A stretch of DNA of 64,000 nucleotides, from NCBI GenBank assembly GCA_964016885.1, contig OZ024742.1, positions 85,684,001-85,748,000 on the forward strand, in the 5' to 3' direction. This document shows positions 1 through 64,000 of this stretch, in pieces. The notes beneath the pieces were generated by a model that ran no database searches, was not told the origin of the DNA, and saw nothing but the letters and a program-made list of their open reading frames with translations. Numbering within the stretch: position 1 is the stretch's first letter; the number at the start of each line of letters is the position of its first letter. This stretch comes from Eledone cirrhosa (taxonomy: Eukaryota). The translations under genes were made by a program, and so were the position numbers.

Positions 1-684
1 GCGCCATCCCCTAATGTAGCAAACATGACAGCAATAATGTATTGTGGGTCTAAACGCTTTTTTTGTTTGTAGGCACTTCATATCACCACGATGCCGAATG
101 TTGTCCATTTTCAAGAGAATCCTTACTACGTACATTTGAAATCTTATTTGAACAGTCATACTGCAATTTATGTGGGAGGGAACATTTCCGCTTTTAATAG
201 GAAGAGTTTAAAGTCATGCATGAAGTATTCTACGATCCTAGCATCAAACATTCATAGTTACTGTATGGATTTTCAGCACCATCCTCGTAGCTCTAAAACT
301 TCTCTCTCGAAGAGGTACGTTTTACAGATTTAGAGCCTTAGATATGGATCTACAGAAATCTGGTTTAGAATATATGGTAAGTAATAATTTCAGCATTTAG
401 TGTTTATAAATTGTAGATATTAATGTTTCAGATTTGTGAGAGAGTTTTTGTCTCTGCTGATGCAATTATGAATTTAGAACTTTACTACTCTTATCTGCAA
501 ATCGTCTCAATAATGTTCTGTTTCGTCTTTTTGTATTGTTTAGAATATTTGTATATGGTATATATCATATTTAGTATCAAATTGTAATATATATAAATGT
601 ATCTATATATATATATATGTATTAGAAAGTGAGGTTTTTTTTACAAATTGAAAAATAACCGAGGTGTCCTACACGAGTGAAAAT

Positions 685-942
685 ATAAAGAAAAAGTGAT
701 GAAATCGAAAATGCAACTGGAGTCTTATTTTTTTTTTAAATATATATATTTATTTGGTTCCTTTACTGGTTTCGCAGTTCTTCTGCTTTTCAAAAGGTGA
801 GTTGAGATGGAGAGTCTGTAGTTTTTCTCACATCTGAAAAGCAGAAGAACTGCGAAACCGGTAAAGGAACCAAATAAATATATATATTTTAAAAAAAAAT
901 AAGACTCCAGTTGCATTTTCGATTTCATCTCTTTTTCTTTAT
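685..942. repeat. ~108-bp inverted repeat (685-792 / 835-942) carrying an HHR motif in each arm
   Basis: Arms are near-perfect reverse complements (e.g. gatgaaatcgaaaatgcaactggagtctt / aagactccagttgcattttcgatttcatc) with a 42-nt spacer. Confidence 0.9.
760..797 (-). ncRNA. Minimal type I hammerhead ribozyme with U3-A8 core
   Basis: Minus strand reads CCTT TTGAAAA GCAG AAGAA CTGC GAAA CCAG TA AAGG: stem I CCTT/AAGG, stem II GCAG/CTGC, GAAA, GUA cleavage triplet. The plus-strand arm has the palindromic CCGG stem III loop. Confidence 0.7.
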
Positions 943-959
943 TGACCATATATGGAATT

Positions 960-1053
960 ACCCCTTGAGAAGATCGGCTATTTAAATACCAGGATAAATT
1001 TTCATTTAGTCCAGAATTAGCCGTCGAAACGGCTGGAGCTCAGCCGTCGGGGT
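960..1053 (+). ncRNA. Type I hammerhead ribozyme with full stem III and U3-A8 core
   Basis: ACCCC TTGAGAA GA(T)CGGCTA...TAGCCGTC GAAA CGGCTG GAGCT CAGCCG TC GGGGT: three helices close correctly around the core, GUC cleavage site. Confidence 0.8.
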
Positions 1054-1148
1054 CTTACTGGTTCCTATTACCTACTCTACTACCCCAAGTATTGAGTACT
1101 TTGGTGCGTTATGGTCCACCTGGTTCCTTACCACATTTCCTTCGTTTT

Positions 1149-1306
<158 letters not shown>

Positions 1307-1317
1307 TTAATATATAT

Positions 1318-1484
1318 TTAATAAAGAGACAGATTTAAGCAGTACTCTGACCGACTTCCGTCTCACTCAACAAACATTAGGATATTCCTTAGTCTAATCC
1401 CAATTATACGTTTGGGGTGCCCACCATACGTATTTTGCGGATAGCCAGTTGTATTTTTTTATATGAGACATAAATAAATAAACA

Positions 1485-1487
<3 letters not shown>
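1318..1487 (-). mobile_element. 3' fragment of the repeat family seen at 44504-45536
   Basis: Reverse complement tgtctcatataaaa...ccaaacgt...aatgtttgttgagtgagacggaagtcggtcagagta matches ~44690-44815. Confidence 0.7.
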
Positions 1488-1554
<67 letters not shown>

Positions 1555-1726
1555 ATTAGTATATTTACCAACATATGCGCACAGATGTACACTAATGCTA
1601 GCAAATACATAAGTTATGTCATATTACCTAGGTGGTTCTATGCAGGGGGATGCAGAACAATTATATGAAAGACGTAAAATAAGAAAATTTTAAAAATTAA
1701 AATTTAACTTACTTGCTAAAATTTTC

Positions 1727-1808
1727 ACTCCAACTAATTAGTTTCTGTAATGGGATAAAGATAGTTACGCAATGCAACCATCGAGAATTAATTACATCAT
1801 CAGGGAGT
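1727..1808 (-). ncRNA. Type I hammerhead ribozyme (unit 1)
   Basis: ACTCC CTGATGA TGTAAT [39 nt] ATTACA GAAA CTAATTAG TT GGAGT: intact core, palindromic stem III. Confidence 0.85.
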
Positions 1809-2264
1809 CTATTCTCAGCTAAGTCTCCAGGCAATGCGCGGACACTAGGGACTCATATAAAAATAATAATTCGGTGGATGGAACAGCTAGCGGGGACTGA
1901 ATTCCATAGCACTGAAAATGTTCACTGTCTCTGGTCAAGTGGCAGATTCTAAAGAATCAATCACGTGACACTGAGGCTAGTAAGTAGGAGTGAGATGGTA
2001 TTATGACAAGAGCCTACTACCACTACGATGAATTAGCAGTGGATTTGGCAAGTTTGCTCAACAAATAAATACTTTGGAGATAAATTTAGAGAATTAGTAT
2101 ATTTACCAACATATGCGCACAGATGTACACTAATGCTAGCAAATACATAAGTTATGTCATATTACCTAGGTAGTTCTATGCAGGGGGATGCAGAACAATT
2201 ATATGAAAGACGTAAAATAAGAAAATTTTAAAAATTAAAAATTAACTTACTTGCTAAAATTTTC

Positions 2265-2346
2265 ACTCCAACTAATTAGTTTCTGTAATGGGATAAAGAT
2301 AGTTACGCAATGTAACCATCGAGAATTAATTACATCATCAGGGAGT
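2265..2346 (-). ncRNA. Type I hammerhead ribozyme (unit 2)
   Basis: Same motif 538 bp away; core and stems identical. Confidence 0.85.
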
Positions 2347-2580
2347 CTATTCTCAGCTAAGTCCCCAGGCAATGCGCGGACACTAGGGACTCATATAAAA
2401 ATAATAATTCGGTGGATGGAACAGCTAGCGGGGACTGGATTCCATAGCACTGAAAACGTTCACTGTCTCTGGTCAAGTGGCAGATTCTAAAGAATCAATC
2501 ACGTGACACTGTTCCACCCACCGAATTATTATTTTTATATGAGTCCCTAGTGTCCGCGCATTGCCTGAGGACTTAGCTGA

Positions 2581-2639
<59 letters not shown>

Positions 2640-2640
2640 T

Positions 2641-2873
2641 GTAAGTATAGTATATTGGCAATATACCGTATCTTTAATTATAATTTTCGGCGGAAGCAGG
2701 GGATTGCGTGGTTCTGATGGGCAGCAGCCAGCATGAAACAGATTGTCAACCTCTCTCCCTCTTTCGGCAAAAGTAAGTAAGTGACATAGTCACTACTTTA
2801 AAACTGATAGCGTATGGTCTTCTAAATGTTTTTAATTAAACATACGGTATATTGCAAAATATACTATACATAC
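2641..2873. mobile_element. Small element with ~40-bp inverted ends and a decayed internal HHR (2710-2751, +)
   Basis: 2641-2680 is approximately the reverse complement of 2833-2873; inside is GGTT CTGATGG ... GAAA CAGATTG TC AACC. Confidence 0.6.
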
Positions 2874-3007
2874 TTTCATATATACATCGCTATTTCAGAG
2901 CACCAACCCTAATTCCATATATACGGACGTATACATGGACGTATCTCTGAATATACCCGTGTATGTATGTATGTATGTGTGCATTGTGTAAGTATGCATG
3001 TATGTAA

Positions 3008-3040
<33 letters not shown>

Positions 3041-3044
<4 letters not shown>

Positions 3045-3211
3045 GAAAGTTAACATTACAAAACATAACTACTCCGACAGAGATGTTATAGATAAAATAT
3101 ATCTATAACATCTCTGTCTGACGAACGATCCAAACGTATACTATTATCGTCTGTGATCCAGAAACCTTTGGTAATGGACAACTTATAATTTGTGTTGTTC
3201 ACTTTCTAATT
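3041..3211. mobile_element. Palindromic mini-element, same family as 34044-34259
   Basis: Ends aattagaaagt/actttctaatt; internal hairpin gacagagatgttatagata/tatctataacatctctgtc; CTGACGA remnant; shared tail gaaa(c/t)ctttggtaatggac. Confidence 0.65.
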
Positions 3212-3272
3212 AAATAGCTCTTTTCTATACATAGAACACTCTTTTTTCTTTTGCTTTTCCTTTAGAATTACC

Positions 3273-3319
<47 letters not shown>

Positions 3320-3852
3320 CATGTGTGTGTGCGTGTTTGTGTGTGTGTGTGTGTGTGTGTCTGCATACATATGTATAGTTATCCGTGTATATATGAATGT
3401 ACTTATGCATAGAAATATATTTATACCATCTAACCAAATCAAGCGTCTCAGTAATTTAATTAATAACAATCGTAATTTAATTAATAACAATTGAACAAAA
3501 CTGGTTTGATTTAAAATTATAATCTTCATACATACATACGAGATTTCTAACTCTATTTCTCTTTCTCTCTCATCTGTAGCTAAAGTAAATATTCATGACG
3601 AGAATATAATTATTGGCGGAATATATTGATCCCAACATGCATCTATTATTTACTGTACCTTCTAATTAACAAATATTCATAAACAGTTGTTTTTTACATA
3701 CACACACACACACAGTCACACACATACACAGCCACGCACTCACACACACACACACACACCTATATATATATATATCATGTATACAACCGACCGTTATATC
3801 CAGTAGGTTCGGCCTGCTTGTGGCAAGTGTATATTCTTATGTATGTTCTTGA

Positions 3853-4644
<792 letters not shown>

Positions 4645-6708
4645 TATTTATATATACGGTGAAACCTAGAAAATCATATAAGTGTTTTCTCGCTAAAAAT
4701 ATTAATTCTCGTAATTATCTGCTTGCTGATGTTCAAATACAAAACCTAAACCCTTATAACATGCCCCTCACTGAAAAACAGATATTGTAGTAAAGCTTTT
4801 ACCAAGTTAATGGTACTATTAACAGTATTTGCAACACATCAACACCACAATAAGAATATCAGTAACGCTTAATTCGATATAATTTGAAACAAAACCTATG
4901 TATCGACAGCTTAAAGGCCACAAAACTCTACCTTCACGAACACGTCTATACATATACCTGTAGCCACACGTTAATAGCCTTTATTGTCTATATGCCAACA
5001 CACATATAGACTTAGAAATCTCGACGAAAAGGCTAATCACATGACATATAATTAAAATTGCACTACATACAACCACCTGTAGCCACACGTTAATAGCCTT
5101 TATTGTCACGGAAGCGAAGGAACACGCTTCTGAAAAAAACGTAGTTAAATGCGAGAATGCGACTGGGCATGCGCAAACACTACTAGTTGGAATCACAATG
5201 TAAATTTATTTTCCAACTCCAAATTTATATGCAATATTACGAAGAAAATGTGATGAGCGATTATCCACCTAGTCTACTTTGCATTCAACCAAATTCAACA
5301 TTAAAAGAAATACAAGTCTAAAATGGTGAATCTATATTACTACTGGCATCAAAGGTTTTTTTGCTTTTACTAATGACCAAACCGGATCGCTTAAATTCAT
5401 TTAATAGTATGTTTTATTTTCTTGAGATACAGGGATTTTTAGAGATAATTGTCCACAATTAAATAAACATGAACTTAGTTCTGTGTCGCTGTGTCAGGTT
5501 TAAACGGAGTGTGAGCCTTTGTTTGACATCGATGTAGGAAATTGTGAAGTAGGCATTTATCCTTGACTCAACACGAAATAACTAGATACACATAACATCT
5601 TAGTTTTCACATATAACGACAAAACTATTCTATGCTGCACCATGGTATATTGAAAGAATTCAATCGGATTTGAAAGAATTCAATCGGATTATTTAAAGGG
5701 AGTAGCTAATTAAATTACTATTAGAATCAATATAACGATAGCATGGATGATATTCAGTATGTCCGAGTATGTATAGAATGTGTATCCTTAAATGTGAGAA
5801 CATCTGCGACATTTAAACAATAATAAAATCACTGTTCGTAGGAAACCGTTTTATCTAATAGCGGCAAACGAAATATTCAATAAAACAACCACTAATATAA
5901 GCGTGTGGTTTGGTGGTCACGAAAGAGAAAGTTAATATACTAACCTTTAGAAGCCTGAGGAATATATAAATGGAGTTTAATCCACTATACAAAATACAAG
6001 TTACAAATTAACTAGTCAGGATTGTGTAGTATGAATGAGACATAATTTAATATCAAATAAAAATATAAAACCTTTAACTCAAGTGATGTGTGGGTTAGTA
6101 TTTCCTTATCCACGAAGAAATTAGAATTGAAAAGACAACTGTCCAAGTATCTTCCGGTCACTGATGAGTTTGTGGGAATGCATGTAGCAGTGGAGAGATC
6201 GGGGGCTCTTTGCCCCTGGACCACATCCTCTACTCACTGCTAAAGAGCGGAGTTTGCGTGCCATGCGAGGCAGATTTGCTGTTATTATGCATCTTCTGCT
6301 CCAACCTCCTGTTCAAGGCATTCTCCATCATGTCACCCGGGATCCAGAGGTAGTGAGTGAGTTAGATAGTGGTGTAGAATATTTGTTCATACCTCACATA
6401 TTTACATATAATTCATATGGAGTTTGATAAATTTTTCATGAGTTCATCGAAGAGTTAAAAGACGCAATCAGTAGTTCAAATTCCCATTCACTACTAAGCA
6501 TCCCGGATATAGCAGATACTTGTAATTGGCAAACATCATTTAATTTTTTACGCAGTATATCCAAAAAAATATGTGAAATTCATCACGGGTAATTAGGTGT
6601 GATGTCCTGTTTTAGGATGTTTCTAAATGAACATGTCCGGCTGTTGTTGTTCAACATATTTTCAATGCGTTTTACTTATCTTTCGCTATATATGGAGCAA
6701 TTATCAAT

Positions 6709-6901
6709 AATAATTCTTTCTACTTTTGACACATGGCTAGCAATTATCCCAGCGCATTACTGGTGCTTTATTTTATCGACCCCGTAAATATGAAAAGCAA
6801 AGTTAACATCGGCGTGATTTGAACTCAGATAATATAGGTCATAATTCTAGGCTGCAAAGCATGGTGTCCGACATTCCAAATTTGAAATTCTGATAATTCG
6901 C
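6709..6901 (-). mobile_element. tRNA-derived SINE (Octopus-type)
   Basis: Reverse complement of the family core gcctttcatccttacggggtcgataaaataaagtaccag plus B-box gagttcaaatc. Confidence 0.85.
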
Positions 6902-7084
6902 ACGATACTTTTGTAACCCAATGACAGAAGGATCAATTAAAAGTTAATATCAAATGATTCTGATGACTCAGCTAACTAAGATATTCAACTATAAGAGATC
7001 ATCCATGGAAATACCGGTTGCAATACATATAAGTAGCCGTAGGCTTTAATGCATTGTGTAATATTGTGCGTATTTTTGTTTTCG

Positions 7085-7134
<50 letters not shown>

Positions 7135-7140
<6 letters not shown>

Positions 7141-7440
7141 TAAAAATGTTGTTCTGCCCACCATTATGGCTTCGCATTTGAATTTATGTTGGTCCGAAAT
7201 TATTTCCACTTCTCAACAAACACTTCTCTAAGGAGCATAAAGACAAGTTGAAACTCGGATATTATTGTGCTAAACATATGCAAGCCCAAATCATTACCCA
7301 CCCGGATGCTCTTACAGAAAGCCAGAATCATGTCCTTTTCAACAACAGTGTAACATACTTGCAATCGTCTTTGAGGCTTAAGATACATCCACTTGGTCGA
7401 AACAATAGCAAAACTTCAAACATAGTTAAGTATGTAGTTA
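7135..7440 (+). mobile_element. Decayed PLE fragment (linker before the GIY-YIG domain)
   Basis: Frameshifted FCPP...LLNKHFSKEH..KLKLGYYCAKHMQAQII, homologous to the 58.8-kb copy (VKLGYSCAKKMKAHI). Confidence 0.55.
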
Positions 7441-8011
7441 GACGCTCCGTTAAGCGAACGTCCTGTGAAGCGAACGTCCCGAAGATGTGAAGCAACGTAT
7501 GGTCACTCAAGAATGAGTGAATTTCTCCACTCAATGGAAAGTTCTAACGGAACCCCGACCATACCGAAATGGAACAGTGCCATTTAAGTTGTGTAAGAGT
7601 AGGGCAAGTGAGCATTGACTTGATAGCGACCAGCATCTGACACTAAGTCGTCGACAGTTACTCACCCTTTGCTTCTGCTGGAATTCGCAAGATGGCGCTA
7701 TGCCTACGTAGCTGAAATCTTTCAAAATGTGTATTCCCAAATATACTGTGTAACGCTAGATATAAACAACACGCATACAGATATGCGTTACAGCTATGTT
7801 AGAGCGAGTCCCACAAACACACATAAAAACATTTACATACAGACACACACACACGAAAAAAACATACATTTATATATATATAGAATAAATTTGCCTATAC
7901 TTAACTAATGTATGGCGTATCTTTTTTAACCGTGACCACCTCCAACGCAACTCGGAAATACACGCACAACAACTCACACACACGCACACACACACACGCG
8001 CACACACACAC

Positions 8012-8111
<100 letters not shown>

Positions 8112-8131
8112 TAATGTATATAATGTATACG

Positions 8132-8521
<390 letters not shown>

Positions 8522-10035
8522 GTATTTGAGGAAATGAAATAATGTGCTTTCATCACGCGCAGTAATGTGCCTGAAATATTATCTGGTATATAAAATCAAT
8601 AAGGTAAAATACATGTTTTTACATTCCATCAAAGATATTTGCCTTTGAGATACGAATAAAAGGAAAACTTATGTAAAACATTCTACGACCATATTTCGTA
8701 TATTAACTGCGCTACAAGAAATATTCAGTGATTCAATTTAGGTTTCGAGTTATTTATTTAGTACGATCTGTTATGAGAAATAATGTAAAGAAAATCACTA
8801 AAACTCTATGGTCTGAGTCGGCAATAATCCAGAAAAATATTACTAATTGTATAGTTTCAAAGAATGAAAGAAAAAACTTATAATAGAATTGTGGGCCTTA
8901 GATGCCAGTAAAATATAAGTAGCAAAATTTTGATATATGCATGCGAAATATTATATGCAAATAAAGCTTAGGGAAACAACGTAGAGGAATACAATAACTA
9001 TTATGTGGTAAATAACTAATTTAGCTGTATTTGTTGGCCTACATGCCATTTTCATTCTATTCACTGCACACACCAAGCCATTCATGTAATATACGTTTAT
9101 TGTTGTTATATACCTAATATTTCCTTTTAGTTTCTCGATGTAACGGAATTCAATAATACTGAGAAGTATGCCAACAATTAGGAATTAATCAAATGTTGTC
9201 TACTTAATATTTGTTTGGCTGTAGAAAGCAAGTTAAACATATCTTCTTATGTACACATCACCACAATTATTATATTATTTATTTTAGTGTTAGGAGCAAT
9301 TGTAAATATATCGAATATGGAGTTGAATATTGCATTAAATCACATAAACCTGCCTTTTTATTACTCATATTTCAATATGAATATACTAAACACAAATTGT
9401 ATTCGACTGCTTATTAATATGAGCTCTGGATAGTGCCTCATGTCATATGGACAATCAATATCTGTTACATCTTATCAATTACGTCGTATTTGAGCACAAT
9501 GACACTCACTCAAGGCAAACCATATTACAACGGAATTTTGTGTGAGCAATTGGCAATAATTACTGTGCCATTCAATGAAACCTAATAAAATAGTTACTAT
9601 TAATTTATTACTTTCGTATATATTGACTAGAAAAAGCCGGTCTAAATATATATTGATATTTCCAAAGTTTTTAATAAAATTGCTTTTCATAAACATGAAA
9701 ATAAACGATTACAATGATTTTGCTCTGAAGGTGTGATTGTAGATATACAGCTGAAGCCTTATATACATATACTGAATAAAACTGATCAAATACAATTTTG
9801 AAACTAAGAAATTGTCTCACTTTAAACGTCTGAGAGTGATTCTTCTTTTCTATATAGAACATGAGAGTAATCTTCGAATAAACATCGGTAAATGAATTTA
9901 ATATATATCATACAGTATTAATATAAAGAACAAAGTTAATCCTTTCACATAAACCTATCAATCACAATACCCTTCCTTCCTGAATTAAAAAAAATGAACT
10001 ATTTCAACAGTGAAAACAGCAGTTGTTTTTCCTTC

Positions 10036-10560
10036 TCAACTGGAGCCGGAAGGCCTAGACCGACGAGATAGCAAGGGCCCCGACGGAATCACCCTCTTCC
10101 TTCGAAGGAGGTAGATCCCTCATCTGGAACGCCACCTGCTGCGATACGTTTCTTCGCCTCCAACTTAGTCGCTTCAGCCATAAACCCCGGCATCGCGGCC
10201 CGTCACGCAGAGGAAGGTAAAATAAAAAAATACTGGGGTTTGTCCGGCCTCTACCCCTTCTCACCCGTCACCGTCAAGACGTCAGGCGTACTTGGACCCC
10301 GTACAGCCGAACTCCTTCACAACATCTAATGACATAAAATCATGTATATTATTTTTATATAAAATAAGCATACGAGTGTCTGTCTCGCTATGAATATTTT
10401 GACGCATGAGGTTGTATGGCTGTTGCAGCGGGTGTCACTGGCCATCGTCCGCGCAGACCTTCTGCCCTTATGCCCAAGGCCCAAAGCCGAATCACCATTC
10501 CCTTTCACCGCTATTCTCTCTTCTGCGACACCAGAACTCTTGCCATCCACTCCTCTTCCC
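10036..10560 (+). mobile_element. 3' fragment of a CRE-like non-LTR retrotransposon (restriction-like endonuclease domain)
   Basis: LEPEGLDRRDSKGPDGITL..GRSLIWNATCCDT..AARHAEEGKIKKY..KTSGVLGP..WLLQRVSLAIVR. Confidence 0.8.
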
Positions 10561-10690
10561 GTTCTTTTATTCTTTCTTTTTCTCTTTCTTCTCCTTTTCC
10601 TATTCCTTTTTTCTTTTGTTTACTTTTCTCTTTTATTATTATTGTTGTTGTTATTATTGTTGTCATTATTATTATTATTATTATTAATGT

Positions 10691-10884
10691 AGGGCGGTGG
10701 ATTGGCAATATCGGTAGAGCTTCGGATGCCATGCCTTGACGCATAGAGTTACGGCCCTTGCCATTCTGATTTCAAATCCCGCCGAGGTTAACTCTGCCTT
10801 TCATCCTTACGGTGTCGATAAAATAAAGTACCAGTAATGCACTGGTTAATTGCTGGCCTTGTGCCAAAAGTAGAAACAATTATT
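10691..10884 (+). mobile_element. tRNA-derived SINE
   Basis: A-box tggcaatatcgg, B-box-like ttcaaatccc, family core, (ATT)n context. Confidence 0.9.
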
Positions 10885-11166
10885 AATGTAAATGAAAAAA
10901 AAACCAGATATGTGTGTAGTTAAAAAATAGCTAATGACATAAAATCATGTGTATTATTTTTATATAAAATAAGCATACGAGTGTATGTCTCGCTATGAAT
11001 ATGTTGATTTGTGATTATGTCTCAGCTATTTTAACACATACTAATATATTTCATGGTAATATTCTCGAATGTTTATTTTACATGAGATATATATGTTTTT
11101 ATATACAGCTATATAATGACCGTACTACATTACTGCTATAGCTAAAATAGATGATCATACTGCAAA

Positions 11167-11358
11167 AATTATTGTTTCTCCTTTTGGCACCAGATCAGCA
11201 ATTACCCCAATGCATTACTGGTGCTTTATTTTATCAACTCCGTAAGGATGAAAGCCAAAACTAACCGTGGCGGGATTTGAACTCAGAACGTAAAGGGCTG
11301 CAAATCTATACTGCAAAGCACGGCGTTCGAACCTGTGGTGATCTACCAATCCACCGCT
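11167..11358 (-). mobile_element. tRNA-derived SINE
   Basis: Reverse complement of the family consensus. Confidence 0.88.
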
Positions 11359-11949
11359 TTCAATGATGCTCAAATAATAATTTACTTCAAATATATTTGT
11401 GTCGTCAGAAATTAAAACGGAATACAAACGTAAATACTTACTGATATATATGGGTGCGAGCTATTATGACTGCAATGGGTATTCTGGGAATAATTTCAAG
11501 GATATTCGCAAATATATAAAAAAGTATATTAACTTACTGTTGTTTATGTATTATAAACATTTTATATATGTTAAATGGAAAATAGCGCTCTATAAGTTAA
11601 CATCTATATGTATGTGAATGTTATATCTGTACGAATAAAGAGAGTGTAACAGAGACTGTAACAAAGTGCATAATTAATATATATATAGTAAGATATACTC
11701 TAGCAACTTAAATGATATGTATAAATATCGAGTGTTTAACAGAGACTGAAACAATGTGTATAAATATATACACATATCTATTGCGTAGTAAGGCAACTTC
11801 GCCAGAAAATATGGATTTCTCAGATAATTTAATATACTGTATGGTTTTCGTGTCACATTGGACCCTCATTATACGACGTGTATATTATCATTTCAAACGT
11901 AAGCAAACATAAATTTAACGTGTTATAGCAGCAGAATTAACGACAAACA

Positions 11950-13015
11950 CAACAGTAACAACAGTGGCCCCTTGAAAAATGCATAACAAACAAAATGGGA
12001 GAGCTTCTCCTACGACATGAGACTAACTAACGTAGGGACAACCCACTCGTTTTGAGAGATTTCCAAAGGAAACCGGACTAGATATAGCGACAAAAAATAC
12101 ACGATCTCCAATATCACCCGGGAGGAGGTGTATACCTTCTTTTTGTTTTCTCTCTTAACTCCAATCAGCGAACATATCATTCATAAGAGTCTAGTATACG
12201 AGTATACGTGACTTTAGGTAGTCTTTGTAGCATAATCGGTTGCTCAACAACGGCAGGTCAATAATAATGGATATAACAGCCGTTGGTGAAACCAGAATGT
12301 CCGACATCCATGCCGGAAATGTTGTGCTGGGTCAGGCCAATATCGAGATTTTTGTATCTGGCATTTGAATGTTGTTAGGCACTCACACCCTCTTACCAAA
12401 TCAGGGAATGCGGTGTGTAGAAAGTCCACATTCGCATTCTGTAGGAAACTATTGTTTGGCAATGCGATGACGTTCTCTTGGGCACTCTGGTGTCCACGAG
12501 AAAGTAACATCTAGTCTTTTCGGAGGACTTCCAGTCCCGAGACTGTAGATAATTTCTAGAAATCTCTGGCCTGGCAGTGCTACCGGCTACTCTGCCGATT
12601 CGAGAAAAAATCTTCAAGCCAGGAAATAGTATCAGATGGACTTGTCGGAGATCGTCTTAGAGAGAACAAACCATTCTGCACGCCGACTTTCAGTGGAGAG
12701 GGAAGTGCTGACCCTCAGTACATGTGTTAAAAGTTGTGTGCATATGGCACGAGTTAAGGATTCTACTCTGATCATGCGACTGTATTCTTGATATTTCAAA
12801 TAAGAGGAGAATCCTTCCTATATTGCTCTAGGTCATTAGGTAGGGCGGAACTCTGGGTTTCTACACCTACACCTATATAATGCTTCCCCTTGTCTTCTTT
12901 TCATTTCTTGTTAATGGTTACCAGATTTACATTTTTACTTGTTTTTAAGTAAAGCCCCACCCTCCTTGTTCTTTTTTATTTTCCTTTATGTGTCGGCCTT
13001 CGTGTTCATTAAATA
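11950..13015 (+). mobile_element. Heavily deleted Tx1/L1-like LINE relic
   Basis: DNF*KSLAWQCYR..LPIREKI..TCRR..EQTILHA matches the ORF2 C-terminus of the 52.4-57 kb element. Confidence 0.6.
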
Positions 13016-14172
13016 AATCTCATGCAGTACACATCCTCACCTTTAGATATAGAAATCATTTCTAAACTGATTTCTCTTCTTTAATGTTAAACAACATTTT
13101 CATGACAAATTTTAGAGTGGTATCATATTAATTCTTATTAATTATTAATATTCCAAAAACATATTACTGAAATTAATAATACATTAATTGTAAAGTCTAT
13201 GTAACTTATGATTCGCTTCAACGTTAAATTTCATACATGATGTGTTTACGGAGAAAATCTTTATATATATATTTTAATATAATTGTATATTTATAGTTAA
13301 ATGTGTAGGTAAACAATGAAAATTAGATATGTTTATATATTCATATATTGCTATATCTAAATCCAAATATAAATGCATCTTTTCTACGCTTTATTATTTT
13401 TATCAATAATTGATTTCATCATTTGTAATCCTAGATGACAGCAGGCATTAATATGATTTACATTTTATTCATATTTTCATTTTCGCTATTTGACTCAAGA
13501 CAATATATTTAATTAATTAAAACGTTTCATAATGCCAATAATATCGGATTCCACAGTCTCCTTGTTATGCTAGAAAATGTTAATCAAAATATTTATAGAA
13601 ATATTGCAACGCTGTTCTTATTCAATTAATCAATATATATATATACATCATGCGGACTTTTAAAGAACTATTAAGTTCAATGAAATTTATAATGATCAAG
13701 CACAATAGTCTAGTCAATATCTGTATTCTCTTGTGTATATAAGAACATATCATATTTAACAGTAAATTTAGTAATATTTCAATACGATTCAATGTAGGTG
13801 CTATGGTAACTGAAAATAAGATGGGGTATTCTATTTCATCTTGGATAATCATAAGTATATCCATATTTGAAACAAGGCTGTATATGTTTGTTACTAATTT
13901 CTTTGTGGTTAGTGCTTGAAATTGAAACCTAGTTTACGTCAAGTGGTCATCTTCATCATACTACTATGTTCTACATTAAAACGTCGAAATTATGCCATTT
14001 CTGTATATATTCAAAAGCGAAAATACAATCATTGTCATAGCGCATTTTATGGTTAACGCTGAGCGTCAAGGAAATTCCTTCATAGATGAAACCAATTGCT
14101 CATTACTATGGGGGCGCTGAAATTAAACAAAACAATGATACTCATTATTCATGTTGGGTTATTATTTTTCAG

Positions 14173-14307
14173 GTTTAACTTAAAGGCAGCATTCTTGATT
14201 TTACTAAAAGATATGAGAAAGGTTGTCAGACTATTGTCAGTAGTGTAAGAACAAAGCATTGTGTGTTGCAATACTTGTGCAACAAACATTATCCAATGGT
14301 TGCAAAG
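14173..14307 (+). other. Candidate internal exon of an unidentified host gene or pseudogene
   Basis: tttttcag acceptor and AAG|gtaaat donor; the phase-compatible frame FNLKAAFLILLKDMRKVVRLLSVV*EQSIVCC has one TAA. An alternative donor gtaaga at 14245 avoids it. Confidence 0.3.
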
Positions 14308-14458
14308 GTAAATACAATCTATGTTTATTTACCGTCCTAATGTTTAGGCGTGAGCTACATATACAATTAAATGATAGTTATATCTGTAACCAGCTCGGAA
14401 ACAACTTAATGCGATGTGGAATGTAAAGGTAAATTTTTTCTGATATCCTTTTTCACAG

Positions 14459-14660
14459 ACACACATTTCCACACAGAGCAGAACCAGACGAATCTGCACC
14501 TACAGAAATAGGCTCTGAAAGGAATAGTGATGAAGAAAAGGACTTTGCAGTACAGTTTGAAGCTTCAACAGCAAACGTATCAGAGTTTAAAACAAATAAT
14601 AATAATAAATACCACCCTCTGGCAAGACAAAGTGAATTAGATTATCTCAGCAAAGATTAG
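14459..14660 (+). CDS. Candidate terminal coding exon (HTFPHRAEPDESAPTEIGSERNSDEEKDFAVQF...LDYLSKD*)
   Basis: Strong acceptor cctttttcacag, a 66-codon open frame in AT-rich DNA, protein-like composition; no homology recognised. Confidence 0.35.
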
Positions 14661-15169
14661 AATCTGTAAACATATAAAGCAAAAATGTTGAACTCATGCA
14701 TACAGCTATAGAGTGTGTTTTGTGATCATGCTTGAGTATGCTTAAATATAAAACACGTTAAAGTTTCTCTACGATATTTTACAAAAAACGTATAATCTTA
14801 TAGGGTGTACCGATGTCATGATAAATATCCTAATTACAGCAGGAAAGACTGGCCACTCTTGAGCGCAATAAAGCCTGGGTAAGAACATACACGAAGCAGA
14901 CGCATTAGTGTAGCGACTCCGAGCATGCATTTTACAGACACGTAGGCCAATGAGGGAAAATACATTGATCGTTTGCTTTCTATTTATTGGAACTGTTTCA
15001 GCTCCACATTTCAAGAGAGCGTAATAACAATGAAATATCTTAAAATTAACTGGTTTAAACATAATTATCATTTAATTAAATATTACTATTTGCTCTTTGT
15101 ATATTTCTACAACATTGTACAGGGTGTTTTAAAATTGTCAGTACTTTACTATATATATATCTAGGGCGG

Positions 15170-15760
15170 GGAACATTCCCGAGATAACTATATATATATA
15201 TATATAAAGGATAACAAAATATCGTTATAGGTAATCCAATTAGAGGTTGTGAATACTTATTATTATTGATAGTTTTAGCGTACGGCGTTGCTTGACTCAA
15301 CAAAAGGTTCACGTAGATGACGGCGCATAGAAAAGCATCTAAATGTAACTGCTATCTACCTGACAACTGCCCTTTAAAAAAACAGATGCCTAGAGACAAA
15401 TATAGTATACCTATGTACTATAAATTCAGGTAGCGTAGCATGGCATTACATTGGTCCCACAGATGGGGAGTTTAAGAAAAGGTGGTACGTACATAGACAC
15501 TCTATTACTAACAGGAATCTCTCAAAGACAACGACTCTCGCCAATAAAATCTAGCAACTTAAAGATGCAATCATGGAATATAAAATCAGCTGGACAAAGC
15601 CATCAGAAGCAAAGGCCTATCAGATTGGTATGTTCCACTGTGGTGTCTGTAATATGGAACTTTTCCAAATTTTAAATTACAACAAAATTCTTCTTAATAG
15701 TAAAAAACATTTTATGAAAAAAACATTTTTTGTCGAGATAAATCGGCGACTAAATTTGAG
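15170..15760 (+). mobile_element. PLE GIY-YIG endonuclease fragment
   Basis: CNCYLPDNCPL..CLETNIVYLCTI..HYIGPTDGEFKKRWYVH..YKISW..AKAY..CGVCNME..LLNSK. Confidence 0.8.
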
Positions 15761-15865
15761 AACTTTAGACCAGCTTAATTCCATCTTTTCTATTCCATAA
15801 CCCAGATTGTACCACTTGGATCTATTATGATATCACATTATCATTATCATTATAATTATAATTAT

Positions 15866-16044
15866 AGGGCAGTATCGGTAGAGGGTCGGACGTCATGATT
15901 TGAAGCACAGTTACGTCCCTTTATGGTCTGAGTTTAAATCCCGCCGAGGTTAACTTTGCCTTTCATCCGTACGGGGTCGATAAAATAAAGTAACAGCAAT
16001 ACACTGAGATAATTGCTGGTCTTGTGCCAAAAGTAGAAACAATT
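15866..16044 (+). mobile_element. tRNA-derived SINE
   Basis: Matches the family consensus. Confidence 0.9.
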
Positions 16045-16124
16045 TTAATTATAATTATAATTATAATTGTCATCATCTATCAAAGAACAACATCAACACC
16101 TCTTATATTTACATTCTTATTTTA

Positions 16125-16813
16125 TACTAGCAGTGGTACCCGGCGTTGCACGGGATAAAGTATTTTGGCACGCGGGCCGCCAACAGACCTAATCCTGGAA
16201 AAACTACATGCCTGGACAATATGTAAATAAAATAAACCGAATACTCTGATGGCTGGATATTCTTTAAGATGTTCCTCGATGAAGCAGGAATGATGCAGGT
16301 TTTCACCTAATGTTAGCCCTAGAGGATCAAGAAAATGAATTTTTCTCATGTGCATAATATGCCTTGAAATTTCGGGAAAATCGGCTAGACGTAATGTCTC
16401 CAAAAAGCCCTCAAAAAGCTGAAAAAATGAAGCTGTCCACCTAATGCGGGTCCTAGGCCCAAAAAGTTGAATTTTCTTTGCTCTCGGTGTGAAGAAGAGA
16501 CTGACTAATACATATTTACAATTTCAAGGAAATCGGTCTGACGCAATGCCTCAAGAAATCCCCCAAAAGCTTAAAAAACGCAGTTTTTCACCTAATGCGG
16601 TCCCTAGGAGATCAAAATGTTGAAACATAAGTAATGCACATGTAAAGTTTGAAAAAGATCGGTTGGGTACTTCTCGAATTTTAGGGATTCAAACTCACAA
16701 ACACGCACACACGCACATACACACACACACAAACACCCCCCCCCTGCACACACACATACACACACACACACACGCGCGCACAGTCATACATCCTCAGTTT
16801 TATATATATAGAT
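16125..16813 (+). mobile_element. Non-autonomous Helitron-type element
   Basis: One end tactagcag..cccggcgttgcacggg (hairpin next to CTAG), other end ttttatatatatagat; three internal ~140-bp subrepeats (cacctaatg..cctag); (CA)n tract. Confidence 0.7.
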
Positions 16814-17358
16814 ATCTCTATTTTTCACTCTTTATCTTAATATTTCTCTCCCTAAATTTATTTCATCACTGTCATTTTATTTTATCATATAGTATAACTT
16901 AAAACTAATTAATTACTTTATTTATTAAAATAACCAATACACACATAAATATATTTAACATTATCATGTTTTCAACATTTTTTTATATATTTTTTTATAT
17001 ATCTATTTTTATTTTTATTTACATTTATTCATTCATTAACGTTTATTCATCTATTTGTCTCTCTATTCTTCTCTCTAAACTACATTATTCTTACTTATGT
17101 TTGTATCTCATCTATATACCATCATCTTCTATATATCTTACTCTCTTTATATTTCTATCTATAATTATTTCTCCTTTTCTTCTTCTTTCTCTTTTTCTTT
17201 TTCCTTTTCCTTCTTCTTTCTCTTTCCTTTCCTTTCTTTCTTTACTGTATCTAACTCCTTTTCTTCCTCATTTTCTCTCTATATCTTTATTATTAATATT
17301 ATTATTGATGATATAATTTGAATTTGTAAATTTGCCGGTTACATATATATTTTTTTAA

Positions 17359-17468
17359 CAGTTTCCGATGATCTAGTAGAGTTAACATCGTATTTAAAAT
17401 TTAGGGGCACTGTTTTTAGTGGTCAGCAATTTTTAGACAACTCTATCAGTGAAACAATTGTTAGACTG
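17359..17468 (+). ncRNA. HHR motif with long stem II, core U4>C
   Basis: CAGTTT CCGATGA ..tagagtt[~55 nt]aactcta.. GAAA CAATTG TT AGACTG. Confidence 0.6.
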
Positions 17469-17569
17469 CAAATAAATCCCCTTTTTTGTACTGTTGACCA
17501 TGGTATTCTCCACTTTTTCAATTATATATATATATATATATGCGTGTATGTATGTATATATATGTATGT

Positions 17570-17787
17570 GTCAACTCTGGATGTCGGTGAGCATGTCCAG
17601 CTAACCTCAGTCTCCTACATGGACACACTAGAAGAGGAAGACCAAGGTTAACGTATGTTGATGCCCTAAGGACAGACACTTGTCTGTTGGAGACGCAGGA
17701 CATGGCAACGATAATGAGGGACAGAGACTGCTGGAGAGAACTCGTCCATGGATCTCGGGAATTTTACCCGGCTTAGATAGATAGATT
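17570..17787 (+). mobile_element. RTE-like LINE 3' end with 5' inversion and (TAGA)n tail
   Basis: Plus strand HGHTRRGRPRLTYVDALRTDT..MRDRDCWRELV; the preceding RRLRLAGHAHRHPE lies on the minus strand at ~17570-17616. Confidence 0.8.
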
Positions 17788-17878
17788 TCTTTATTAGCCA
17801 CAAGGGCGCAACAAGAAAGGGAACAATAGATATATGTGTATGTATGTAAGTATGTATATGTGTGTCTGCGTACGTGTG

Positions 17879-17931
<53 letters not shown>

Positions 17932-17939
17932 TTGCGTAC

Positions 17940-17980
<41 letters not shown>

Positions 17981-18123
17981 GTGCACGTGCGTCGGTTTCA
18001 AGTTATATCTTAGACGTTAGTTTTTTTTACATTTCATTAAACGCTGAATAGAATGGTATCGTCGTATAGTTTTCATTACGAACATTTATACCACGGTATT
18101 GTTCTATTTGTATTTACAAACAC

Positions 18124-18197
<74 letters not shown>

Positions 18198-18929
18198 TCT
18201 GACAAGTATGAATTTTTGCCCAAAATATATTCTCTGTACATCCCTCTAATAAGTGTTGTAATAAATTCATGTTAATCAATTTTGTACTAATAGTTTTCTG
18301 TTCTTTATACTCTATAGTTATTGACTTTATAATAGTAAGGCAGTATGTAATGCAAGATTTTGTTTGTAAATATAATATGCTTCTGAGGAAATAACGAATG
18401 TAGCTCATGAGAACGAAAACAGGTCTATAATTACTTGTTCAAATTATTTCGCTGGTGAGAAACTGTAAGGCTAGCAGGTCAAACGTTGAACATATGTAGT
18501 GAGTAATTTCAATAATTGGCTTCATCCTTTCATTAAGTTTCATGAAACGGCAATGGAAAGATTTATAATAACATTTATTTGATTTATGTTTTCCTTAGAT
18601 ATATATATGATGGTGTATTCGTTGTGAGGAAGCTGTCATTCCCCAGCCAATTGCTAAGTACTAGGATGCTGTCAGCAGCATTTCGACAGAGCGGTAATCA
18701 GGAAATATTCTGACCTTTTATTTTAACATTCATGGTAAAAACGGCCAGATAGATAGTAGCTACAGAATAAGATTTTAATTTGCTATCTGTATTTCTCCTT
18801 AATACATTTTTAGGAACTTAGTGTAACATAAGCACGTACATGAAAGATCAATTAAATGATTTTATTCTAATAAATCCATTTTCTTCATTAAGATTAATAA
18901 TCAGTTTACTTGAAAGACACTCAGATTTG

Positions 18930-19015
<86 letters not shown>

Positions 19016-19062
19016 GGTACATATACCTATAATAATAATCCATAAACTAAACGCGCACAGAC

Positions 19063-19099
<37 letters not shown>

Positions 19100-19544
19100 C
19101 ATATCTTTTTATGTATATATATAGATATATATGTATATATGCAAACACACACACACACACAGACACACACACAAATATATATATATATGAAGTATTTCCG
19201 TAGAAAGGGTAAAGGATGGGAGAATGTTCTATGTATGCTACAGAGCTATTTAGTTATGTATAGGATTAGCAAAATCATTGCTTTTGAAATTCACAGCGAG
19301 GCAACAAATATGATTATTTACTTTTAGGTTAACTTCTTATATAATTCATTATCAATATATATAATCGCGCTCACACAAACATGAACCCCCCCCCCACCCC
19401 CACCCCACACACACACACATGCTCACATATAGAGACACATACACACACACGCACATATATATATATTGTTATACTTTAGGATGGTCATGCTCGCAATAAA
19501 AACACACGCAACATTTCAGTTCATTTCTATTTATTAGTATTACT

Positions 19545-20102
19545 TCGGTAGAGCGTCGGACGCCATGCTTTCCAGCATAGTTATGTCCCTTTACGATCTG
19601 AGTTCAAATCCCGCAGAGGTTGACTTTGCCTTTCATCCTTACGGGGTCGATAAAATAAAGTACCAGTAATGCACTGGGTAATTGCTGGCCTTCTGCCTAA
19701 AAGTAGAAACAATTATTACTTATGGCATGGCGGTGTATTGGCAGTATCGGTAGAGGGTCGGACGCCATGATTTCCAGCATAGTTACGTTCCTTTACGATC
19801 TGAGTTCAAATCTCGCCGAGGTTGACTTTACCATTCATCCTTACGAGGTCGATAAAATAAAGTACCAGTAATGCACTGAGTAATTGCTGGCCTTGTGCCT
19901 AAAGTAGAAACAATTATTACTTATGGCAGTATCGGTAGAGGGTCGGACGCCATGATTTCCAGCATAGTTACGTCCCTTCATGATCTGAGTTCAAATCCCG
20001 CCGAGGTTGACTTTGCATTTCATCCTTACGGGGTCGATAAAATAAAGTACCAGTAATGCACTGTGTAATTGCTGGCCTTGTGCCTAAAGTAGAAACAATT
20101 AT
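19545..20102 (+). mobile_element. Three head-to-tail SINE copies
   Basis: Copies at ~19545-19718, 19727-19919 and 19924-20102. Confidence 0.92.
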
Positions 20103-20234
20103 CGTAAGCTTCGAACTCGGAACGCGCACGCGTTAAATCCAGGGGTTTTTACATCGCACTTTCCGACTTGGTTGTTTACCTGACTTCTGTAAACTACATG
20201 TGTGTATGCGTATGTATGCGTGTGCGTGTGTGTA

Positions 20235-20273
<39 letters not shown>

Positions 20274-20750
20274 ATGTGTATGTGTGTGGCGGATTTCTTC
20301 TTCAACTCTGTAACTATTTTGTGATGTCGTTATCGTTTGTGCTTTCTAATTAATTTTGTTTGAGATTCATTCATACTTCGTTCTTATTTAATCTTATTTA
20401 ATTGGAGCATACAGCTGTTCTGTGTGCAAATATACTTCGTATTTCGATGTCCTCTAGTGCGCTCCAATGTTACGTTTTAGTATTTTGGTAGATTATTGAT
20501 GAGTCTTTCTCGACTTGGAGATCCCGCCAGTGGACCTTAAAACTTTCTCCTATGCTACCAGCCATTTCACCTTTATATATGTTATTCCTATTCACACATT
20601 GACCCTCCGTGCATCTGCTATGAACTATGTTCCTAGTTTTAAACTTCCTCTGTGGGTTTAATCCGCAAACTATATATTTCCTATCAGTGCAGACCTTTTT
20701 CTCATAAAGGTATGTTCTGGTAATCCAGGCTTTTTTGGAATTGCTAATCT
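20103..20750 (-). mobile_element. Naiad-like PLE 3' fragment (Zn linker, GIY-YIG, 3' UTR)
   Basis: CTDRKYIVCGLNPQRKFKTRNIVHSRCTEGQC..IYKGE..SIGESFKVH..DSSII; homologous to 62.75-63.16 kb. Confidence 0.7.
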
Positions 20751-20755
20751 ATACT

Positions 20756-20947
20756 ATAATTGTTTCTACTTTTGGCACAAGGCCAGCAATTATCGCAGTG
20801 TATTACTGGTACTTTATTTTATCGACCCCGTAAGGATGAAAGGCAAAGTTAACCTCGGCAGAATTTGAACTCATTCCGTAAAGGGACGTAACTGTACTGC
20901 AAATCATGGCGTCCGACCCTCTACCGATACTGCCAATCCAACGCCCT
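20756..20947 (-). mobile_element. tRNA-derived SINE
   Basis: Reverse complement of the family consensus. Confidence 0.9.
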
Positions 20948-21495
20948 AATCTATGTATATATAGAGACAGAGTGAGAAAGAAAGAGAGAGGATACAGGTA
21001 GAGTGATTATGTAGGATCATGATTTCCACATTACCGAAAATCTTTTCGCTAATATAGATGTTATCTCCCTTGCTGGGCACCATGTGCGTGTCTAGCTAAA
21101 GGTCACTTCTTTATTATCGGACGGAACCCGTTGATAAAGCTCTTCCGGTCCACTCCTTCTGTAGAAGTCTTATATATTTTTATGTGGGCTGATAGTGAAC
21201 GGATTAAGGAATTGCAGAAACCCAAGAAGCTAGATTTAACTCCCTTCTAGCGGGTCCGGGTAAGTTTTTTACATTCATTTAAATTATTGATTTATTGATA
21301 TTTTATTTGAGTGACCCGAATCTTCCTGGTCGTTCTTTTTCGGCTGTACGGGTGATTTTAGGCATAATCTCTATGTGTTGGTAATTTAACGATAGTTATA
21401 GCTCTGATTTATCCAAATTATTGAGCCCTCTGCCACTCATATCGGATATTGTTTATCGTTAATTCGTGAGCTGATTTTCCGATACTCGATTATTC

Positions 21496-21627
<132 letters not shown>

Positions 21628-21833
21628 TGAGCGAGAGAGAGAGAGAGAGTGAGAGAGAGAGAGAGAGTGAGAAAGGTGAAGCGATTTGGATTTTTTATTC
21701 AACACGCTGATGTGTATGTGTTGGCGTGTGTCTATGCACATATATATATACATTTATATGTATGAGTATATATCCGCGATAAACATTTTGCCGTGAAATT
21801 AAGTTTGTTTATACTGCCAGTATATTGAATGTA

Positions 21834-22021
21834 TAATAATTGTTTCTAAATTTAGCACAACGCCAGCAATTAACCAGTACATTACTGGTACTTTATTTTA
21901 TCGACCCTGTAAGGATGAAAGGCAAAGTTAACCTCGGCGGGATTTGAACTCAGTCTATAAATTTACGTATCTATGCTGGAAAGTATGGTGTCGACTATCT
22001 AACCGATACTGCCAATCCACC
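21834..22021 (-). mobile_element. tRNA-derived SINE
   Basis: Reverse complement of the family consensus. Confidence 0.88.
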
Positions 22022-22293
22022 TTTGTTTAATAATGAAAGTTATTGTGAACAGCTCTCAGGTGAATTATCACTGTTGTTCTTTGATATTATAAAATCATTA
22101 TCAACTACAACCCCCATCACATCAACTTCCATATATATGGAGAGAGAGCGAGAAAGTAAAAATGGGAGAGATTGTGTGTGTGAGTATATGAAGACAGCGA
22201 CACACTCACACATACACGGATACAGACACACAGATACACACACACACACACACACATACACATACACACGCACACACAAACACACACACACAG

Positions 22294-22375
<82 letters not shown>

Positions 22376-22390
22376 CATACATGACAGAAA

Positions 22391-25300
22391 TTGAACATGA
22401 GACGCAGAAAACATTTCTCATCTAAATCTAAACGGTTGGCAGCAGACGCTCGACAGCAAAGAGAGACGAGGGGAAATCAATCAACATACCAACAAATTTC
22501 TACATGTATAGGTCAGCTAACGCATCAACAACGGCTTGCCCCGAACGTTCAGAGACGAAGGAAAATTTCAATTGATGGTCTGGTAAAGAATCCTACAGAT
22601 GAACGTTTCCAGGTGCAAACTGTTCCTTCCATAATGTCACAACGTAATGCAGGGAGTCTCTTTGCCTTTGTTTGTCCGCACTGCAAAGCTCATCACTGGC
22701 TACATGAATTCAAATCTCTGTGCTGCTTCCAGGGAAAAATGAAACTTCCTGAAGTTCCTCCTCCTCCTCTAAATATACTTATATATTTCGATATGACTGA
22801 AACAGAAAATTATTTTCTCCATATTATACGTGCATATAACCAGTTGCTTGCCTTAGCTTCAATTGGTTGCAAATAAATTAGAGCACCAGGATTTAGTCGC
22901 ACATTTAAGATTCAATGTAAGGTTTGTCATGTTATTGGATCACAACTTCCAAGTGAAGCTTCACGCAATGTTGCGCAGCTTTACTTCTATAATACAGATC
23001 ATGAGATTCAGAATCACTTGCATCATGCTAATATAGAGGCTGCTCTCCTGCAGGTCCTGCGAGAAGACTTACACTACTGCAGCACCTATATAAAATGCTT
23101 CAGGGCAGTCATTGAAATGTCAGTATCTGAAAATATGAATATTGTCCTACATGCTGACAAAGTAAAACACACTTATTTTCATTGTTGCAAATATACTCTT
23201 CCAATGGTATCTGAGATTTCTGTTATTCAACCTGATATGAATTAGGTATTTTGGATATCATCATCCATAAACGAGACTGTGGTTTTCAGAGGATTGATCA
23301 AATGATCCTCTGCATTATGTGCTACTGTTTCCTTGGGTGAATTATGGCTATCAGATTGGTTTGAAAAGAATTGGCAACAACCTCACACTCACACCTGATT
23401 TCTACTGTTATCAGTTTCAGATTAGGCAAGGTGACTATAACATTATCATGAAGAGCTGGCGGCTGATGCAGTAATATGCTGTAGATGCCCTGGCAAAAAT
23501 AGTACATTGTCGCCTCAAATGGGGCCACAACAAGCACACCATGAAACGGGTTGAAAAGTATAAGGGTTTTATGATGTTTTGGCTGAAGGAGTATTGTTCT
23601 TCCTCCTTCAATCTATGGTTTCCTTTGCTTCTATAGTGACTTCTTCCAGAATTCGATGACTTTGGCTCGACACATGGGAATGCATTCTTATTTCATCACA
23701 GTGACAACTAACCCTGACTGGGATGAAATAAAAAGATAGTTTGCACCTTGGGGAAGAACATATGGACCGTCCTCATATTTGTGCAAGAATCTTCAGGATC
23801 AGGTATGACAGCCTCATGGATGGCATACTTAAAAATAATGTCCGAGGAAAAGTTGTGGTTCATTCTGCTACAATAGAATGGCAGAAACGAAGACTCACTC
23901 ATTCTCATATTCTGCTGATAATGGCTGAAGTTAGCAAGCCCCAAACTGCAGATGGCATTGATCAGGTAGTGTACAGTGAGATTCCTGATAAAGAAACCAA
24001 TCCAATTCTGCATAAGATCATCACATCCTGAAACATTCATGGCCCCAAGCTAATACGATGTGTTCATGTATGGATGGGCTAAGAAAACAATGCCATTGCT
24101 CAAAAGGTTATCCTAAGCCATTGAGAAAAAACACATTTGTTGCCGAAAATTCCTTTCCGGAGTATAGAATATAGACAGCATGGTGGTCTCAACCATACAT
24201 TCCAGCTTAAAGGTCAATAATTTACTGTTGATAATTGTTGGATTGTTCCATACAAACCTTTCCCCTCGTTGAGATACCAGTGCCACATCAATTGTAAGGT
24301 TATCCACAATATCATGGTTGTTAAGTACTTATATAAGTACATCACAAAAGGATCAGGCAAGATCACTTTCTTTATTAAGGATGATCAAGGAAATTGCGTC
24401 CATGCCCAAAATGAAATTGAGACCTATATCAATGCACGGTACATCTAAGGCAGTGAAGCATGCATGTGTATCTATCAATTTCCGTTACATCATCGGAAAC
24501 TGCCAGTTGAAAGTTTGCCTTGCCATTTACCTAGAGAATAAATGGTCGTGTATGAGCAGGAAGAAAGAGTTGTTTCTAGGCGACAAGCAATGACTAAGTT
24601 GACGGAATATTTTAAACTGAATATTAGAGACCCACTGGCACAACACATATTATAGATTGATATTCCTAAATATTTTACTTGAACAAACAAAAGACGAGAA
24701 AATAAATATCTGGATGGGCATCAACAATTTATGAGTAAATCTCTTGGACGCATTCCAACAGTATCTTTTAGTAGACAACAATCTCAATTATATTATCTCA
24801 GGATAATTCTATACCACAAGGCTGGGTCAACGTCGTAGAAAGATTTGAGGACAATTGTAGGAGTTGAATTTTCAATATTCCATGAAGCATGCAGGAGACT
24901 TGGCCAGTTGGATGAAGATGGAGAAAGAGAAAAGGCTATGGAAAAGGCCTCATCCATTACGCTTGGTCCTCAACTGCGAGAGATCTCCTGCATTATGTTA
25001 TTGTACTGCATGCAGATCTGGGAGAAATGGAAGAATTGCCTTGCAGAATATATCATGTATGAATATCATGAAAAAAATATGTCCCTGCAAACCGTCCAGA
25101 TTTTCCTAAAGAAGACCCAACAAAGACTTCAGCAAGATGGCTTGGACATCCATGTCAACTATGAATTTCCTCGGCCAGACCCAACTATAGTTGCCATACC
25201 AGAAAAAAGAGGGCTCATGTGGCAGAAACTGATTGCAATACACACCACCTGCAAGCAAACATAAATGAACTTCTGCCAACATCGAATCCTGAGCAACTGG

Positions 25301-26470
25301 TTATTTTTCACAAAGTACCTCTGTAAATTAAAATGATTGTAGAATGTTTTGCTTGAATGATAATGCAGGAACAGGAAATACCTATGTCATCAACATCATA
25401 TTGGATTACCTCCGATCTAAAATCAAAATTGCACTTGCCACTGCAATATCTGGAACACCAGCCATTTTGTTTCACAAAGTTATACCTCTTTATTCCAAGG
25501 GCAAGATTCCTCTCAATGTGACTGCTGAATCAACTTGCTTCTTCACAAAGAGGGATGCCACAGGTAATCAAGCTGATGTCCTAATCGTTGATGAGATATA
25601 TATATCGGAAATAAGTATATTATCGAATGCCTTGACAGGAGTTTCAAAGATGTTCGAGATTGCTAAACGCCATTTGGTTGTCTAACTGTATTACTATCTG
25701 GTGACTGGAAGCAAATTCTTCCAGTTGTACATCATGGTGATAGACCAGATTTGGTTGAGGCAACCACCAATAGATCTTATCTCTGGAACTATGCGGAAAT
25801 CAAAGATTTGGCAACAAATCAACGGTTACTTAATGCCGAGGATTCTAATGAAAGACAGTTTGAAAACTACCTTATTGATGTGGGAAATGGTAACATACCA
25901 AATGTACCAACTGTAGGTGCATGCAAATGGACTTTGTCTGGCATATGGTAATGTGTGTGCACTGTGTGATTTTGTTTATACAAATCTTCCAGGAAACTAC
26001 ACAAACCCACTATGATTTACAAATAGAGCCATTATCAATCCAACAAATGACGCTGCAAGATTGGTGAATGAATTCATATTCAACAAGTTTCCTAATCATG
26101 AACAAATCGACAGAAGCTCAGATACTGTAGATAATGAACTGCAATATACAATCGAGTTCATCAACAAATTATCGCATCAGGCTTCCCAACACACATACTT
26201 AAACTGAAGAATGTAGGTTTATCATGCTTCTGAGAAATCTGGATCTTCTAAACGAGTATTGCAATAGTACACGCTACATCATCATAAGTTTACATAATCA
26301 TGTAATTGAAACTGAAGGGGCGTTGTCTGCCAATCATGGAACCAGATTGCTAATCCCAAGGATAGCACATGTGTCTCAAAAGCTTGAGTTCCCTTTCATC
26401 TTTACTCGCAATCAATTTCCTGTCAAACCAGTATTTACAACAAGGCACAAGTGTAGGCATTTAGAATGAT
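22391..26470 (+). mobile_element. Decayed autonomous Helitron (Rep/PIF1-like helicase pseudogene)
   Basis: In order: CPHCKA..CC.QGK zinc motif, IRAYN..ASIG, TVTTNPDWDEI, DRPHICARIF, IEWQKRRLTHSHILL (HUH), YLYKYITKG, AGTGNT (Walker A), LIVDE, GDWKQILPV, MLLRNLD..CNSTR, RNQFPVK; many stops and frameshifts. Confidence 0.93.
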
Positions 26471-26630
26471 ATGTTTTCACATCAGACATTTTGCAACACA
26501 AATAAAAATGAAACAAGACACTGCGAAACAGTTTTATCTCACCTACCGCTTGAACAATAAGATGTACTCGGCATTTAACACGTGGTGACTATGAGGTTTT
26601 TGCATGGAAACAAACCAAATATTAATATTA

Positions 26631-26725
26631 TTATTTTGCCTTTTATCCTCATGCGGTCGATAAAATAATGTACCAATAATGCACACATACATACATACCA
26701 GTAATTGATAGAAGCAATTATTATA
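26631..26725 (+). mobile_element. Degraded SINE core
   Basis: ttttgccttttatcctcatgcggtcgataaaataatgtacca. Confidence 0.6.
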
Positions 26726-26939
26726 GTATTAGTATTATTCACGCATGAATACATACCTAGATACATACATACATACATGCACACATACATAGATACAGGT
26801 CCAGGTTCGCCTGTAACTGGTTTGTGTTTTCGTTGTTGTAGTGGCTTTGTTGGCTACGTGTCTCAGACCACAATTATCACTGTGTTACACCCTAATGTAT
26901 TGTTATTACTTTGTGGTATAATTTATTGATATCACATCA

Positions 26940-27270
26940 TGGAGAGCTTTGTACCAGCGCTAGAAGTTTGATTTTGAAAAATGCTAATCGCATCTGCAAC
27001 TTTGATTTTACTCACTATTATATATATGTCCTTTTATCGGTATGTTCTCTGTGTTTTCTTTTTTTTCCGACTTCTGTTTAATTTTTCTCTCTCTCCATTT
27101 TTCCTTCCCAATAACTTTCAAAGCTACTCGGCGCACTAAAGATAGACATATTGTCTTTAATGCGTTGAAATATCGGTGACCCCAGTAGACATCTGAAGAG
27201 GGTCTGTGCCTTGTTTGTACTTTCCTTTTATTTCTAAATACACTTCATCAAGTAACCATACAGCCCCTTG
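26940..27270 (+). repeat. Dispersed repeat, probable PLE 3' end; homolog at ~51580-51830 (-)
   Basis: Shared gcgt(t/a)gaaatatc...acccagtagaca(t/a)ctga(a/t)gagg block after a pyrimidine-rich tract. Confidence 0.5.
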
Positions 27271-27345
27271 TTTCTTCTCTCTTTCTTCCTCTCTCCCACC
27301 CCCTCTCTCTATCTCGCTCTATCTCTCTCTCTCTATCTCTCTCTC

Positions 27346-27404
<59 letters not shown>

Positions 27405-27529
27405 CAGGTAGAGCCGCTAATTCTCCGACTTAATTGATCACGGCTCCGATAATATGCGCATCTGATTAGAATGTCACACGAAGAATAACTGAAGATAATT
27501 TACGTGCCAAACCAGTCGGCAGGTGACCC

Positions 27530-27561
27530 AGGGTTAGGTATAGGGTTAGGGTTAGGGTTAG
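27530..27561 (+). repeat. Short interstitial (TTAGGG)n tract
   Basis: agggttaggtatagggttagggttagggttag. Confidence 0.8.
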
Positions 27562-27820
27562 ACCCGACCAAAATGTTTGGATAACATCTAGTAGCCCTGC
27601 TGCCATCGCTTGGGGATTTAGGTGCATTAGTTGGAGATAGATTCTTCCGACTCGACATACCGGAAGGATTGTTTGAGCAATCTGTCCCCTTAGTCAGTCT
27701 CTGGAATAAGTGTGTGAAGATGACGAAAGCGAAGAAGAAGCGGAGGAGGAGGAGTAGGAGGTGGATGAGAAGATATATATACTCTATTGAGAGTGGGGAG
27801 ACGATATATATACATATACT

Positions 27821-27852
<32 letters not shown>

Positions 27853-28639
27853 AATATATATGTGTGTGTTTGTGTGTGTGTGTGTTTGTGTGGGTGGGTT
27901 GGTGTGTGGGTGTGTGTGTGTATGTGTTTGTGCATGTACGTGTACATTAACATTTATGAAAATGCGCTCTTTTAACTATATCATTTGTCATTTGCAATGT
28001 ATAGCTATATACACTTTGCAGTTTTTGTAAATGAAAATTGTTCACAAATATGCACGATGTAGCTCTTCGCAATGTGATGTCATAATGGGTATTATTTTTT
28101 TCTGCAAAATGGATATATATTGTTCATCAGGATATCTACGTTAATTCCTGAGATATTTTGAATTAAATCAGCATATATAAAGAAGACAAAGTTTAACCGA
28201 ATATGTTAATTCATACCTAATATTTGATGCTGTTGTGATATAGCATTTACAGTTCTATGATAACAATCAACCGCAGACAATGTTTTGGGTGTTTCCTTTT
28301 ATTGTGATGTGAATAAACATAACATTAAATACCATATTAAGACTCTAGATAAAATAATCATATAGTTTGGGCATGGTAGGACATTAAGTCTCTTTCCTCA
28401 GACGTTTTAATTTTACGGAGAAGCTCGGCTCTGCCGGCTCCAAGAATGATCTGTACCTCTTGTCTTCCTATTTACGTTGGACATTTGTATACTGGGAAAA
28501 ATAGACGCCCTCGCCTCTCCTCTCGGCCACGGCCTGCTCCCGTTCAAGAGCCACGTCATGTTACTTTGTATTGCTGAGGATTTCGGTGATAAGGGGACGA
28601 CTGGAGGAGTTTGTGGAAAAGTAGACAGGCAACTCCAAA

Positions 28640-29330
28640 ACCGAATTAGATCGGAGACACATGGCTGAGAACGGTGTCATGGAATTCAGCCTCTCCATAG
28701 TTAACGTCTAACACCTGGAACTTAAATAGGATGTCCTCGAGTCCGCGGAGTTTTATATCTAGGATGATAAACTGAGGTTCCTCAATTGCCATCTCCGTTG
28801 AGCCTCCTAGATCCCGATCGTCCATGTATCACGCTTTGAAGGGTGCACATGTTGAGCCGACAATATCATCAACTAGCAGCTCAAATAGGAGAAGGCCGAG
28901 CGGTTCTCCTTGCTGGAAACCCGTAATGGATGTAAGCTTGTTGTCATCGGCTATAGTAGGCTGGGTCTTCGCTACGTAAGGTGAGTAAGAGGTAAACTGA
29001 GGGGACATTGATCAAGCTTAATGTTTTTGAAAGCTTTCCCATGTCCAGTTATGGAGGTGTGGATAAGAATGAGCCATATGTTCTATAAAATGTCTGCTCG
29101 AATAAGCTTTCGCCTAACATCTACATGTGTCTCCTTTACCGACATAGACAGGTTTTATTGCAGGCTATCTTGGCTACAAGTCGTCGTAAGACGTTGCCGA
29201 TTACTATTGGATGGACGACTCCATCATTTTCCCCAGAGCCATCATACAGGCTGAGAAGAAAAATTCTTCGTCATAGCAGGGGAAGGTGGTGCGGAGAAGA
29301 CAATTGGTGAGTGATGTGATTGACAGGAAC
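28640..29330 (-). mobile_element. CRE-like RT fragment
   Basis: GFQQGEPLGLLLFELLVDDI..*YMDD, similar to the 48.4-kb element. Confidence 0.65.
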
Positions 29331-30149
29331 AATCTTACTCCCGCCTCAGCATCAATTAGCATAATACTAATGGCTATATAAGCCCATAATCCCCTTCCCG
29401 TCCTTCAAAGAAAATATTATAGGCCCTTCATGCACCTAAGCCAATTTTTGCAGCAATATTCTCATACCTATATACATTCGTATCCATCTGTTTGGGAGCT
29501 ATGTTTTTCAAACTTATATGACTATAGTATAAGATGCAAGGGGAAATATATGGTATTGGTGAAGGAATGATGAAACCGCATTCTCCTAATAAATATAAAA
29601 CTTATATTTCATATACTTAAACAATCTATTAGTGTCAGTTCCTTCGATTCTCGAGGAACACCTCTGTAATCTATGGTATCGGCAAAAATGTAAAACGTAA
29701 CTCAAAATATTCTTTGGTTTCAATATGTATTGTCGCCTCCGATCAAATTAATGCTTCAGCAAAATAAAAAAAAGTGTTTACTATACGGGATTAATTCTTA
29801 CTTATATGTAAACAAAATATGGCTATACACATACATGCACTAAAAGAAACATCCCGAAAAAATTCATTAGAGTTTAGTAACATGTTAAATCATCAGTACA
29901 CAGACATTTTATCAGAGATCTCTCTTCCTAAACGGAGTTGTAGTGCGTATATATTATCCAAAATTATAATCTCCCAGAATTAAGTCATTCTCTCATCGTA
30001 TAATCATCAGCATTGTCTCTTACTAAATAATTATTTCTGGAAATACAGAAATGTGATTGACAAGTTAGGAGCAACATCCAACTAACCAGAGTAAGGGAGA
30101 GATCAATGTCAATGCAATTTATATAGAAAGTGGGTGTTAAATATCATTG

Positions 30150-30331
30150 AATTGGCAGTATCGGTAGAGAGTTGGATGCCATGCTTTCTAGCATAGTTAC
30201 GCCCCTTTACGGTCTGAGTTAAAATTCCGCCGAGGTTAACTTTGCCTTTCATCCTTAAGGGGTCGATAAAATAAAGTACCAGTAATGCACTGGTTATTTG
30301 CTAGCCTTGTGCCAACAGTAGAAACAATTAT
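30150..30331 (+). mobile_element. tRNA-derived SINE
   Basis: Matches the family consensus. Confidence 0.9.
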
Positions 30332-30570
30332 AGTTAAAAGATAAACAGATACAGGAGTGAAACATAGCATACATATATGAGATCGTATATATATATATAG
30401 AGAAATATATATATATATATATATATATATTTATTAATTTACTTTATTTTATTTTTAAAAAAAAATTTATAATTATTATAATTATTCTTAATTTAATTTT
30501 TATTTCATTTTATTTTATTTTTATTTTACACTTCTTAATCCAATTTTTAGTATTCAAATTCGATATTAAA

Positions 30571-30753
30571 TAATTGTTTCTAGTTTTAGGCACAAGGCCA
30601 GCAATTACCCAGTGCATTACTGGTACTTTATTTTATCGACCACGTAAGGATGAAAGGCAAAGTTAACCTCTGCGGGATTTGAACTCAGATCGTAAAGGAA
30701 CGTAACTATGCTGGAAAGCATGGCGTCCGACCCTCTACCGATACTGCCAATCC
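30571..30753 (-). mobile_element. tRNA-derived SINE
   Basis: Reverse complement of the family consensus. Confidence 0.9.
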
Positions 30754-30820
30754 ATAATATACCCAGTTTCTTTATTCTAGACATCTAATATTTGTATATT
30801 AACACATTCACCTCATCCAT

Positions 30821-30857
<37 letters not shown>

Positions 30858-31241
30858 TTATTATTTTTTTAGCCATATTCACAGCTGTTTTTTTTCATTT
30901 TTGTCATTTTTGACAGCGTTCCCGATCAAAAGTATCTCTCTCTCTCTCTCTCTCTTTCTATTTCTCTCTCCTCCTTCTTTCTTTCTTTTTTCCTCTCTTC
31001 TATTTCTTTTTTCCCTTTTCCTTCATCTTTCCTTTTCTTCATTTTTCCTATTTTTTTCACTTTTCTTATACTTTTGTCATATGTTGACTGGACATTTTTT
31101 AGTTCACAAGTGTTTTTAGGCTTCATATCATGTTACCTTATTTTAGCTGATAACAACACAATTTTTGTCCCAGGATGATGTTGTTTTCGAAATGCGCATA
31201 ATAAAATATATGGAACTTTTTAAAGCATCTTTTAATGTCTT

Positions 31242-31301
<60 letters not shown>

Positions 31302-31306
<5 letters not shown>

Positions 31307-33844
31307 GGAAACAGAAATAACAACACAATCGGTACAGTATACGGAAGTGTTATATAGCAGGAAGAGGGTGTTAACGTTTCGGACACTAGTCCTTCATCAG
31401 AAGGAAGAATACGAAATAAAATAGATTGAGGGACGAGCGGGATAGAATTGTGAAAAATGTCTTCAGATAAAAATAACAGGTCCATTCATGTTGACATCTC
31501 TTGCAAAACTGTTGGTGCTGGCGTTTTGTGTAAGATTTATTTTTTAGAAAATTGGATGATGGAACGAATCTACCTAAAATGAAAAAAAAAACGTTTTTTT
31601 AAAAAGAGCTATACTTGAGCACGTGCGTAAGTATGTATTTGTGTGTGTGTGTGTTATTATACGTCCGTACGAAGCTAAGAAGAAATATGTGTGTATATGT
31701 GAGTAAAGAGTTTGCGTGCATGTAAGTACGAAACTATGAGCAAAAGTATGTACATATTAGGGTGTGAATGGAAAAGTGGGGTGTACATATATAGTTGGCT
31801 TGTATTAGCTGTAAGAGAAGCTGCTAACGATCAAGAGAAAGCGATAGGAAACTAGGGGTGTGATAATAGACGGGGTATTAGAGAAATTGGGGAGGTAAGT
31901 TGAGTCCAAGAGGGCAATAGGACCCAGGGCGGTAAATTAGACTTTGTTCAGTCCTGGTGCGCAAGGCCTATGATCCATGATGTAAAAAGCCACCCAGGAC
32001 TGAAACATGTAGGGAAGAATGACCAGTAGAAAAGAAATGACGCGCGACAGCAATATCCAAACCGAGTCGTATGTCCCTCAAGTGTTCGGCAAAAGCATCC
32101 GCCATACGGCATCCCGTTTGTACGATATATAAAGACCCGCAAAAGGAACACGGGAGGGCATAGACAACGGGGTGGATATGCAGGTGAAGGAATGGCGGAT
32201 ACGGAAAAACCCGTTAGGGCCTGTAAGAGTGGTGAGAGTAGAAATAAATGGACAAATGTTACCGCGGAAGGGGAACAAGGATGAGAGCCGGGTGGAGTCG
32301 TGGGAGAGGATGAAAAGGAACTACCCACCAGGAGGTCGCGGAGGTTGCGGGCGCGCTTAAAAGCAGTAATGGGTGGGTTTGGAAAAAAGCGAGAAGTGAC
32401 GGGGTCAGAAGAGAGGATACGGCAGGAACGGAGGATATGTCGCCGGAGTGGTAGTGTGATGGGGTGGTAGGTGAGAGGGAAAGGAATACGAGTGTTGGGA
32501 GGACGAGGGTGAGGTCAGTGGGCTGTGGTGCGGTCTGTTTCATGGGCGCGGGCGAGAGAAGCCTGGATCAAGTTGGGGGGATATCTACGCGGGATGAAGA
32601 AGGAAGCCATGCGAAGGGAATGGCTTTCGAAATCGTCGTCGTGGCTACAGAGTCGAGGAAGAGGGAGGAATTGGGAATAGAGTATGGAGGGTTTGGTGTG
32701 GGTTGGATGAAAGGAGGTGAAGTCGAGAAAAGATTGGGAGTCTGTTGGTTTAATGAAAATGGAAGTGGAGAGGAGAGGGAAGATGGAGGTGACAGTGATT
32801 AAGAGATAGAGAGATATCTAGAAAAGGGACAGAAGAATCGGAGAAGGAGGCGGTGAAATTAAGAGCAGCATGGAAATATTGGACAAAAGAAAGAAAACAG
32901 TCGAGCTGTTCTCGTGATAGAGAGGTGGCACCGATACAGTCGTCGATATAACGACTGTATATCTCAGGAGTCGGTCCAGAGTACTGGGAGAAGATCTGGG
33001 CTTCGACGTAGCCAACACATAAGTTACCATAGTTTGCACCCATTCTGGTTCCCATCGCTACCCCATAGATCTGTTGATAAAATTCACCCGAAAAAGAATA
33101 TCCATTGAGAGTGAGAACAAGCTCAGCCAGACGGAGAAGAGTAGTACTGGGTAAGAGGTAGGGCGTAAACTAAAAATGGTTGGAGAGCGCAGATGCCGAA
33201 ATCATGAGGGATGACGGTATATAGAGAATGATGTCCAGGGTAAAGAGAAGGCGGGAGGCACCAGGAGGGAAGGAGAAAGAGGAAGGCGAGGATGGTGTCT
33301 AAATATTCAGAAATTATCTCAGTGGGGCAGTTACACGCAGAAACGATAGGACGGCCAGGATAATTTCGTTTGTGTATTTTGTGGATGAAGAAGATGGTGG
33401 GTGTGCGAGGGGTGCATAGAATAAGGTTGGTGGCTTTGGGGGGTAGGAGAGAGTAGGAGATGAGCTCGTGGATGATGGAGGACACGAATTGATGGTAGCC
33501 TGGAGTGGGGACAGAGGATAAAGGGTGGTAAAAAAGGGTATTGTGAAGCTGGCGGAGAGCCTCAGCCCTATAGAGGTCAGCGCTCCAAACCACCACAGCG
33601 CCACCTTTGTCAGCGGGTTTGATGAAAACACCATCGCGACTCCGAAGGTTCGAAGAGCGGAGACCTCAGTCCGCGTAATGTGAGAGCGACGAGAATGTAT
33701 CGACAAAGGGGTCGAGGCTGCTGATCTGGCCAGAGCTCGGCGTCCAATGTCATTGCCGGCGACTGAGACGAGTGAAGTCATCCGTTTGTGTCGATGATGG
33801 CGTGTCGTGAAAAAAAGCTTTCACCTTTAATCGACGGAAGAACC

Positions 33845-33845
<1 letters not shown>
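31302..33845 (-). mobile_element. Decayed Neptune-like Penelope element (RT and GIY-YIG)
   Basis: PADKGGAVVVW, KIHKRNYPGRPIVSAC, MGTRMGANYGNL, RYIDDC, PFLDI, terminal EQSLIYRPG..PLGLN; HHR motif in the 3' region; (TA)n at both ends. Confidence 0.9.
31371..31404 (-). ncRNA. Minimal HHR motif at the 3' end of the Neptune-like PLE
   Basis: CTGATGA A GGAC TAGT GTCC GAAA CG TT; stem I is not clearly paired. Confidence 0.65.
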
Positions 33846-33918
<73 letters not shown>

Positions 33919-34043
33919 ATACTTTGGGAGGGCCATGTTGCCAAATTCAGAAACGAAATATATATATATATATATATATATAAGTATAAAAGGAGAAAAA
34001 CAAAGGTAAAAATAGGGATCTATGTATAAAATAGAGCTATTTA

Positions 34044-34251
34044 ATTAGAAAGTAACAACACAATATTAACATTCGCCTACGTCACTCATCAGAAAAAAGG
34101 GTTACGAAGATATGAAAATACGTATATATATAGATGAAAATACATTTCATATATTCATAACCTATTATTCTGATGAGCGACGTAGGCGTATGTTAATATT
34201 GTCTAAGGTCCTGAAATCTTTGGTAATGGACTAGTTATATATTGTGTTCAC

Positions 34252-34259
<8 letters not shown>
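34044..34259. mobile_element. Palindromic mini-element with a decayed HHR in both arms
   Basis: 34060-34117 is approximately the reverse complement of 34145-34202; each arm has CTGATGA G(C/T)GACGTAGGC G(A/T)ATGTTAATA; ends attagaaagt/actttctaat followed by (TA)n. Confidence 0.75.
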
Positions 34260-34334
<75 letters not shown>

Positions 34335-35352
34335 GAGAGATTAAGAAAAATCAAAATTAGTGTCGCAGCATAATTTCTAAATTTATTGGTTTATTGCAAT
34401 TGTTTCAATATTGATGCACTCAGGTTACAATCACGATGACGTGGTCCAACTCATTTTTCTAGTTCAGATAAGATTTGCGAGTATATATTTGCACAATATT
34501 ATTTGTACTTATGATGCAAAAACGACTCCGATTCTACTTAAAATATTAACATCCTTCGCACTTAGGTCTGGAATAAAACCCAAATTCATTGAGCGCTTCG
34601 AACCACGTGTCAATTGTAACTGTAGCTACACAACTAGCTTACACAATTATATATGCATGTGTATATATGTGAGTTAGTTTTTCTTTTGTTTACTTGCATT
34701 TTTAATTAAATCGTTAATTGGATAGTTAGTTGAGTTTCCATTTACCTAATTAGCTATTCATTTAATTAGCCGTTTTGTTAGTTAGCTTTTAATTTAAGCA
34801 GACGTTTAAAATTTTTTTTTTAACAGAGCATTATTTGGGAATTCACAAATACATTTTTTACTAGATAACGTAATGTTGAAGCAAAGAAATCAAATGTATC
34901 AATTTCATTTTGGATAATATCTCATCAATACAACATCGCTAGACACTGGTATAAATAAATGTTTTGGGGGCATTTAATTTTGTATCTATTTCTATTCTTA
35001 CAATTCTCTGAATCACACCACTGCTACGTTACGTATATTTTCTCATGGAATGAATTTACTTTTCCCACTTCATCCATCGTTGTTGTTTCAATTTTTTTAA
35101 GATTTTCTTTTCCTTATTCCGCATCCTTTCAGTGTATTCATTTTTTTCCTCTAATATATTCATCTCTATATATATATGTGTTCCGAACATAACATCACTG
35201 ATACACATATATGACGGTAAGCTTAAAGTTATATTTCTTTATCGTATTAGATACGTAAGTACTTATTTTATTTATCTATTTTATTTGAATATTCTGTATG
35301 TTTTTTTCCCCTGGTTCCCACCCGTTTCTGAATTGTAATGTAAATGTTTCTG

Positions 35353-35430
<78 letters not shown>

Positions 35431-36972
35431 GGGGGGGGGGCAATGTGCGTGTGTGTGTGTATGTGTGTGTATATATATATATATATATTTACTCGAAAAT
35501 ATATTTCATGCACAAAATGAAATGACCATAGCACCCACAAATATCCTATATCTGTAATTCAAAGGGCCAATCTTGACACACTATTTGTTATACTGTACCA
35601 TAGACGGAACAATATTATGTGTGCATGTGACTGTAGAATGTTCATCTACTTGCACGTTGATTTCACAAGCAGGATATTACGTTCAGTAAACCACAGGAAC
35701 TCTCATCGTCTTATGATGTACATTATTCTGTGTTTTTAGGAGAGGAAATGGTATTTGGCAAGTAAGGAAAAGGCTGAATTCTCATTATCTGCATTGATTT
35801 TACATTATGCACATGAAATTCCAAATAAATATTCATGATTTTGCCAATATAATATATTTCTAAACTAGCAAATTTCTGCGAAAAATATGGAGGAATTGCC
35901 GATGAAAAGATTAAATTTAATATATAGATAAATCATTTTCTGTAGAAAGTTTATCTGTATGTTTTAACTTATAAATACATTTCTTTTTAACGAAATCGTC
36001 ATTTACGTACGATTCTCAAAAGGAGCGACAATCCAGTTTTAAAATGTGTATGATATACATATTTATTTTTTGCTTAATATGACTTGCTTAATATGGTGTG
36101 AATTGAAGAGGGAACTAAGCCATTTCTCTTCTTACGTTGTTTTGATGTTTTACTGTTTTTGACAGACGTACAGCAACTGTAACTCACTGGATTGTAATCC
36201 TAATCTTCCTTAACACGATAGTGCCGTCATTTCTTTCACCGTGGTACATCCCGTTCTACGTTTTGCAAAGTGTCATTCTAATCTTTAGGAGAATAAGATT
36301 TAAATTTGGGTAGCAATTATTTTTTCTATTAAGCTGAACAGCAAGGCCAGGTTGCATAAGTGCATGGTGTTCCCGCATAGTCAGTATATTAATGCTCCAG
36401 AAATGTACCTAAAACCGAATCGTATCTGTGATGAGAAGAGAAACATGAAACAACAAAAGAAAAACAATCACTTCAAAATAAAACACATATTACCACAGTA
36501 TAGATTTAAGAAACTTATCAAAAAGCAGACCAAAGTGTTATGGAAGCTAATAAAATCCAGTTTTATCAATGTTAGATGCTTAATTATTCCCTCCATTTCC
36601 AGTCTATGTTAGCATCTCACCTTAATTACTTTACCCTCAACAGCTTATTATGCTTATTTTGAGGTGGTATGAATAAAATATTTCCGAATATAAAACCACA
36701 TTGCACGAACACAGGAACGTATACAATTATACAAGCGTAATATTTCTTCATAGAATGGTACAATATTTGAATTCTAATCTAATCAACAGTCAGAGTGTAA
36801 TACCCAATATGTATAATTAATAAATATAGACATAACTTTTAAAAAATGGATGAATATATTCTTTTGAATTTAAAATAAGTCATCTTTAAGATATTTCACA
36901 TATTTCCTGAAACATATGAACTTAAATAGATAACACTACACACACACACACACACACACCCACACACACACC

Positions 36973-37029
<57 letters not shown>

Positions 37030-37344
37030 TAGTCAGATAATTAAAGGTGGCATCATTTTCTTCGCAAACGAAATCAGATATTTACTCGAAATGCTGTAAT
37101 TAACTATACATACGTTAGGGTTCGTGAGACTGTTTATTGGCCCGTCGCTGGATATATATACATACACAAATATACACACACATATATACACAAACACATG
37201 AATATATATATATATATAGTGTATGTATGTTTATGTTCTGGATATTTATTTATATATTTTTCCCCTCAATTTTTCCCCGTTATTTTATTTCAGCCTCACT
37301 TTTAATAAACATTTATAAATCCACATTTAATATACATTCCACAT

Positions 37345-37527
37345 TATTGGCAGTATCGGTTGTGGGTCAGACGCCATGCTTTGCACCACAGTTACGTCTC
37401 TTTACGAACTGAGTTCAAATCCCGTCGAGGTTAACTTTGCCTTTCATCCTTAAGGGGTCGATAAAATAAAGTACCAGTAATGTACTGGGTAATTGCTGGC
37501 CTATGGGCCAAAAGTAGAAACAATTAT
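37345..37527 (+). mobile_element. tRNA-derived SINE
   Basis: Matches the family consensus. Confidence 0.9.
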
Positions 37528-37529
37528 TT

Positions 37530-38775
37530 TCAATAGTCGTCGTCGTCTTGTTCTTCTTACTGAAAGAGCCGTAGAGGCAGAATTCTCAATTAAATGTCTC
37601 CGGCTGGATCCGTAGGCACGACCAGACAAGCTCACTGATGTTATCTAAACATCTTGCTCAGAGGTATGCCATTGAACCTCTTGCCTGTCAGTTTAGCTCG
37701 TAAAATCTTTCCAGCGATTATTCCCTGAGACCTTCTCACCACATGCTCATAATATCGGATCTCTGATCCTTCAATTCGGACAAGTAGCCGCTCTAACTGA
37801 TGGGACTCTCTGATGTCCGAGCTACGCACTATATCGAGTAAAGTTACTCCAAAGACCTTTCAGAGGAATACTGTTTCGGCCGCTTGTATCCGTGATCGTA
37901 TTCATTCGGTCATTACCCAAGATTCATGACCCTAGTTAAGGTTTGCCACAAATAAGTAATTGAAGACATCGAATTTGGCTTTCACGCTTACCTCGCTCAA
38001 TCGGATTACTGAATGCTGAAGATGGCGCATTACTGAAGCATCTGATGCAATTATTGACTTAATGCAGCCTCGTGTCTTCCATCCTTCGTAAAGAAGACCC
38101 CAAGATACGTGAACATCAAGCTCGGATGCGCATGTCAATTCTGTTCATAAAATAATGAACAGCAGAGGTGAAAGTTTACCCCAATGTGGGAATCCGTCTC
38201 CCACATTTAATGGTTTAGCACCATTTATACGAAATCAAATATTCGCGCATTCGTATAGAAACTATCATCGATCCCATTCTTCTTCACAACTCTCCACAGC
38301 AGGTACCAGGAATCGCGGTCATATACCTTTCCAAATGCGACAAAATAAAAACATTCTCTTGGCTATACTGCCGCGATTTCTGGAATACCTGCCGCTATTT
38401 GAATACTGTTTTGCGCCCGGGGCGAAAATCGAGCTGTTTATCAGTTAGCTTAGACTCAATAATCTCCATGCATCTATTTCCCAGATACTCAGCATACGAG
38501 GCTTAACAAAGAGATGACATCACCCGTAATTTGAACAATCCCTTTTGTCAGCCTTCTTTTTAAATTGGGAATATAAGTCCATTGCTTAGGTGGATATCCA
38601 GAAATCCCTGCCACCCGGCACTCATGACTGAGCCGGGAGTACCTTCTCTATTTAAGGATATTAATATCTCAGGCCGGATTTCATCTTCCCCAGTGACCTT
38701 GTCGCATTTCAGCTCTTTAACTGGTCTTGTGATTTCAGTGTCTGGTACGTTAGTAACTGTTCATATAGGCACCTA
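37530..38775 (-). mobile_element. Decayed RTE-clade LINE 3' part
   Basis: HESWVMTE.IRSRIQAAE, RSSDIRE..LERLLVRIE..RYYEHVVR..KILRAKLTGKR. Confidence 0.8.
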
Positions 38776-39129
38776 GTATATATCAGAAGATCCAGTTGTG
38801 ATCGTGTTTCAGAGAAATGAAAAAAGTATTCCCTCGAATTCTCGAGGTTGCAGCTCTCTGAAGGAACCTACTATATCGATAATAATATATTCCTTCTTTG
38901 TACTGTGTCGTCTGCTCAGTCGTTTGTATATATACACGTGCCGCCACATGCATACACCTGCACAAATGTATATTTGCCTACACACACATATGCTTCCACA
39001 TATATATATATAAACAAAACCGTAAATTAAAAGTTAAAAATACATTATGCAATAACAAAACACAATATACCATAAAATAACGGTAAATTACGGTAACATA
39101 AAATATACAATATAATATAATATACAATA

Positions 39130-39200
<71 letters not shown>

Positions 39201-39415
39201 CACACACTCATACATGTACACATACTCATACATACATATACGGATGATATGTGATAAAGTAATACAACAAGAATAATAGTAATAATCAAAAGCATATATA
39301 CTCCATATATAATCATCCGCACACATTCTTATGAGATGCACATAAACGCATACATGTATGCACAAATACACGTACACACATATAGAGGCCCGCATATGCA
39401 TGCACCCGCACCCAT

Positions 39416-39496
<81 letters not shown>

Positions 39497-40056
39497 CACA
39501 CACGTATATATATATACACACTTACCCACCCACAAACACACACCTACTCATATGTGGCTATACATATATACGCACACATATATAAACATAGATACATATA
39601 TATATTCATATATATACACATATATATATATACACATACACCTACATTCCGCCACATATGTACATACATGCACATGTATGTATATACACGCGTATAAGCT
39701 TTTGCATACACGCACCCATGCCCATATACACTCTCCCGCAGCCACCCACGTATATATATATATACACATCTACACACACACGTACATATACCCACGCACA
39801 GGTCCACACATAAAAACACGCGAATATAAACACAATATGATAATAAAATAAAATAAATAAATACATTTACAATATTTTAGGGTACATTAAAATCCGTATG
39901 TAACTGCATAAATAGGTATAAGGGAAAAAACAAAACAAAAAAAAAACGTGGGGGGAGGTACAGGAGAAGTTGCGTGTGTCCATGTGATATACTACACACA
40001 GGTAGTATAAGATTCAAACTTGTGTCCGTGTGTAGAACAGGTAACAGTAACAGAAC

Positions 40057-40247
40057 AATAATTGTTTCTACGTTAGGCACAAGGCCATCAATTATCCAGT
40101 GCATTACTGGTACTTTATTTTATCGACCCCGTAAGGATAAAAGTGAAAGTTAACCTCGGCGGGATTTGAACTCAGAACAGCAAGGGCCGTAACTCTATGC
40201 GTCAAAGCATGGCGTCCGACTCTCTACCGATACTGCCAATTCACCGC
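40057..40247 (-). mobile_element. tRNA-derived SINE
   Basis: Reverse complement of the family consensus. Confidence 0.9.
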
Positions 40248-40259
40248 GAACAATAATGA

Positions 40260-41780
40260 TAGTAATAATCACTGGAACAGGTGGAGTCACGATTGACGGG
40301 GTCCACATTCAATGTGACGCCCGTCCCAGTCGTCATAGGGCATGGCACCGTGGCTGGGGTGTGCTGTTCTATATGTTTAGGGCACAGGACCGGGCGGCAG
40401 TGGGCCCCGTGTCAGCCGGTCCCGGCCCATGCAGTGTATCTTCCAATGTTGCGTGCCCGCTCAAGTGCGAACCTGGTTTACATATGTTTGCCTCACTAGT
40501 CGGACACCGTCATCATAGCATGGTGTCAGGTTCCCTAACCCCGTTGGGCCAATCGGGTCTGTGCGTACCCGTTCTAATGCCCCCTGCCTGGGTCACCCGG
40601 CGGATTCCATGCTGCAAATGTGCATCTTCTCTGGTGTCTGCATGTCATGATAATTTCGGACTTCAGGTTGACGGCGTCATCCTTCAGTCTGACTATCTCC
40701 ATGGCCTCGTGTAGGCACTATCGGCACTTTCTACTTCCGGCCGAATATGCCCTCGCGTGGCGAACGATATTCTATTCCAGGGTGTATGGTGCCTTGGTCT
40801 TTCAGGTCCCACACCAGGTCCACTAACCTAGTTTATTGCATTTTGCTAGGGTCCCTGAAGGAAATCGTGATTATAGATCCGCGATTTAAAGGTCGTGGAT
40901 ATTGCTGCGATGTAGGTGCGACGCGCGTTTTGGGTTGTAACCACACACTTGTATATTAAGTCTTTCATCAAGCATTTTCCCTGTAGGGGGCACCGGGTGC
41001 TCGCTCTACAGTTACAAGTTCTGCTGTCAGTTCTTGTGCATCCGATATACGGGCCCCGATCTGTTATCGCCCTGTCAAGGTTCTGAGGGTGTTGTACCGC
41101 CGACACTGTTGTCTCCCCCTGTGCCACTATTTCCCTCACGGTGTTGGACCATATCGCCCTCCGCGGGCGCACTGGTCGCCTCGTGGGCCGGGTTATCATT
41201 TGAGGGCAGGTCCCTGGGTGGTTCTCCGCGCTCCGAAAGACGGTCACTCTGTCACCGCGGTTGACGGCCAGTGCGCGCCATCTTCACCGTGTTAGTTGTA
41301 GCCATGTAGTCGGCCATATTCGGCGCCCTGGAGAAGGAAAATTTCACCGTGTGGCGGTTGAAGATTGTGTGGTACTTGTTTGTCGGCGGAAAGCACTCAT
41401 CCAGCGCTTGGAAGAAAAGTCCTGGCACGTTGGTGCGTACATGTTTGGAGTAAGGCGCATTGAACCGTGTGCGTGGATTCTTGATGGTGTGTCCAGCGCG
41501 TGTGTATGTATATATGTGTATGTTTGAGTAGGCCATGCTTATCCAACCTGATACATGGCGCGAATTAAGCAGCCGTCATAGGGCTTGTGGCGATATGTAT
41601 ATACAGGTGGGGGTGACTGGGTCCGTAGAAGAGAGTGTATGTGTGTATATATACATTTATGTATGTATGTGGGAGTGTGTATGTCTGCGCATGTAGGCGT
41701 ACGTGTGTGTATGCATAAATATGTCTGTGTCTGCATGTGTTTGTGTATGTGTGTGTATATTAGTATGTGTGGGTGCTTAC
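40260..41780 (-). mobile_element. Inverted 3' half of a Nematis-like PLE (linker and GIY-YIG)
   Basis: RFNAPYSKHVRTNV..LDECFP..IFNRHTVKFSFS, CNCRASTRCPLQGKCLMKDLIYKCVV..TYIA..FKSRIYNH, RSEIIMTCRH. Confidence 0.88.
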
Positions 41781-44191
41781 TCTGAAGTGTGAACAGACGT
41801 GTGAAATACTGAACCCAGCATGACTCCATCGAAATGTGTCGGACGGAAAATGGCTGATGACTCGTGAGGCAGCAGATACTGACCAGAACTTGTGATGACG
41901 TGGTGTAAAAACAGCCAATGGCATGACAAGAGTGGTAGTAGGTTTGTTTTAGGGTGTTTTTGGATGATAACACCCCATTGATAAACATTGCTCCAGACAA
42001 AACACCCGTGTCTGAAAGAACCAGCAGAAGTAGAATAAGCCAGATCCATACAAGGACTATGTCTCGAGCTACTGACGGTGAAACAATTGTAACATGCAAT
42101 AAATTAAGTCCAGATGCATCACTGATTTTTCGTTTTCTTTATACTATCTACACTCTACTCTGCTGAATATCGAGTACTAATTTTGGCATACCGCCTATGG
42201 AAGCACCATAGCTACCATTATACACATCTATATACTACGCTCCTCCACAAATAGAGCGCTTACAGCGATTCGCCATGGAAAAATTCAACTACTCTTCTCC
42301 CATGAAAGACATACCGATCCCGTCTGATAATACGTACATGGGCCTGTTGTTATACCACACCAACTCGTTCATCAGACGCATGAGCTGGCGCGCATTTCAC
42401 CATGACATGCGGACACAACAACACTCGCCAGACGCCCCTCAGGACCGCCTAAAGCGGATATTTAGATCGAGAAGACACCCACCACACAATGCACAACTGG
42501 AGGAATTTGAAAACCGTATAGTCAACATAGTTCGTAACATCAAGTTCCATAGGAATATTGCACGATAGCAAAATATCTCAAAAGTCTCGGATCCACCATC
42601 AAAAGCATGGAAAAATGCCAGGATTTACTCGTGCCCTCAGACAAAACTGGTAATGTATACATGCTTGACCGTTTTACACGCAATGACTGCCTCGGGAAAG
42701 AGATTAGGAAAAACTATAGGACCACAGGAGAGACAAATTTAGATAGTATTAACGCCACGACAAAAAGTATACTAACGGGGCTAGGACTAGAGGATAGGAC
42801 CGAGGTATGTGTACCTAGCAAACCACGGATATCTATTAAGGACCATAAACTAGACTTTAAAACTAAACTGCAGGTTAGGTTAATAGCACCCTCCAAATCC
42901 GACCTAAGCAGGACCAGCAAGAATATTATAGATAGGATAATACCGGTACTTAGAAACAAAACTAAGCTTAACCTATGGACCTCCACTAAGGAGGTAATTG
43001 ACTGGTTCTCGTTAATAGTTGACAAGCACCAAGTAAATTTTATTCGATTAGACATAGATACCTATTACGCGTCAGTATCTCCGATACTAGTCAATAAGGC
43101 CTTCATAAACGCCATGGCCAGATCTAGCCTCACCAGGGACGAGACCAACCTCATAGTAGTAGCCAGAAAGACGCTAATTAGTTTCGAAGACAAGTTATGG
43201 GAGGGGAGGGACAGACCCGACAGTTTCGATATCACCATGGGGTCAAGTGACTCGGCTTAGGTGACCAACCTTGTGGGGATATATCTCATACATAGGCTGA
43301 CGGAGGAGATCCCGGGGATCGGAGGGGAAATATACAGAGACGACGCACTTTTCACCTTCCGTTCCCTTAACCCCAGTCAGATGGAGCGTATGAGGAAGCG
43401 CATATCGCAGTTTTTAAACAACACGCTTATCCGTGACAATAGACACTAGCACTAAGACGGTGAATTTCCACGACGTTACCTTGGAAATGAATACGGGCAT
43501 CCACAGACCGTACCATAAGCCCAAGGAAAACCTGCAATATGTGAACAGGCAATCGAATCACCCTAAGTCAGTCATAGAATCCATAGTTAAAGGGGTATTC
43601 AAACGCGTATCCACCCTGTCGTCGAACGCAGAAGTGTTTGAACAGCACGCCAACTATTATAATGAGGCACTGCGTACGGCCAGTTACAAAGACACCATAA
43701 TATATACCCCGAACGGAGTAGAGCCTAGTGATAAGGCGTGCAGAAATGCCAATAGCGAGGGCACCGCCTTAGGTAAGAATTGACCCAGTATCAGTATCCA
43801 GGAACACAAATAACAACACAACTAGCATTCATGACTCAGAACCGACCCGACGTAGGACTGAGGCACCCATAGGAGCCAGACCACCCAGTACGCGGAGGCA
43901 TGGGCCTGGCACGAACACTGCATACTCCGCGGCAACTGGGGCCTTGGACAGGACTTCGACAAATAAGAACGGGGCAAACGCCACGGAGCACGACCAGCCT
44001 GGTTGTAGTGCTACAGCACCGACAACAGCATCACATAGACCTAAGAGGAATAGACGTATAGATGGTCACATAGAACGATGTAAATTTATAACTGTAGAGG
44101 ATAACCACGACGCACGTAGCGGGCAATGCACACATACATTCACATACATACATATACGCACACATGTGTATAGTCATATATATACACATAT

Positions 44192-44273
<82 letters not shown>

Positions 44274-44500
44274 TCACACATGCCCACACATACATACGCA
44301 TACACTTACGTACACAAACATGACATACACACACACACACACATTTTTATATATATATATATATATATACATTAAAAAACGACAACTTAACATGCATACG
44401 CACAGCCACATATATACATACATATACCTACGCATATGCCGACATATATACATCTACACATGCATACGGACACGTGCTGCCACATGCATACACCTGCACA
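41780..44500 (+). mobile_element. 5' half of a Nematis-like PLE (leader, then RT from ATG 42275), decayed
   Basis: YSSPMKDIPIPS..FIRRMSWRAF, SDKTGNVY, ISIKDHK..VRLIAPSKS, DIDTYYASV, FDITMGSSDSA, IYRDDAL, VNFHDVT, PYHKP..YVNRQSNHP; then runs into a CA/TA-rich tract. Confidence 0.9.
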
Positions 44501-44547
44501 TATATATTGATGTTGATTTAGTTATTAATATTAATATTACTTCGGCA

Positions 44548-44670
44548 CCCACTGAAGATTTGTAAGAGCCCACTTGCATAAGACTCCATCGATCTTACGC
44601 AACTTTCTACATAACTTCGTATAATTTCACCCACCATGTAGAAGGCTTACAATGAAACGATTCGTTTGGG
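44548..44670 (+). ncRNA. Type I HHR with branched stem II (copy 1)
   Basis: CCCA CTGAAGA T TTGTAAG [~80 nt] CTTACAA T GAAA CGATTCG TT TGGG. Confidence 0.8.
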
Positions 44671-45235
44671 AAAGAAGATATTTAATATATCTCATATAAA
44701 ATAATACAGCCAATTATCCACACAATACAATATAGTTATCACTCAAACGTTTAGTTGGGAATATAATCCGGTATTTCCCAATGTTTGTTGAGTGAGTTGG
44801 AAATTGGTCGGAGTATCGCTATTAGCCTTCTCCGTTTATGTAGTTATGTAATATACTCTTGGATCACCAGAATTGTACTTTCCCGATATAAGGTAGAACT
44901 CTCTTTGTTTCTTTTTTTTATATGAATATTGATTGTTTGTTCTCATATCTGTCATTTGCTTGAGGAAATATATCTATGTGTCCTTAAACAGTACACACAT
45001 ATTTATGTTTTCATATCCAATTGAGTTCTTCGCACGAGGCTTGAATTATTGTCAGAGTTCAATGACCTGCGTGTGTATTATTTTTCACGGTAGCTTCATC
45101 CTCCCCTTTTGGGGACAGTTGGAATTTTTTTTCGAACTGCTGGAGTTACAACTTAGTAGCTCTTTCAAGCACTCATGGTGATTATCGCTAAATATTGATG
45201 TTGATTTAGTTATTAATATTAATATTACTTGGGCA

Positions 45236-45358
45236 CCCACTGAAGATTTGTAAGAGCCCACTTGCATAAGAATCCATCAGTCTTACGCAAGTTTCTACAT
45301 AACTTGGTATAATTTCAGCCACCGTGTAGAAATCTTACAATGAAACGATTCGTTTGGG
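45236..45358 (+). ncRNA. Type I HHR with branched stem II (copy 2)
   Basis: Core and stems I-III identical to copy 1, while the insert differs at several positions. Confidence 0.8.
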
Positions 45359-45595
45359 AAATGAGATCTTCAATATATCTCATATAAAATAATTCAGCCA
45401 ATTATCCACACAATACAATATAGTTAGCACTCCAAACCTTTAATTGGGAATATACTCCGGTATTTACCAATGTTTGTTGAGTAAGTTGGAAATTGGTCGT
45501 AGTATCGCTAACAGGTTTCTCCATTTATGTAGTTATATATATATATATTAGTTCAAAATATTAACAAAAATAGACATTCTTGTGATCAAGTATAA

Positions 45596-45656
45596 TTTAT
45601 TATACATATTTCAGAGTTACTGAGCTAACTTCAACAGTACGTCCTCATCAGATAAA
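45596..45656 (-). ncRNA. Type I HHR in a ~260-bp (TA)n-flanked element (45548-45805)
   Basis: TTTAT CTGATGA GGACGTACTG..CAGTAACTCT GAAA TATGTA TA ATAAA. Confidence 0.7.
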
Positions 45657-45909
45657 CTAAGATGATGCATGACATACCCTGACGTAGTAGATGGTTAAGA
45701 TTCAGTCAGGGTAGTGAGTAAGATATGACAAAACTCAATATTTATATACTTTAAGATTGAGACATATATACCTTTGATTTATTCATTGAACCTTGTTTAA
45801 CCTTTATATATATATATATATATATATCTTTCACCGTATTTTTAACTAAAGAAATTTTAGCTTGATAACTGGGTTTAGAACCCTCACATAAATGGAAAAA
45901 GATGAGTAT

Positions 45910-45980
45910 TGACGTACATGGGAGTCGAACCCACATATGTGGTTATCGCGACCACTGTGCTACCATTACACCAACACATC
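45910..45980 (-). tRNA. tRNA-like sequence with atypical anticodon loop (nominal CGA), copy 1
   Basis: GATGTGT TG GTGT AATGGTA GCAC A GTGGT CGCGATA ACCAC ATAT GTGGG TTCGACT CCCAT GTACGTC A: 71 nt, all four stems pair (some G-U), A and B boxes present. Confidence 0.75.
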
Positions 45981-46168
45981 ACCCATCTCTTTCCATTCAA
46001 ATTAGAAACTACATTCTTAGCGAGTTTAAATGGCAAGTTAGTATGTTTTGAAACAGTGAGCGAGTTTGAAATTAGAAAATATATAGCTTTCACCATATTT
46101 TTAACTAAAGGAATTTTAGCTTGATAACGGGGTTTAGAACCCTCAGATAAATGGAAAAAGATGAGTAT

Positions 46169-46239
46169 TGACGTACATGGGAGTCGAACCCACATCTGTG
46201 GTTATCGCGACCACTGTGCTACCATTACACCAACACATC
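46169..46239 (-). tRNA. tRNA-like sequence, copy 2
   Basis: As copy 1 but variable loop AGAT; a third copy is truncated at the T-loop (46428-46448). Confidence 0.75.
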
Positions 46240-48439
46240 ACCCATCTCTTTCCATTCAAATTAGAAACTACATTCTTAGCGACTTTAAATGGCAAGTAAG
46301 TATGTTTTGAAACAGTGAGCGAGTTTGAAATTAGAAAATATATAGCTTTCACCGTATTTTTAACTAAAGGAATTTTAGCTTGATAACGGGGTTTAGAACC
46401 CTCAGATAAATGGAAAAAGATTAGTATTGACGTACATGGGAGTCGAACTCGCTCACTGTTTCAAAACATACTTACTTGCCAATATATATATATATATATA
46501 TATATAAATTACTTCTGCAGATCTAGAACTTTTCATTTGTAAGAAATCACGAAAAAATGTCACATAAGTTTGGTCATTTTCGATCATGTAAATTTCAACG
46601 CTTTGCACTAGCAAATAATTGCCCCTACACTCGTATTTTTGTAATGTGTGCTTATGTATAATTCTAACATAAAACAAATTGCTTATTGGATAGCCCGTGC
46701 GATGCAATAGTAACTGCATGCCTGCAAAGCTCTATTCCAACAAGCATCTCAATACAGATAGACGCACACAAGTGCATGCTAACATGAATCCGTGCACATA
46801 TTGTTGCATTCATACATTATCGATCGCACACATCCTTGTAATCACCTGAACTCACATAAAGATAAATGAACTGAAGAAGGAGTATGTTTTATATTGCTCT
46901 TCTCTCACATCATATATATATATGATCATGTTGATTCAGGAATTTCTACCCACATCCTCATGTAACAATATACATATATATATATACATACATAACAACA
47001 TATGAATACATGTGAGCAATCTTCAAAACATCATTGAGTTAAATAATATGTACTAAGTATAGCAGAATACGCGTTCCCACAGGTTTGCATGTACATATGC
47101 ATATGCATGCACACAAGTATTACTCCATGCAAGTATCAAGGTGTTATACATGCATGGGTTCATAGATATATAAACACATAAATAAGAATTGAAAATTCCA
47201 TACTAAACTTTTCATGATGTATTTTGACCGGTGATATAATGATCACAGGCATGAATACCTCCCACACACCATAGAGATAAAATCATGTAGGTATATACAA
47301 ATATGTATGCTTATGTGTGTCTTTGAGTGTATCTAAAAATATATGTTAGTATATATGTGTAATTACGTGCATCCCTCATAGCGCTCTTTTTTTACTATCA
47401 TGAATTTTATCATTGCCAAAAATCTCTTTATGAGATATAGAATACGTAATAATGCCTAGTCTCTCAAATTCGCTCTGGTGGAATTTCCCTTGAAAATCTG
47501 GTCTCAAGTAATATTAAATAAATCAATATCTCAACCTGTATGTACCGCATCTCTTAGATTAATATTGCAGAATAATAGACAGGAATTATAATTCTATATC
47601 AATAATACACAATCAAATATCTCAGTTGTAATTGACTTCCCTGGAGATGGGCACTTATGAAGAATATTAAAAGTAATGATATATAAAATTTACATATAAA
47701 TATGACGCTTTTGATTAATAATGTATATTTCACTTTCCTTCATCTCTCCACCATAGAAATCATATCGACATAAAGTTGATTTGCATCAGCTACTTTCTTG
47801 ATTTATAGATCTTTGTATCCCCACCCGCCTCAAAGAGTACTCTTGGTATAATAGGAAAAACGTATGATAAAAATCAGTTGGTAACAACACATTTTTAAGC
47901 TTTATTTTCGTATAGTTATTATTGCTATGATAAATATAGCACTGACATATGAGAAAAATATTATAAGAATACCAATTTCTAAATATTGATTTCTGATTTA
48001 GGCATAAGGAAAATAGTTTGAGGAAAGAAAAAATCCATAACATCCAGCCTACGGTCTGAATTGTAAAGTTTTCATAGCCGTGATATGAACTCAGAATAAA
48101 CATATAGAGTATAGCGCAATGTTAATTTAACCGACACTCTCCCAATTCAGCCAATCAACCATTCTACGTTTTCTAAGTATGAATATGATTATCGGCTCTT
48201 ACCATTTATCAATAATTAGATCATGTTAAACGTATAGCATACATGATCTCCGTACATTCTCTTTACTCAGAACATTAGTGGCGGAGTTCGCCAACTGTAA
48301 AAATAAAGCCAGGAACCGGGAATTAATATTTCAAAGACCTTCCCTTGTTCAGCTTCGGGTTAACGTTTTTTTTTCAATTCCGTTCACTGGATCCACTGGG
48401 TGACTTCCAGTTAGGATTCTGAACACCAGAGAGCAGTTT

Positions 48440-49745
48440 CCTAAAATACTGAATTTATCATTGCCGACACTTTGGGACCCCTCCTGTGCGCCCTTGGTAT
48501 TGACCACATCGCCCGGAGTATCACAGCCCCTCTCAACGTTTGGTATCTGGAGGATGCTACGTTGGGCGGGCCCGTACGGACGGTCTGCAAAGACCTTCAA
48601 TCGGTGCTTCCTGTCCTGGCGGGAATCGGGCTCCAGGTCAACTCGGCCAAGTCGGAGGTGGTGAACGTCAGCCTCGATGCTGCGAGCTTTGCAGCCTCCG
48701 TCTTGGACGTGCGGTCCATTCTCCGCCAGATTCAGGTGACCCCCCAAAAAGTATGTCTTCATACGCGGGTCACCGTTCCACCCGCCGGCCATCCGCTCCA
48801 CCATCAGGTCCAGGCTTCAGCAGCTCCAGACTCTCACGAGCCGACTGGGCTTGATTGAGGGCCACCCAGCTCTCTTTCTGCTGAGGAACTGCTTCGCCAT
48901 GCCGAAGCTCCTCTATACACTCCGCAGTGCTCCATGCTACACCCATACATATCTCGTCGCTGACCTCGATACTTGTATCCGAGCAGCAGCCGAGGGTATA
49001 TGCAATGTCAAGTTTGATGACATAGGGTGACAACAGGCCACTTTACCGGTCAGGTATGGCGGCCTAGGCCTCTGATCCCCAATCTCACTAGCTTTGCCAG
49101 CGTATCTTTCGTCGGTAACCTCGTGCCGCGGCCTCGTCAGCAGGGTTCTTCAAAACACAACAAAACCCTCTGTGTTCAGAGAACGCGAGGCCGCCTGTGA
49201 GACGTGGGACCGGCTGGGACTTAGCCCAGTAGATGTCCCTCCTCCTTATTCCCCTGTTGACGTCAAGTCCCCCCAACGCACTTGGGATGCCATCCAGTGC
49301 AGCCTGACCTCAGACTGGCTCACGCGCCAGCTAGACAAGCACCTCCTTGCTTGTTTCATGCGGCCTCAAAACCCCACAGTGGTGCCTAGCTCCATGCTCT
49401 GCCCTCCTTCTCCACTGGCACGCAGCTATACAACCATAGCCTGCGAATCGGCTTTTGCCTGAGGCTCGGCCTCCGGATCTGCCAGCCACACCTGCTGCAC
49501 GTCGGGCTGAGGGGGCCAAACTCATCAAATACCGCTTGCTCTCCGACAGGTTTGCGGTCGTTCCATTGGCAGTGGAAACTTCTGGTGTCCTCGGTCCCAG
49601 GGCTACCTCCTTACTCACCACCATAGGCGCTGATCTGGCAAGCCGCTGGTGTGACGCCCGCGAGTTGGAGTGGCTTTTCTAGCGCGTCTCTCTTGCCGTC
49701 TTCAGGGGAAACGCCTTCTCCATTCTGTCCGCTGGGGCTCTGGCT
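48440..49745 (+). mobile_element. Decayed CRE-like non-LTR retrotransposon (RT C-terminal part and RLE)
   Basis: LGPLLCALGID..NVWYLEDATLGG, GLQVNSAKSE, LLRNCFAMPKLLYTLR, QATLPVRYGGLGL, AEGAKLIKY..AVETSGVLGP..RVSLAVFRGNA. Confidence 0.88.
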
Positions 49746-52439
49746 GGGCTCCATCGCGTACCGATGCATTAGTTACATACCATTCTTTCATCGTTACAAT
49801 GATATAAATATCAATCGAAAAAAAAAAGAAAAAAAAGTGAAACCTTATAATGATAAATATTGCTGATATGATAGAAATCAGTTGAGAGACACCTACACAC
49901 ACGCACTAACAATGGCACACATACAGACAAGCATGCATACAGTAACACACACAAACACTTCCACACATACATGAAAGCAAATATGTATCTACAACCACAT
50001 TTCATATGACGTAATATTGTCTAAATTGGTTTGTATCTTCTAAGCCGTATACATATATTATTCGGTGATGCTCCTGAAACCGTATATTATCTAGCACTGG
50101 TTTCAACATACGATTTTACTTTTTTAGATATCTCAATGAAGTTAAAAGAGATTTCATCACATATATATTCTTAAACACCAACATTTTTATATATTAAATA
50201 TACTATATTTATACATATTAGAAAGCTTGATGAAAAATATAATCGAAACTATCCACTATACGAACGTAGCCTGCAGAAAACAAGAATTGGATTGAAATGT
50301 CATTAGTATGGAAAGATCCTTTTGAATTTTCCCGCTTAAAACAAAAGGTAAAGCCAAAGAAAATCTGATTTTATTCAGAATGTAAATAGACACAAATTAA
50401 GGCATTTAATATCATATATAATGTTATTTATCTTGAATGTAATATATTGTATAGATACGCATTCCTCAACAAACATTCCAACTAAGAAATAATACCCATT
50501 TAAAAAATATAGTTAACGTACAAGGCCTTACTCTAGATTGTGTCCAAAATAATATTATAGGGTAATATATCAGATAAAAGTTTCAATTCTTGCGTATAGG
50601 ATTGAAAGTGAATATGAAATAAGATTTATAATGCTCTATTTTGCGTATCGTAAAACATCATCTTGATTTCATTGTTTCGATTACTAAAAATTATATTCAA
50701 ATTTAAGTATTTCACGCACACAAACATGAATAGAGATACAACCACTTACATATCAAAGATATACATGGGTATGTGTATGTACAGAGATGTAAATATAATA
50801 ATAATAATTAGGGTGACGAGGTCAGACAAACAGTCTAATATATTCGGAAAGTATGTGAAAGAAAATGTGGATTTAAATCACTGATGCTTTCTTGAGTAAA
50901 AAACTATAAGGAACTGCAAGCGTTATCTATTCACATCCCGGCTTCTTAGATAATAGAGTTCATCGTTTAAAAAGTCCCCCCCCCAAAAAAAAAAGAAAAT
51001 TATAATGTAATTTAATTGAATTGCATAGCAGTCATCTTTGGTCTGTGACAGCAAGTGTGAATACGATTAATGAATATTTCCTTACATTTCCATGACACAT
51101 GAAATGTATAAACAATATCGCTCACTGAAAGGTATATCATGAAATACTAAAATTACGCATTTTCTATCAACAAGATTCTACAGAATACGAGGAAGCTTAA
51201 AGCAAATAATGAAAAATAGAACTATGCAACGAAAAACATTTTTGTGACGCAGGTAAAGTAAGCTGAGAAAATACATCCAAGACCACTCGATAAGATACCT
51301 TAAGTTCGAGACCGAGTAATCGAGAGAAACAAGACACACGTCCGATCGCCGCAGTTGTAAGTGAGAAGAGAACTGCTAAATGGTCAGACGAGGGAGTGAA
51401 AGTGAGAGGGAGAAAGGGAGAGGAAGAAGGTGTGGTAAGAGGAGAAAGGGAGGGGAAAAAAGAGGGGTGAAAGTAGAAAGTGGCGAAATAGGTAGGTAGA
51501 AGGGGAGAGAAAAATGGTCACAGCAAAAATATGATGAAATATATGGAAACTAGAAATCCCTGTGTAGTTGCTATATAAGGTAACTTAAAATGCAGTGGAA
51601 ATACGTAGAAAGCAAGAACAGGGGGTGGGGAGTTTTCCTCATCAGTTGTCTACTGGGTGTCTAGGATATTTCTACGCTTTAAATACAAGATACCACTTCC
51701 CCACAGGGCGTCAATAACTGGATACGTTGTTGGGAAAACGAAGGAAGGAGGGAAGGAAAGCAAAAGGCAAGGACAGAGAAACAGTAACAAAACGCGAAAA
51801 AAAAACACATACCGAGCAATATACATGTTAAATGTATATCTGAATAAATACAGAGTGTGCACAAACCTGTATAGCATATATAAATTTATCTCATATGTAG
51901 ATATATAGACATGCTAAAAAATACGAAATTCCATCTGAAGTGAAATATTATAAAGAGCTTTATTGTTTTCTGATTTGATCTCACCATCATCAGAAGACGT
52001 GTATATCATCCAATCAACCACAAAGAAACATATATTTAAAACGTATACATACCCATTCCCTTGTAGTGTTATTCTGAAATGGACGTAGTAATTTGCATAT
52101 ACTTAACGCTCATGTTGGTAATTGAGTATGATATATATTTCGAGATACGCTAGCAGCGGAAATATGTAATAAACTTACATATGCATGAATACAGTGTGTG
52201 TGACCGAGAGCGCAACAAGGTGCATACATATTTACTTATATTTAATATGCAGGCCTGTAAACAGCCGGAAAATAAGAATTTTCCTGTGATTTGGAAAATT
52301 AAATCATCTTTAATCGCTTTTCGAATATATGAATTTATACACATTCGTACAATCTTGGTTACACAATCTATATTTACACAGATATACGATCATCATACAC
52401 ACCTGCTGCTAGCACATATCTTAACAGAGTATGTAACAA

Positions 52440-55400
52440 AAAATAACAATGAAAAATTCCCCAATAGAGGGGAGACTTCGGAGGGACATTCGTGGAGAAA
52501 GCCCATTAAAAAGACACAGTGACCCTGACCACCAGGGCAAGTGCCCTCTCCCAGTTTTCCACCTTTAATTTACAAACTCATATTCAGAGTAGGCCCATTC
52601 ACTCGGGGCATTCTTGCCTCTCTCACCCATCTTTCAACAAAATTCTGGGAAGAGAGCACTTCCCTTTCTACCCTGATTTTACTTTTTAAATGAATTTGAA
52701 AAAGTTAATCAGGGCATCACCGAAGAGGTAAGTGCTCGTCTTCAGCCCTTTCAAACGTGTTCACCATACTATCTCTTTCGCCATGGTCACCAGACAGATA
52801 AAAACTGCCTGCCCTTCTCGGCTAAAGGAGGAGGGCGGGGCAATCCTCACGATGGACTCAGCTGAGAGCTGGATCCATCCTACACGCGACAGCAGGTGTT
52901 CGACATAAATCCACAAGTCAGCAATGCTCGGACACTGGACGAGTGAGTGCAGGACGGTTTCGTCGCCCTGCGCGCATCTCGGACATGCCTAGTTGACGGC
53001 ACCACCATGCCTGTTGAGATTATCCCGAACTGGCAAATCTCCTCGGTAGCACGCCCAGGCCAGGGATTTCTGGAAGTTGTCCATAGGCCCCGGCCCGAAA
53101 GTTCTTCCGAAGAGATTGGCTAGTTGATTTTCGTCGACGCCTAGAGTTTCCCCAAGTACGTCGTCGCTCTTCCTCTCCACTAATCCTCTATAGAACGCCA
53201 AGGTGGAGTTTCCACCGATCACATTGCCCGATTGGTCGAGGGCTGTGAGCGCCTCAAGACATTCCAGTCTCCAAGCGCTCCCTCTCGGTCTTCGCTTGAC
53301 CCAGGACTGCAGCTCCGTCAAGGAGACGAGCTGGGGAAAGACGCGTATAGCAAACGAAGACCACACCTGATCACCGTCGAGGAAGAGGTGGAGATGTCGC
53401 AGCCTGAGCGTGTGTCTGCGCATCATCAGCCACGGCATTCCCAGCCCTCCACGTAGCGGGTGTTGACAGCAGATGGACCGCCTGACCATCAGAGCGCGTC
53501 CCTTCCACAAAAAGCGAAAGAGCAAACGTTCCAGCGCAGTCAGGCGGGGCTTAGGACAAGGTACGACGGTCAGGCGGTAGTAGATGACGGACGCGATATA
53601 CGCGTTCGCGACCTCCGCTCGACCTTTCAGGGATAGCTTCCTCTCGGCCCATTTCTGGGTGAGAGAAGCCACCCTGCTCGTCACCTCGTCCCAGTTTTTG
53701 TCCGTCTGGAGATCCGGACCCAACCAGACTCCGAGCAATTTAATTGGTCCGTCCATCCAGCGCCCGATGAAGCTGTTGGGCGGCAGGGACCTGCCTCTCC
53801 AGGTGCCGTGCTGCAGGCCACTGACTTTTCCTGGTTGATTATTGCTCCTGTCACCGCTTCGTATTCTCTCGATGTGTTTGGCGTTCGACACCACTACGGT
53901 GACATCGTCCGCATATGCTGACACGGATCTTCCGCATCCTAGTTCGCGCGGGACCCCCATCAATGTCTCCAGGTTGTGCAGTAATGGCTCGAGAGTCAAT
54001 ACGTACAAGAGGGACGAGAGGTGACATCCTTGGCGGACCGAGCGTATGATGTTGAACGGTTCCGAAAGGTGACCGTTAACTCTCACCACAGAGCAGATGT
54101 TGCTGTGCATGGCAGCGATCCTGCCTCTGAAGAGGGGCCGAAAGCAACCCTCCCTCAGGACTGCCGCTAGGTAACGATGTTCGATCCTATCGAAAGCTTT
54201 CGACTGATCTAAATTGATCAACGACCCACCCGTGCCAGGTTCCCTAGCTACCCTCTCCACGATGTATCGCATGAGGTGGAGTTTTCGTGGATGGATCTGT
54301 CGGGAATGGCGCATGTGTGCGCCTCTCCCACCATACCACCAACGACAAGCGACAACCTCTTTGCTACCACCTTTGCCAAAATCTTGAATTCTGTGTTTAG
54401 CAGATTTATGGGCCTAAAATTATCTATGTTATCCCCCTTTTTCGGATCCTTTCTCAGCAGCGACACAGCTCCTCGGCTCAAAGACCTGGGAATTCTCCAG
54501 TACTGTTGCCAGTTGCAGTTGCAAAGAGGCCTCCAAACAAGTCTGGCATCTGTACGTAAAGTTCATAGGGGCAGACCATACAAACCAGGCGAATTACCCC
54601 TTGTGCAGCCAGTCATTGCCTCCCGTACATCAGCGGCTGTTAAGGGCTTTTCGCAACACTCCTCTTCAGTGGCCGAAAGGCACGGCAGTCCGTCGAGGTA
54701 GACACTAAAGTACATCCCTCGACCCGTCCCGCCGCTGCCCCCAAACAGCAGTGCGAAGTGTCGCTGAAAAGCTTCACATATTTGCCCGGGTTTGAGTAGC
54801 ATGCGCCCGTCGTGGTCCACCAAAGACCGGATCGTGGCTTTGTTCCCACGACGCGCCTCCGCCACTGGGGCCCATTGCACGGCTTTCGTCCCCTCGTGTC
54901 TGAGAGCACGCACCCTAGCTCTGACAACGCAGCCTTAGTGTTTTGCATTGAAGAATTGGTCAAGGACCAATTTCGCCGCAAGTACGTCGGTCGCGAAATG
55001 GAGTGGAAAAGATGGGAAAGACCACTTACCTTACTTCTTGTAGAGGAAGGATGGTTTCTCTATCCTTTTCACAGCTTCTGGTCTCCTCCGGAAGGATGTC
55101 CTTATAAATCCTCCTGGAGAGTGCTTGTCGGAAGTCTCCGATGTCTTTGGGGAATATTTGTTTTAGTGTCGTGTACGTTTTCTGTGTGATGCGAGTGATT
55201 TGTATGTGTGGAGGTGGTGTGGACTTTTGGGTTGTTGTGTAGTCTGTTTCTGTGATGCTGGTGTTGTGTTGGATGTAGTGTAACAATTGGTTGTTGTTCA
55301 AATTTATTGCTGTGTAGTGTGTATTGTTTTGGTTGTTTTGTTTTGTTTGCGTTTGTTGTGGGTTTGTTTCTGTTTCGCTTTTTGCTGACGTTTGTGGTGT

Positions 55401-57160
55401 TTGGGTTAATGATGGTGATTGTGTTGGTGTTTGTGGTGATGGGGTTGGTGATGCTGGTGTGGATGGTGGCATAGATGTCCTAACTTTTTTGTTTGCTAGT
55501 TTATTTGTTTCCCTCTGTATTTTGTTTTTTGAGGGGGAAGGAATGGGATTTGTTTCTTTTTGGGTTTCTTTTTCTTTTTTTCATTTTTTCTGATACCGTT
55601 TCCCACTCCTCGTCGTCAAAATCTGTCTCCAGTTGCGATAGGTCGGGGAGTGGAAAATCCACCACAGGCGTTGGTTTTCGTTGTGGCGTGGTGGATGGTG
55701 TAGGCGCTGGTGCTAGTTCTGGCGCGTTGGGTGGTGTTGGTGTTGGTTTTGCTACTGTTGCTGGGGTTGTTGCTGTTACAGTTGCTTCTGTTGTTTCTGC
55801 TACAGTTGTTGCTGTCATTTCTGCTGCTGGTGGTGTTGATGGTTGAGTCACTGGTGTGGGTATGTGAGGTGGCCTCAACATTTTATCTTGAGGGCAGAAA
55901 GCCCTTAGGTGGGTTCCTTCACCACAAACCACACACCTAGGCCCTCTGGCCTCAAATATTACGGTGAGGTGGCTGCCGTCAGTGAGGTCTATTGCCTCTG
56001 GGATCTCCTCAATGCTTTTTTGGTCCGCTTGGATAAGGAGATCCATCCCAGATCCGGACCAGTTCTCCTGCTTTTCTTTCGCTATTTCGATTATATGGTG
56101 TGGGCTTCGATGCCGGCGAGGACGGCAGCCATTAGCCAGGGAATTTCGATGGCCGGTGATACGTGGGTCACCCTGATCTTGACGAATCTCTGGCCACAAT
56201 AGCTTGGGACGAGTGTGAAGTCGTCACTTCTTAATGGTGTCATGGAGTGTTATCTGGCCTCCTGTGGTGTTTCAAAGAACACGTCCACGGTTCCATATTT
56301 CTGCACACGTCTGATATGGGTTTTTTTGCCCACACATGTCCCAAAGCTTTTTGGATTTGGGACTCGGATGCCCGTTCCACTCGGCGCGATGTTATGTTAA
56401 TCGTCCGATAAGACACGGTGCATAGGCGCCGATACTCAATTTTATTACGTGTGTGTGTGGGGGGCGGGGTGAGGCTGACGCTGTACTCATCTTCCTTTAC
56501 TATTTGGGGAGGCTTCTTTCTAATTCCTCCTGAGTTACCTGGAATGCTTCGCACTTTTTTGCTACTCTGGCAAAAGAGAGGGTTTTCTTATTCTCATTGT
56601 TGCTGTTATTGTTACCATTATTTTTGTTATTGTTTATTTTAGTTTCAGTTTAGGTGGTGGTGGCGTCATTGGTGTTCTGTGTGGAAGAGTTCATTTTGGC
56701 TGAATTCGTTTCGATATCACGAGATAATTTAATTTTTCTTTTGTTTCTGTTGTCGCTGTGATGGGGGGGGGGGGATTCAACACCTGCAGTCATTGGTAAT
56801 GGCGGGAAATGAATGTCTGCCTGAGACAAATTTAAAATATTGCTACTGCTTATATTTTTAGTGTTGGCGAACGTAGTAATATTTACAATGGTGGTGTCGG
56901 TGTGAGGTGTTAGTTTATGAGGAAGACTCTCATCTACTGGGTTCAGCTGTGAGTCGGCCATGATTTTTTTTGTTTGATAATTATAAAAGTTTAAATTTGG
57001 GGCTCAAGGCCACAATCTTTTTGAGTGTCCTTTTCAGAAAACAATGTATGTGCACTTATATACAGTTAACAATAAAAATGTCCATAAATGGCAATTTTAA
57101 ACAACTGAAAATAACAAACCTTTGCGGAGCTCACGATGATATGATTTACTACGTAGGTCG
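52440..57160 (-). mobile_element. Tx1/L1-clade LINE, decayed, endonuclease region deleted
   Basis: ORF1 relic with CVVCGEGTHLRAFC zinc knuckle; ORF2 SPGLYGLP, NFRPINLLNTEFKILAK, LDQSKAFDRI, SVRQGC, AYADDV, GGLGMP, C-terminal CPRC..ETVLHSLVQC. Confidence 0.92.
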
Positions 57161-57162
57161 CC

Positions 57163-57177
57163 AATAATAATAATAAT

Positions 57178-57230
<53 letters not shown>

Positions 57231-57986
57231 TGATGATTTCTTTATTGGCGACAATGGCTGACATCAAGAAACACACTACAGACGGCAGAGGACGGTACAG
57301 GGCCGTGCGATTTGGGTTTTATTCCTGTAAAGAATTTTATTATTTATATAAGAAAAGAAAAAGAAAGAAATGACATAGAAACATATATATATATAAACAA
57401 TAAAAATGAAAATTGAAACAATGAAATATTCCCCAATAGTGTGGGGGGGGGGGGGGCTCCGAGGCTTACTCATGGCGAAAACCACACAAAACACCACGGC
57501 CACCCTGACTACCAGGGCAAGCACCCTCTCTCAATTTTTCCATTTTCTCAAACTACAGGCGTATGTTCAGAGCGCTCCCGTTCACTCGGACCATTCTCGC
57601 TACATTCACCCACCTTTCAACAAACTTGCTAGAAAGCAGCACTTGCCTCTCCACCCTGATTTTCCTCTTCAATTGAAACTTGAAAAGGTTTATTAGGGAT
57701 TCGCCGAAGAGGAAAGTATCTTTCAACCTTGTCCACCACACAATCTCTTTCGCCATGGCCACCAGGCAGATGAAAACCGCCAGCCTTTCCTCCTCGAAGG
57801 AAGACGGCGAGACGATCTGCACAATGGACTCAGTCGATAACCGGATCAGTCCTACACGCGACAGCAATTGTTCGACATAGCTCCACAAGTCAGCAATGCT
57901 CGGACATTGAACGAGTGCGTGCACGACAGTTTCGACGCTCTGAGCGCATCTCGGACAAGCTCGGCTGACGGCACCTTCGTGCCTGT
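57163..57986 (-). mobile_element. 3' fragment of a related Tx1-like LINE ending in aataaagaaa and a (TCA)(TTA)n tract
   Basis: CPRC..ETVVHALVQCPSIADLWSYVEQLL..KFVERWV, homologous to 52.6-53 kb. Confidence 0.88.
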
Positions 57987-57996
57987 AATATATATA

Positions 57997-58053
<57 letters not shown>

Positions 58054-58054
<1 letters not shown>

Positions 58055-59090
58055 TAGTTCCACAACAGTTAGTTCACCATTTCCGAGAACAATTATTTCG
58101 CCTTAGTCGGATCAACAGCTCGTTTTAAATGAGGTTATACGGAAAAGAGAAAACAATTGTACAAATACGCGTGTCAAGAATAGAATCTGGCATTTTCCAA
58201 ATGGGAGGAACACCAGCGTTGGATCCGTGCGAGGGATACAACTGTGGATACTCAAATAATGATAGATTGTTTATGTTATTCAGTCCAGAATATTAGAGAT
58301 TGTTCATGTTAGTCAGACTGGAGCTTTGTAAATACGTAACAGTTGTATTCATATGTGTGGACAACGAGAAAACCTTCATTCCGTGAGTATAGTCAAGCGC
58401 TATTACGGCTCTCTGAGGATATTGACTCTTTCTTCAACGCTCAGTCCACAAGACTGTTTCCCATTCCCGCATGGCTTAGACTTAGTAATAATTTCAATTG
58501 AATGGAGTAATCCACACCTGTGTTATTGAGGGAACATACCGGACACGCGAGCCTCGTGGACGATCGTATGCCTGGGTATCTAAACGTTGACAGATGATTC
58601 AGGAACCATTCTTTGGACCAACCCTCCACCATACCTACATATGATTTGACCCCTTGTTGATTTGGTCGGTTAGAAGTAACTACAGCTTCTTAAATTACAG
58701 TGGGTGTGTTACATTGTTGTTTTAAGGAGACAAGCTTCAGGCCTTCGACAAGAGCATCCTGGTGTGCTTCTGCTCTTAGGGTTGTTGGTGATGTGGGCCT
58801 TCATTTTCTTAGCACAGGAGTATCCTAGTTTCACCCTGTTAATGATTTGGCCGCTAGAGTTGCATTTGGCTGGCTGTGAATTTAGTCGTATATTTAGCAT
58901 CCTCCAGCAACTTTCTTTGTAAAATACGGTCGATAACAGTCGCAAAACACGCCTCGGTGGGATTGGAATACACCGGCTGTCAGTCGGACTAACTCTTAAG
59001 AAATGCCTTGTATTCCTGTTTTGCTAAAAATCTATTTTCGATCCAGGTGTTTCGTAGATTATTTCAGAGCTCGAAACCTAAATAGTCTGG
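58054..59090 (-). mobile_element. PLE 3' fragment (GIY-YIG) with a decayed HHR at 58085-58121
   Basis: VKLGYSC, CSCRRPEAC, VI*EAVV..SYVGMVEG..FLNH; GAG CTGTTGA TCC GACTAA GGC GAAA TAATTG TT CTC; abuts (TA)n. Confidence 0.75.
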
Positions 59091-59416
59091 TGAACATAAA
59101 TATTTATGTCAACCTTCTATTGGAAGTGTAAATATCCCAACTTTTTAAAATTAAATGTTGGAATTTATAAATATATTTTGATTATATTAGACTGATTTTT
59201 TTTTCTGCGAAAGAATTACTCCAAATTTGCCCCAAAGTGAATTATCCGCACACATAGCAGTTTATAGTAACTAGGATTGGAAAATTGCATTGGTCTTTGT
59301 GCCTCTCCGACTAAATCGATTTAAATACCCCACACGCACATAGACACACATACACACACACGCACACATACACACACACACCCGCAGACACACACACACA
59401 CACACATATATATGTA

Positions 59417-59534
<118 letters not shown>

Positions 59535-60084
59535 CATGTGGGAGAGAGCGGGATATGAACAATGTAATTAAACATGACTATGAACACAATAGATTGGAAA
59601 TATATATGAGTTCCACACCTGATAATAAGAGAAATACACTTTAATGTCTCAGATGTTAATCATCCACCGGGAAATAAAACATAGCTTCCAATACGCTCAC
59701 ACGAAAAACAATGTAGAATCTACAAAAAACGGTCAAAAAATTATCCGTCTAGTATATCATGTATATTATAATATATATTATAATATATATAAAGAAATAA
59801 ATCGCTACGCAGACTCTCCGTGTATTATGTACCTGCTGTTTGAGAAACAATCCCGCTTATATCAATTGGGATTTGCAAATAGTATAAAAAGATATTTGCA
59901 TAATATTTATCTTCCATTGACTCATTTTCTAAATCACTTCAACAAATTCACAAATACATTAAATTAAGGGTCAATCGTTACTGTTGAATGAAGAAAATAC
60001 TGCTACATAAGTTGAAATACCTTGAAATTAATTTTTAAATTACATCCTGTGAAGAGAAAACATAATATGACAGAGGAATATATT

Positions 60085-61830
60085 ATCATTGGCATATGTC
60101 GGCCTAGAAGGACTATGGTTAATGCATGGGGTATTTTGTTTCAGTTGCTGATGGCGGTGCACACATGAGTTGCAGTCCTGTATACAGTGACTGCTTTTGT
60201 AGATGCTCTCCTACGGTGCAACAATGCTGTTCTTTTTTCGAGCAGGATTTGCCTGAGAGGCAAGTGTTTGTTACTCCTCCCCTCTTTCCATCCCTATGCG
60301 CAATACTCGTCTTCATTTCAGGCAATCATTAATGACCCCTCCCATCTCTGGGTATCCTCCTGCTGACAACTTTGAAACGAAGATTAGGTAGTCTTCGTGC
60401 TTTTGTCCCGCTGGCAATTTCCCCATACTGTAAGTCTTTTGGAATCCTCCTGTTCGTCATACAATGTAAGTGACCGAAACAGCGCAAACGACGCTGTTTG
60501 AGCAGGGTGTATATGATGGGAATATTTACGCGGTTTAGAACATAATTGTTGTTAATCCAGTCGACCCACTTGATACAAAATGTGTCTCAGTTTACGAATG
60601 CGGAAGATATCAAGACGCATCACCTGTCTGGAGTATAGCCGTAAATAGTGTGCTGAGGACACAATACTTGTAGACAACTATCTTGATGTTTGTAGTTAGT
60701 TTTCTGTTCTCGCAGACTCTCTTTTTCAGCCCCACAAATGTCGACGTTTTCATCCAACTCTCCTGCTGATCTCGGGTTCCACTGAGAGGTTTTCTGTGAG
60801 TGCGGAGTCAAGTTAGATGAATTCGTGGCCCACCACTTATTATTAGTTATTGATAGTGTTCGTTGAGGGTTATTTGACATTTTAGCCCAATATATTGATT
60901 TTACTTCAGACGAATTGCCTGACTGAATTCCTGGCAAGGCCTCCAGAGTTTATTCATGAGGAGTTCAATTTGCTCCTCATTGTGCTCTGTCAATGATACA
61001 TCGACGGCATATAGCATTAAGCTGATGAGTACCACGCAAAACCTTTGAAATCATCTGACGGACAAGTAGACATGGTCCATATATTGCAACATCCATGTCT
61101 GAATAGCGATTTCTTACATTGTTTGTTTATTTGCTTGTTCATGGAATTTCTCTGTGTGGTGTTTACAGCCCAAGTTTGAGTATATTGAAATCCCTAAGTT
61201 CCACGCACCCAGTGGAGCTCTCGGGTTGTGACGGAATAGCAGAACTGACTGGGCTCTTCCTAGCTTGATGCCGTCTGTAGCTATCCAGTGAGGAACATTA
61301 GTCTCTCCCTCCATCTAAACAGCCGCCCGTGTGTTGCTCACATGCCAATCATATGCAGACTTATAACCGGTAGACTGCTCCTTTCCGTGTTTTGCCGATG
61401 TGGTGATATGCATGTATGGGCGTGTTTTATCGAAGATTGGCAGTTGCCCCTGCAACACATCTCCCCTCTCCGTGCAAATAGTGTGCTCAAAGGGATATGC
61501 AGAGGCCAGCACAAATAGGCTTCGGTGGAGCCGCAGTAGTTGCCAGAACGAGGATGGATGTAACATCCAGTAGTCTTAGGGAATTCGACTCAGGATTTAT
61601 ACTCGGGGTTTAATTCCGAAGCCTTGCCCATAAGTGGGTATAGCCGGAAGGCAACGGATGTTTAAGTTCTAAGATCACCTTCTCTTATAAGGACTTCTCT
61701 CCTAGGCTACCGAGTACCACCTACCCTGAGCATCGGTTTCAAGGCACCAGCATCCACCTACGAGACTTCTCGTGTCAGTAGTCCTCAAGTTAGGGACACT
61801 TGATCTGGAGGTAGGGTGTACAACATATAT
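60085..61830 (-). mobile_element. Internally deleted RTE (BovB-like) LINE
   Basis: FGHLHCMTNRRIPKDLQYGEIASG, C-terminal cysteine motif, LGAWN endonuclease start and an RTE-like 5' UTR. Confidence 0.7.
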
Positions 61831-62561
61831 CCAAATCAGCAAATTTGAGTGAGAATAAAAATAAAAAGAATATGAACAAATATAAAATGAATACAGCAAA
61901 TATTATTAAAAACTACAAATATCTGTAGATGATATCATATGGAAACAGTCAAAGTAAAATTATAAAATATGAAAGGAAATATCGAATTTTGATACCATAG
62001 TAATAGAACGGTATGAAATATTGATAACTCTATATCAATTTAGACGTAATGGTGCTAGATACGATGCTAATTATACTATGTCACAATATATTGGGCACAG
62101 ATTTTTAAATATATAAATTGTGTGTTAATATTAAGTAGCCAACATTTAATATGCTGTTGCCACATTGTCTTAGATATGGTTTAGAAGTTCAGAATTTAAG
62201 CAGACAACTGCATACCATAATGATAGTTATATATTAGCTGTGTCGCGTAGATGACGATGTACCACATGTAATAATTAATTGTATGTACGATATGTATCAG
62301 TTAATTGAAGATTTTTAAGCATGATTGGTGAAAATTGATTTAGGTAAGCTCCCAATGCGTTTATTGATTAATCCGATTGTACGATGTTCTTGTCTATAGA
62401 TTCCAATGAGCATTGCTGAGATGCAAACCCAACACATCTAGGGACTATAGACCAAGGCAACACACATTCAAATTCTTTCGTTTCAAAATGCCAACTTCAT
62501 AAAGCGGCAGACGTAAAGCAAATTCGCAATGAATGCACATTACACACATACATACACACAC

Positions 62562-62728
<167 letters not shown>

Positions 62729-62744
62729 TGAGGGGGGGGGTCAT

Positions 62745-63160
62745 TTTGTCGTTAATTATAAGTTGTTATGTTGCTATTCCATTCATGTTTTCTATTTAAT
62801 TTTGGTTGGAGTTCATTTATGTTTCTTGCCTCTGTGATTTGTCTAAACATTGCGTCTTTTCTGTGTGTAGATTCTATTTGTGTATCTATGTTCTCTAATT
62901 TGCCCTTATGTTTTATTTTAGCATGTTGGTGGAGTACTGATGAGTCTTTTCTATCTATGTTCATTTAATCGTTCTCTAATGCTACGAGCTGTCTCACCTA
63001 TGTACATTATATTCTAATTGTTTCATTGTCCCTCCCTCAGTACATCTTATACTTTATACTATGTTTCTAGTTTTACAGCTAATATGGGGTCTTAGCTTAC
63101 AGATTATGCATTTCCTATCTATACAGGGAGATCTTTGAAAAGGGTATGTATTACTAATAA
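62745..63160 (-). mobile_element. Inverted Naiad-like PLE segment (Zn linker and GIY-YIG)
   Basis: PCIDRKCIICK..SCKTRNIV*SIRC..YIGETARSIRERLNEH..SVLHQHAKIKH..RQITEA..LNRKHEW. Confidence 0.85.
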
Positions 63161-64000
63161 AAACACAATGGAAAGCATCCAGCAAATAGGTAACTCCATC
63201 CAGCAGAGTATCAACGTTACTATAGACTACCCAAGCAAACACCCCAACCATCGATTCCCTGTACTCACACAGAGCTCTGGATATAAACTATTAATAACAA
63301 AAAACAAATCCTCCATTCCCATTATGCTAAACCCATGGCTTCCAAATATCTGATCCACCGAAACTCGACTGTTTCGGATCACATTGAAATCAACATACTG
63401 ATTGCGGATTTAGTAAGTGTGATGAGGAACGTGTCCCGCATGTACAACCGCATGCAGTTCTCTGGTTACGATCAGAGAGATAAAATCAGAGTATATAGAG
63501 GAGCCAGGACCAAATGGGAAAAAATAGTAAATAATGATGCAAATGGGACCTGCCCCTTGTATACGAGCCATTTTTGGAATAGAATAGAAAGAACTAGGAG
63601 TAAGGTTAAAAGATAAACTCACGGTATGATAGTAATAAATACCAGAGTGTAATATTCATCAATACAACCCCTAGAGGTGAACTAGCTTACAAATTTAGAA
63701 GAGCCCTGGATAAAATTAAAATAAATATTAAGATAGTGGAAAGACCAGGTACCTCCATAAAAACACGTATTAATATTACATACCCTTTTCAAAGACCTCC
63801 CTGTATAGATAGGAAATGCATAATTAGTAAGCTAAGCCCCCATATTAACTGCAAAACGAGAAACATAATATATAGCATAAGATGACACACACATAGGATG
63901 ACAACACACACAAAAACAAGATGGCGTAGTACAAAAAATAGGAGAGGCACAAAACATAGAAAAGAATCCCCAGTCACTGAAGAGGTCACAGAATATGTGA
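63155..64000 (+). mobile_element. Naiad-like PLE (RT C-terminus/thumb, linker), endonuclease deleted; HHR begins at 63977 and is cut by the window end
   Basis: TMESIQQIGNSI..DYPSKH, YAKPMASKYLI, RMQFSGY, CPLY, FINTTPRGELA, KIVERPG; CTGAAGA GGTCAC AGAATAT GTGA[..]. Confidence 0.8.

What the first reader, a model, noticed from the sequence alone, without database searches (positions are those of the whole stretch)
960..1053. Three-helix hammerhead with a natural compensatory U3-A8 core (UUGAGAA)
Seen: stems I (5 bp), II (8 bp with a bulge) and III (6 bp) are intact around GAAA and GUC, but the core reads UUGAGAA instead of CUGANGA. Established: C3-G8 is a tertiary Watson-Crick pair, and compensatory swaps can restore activity. 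Inference: the double change C3U plus G8A reflects selection for function rather than decay. CUGANGA-based searches would miss this motif. A full stem III is also unusual for PLE-associated HHRs, which are typically minimal.
Basis: partly seen in the sequence, partly recalled or inferred. Interest (0 to 1): 0.75.

Follow-up and report, generated by a model that had tools for sequence, protein, structure and literature searches.

The report
Retroelement hammerhead with toggling core pair
This is a real hammerhead self-cutting RNA motif at the end of a jumping gene with thousands of copies in an animal genome; its U-A core pair is already in print, but the family history shows that the element also spread to over 1,200 copies with a mismatched, likely non-cutting core before the pair was restored.

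Summary
In detail: a type I hammerhead with UUGAGAA core, predicted cut after C1048. It is the 3' end (942-1145) of a 5'-truncated Penelope-like element of the Hydra type; an intact relative carries a 719-aa RT/GIY-YIG frame between two direct hammerheads. U3-A8 is no private change: of 4,906 genome matches, 3,616 are U3-A8, 1,204 are C3·A8 mismatches, 32 U3·G8 and only 4 C3-G8. Natural U3-A8 cores, including in Penelope-like elements, are published (2011, 2014), and this scan noted such cores before, in this genome too. What is new is the history. A dated subfamily ladder runs C3-G8 and U3·G8 (oldest), U3-A8, then C3·A8, then U3-A8 again; one clade of U3-A8 is rejected (p-AU 1e-42). Twelve other core positions never change. 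So the motif is under selection, but the pair was not swapped in one compensatory step, and source elements with a mismatched core (inactive in a published natural case) kept transposing. Cleavage was not tested; one mutational scan found U-A low in another hammerhead. Verdict: new member of a known kind, with a useful natural allelic series.

The parts
942..1145 (+). 5'-truncated copy of a Hydra-type Penelope-like element: end of the pseudo-LTR with the hammerhead, plus the tail
   Evidence: 97.6% identical over 209 nt to L248:3283-3491, the 5' hammerhead region of an element with an intact ORF
954..964 (+). Stem I 5' strand (960-964) and its predicted extension (954-959, pairing 1060-1065)
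   Evidence: folds; stem I has 0 changes among subfamily majorities
965..971 (+). Catalytic core 5' strand U3 U4 G5 A6 G7 A8 A9; U965 and A970 are the variant 3-8 pair
   Evidence: sequence; census
972..1025 (+). Stem II (972-980 / 1018-1025) with G10.1-C11.1 and 37-nt loop II; A973 closes a pair that most other subfamilies leave open
   Evidence: G-C to A-U double change at one stem II pair in 10 of 42 distinct rows; subfamily table
1026..1029 (+). G12 A13 A14 A15.1
   Evidence: sequence; unchanged in all subfamily majorities
1029..1047 (+). Stem III and loop, a 19-nt near-palindrome able to pair within one copy or between two copies
   Evidence: monomer -10.8, two-strand duplex -30.7 kcal/mol
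1046..1048 (+). GUC triplet; predicted cleavage after C1048 (C17)
   Evidence: hammerhead numbering applied to the sequence; not tested
1049..1068 (+). Stem I 3' strand and extension; about half of the copies end here (about 20 nt past C17) in (TA)n
   Evidence: end classes; alignments; loose ends at 1068
1069..1145 (+). Tail: first part of the next unit's 5' UTR; second end point about 97 nt past C17
   Evidence: 85 of 199 scored copies end in this bin; in L248 this sequence runs on to the ATG 191 nt past C17
1152..1310 (.). (TA)n tract, the typical insertion target of Hydra-clade elements
   Evidence: sequence; PMC8557442 section 11

Best explanation
The motif is the type I hammerhead in the terminal repeat of a Hydra-type Penelope-like retrotransposon, inherited with a U3-A8 core from a young and very abundant subfamily, and in the source elements it likely cuts the tandem precursor RNA slowly after C17, probably with help from the element's protein or a second copy. 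Shown: the element context, the census, the conservation of the core and stems along the source lineage, and the toggling of the 3-8 pair (C-G, U·G, U-A, C·A, U-A). Inferred: cleavage is a useful but not essential step. Reverse transcription starts 20 or about 97 nt downstream of the cut site, on RNA that still holds the whole ribozyme, so weak selection let wobble and mismatched cores spread for a while and later favoured the restored U-A pair. This particular 200-nt copy is a passive insertion with no ORF.
For: [quoted passage not shown] Census: 4,906 matches, 1,204 C3·A8, 58 non-A8, 28 purine-3; 2,129 match the window's own 27-mer. Selection: 0 changes at 12 core sites, 0 in stem I, 2 (one compensated pair) in stem II, against 52 changes at 37 loop II sites, Fisher p 7e-6; with the core left free, 4,906 of 5,206 matches keep U4 G5 A6 A9 G10.1. 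Ladder: divergence falls from 0.106 in the oldest group to 0.005 in the youngest; young U3-A8 groups nest inside C3·A8 groups at SH-aLRT 99-100 and U3-A8 monophyly is rejected, p-AU 1e-42. Literature: U3-A8 active in vitro per Perreault 2011 citing earlier work; in an Anolis element the hammerhead cleaves only with protein, core mutants still insert, and two internal start sites define the tail (PMC11167929); a natural CUGANAA motif was inactive (PMC8490949).
Against: No cleavage was measured here. A full double-mutant scan of a type III hammerhead found only the G-C swap rescued at 3-8 and all other double mutants low (PMC9901934 section 7), so U3-A8 may be a poor ribozyme. If cleavage mattered, 1,204 mismatched copies are hard to explain. 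During the C3·A8 period too few changes accumulated to show that the core was still constrained (hand count: 7 changes at about 49 loop sites, so about 1.7 expected at 12 core sites; zero is unremarkable). My patterns fixed parts of the core or flanks, so older subfamilies with other cores could be missed, and a long branch (0.65) separates groups A-C from D-K. Pfam did not recognise the ORF; clade assignment rests on motifs and comparison by eye with published sequences.
Confidence: 0.6

Rival explanations
1. The ribozyme lost its catalytic role when C3-G8 was lost; the three-way junction is kept as a folded RNA signal (protein binding, or positioning of the reverse-transcription start 20 nt past the junction), and positions 3, 7 and 8 drift by transitions.
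For: Positions 3 and 8 changed 2-4 and 2 times, rates like loop II (1.4 per site); every state seen is one transition from the next. All copies keep the uncut ribozyme and end downstream of it. Core mutants insert normally in vitro. U-A was low in one mutational scan.
Against: G12, A13, A14, G5, A6, A9 and C17 stay fixed in all subfamily majorities, as catalysis demands; 3,616 of 4,906 recent copies and 87 of the first 100 old-type matches are in the Watson-Crick U-A state, which was reached at least twice.
Confidence: 0.25
2. One reading: a fully active stand-alone ribozyme whose U3-A8 pair is strictly required and arose as a compensated swap.
For: All three stems form in the minimum-energy fold; the window subfamily has the highest predicted share of the hammerhead fold (0.47-0.62 against 0.0001-0.08 in the other groups); the oldest group shows the textbook route C3-G8 (5), U3·G8 (7), U3-A8 (25) of 38 matches.
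Against: 1,204 C3·A8 copies and a U3·G8 subfamily (20 of 23) were made by active sources; Penelope hammerheads tested so far in animals are slow or protein-dependent; no loop I-loop II contact conserved across subfamilies was evident by eye in alignment A1.
Confidence: 0.12
3. The motif is a chance or decayed sequence without selection.
For: Rfam gives no hit; with flanks the folding z-score is only -1.25.
Against: Thousands of copies at a fixed place in the element, invariant core, compensated stem II change; published Hydra-clade elements carry a hammerhead in their terminal region.
Confidence: 0.03

Closest known systems
U3-A8 hammerheads in the pLTRs of Cercyon Penelope-like elements of Schistosoma mansoni (Cervera and de la Pena 2014, PMC4209133; parts 1-2 of 4 read)
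   Same: Type I motif in the terminal repeat; U3-A8 instead of C3-G8; over a thousand mostly single copies; helix II of 7-8 bp, helix I of 4-5 bp; G10.1-C11.1; palindromic helix III region; copies on opposite strands close together and tandem copies about 3 kb apart.
   Different: Helix III is 6-7 bp with a 5-7 nt loop rather than minimal; no extra base between positions 9 and 10.1; loop II is 37 nt; different clade of element.
Hydra clade of C-terminal EN+ Penelope-like elements, e.g. Hydra-1_Obim (Craig et al. 2021, PMC8557442; passages, section 11 and supplement parts seen)
   Same: RWK-like and DKT motifs, CxCx5C linker, no CCHH seen, single ORF, (TA)n targets, 5' truncation with inverted copies and tails, terminal hammerhead.
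   Different: All 26 listed Hydra-clade hammerhead rows have CUGANGA and a 3-4 bp stem III (they were found with a canonical descriptor); this family has U3-A8, C3·A8 or U3·G8 and a long stem III; its 3' UTR makes the unit about 3.1-3.5 kb.
Natural U3-A8 covariants in Perreault et al. 2011 (PMC3088659, section 8 read)
   Same: Same core covariation, described as natural and as active in vitro from earlier work.
   Different: No subfamily history, and no amplified C3·A8 state described in the section read.
PAc hammerhead of the Anolis Poseidon element (Frangieh et al. 2024, PMC11167929; parts 1-2 of 4 read)
   Same: Hammerhead at the pLTR-ORF junction; two 3' end points defining a tail downstream of the cut site.
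   Different: Canonical C3-G8 core overlapping the start codon; here the ATG is 191 nt past C17 and the tail is about 77 nt.

Membership tests
Type I hammerhead ribozyme | Three helices around the core, open at stem I | tested here: met
   89% of cells paired across 42 distinct copies, 0 of 500 shuffles as high (related rows inflate this)
Type I hammerhead ribozyme | Conserved U4 G5 A6 A9 G12 A13 A14, pairs 10.1-11.1 and 15.1-16.1, NUH triplet | tested here: met
   all present in the window copy; 0 changes among 11 subfamily majorities
Type I hammerhead ribozyme | Watson-Crick 3-8 pair | tested here: met
   U965-A970 can pair; canonical C3-G8 identity not met; 1,204 relatives are mismatched
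Type I hammerhead ribozyme | Site-specific self-cleavage after H17 | not testable with these tools
   needs an assay; no RNA run was listed
Type I hammerhead ribozyme | Tertiary contact between loops of stems I and II | tested here: inconclusive
   ACCAG (loop II) could pair CUGGU (stem I loop) in the window subfamily but the 3' partner differs in other subfamilies; judged by eye
Rfam hammerhead families | Score at or above gathering threshold | tested here: not met
   no hammerhead hit in the window
Penelope-like element, Hydra clade | Single ORF with RT and C-terminal GIY-YIG endonuclease | tested here: met
   719-aa ORF in L248 with YRDDG and VIY...YIG motifs; Pfam gave no hit; absent from the truncated window copy
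Penelope-like element, Hydra clade | RWK and DKT motifs, CxCx5C linker, no CCHH | tested here: met
   RWR, SDKTG, CNCPDRSIC read; compared by eye with Hydra-1_Obim in the paper's supplement
Penelope-like element, Hydra clade | pLTR direct repeats, inverted 5' copies, tail, (TA)n targets | tested here: met
Penelope-like element, Hydra clade | Placement in the Hydra clade on an RT tree | not tested
   reference proteins were seen only in a paper supplement and were not entered into a tool
Non-LTR retrozyme | Short non-coding tandem units each with a type I hammerhead | tested here: not met
   units are 3.1-3.5 kb and encode the ORF; the window copy is single

The most novel reading that the evidence does not exclude
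This genome holds a dated fossil record of a ribozyme's catalytic 3-8 pair walking C-G, U·G, U-A, C·A, U-A inside one retrotransposon lineage: sources with a catalytically dead C3·A8 core made over 1,200 copies, showing in nature that hammerhead cleavage is dispensable for Penelope-type transposition, and selection then rebuilt an active ribozyme (U3 regained, stem II closed) in the most successful, youngest subfamily.
Probability: 0.35. Interest if true: 0.6.

Novelty: new member of a known kind. Interest (0 to 1): 0.35.

Why it matters
The role of hammerheads in Penelope-like elements is open: Craig et al. 2021 call it unclear, and Frangieh et al. 2024 found cleavage unnecessary for insertion in vitro. 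This family offers a natural allelic series of four core states in one sequence background, each with a copy number and a relative age, so cleavage rate can be set against transposition success. It also shows that descriptors fixed on CUGANGA miss nearly all of about 5,000 motifs of this family (4 of 4,906 are canonical). The U3-A8 variant itself is not new.

Tried and rejected
Rfam scan: no hammerhead family at gathering score. Pfam scan of the element ORF and three window remnants: 0 families for 4 of 4 proteins. One search used wrong coordinates and fetched an unrelated repeat (L123-L152); these 30 loci were left out of the final trees and subfamily counts. A full bootstrap tree timed out; FastTree and a quick IQ-TREE run were used. 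The first subfamily sorting had a faulty rule and was redone. Expression: no RNA holder listed; the four runs laid are contigs of unknown kind and cannot show ends; neither is evidence. The post-insertion control (core 0.023, loop II 0.059) is biased by the search patterns and was not used. An alternative register for C3·A8 copies (CUGA-GA with position 7 deleted and an extra A) was rejected because position 7 varies as G, U, A and C across subfamilies and aligns without gaps to CUGAGGA copies. U3·G8 copies in groups B and C were treated as likely post-insertion changes (4 of the first 100 matches; in L169 the inverted twin has A8). The inverted repeat at 685-942 is not part of the element (no match to L248). 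Literature searches: 'hammerhead'+'U3-A8' 1 paper; C3U/G8A no relevant paper; C3-A8, C3A8, CUGANAA or UUGANAA 1 paper; hammerhead+octopus+Penelope 1 work. None of the listings or passages seen describes an amplified C3·A8 subfamily or such a history; subscription papers (Przybilski and Hammann 2007, Ruffner 1990) were not readable and are cited only through other papers. Supplements of PMC4209133 were not opened and may show further core variants.

Full report
Observation. The motif is as described. Stem I is 960-964 with 1049-1053, the core UUGAGAA is 965-971, stem II is 972-980 with 1018-1025 (U974 bulged, 37-nt loop), GAAA is 1026-1029, stem III is 1029-1035 with 1041-1047, and the GUC triplet ends at C1048. 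This is also the minimum-energy fold: -28.6 kcal/mol, 5 of 200 shuffles as good. With flanks the fold holds and stem I extends (954-959 with 1060-1065), but the energy is not unusual (21 of 200). My own descriptor found this one hit in the window and none with pyrimidine-3/purine-8 in 5 shuffles. Rfam found no hammerhead.

What it belongs to. A search of the own genome (3.0 Gb) with 940-1140 gave 918 candidates, 40 scored. Longer copies carry, upstream of the hammerhead, an RT and GIY-YIG-type frame. L248 is complete: direct hammerheads at 3306 and 6424, an inverted copy at 894, and a 719-aa ORF starting 191 nt past C17. The protein has RWR, DKT and CxCx5C motifs and no CCHH that I could see, and copies sit in (TA)n. 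These are the features given for the Hydra clade of Penelope-like elements (PMC8557442 section 11), and the protein resembles Hydra-1_Obim by eye. Pfam did not recognise it and no RT tree was made. The window copy is a 5'-truncated remnant, 942-1145, 97.6% identical to L248. Of 199 scored copies, 105 ended within 20 nt of C17 by my windowed rule (the alignments put this end at about +20), 85 at about +97, and 9 elsewhere or ran through. Every inserted copy examined thus holds the uncut ribozyme.

Census of the 3-8 pair. A 27-nt pattern with positions 3, 7, 8 and 10.2 free has 4,906 exact matches and 0 for the reversed control. C3·A8 accounts for 1,204. Non-A8 accounts for 58, which I counted by hand from the full listing as 32 U3·G8, 4 C3-G8, 10 U3·U8, 7 U3·C8, 3 C3·C8 and 2 C3·U8. 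Purine at 3 accounts for 28. The remainder, 3,616, is U3-A8. The window's exact 27-mer has 2,129 matches. Matches include inverted and tandem twins, so they are not independent insertions. With the whole core free there are 5,206 matches, so 94% keep U4 G5 A6 A9 G10.1. Post-insertion change is therefore about 1% per site, and 25% C3 cannot be decay: source elements carried the mismatch.

History. Patterns aimed at G8 uncovered older relatives. An old type with a longer stem II has 327 matches; of the first 100, 87 are U3-A8, 6 U3·G8, 3 C3-G8, 4 other, none C3·A8. Its most divergent group has 38 matches: 5 CUGAGGA, 6 UUGAGGA, 1 UUGAUGA, 25 U3-A8, 1 other, and flanking diagnostic bases step from the C-G copies through U·G to U-A (by eye). 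Another group is U3·G8 in 20 of 23 matches with no A8. On 194 copies, with positions 3, 7 and 8 masked, the tree is a ladder, and mean divergence from the group majority falls from 0.106 (oldest) through 0.085 (old U3-A8), 0.08 (U3·G8 and UUGAAAA), 0.056-0.03 (C3·A8) to 0.023-0.005 (young U3-A8). This sample was enriched on purpose for non-A8 copies, so its state counts are not frequencies. On 38 chosen rows the young U3-A8 groups, with the window copy, nest inside C3·A8 groups (SH-aLRT 99-100) and one clade of all U3-A8 rows is rejected, p-AU 1e-42 (I named the group after seeing the earlier tree; copies that had been misplaced were left out). The root is set by the age gradient and by published Hydra-clade motifs, 26 of 26 CUGANGA (found with a canonical descriptor). 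Weak points: the order of the U3·G8, UUGAAAA and first C3·A8 groups is unresolved, ages within the oldest group do not differ, and a long branch hides intermediates.

Selection. Over 11 group majorities on the ladder, 12 core positions and 10 stem I positions never change, stem II has one compensated G-C to A-U change, and loop II has 52 changes at 37 sites (27 sites changed; Fisher p 7e-6 against the core). Pair counts on 42 distinct copies show the same double change and two more in the stem II extension. The patterns fixed parts of the core, so this is partly circular for the oldest groups; removes that for the 5' core of the recent ones. Positions 3 and 8 change at loop-like rates, but the abundant states are all pyrimidine-3 with purine-8. 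The youngest subfamily also gained A10.2, which closes stem II; the predicted share of the hammerhead fold rises to 0.47-0.62 from 0.08 or less (the low values partly reflect the lone 10.1-11.1 pair that the model penalises). Stem III with its loop is a near-palindrome, and two strands pair better than two hairpins (-30.7 against 2 x -10.8 kcal/mol), so the dimeric fold known for Penelope hammerheads is open to it.

Mechanism. Most likely the ribozyme trims the tandem precursor RNA after C17, slowly and perhaps with protein help, while reverse transcription starts downstream on uncut RNA. This follows the Anolis element, where cleavage needed protein, core mutants inserted normally and two internal start sites made the tail (PMC11167929). 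Weak selection on cleavage explains why wobble and mismatch states spread and why U-A returned. That C3·A8 is dead is inferred from a natural CUGANAA motif that did not cleave (PMC8490949 section 11). That U3-A8 is active is inferred from Perreault 2011, against which a double-mutant scan found only the G-C swap rescued (PMC9901934 section 7). I put 0.6 on this reading, 0.25 on a non-catalytic structural role, 0.12 on a fast stand-alone ribozyme with a strictly required pair.

Novelty. Natural U3-A8 was reported in 2011 and in Penelope-like elements with about 1,300 hits in 2014; long helix III is reported for fungal and protist elements. Earlier notes of this scan report U3-A8 hammerheads in this and other genomes, one of which pointed me to Hydra-1_Obim. 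I found no report of an amplified C3·A8 state or of such a subfamily history in the searches named under Tried and rejected, nor in the scan's notes. The finding is a new member of a known kind; the history is a modest new result that makes an open question testable. Interest 0.35.

Noticed in passing
window 661-942: A foldback repeat (108-nt arms, 97% complementary) directly abuts the element's truncated 5' end. It is not part of the element but recurs in more than ten other fetched loci; likely a separate MITE-like family sharing AT-rich targets.
   Followed up: partly
window 42275-43750 (+), 40586-41470 (-), 15381-15734 (+): Broken remnants of other Hydra-type elements, 33-40% identical in protein to the L248 ORF; my descriptor found no hammerhead near them.
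   Followed up: partly
window 45910-45980 and 46169-46239 (-): Two near-identical tRNA-like sequences 259 nt apart, possibly tRNA-derived SINE heads or a small tandem array.
   Followed up: no
window 1539-2510: Direct duplication with 538-nt period (97-98.6% identical) and a short inverted piece at 2509-2585, an arrangement like the tandem and inverted ends of Penelope-like insertions.
   Followed up: no
window 31948-33820 (-), 52989-56223 (-), 22385-25264 (+): Decayed frames that look like another Penelope-type RT/endonuclease, a LINE with ORF1 and RT, and a Helitron-like Rep/helicase (labels recalled from motifs, not from a database hit).
   Followed up: no
G000:C1:91473243-91493732: Five head-to-tail copies of the youngest subfamily at about 3,542-nt spacing plus one inverted copy: a long tandem array that could be a current source locus.
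   Followed up: no
L248:3379-3580: The reading frame is open from inside stem III through the tail to the first ATG (67 codons), so an upstream or non-ATG start is possible.
   Followed up: no

Follow-up and report, generated by a model that had tools for sequence, protein, structure and literature searches.

The window is a 64,000-nucleotide stretch of the Eledone cirrhosa genome (contig OZ024742.1, forward-strand positions 85,684,001 to 85,748,000), and a single insertion of a repeat family occupies its positions 45828-46481. The insertion consists of a long arm of 2.4 tandem units (45828-46448, minus strand) and a short inverted arm (46450-46481, plus strand). It lies in a (TA)n target, which flanks it at 45805-45827 on the left and 46482-46506 on the right. 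The 3' end of the long arm, at 45828, is the inner of two PLE-type ends; the short arm terminates at the outer ('tail') end. The arm junction contains microhomology at about 46443-46449, and the inverted arm is thus 46443/46450-46481. TRF analysis (period 259 bp, 2.4 copies, 97% matches, 45820-46448) bore out the 259-bp tandem unit of the original prediction. The inverted arm and the (TA)n flanks were also present, as was the expected likeness in layout to a neighbouring element at 1551-2585, a non-LTR retrozyme with a canonical type I hammerhead.

Tandem units carry a tRNA-like cloverleaf on the minus strand: one in unit 1 (45910-45980), one in unit 2 (46169-46239), and a third, 5'-truncated one (46428-46448) that runs from the T loop to the discriminator. 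The long arm has its 5' end in the T loop of this third tRNA, a few bases beyond A58; the window copy is therefore not among the copies, described below, that stop at A58. Positions are numbered as q along the tRNA strand of the unit, where q1 is window position 46345, the tRNA covers q107-177, and A58 is q162. A58, the putative m1A site, lies at 46184 in unit 2 and 45925 in unit 1 (minus strand). In other copies that bear A58, most 5' ends map to the interval equivalent to 46173-46184 (minus strand; tRNA positions 58-69, with an edge at 59). An internal copy of the region with the two preferred insertion 3' ends is found at 46031-46086 (minus strand), the inner ends at about 46071-46086 and the outer ends at 46031-46034; this region probably contains the start sites of reverse transcription.

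A search of the 3.0-Gb host genome with the unit returned 2240 candidates, so that the unit is dispersed and not confined to a single locus. The 40 candidates that were scored are mostly 96-100% identical and spread across many contigs. A pattern requiring changes at both positions 27 and 43 (166 matches) exposed subfamilies, of which there are at least six: A (the window type), the older A', B (290-bp unit), C (about 88-92% identity, 1766 candidates), D, and the ancient E (about 70% identity, 15 candidates). The family is real, abundant and long-lived. In 24 copies of A to C, 91.8% of cells are paired; covariation among them is sparse (two-sided changes in 2 of 27 pairs, a level that 122 of 500 shuffles also reached). 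In a set of four A-D representatives and nine of 12 E copies (the other three lack the tRNA region), two-sided changes occur in 8 of 21 cloverleaf pairs, all in the acceptor and anticodon stems. This set holds 32 two-sided cells, a count inflated by the treatment of related copies as independent; none of 500 shuffles reached it, and slid controls gave at most 13. No single E copy scores as a tRNA against the tRNA model (0/9). Covariation, proposed as a check on the cloverleaf, thus appeared once E was included, and the alignments support a cloverleaf that is under selection and kept by compensatory changes.

The 71-nt cloverleaf itself was recovered by the Rfam tRNA model (44.3 bits for 46169-46239 and 42.8 bits for 45910-45980), and ARAGORN called it Ser(CGA). 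The predicted parts are all present in the sequence: the A box in the D arm (46222-46232), the B box in the T loop with a GUUCRA motif (46180-46190), a C32-G33-CGA-U37-A38 anticodon loop, a 4-nt variable loop, and a T5 run (46155-46159) 9 nt downstream of the discriminator. A functional Ser tRNA was ruled out, in agreement with the earlier doubt about its identity. The anticodon loop changes between subfamilies (CGCGATA, CTGGATA or CCGGCAA) and departs from a functional tRNA gene in U33, purine 37 and anticodon conservation. A single base separates the D arm from that of host tRNA-Gln genes, the type that was systematically compared (52 pattern matches). The GUUCRA motif sits in a 7-nt loop on a 5-bp stem in A, A', B and D, but not in C, and two terminal acceptor pairs are unpaired in B. 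At gathering score, the Rfam scan of the unit identified no RNA besides the tRNA.

The cloverleaf is extended by a stem between a purine-rich leader (46240-46256) and a trailer (46150-46166), both on the minus strand. All 17 predicted pairs form (15 Watson-Crick and two G-U). The duplex reaches -25.2 kcal/mol, compared with -2.6 to -9.8 kcal/mol in host tRNA genes (21 distinct flank pairs). Folding of the 118-nt region gave z=-4.5 on the tRNA strand (0 of 200 shuffles equal) versus z=-3.2 on the opposite strand, and the unmodified RNA has a fold of lower energy than the cloverleaf (-43.7 vs -39.1 kcal/mol). The stem is conserved among copies, and in subfamily C both strands are extended by a matching 2 nt. 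The leader/trailer pairing beats 99 of 100 shuffles in 24/24 copies of A, 5/16 of C, 4/8 of B and 2/4 of A'; the weak result outside A arises because any U-rich trailer will pair with a leader rich in purines. Two hairpins follow on the minus strand. Hairpin 1 (46130-46142) has a conserved stem and a variable loop across subfamilies and is not a hammerhead; hairpin 2 (46104-46120) is conserved across A, B and C. The hammerhead remnant suspected at CTGA was rejected: CTGA becomes CCGA in B and CAGA in C. A descriptor search on both strands of A, B and C found no exact hammerhead core and gave one-mismatch matches only with 2-5 bp stems, at a sensitivity of one in three controls (the window's own hammerhead was recovered, and two variant cores were missed).

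Insertions were chosen by the tail end plus TA, which avoids length bias. This gave 631 matches, and 70 insertions among the first listed were analysed, two known full-length copies being skipped. Head-to-head inversion was found in 43 of the 70 (61%). In these 43 the first arms end at q53, and 36 of the second arms end at q4-18. The two 3' ends are thus placed on opposite arms, 37-53 nt apart, a range that reflects TA microhomology. The same two-end pattern occurs in subfamilies B (12/17) and C (23/42). Nine of the 70 first arms exceed one unit, and arms run through into the upstream unit. The far flank, scored because the near TA flank was part of the selection, contains (TA)3 in 64/70 insertions and in 188/1400 background windows; target-site duplications are unreadable within (TA)n. 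Neither poly(A) nor a simple tail belongs to the element itself.

PLE insertions are described as having a 30-40 bp tail, a tandem or inverted layout and a (TA)n bias (PMC8557442), and PLE reverse transcription as having two internal start sites (PMC11167929). The anatomy of the family matches the former signature, and its tail corresponds to the two starts of the latter, as far as these accounts go. The host genome contains 10,597 PLE candidates with a C-terminal GIY-YIG domain, in frames of up to 1096 aa. No sequence shared with an autonomous partner was found by blastn and a profile of four natural copies in 50 of these 10,597 loci. The anatomy of the 70 tail-selected copies, together with subfamilies B and C, strongly supports the PLE mobilisation and non-autonomy that had been proposed. 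The family is very probably a dispersed, gene-less element moved by PLE machinery in trans.

The other ends of the arms are unevenly placed around A58. In A and A', 35 of the 51 first arms that reach the T arm end at positions 58-69 (q162-173), and none end in the 12 nt on the 5' side of A58 (q150-161; 0 of 16 passing arms). Subfamily B gave 10/18, counted over 30 loci, one of which lacks a first arm; visual inspection confirmed two BLAST starts. Subfamily C gave only 2/38, from 73 loci out of 157 matches with one duplicate dropped; three known long C loci were left out, so its stop rate can only be overstated. The differences are significant by Fisher's test (A vs C, p=3.6e-10; B vs C, p=5.7e-5). 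Of the 47 copies of subfamily C, 46 carry T58; the T stem and the palindromes are the same as in A. Subfamily C also differs in age and at further positions, including T-loop position 59, and the comparison is therefore not a single-base test. An ungapped recount over all arms, in which paired arms are non-independent and divergence inflates C, gave 56/84 for A/A', 15/31 for B and 8/58 for C.

Five junctions lie exactly at position 59, and two more, ambiguous through microhomology, at 58/59. Immediately 3' of the T loop, a CATG palindrome or TA-like bases form the site of most A/A' junctions. A genome-wide search for the CATG fold-back junction gave 791 matches, often two per insertion; among the first 100, 97 carry the trailer of the A58 lineage and two the C-type letter. 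Palindromes or TA microhomology as the sole cause of the pile-up were largely rejected, since C has the same sequence there.

The enzyme TRMT6/61A is reported to need only a GUUCRA hairpin and to act in 7-nt loops outside tRNAs, and m1A to truncate cDNA (10.1101/202747); the enzyme also works on pre-tRNA (10.64898/2026.05.17.725798). The plus-strand strong stop of HIV is attributed to m1A58 (PMC9317671). The genomic truncation footprint makes a block of reverse transcriptase at m1A58 the likely cause of the pile-up. Read-through copies carry no excess of mismatches at A58 (2/100, vs 2-3/100 at three neighbouring positions), so that, under m1A58, they would derive from unmodified RNA. Among arms selected for a full unit, 5' ends also gather at q145-160, beyond A58; this second cluster, to which the window copy belongs, counts against m1A58. 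The A58-dependent stop also supports the view that the cloverleaf matters as a structure.

The overall reading, which we consider probable, is a hammerhead-free tandem element with a tRNA-Gln-like head that is copied by PLE machinery from a pre-tRNA-like RNA, most copying being halted by m1A58. The nature of this RNA was approached through arms that pass A58 (64 arms with an intact T arm, from 49 loci among those listed first). Among the 48 arms reaching the tRNA start, 16 end between -10 and +8, a window set after the data were seen; neighbouring 18-nt windows hold 4/52 and 3/32 arm ends (p=0.002 and 0.016). The other 32 continue further upstream, and multimeric or circular templates must therefore exist. 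Eight apparent stops at -93 and -134 were artefacts, as subfamily D differs from the ruler. The edge suggests that Pol III starts near -10, that RNase P cuts at +1, or both.

The proposal of a Pol III promoter thus gained moderate support from this edge, and other features weigh against it. The tRNA is followed by a T5 run in the window type and by T6-T8 runs in subfamily C, whose B box has lost A58 and which has nevertheless amplified to 1766 candidates. Pol III is thus not the only source of template, and on balance it seems to contribute to transcription of the element.

The proposal that RNase P/Z processing takes the place of self-cleavage was not demonstrated. The outer ends of insertions lie at q4-18 and q53-60, that is, 53-100 nt upstream of the next tRNA, which rules out RNase Z and RNase P sites as these ends. 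In the stronger form of the proposal, the tRNA mimic would be a processing signal that replaces the hammerhead: RNase P (or Z) would cut multimers, and monomers held by the leader/trailer stem would be ligated into circles that template tandems. Such a role would account for covariation over the whole cloverleaf, beyond the promoter boxes, for the conserved stem with its matching extensions on both strands in C, for the first arms longer than one unit, and for a unit in which no hammerhead was found. Three arms start at -1, both arms of one locus (L195) lie at -1/+1, and five of 56 arms end at q178-188, just past the RNase Z site, a weak signal. However, the edge is spread from -10 to +8, six arms extend into the leader, and a transcription start fits equally well; the acceptor end is disrupted in subfamily B. 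PLE insertion in vitro is described as needing no hammerhead cleavage (PMC11167929), and Naiads are described as thriving without a hammerhead (PMC8557442), so that, on these accounts, nothing needs replacing. The schistosome element Sm-alpha, moreover, is described with both a tRNA head and a hammerhead, which weakens the idea of a tRNA instead of a ribozyme. Replacement of the hammerhead is thus rather doubtful, and it is compatible with a stop at m1A58.

The stop at position 59 of the same PLE-copied element might also be caused by nuclease cleavage within the T loop or by the T54-A58 tertiary fold. Fragments of 18 nt from the 3' end of tRNAs arise from such a cut. Both causes would depend on A58 as well and leave no mismatch signature, and RNA structure is noted to complicate truncation profiles (10.1101/202747). 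A structural pause, however, is expected at the 3' base of the stem and not within the loop. The observed edge at 59 is sharp, since no passing arm ends in the next 12 nt, and subfamily C retains the T stem yet has little pile-up. A cut or fold in place of methylation is therefore considered unlikely.

Less likely still, the tRNA could be a captured passenger or promoter, the element being copied from Pol II read-through of host introns and the cloverleaf having no role of its own. The T runs immediately 3' of the tRNA and the loss of A58 in subfamily C would be consistent with this, as would the cost to the element of a stop at A58 and, weakly, the resemblance of the trailer to some host tRNA-Gln trailers and terminators. 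Yet pairing has been retained in the anticodon and acceptor stems although their sequence has been replaced, and the 17-bp flank stem is missing from ordinary tRNA genes. An ordinary LINE-mobilised, tRNA-derived SINE, whose tandems and inversions arose later or through twin priming, would explain the A/B-box head and the soft 5' edge where transcription is expected to start, but it is highly improbable given element 3' ends on both arms at two fixed sites, the lack of a poly(A) or simple tail, the frequent inversion and the arms that continue through the upstream unit.

The reading of an element copied from pre-tRNA-like RNA and halted at m1A58 can be compared with several known systems. The closest described element is Sm-alpha of Schistosoma, which is reported to be tRNA-Gln-derived (PMC2770079) and to form Pol III-transcribed tandem repeats in which an active hammerhead follows the promoter (PMC6765202). 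Both families have a tRNA-Gln-derived head in tandem units. The window family further resembles the SINE-like Sm-alpha and Sj-alpha elements in its Pol III-type promoter, its high copy number and its tandem repeats, which propagation requires. The earlier statement that no described family resembles the element was therefore too strong. In contrast to Sm-alpha, the window family has no hammerhead downstream of the promoter. The 17-bp leader/trailer stem, the PLE-type ends and the A58-linked truncation do not appear in the Sm-alpha descriptions, on which, and not on sequence, the comparison is based.

Animal non-LTR retrozymes are described as short non-coding tandem units, both dispersed and in satellites, and are proposed to be non-autonomous PLE derivatives (PMC7229834; 10.64898/2026.07.22.740005). 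They are defined in these sources by a type I hammerhead in each unit. The window family has a tRNA mimic and no hammerhead, and it thus falls outside the retrozyme definition. Among the 50 PLE loci, no pLTR homologous to the unit was found. Non-autonomous PLEs such as MRC1 of Chlamydomonas, and the hammerhead-less Naiads, share with it partial tandems, an inverted 5' copy, a 30-40 bp tail, microsatellite targets and the lack of a canonical hammerhead, whereas no tRNA module is described for them in the same account (PMC8557442). These elements are also described as sharing 3' sequence with a known autonomous partner, unlike the window family, for which none was found in the 50 PLE loci.

Reverse transcription is reported to end at an A58-bearing T loop in the retroviral strong stop (PMC9317671) and at GUUCRA sites (10.1101/202747), as in the present family. 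In the retroviral accounts, however, the tRNA acts as a separate primer and the stop is required, whereas the present family has its tRNA mimic within the template, and its copies are truncated by the stop.

Mimics of the mascRNA type are single-copy signals for the end-processing of host RNAs. They likewise consist of a cloverleaf with an altered anticodon loop within a longer RNA. A literature search restricted to titles and abstract openings, with subscription journals and Repbase mostly outside it, returned no hammerhead-free tRNA-bearing PLE parasite and no A58-linked non-LTR truncation. The window family is a tRNA-bearing, hammerhead-free variant of PLE/retrozyme-like elements.

A sequence of steps may be proposed for its propagation. 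Tandem arrays would be transcribed in part by Pol III from the internal A and B boxes, with a start about 10 nt before the tRNA, a step to which slightly better than even chances are given. The T5 run would be read through leakily, and longer read-through RNAs may also serve as templates. The RNA would then adopt the cloverleaf, and TRMT6/61A would, with good probability, methylate A58 in the GUUCRA T loop. Judging from the anatomy of the insertions, the PLE protein very probably nicks both strands of (TA)n DNA. Two cDNAs would begin at two internal sites 37-53 nt apart, which would explain the unequal insertion ends. Most cDNAs appear to halt at position 59, immediately 3' of A58; this pattern was observed in the insertions, and methylation is its presumed cause. 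After trimming, the cDNA ends would be linked at whichever palindromes are closest (CATG, GTAC, ACGT) or to (TA)n, and the products would be head-to-head dead copies without a tRNA. cDNAs from unmodified or longer RNA would pass A58 and rebuild the partial tandems that presumably sustain the family, and the window copy may be of this read-through kind.

The insertions provide in-genome evidence on the RNA from which a PLE-mobilised element is copied; so far, this step has been studied in vitro for one PLE only. The element bridges SINEs, retrozymes and Sm-alpha, with a tRNA head on a PLE-driven tandem that lacks a ribozyme, and it makes testable whether the hammerhead of retrozymes is needed, losable or replaceable. 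If the stop is caused by methylation, an RNA modification could be read from an assembly alone, with subfamily C as a built-in control, and the RNA of the parasite would pass through the host tRNA pathway in the germ line. A broader and still tentative reading, which we regard as somewhat improbable, is that ribozyme-free PLE parasites posing as pre-tRNA are widespread. These would exploit Pol III, TRMT6/61A and RNase P, and stem-closed circles would replace the hammerhead and RtcB. If this were true, the thousands of truncated copies would preserve a tRNA modification as a fossil trace that can be dated, and subfamily C might be an escape variant that lost A58 and the stop together.

Subfamily B of the tRNA-Gln-like element forms a satellite of 290-bp units at about 19.44-19.535 Mb of one contig of the same genome (G000:C28; loci L157-L160). 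These units fill all four of the sampled stretches (36 kb in total) across about 94 kb of the contig. The ancient subfamily E comprises 15 candidates at about 70% identity; at L386-L397 it has the same layout as the other subfamilies, with tandem spacings of 260-275 bp. In subfamily E, the flank stem formed by leader and trailer appears to be continuous with the acceptor stem, and to lack the 3-nt bulge.

A second repeated tRNA-like sequence was found at L033 and L035-L043, with Rfam scores of 53-72 bits and a variable anticodon. It sits within an element of about 1.8 kb, which contains inverted repeats and is flanked by TA. Its leader and trailer also pair, at -10.7 and -12.5 kcal/mol.

The window contains another tandem and inverted element, at 1551-2585, in which the minus strand carries a type I hammerhead of canonical form. 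Relatives with 74-87% identity, which may be either pLTRs or insertions in their own right, were found in L064 and L085, close to frames of Penelope-like elements (PLEs). Candidate hammerhead-like motifs are located 3' of host PLE frames in six loci (L077, L078, L086, L088, L093, and L094); U3/A8 replace C3/G8, and stem III is palindromic. A 185-bp SINE-like unit is repeated three times in tandem at 19545-20102 of the window, and insertions of it also occur in several other fetched loci.

Within a cluster of host tRNA-Gln genes, ARAGORN called a tRNA-Pyl(CTA) (L376, 994-1065), which may be a variant of tRNA-Gln that bears an amber anticodon. The flanks of some host tRNA-Gln genes (L379, L381, L383, and L385) resemble the leader end and the trailer of the tRNA-Gln-like element. 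Because the register differs between the gene flanks and the leader and trailer, this resemblance hints only weakly that the element may have captured a whole tRNA-Gln gene, including its terminator.
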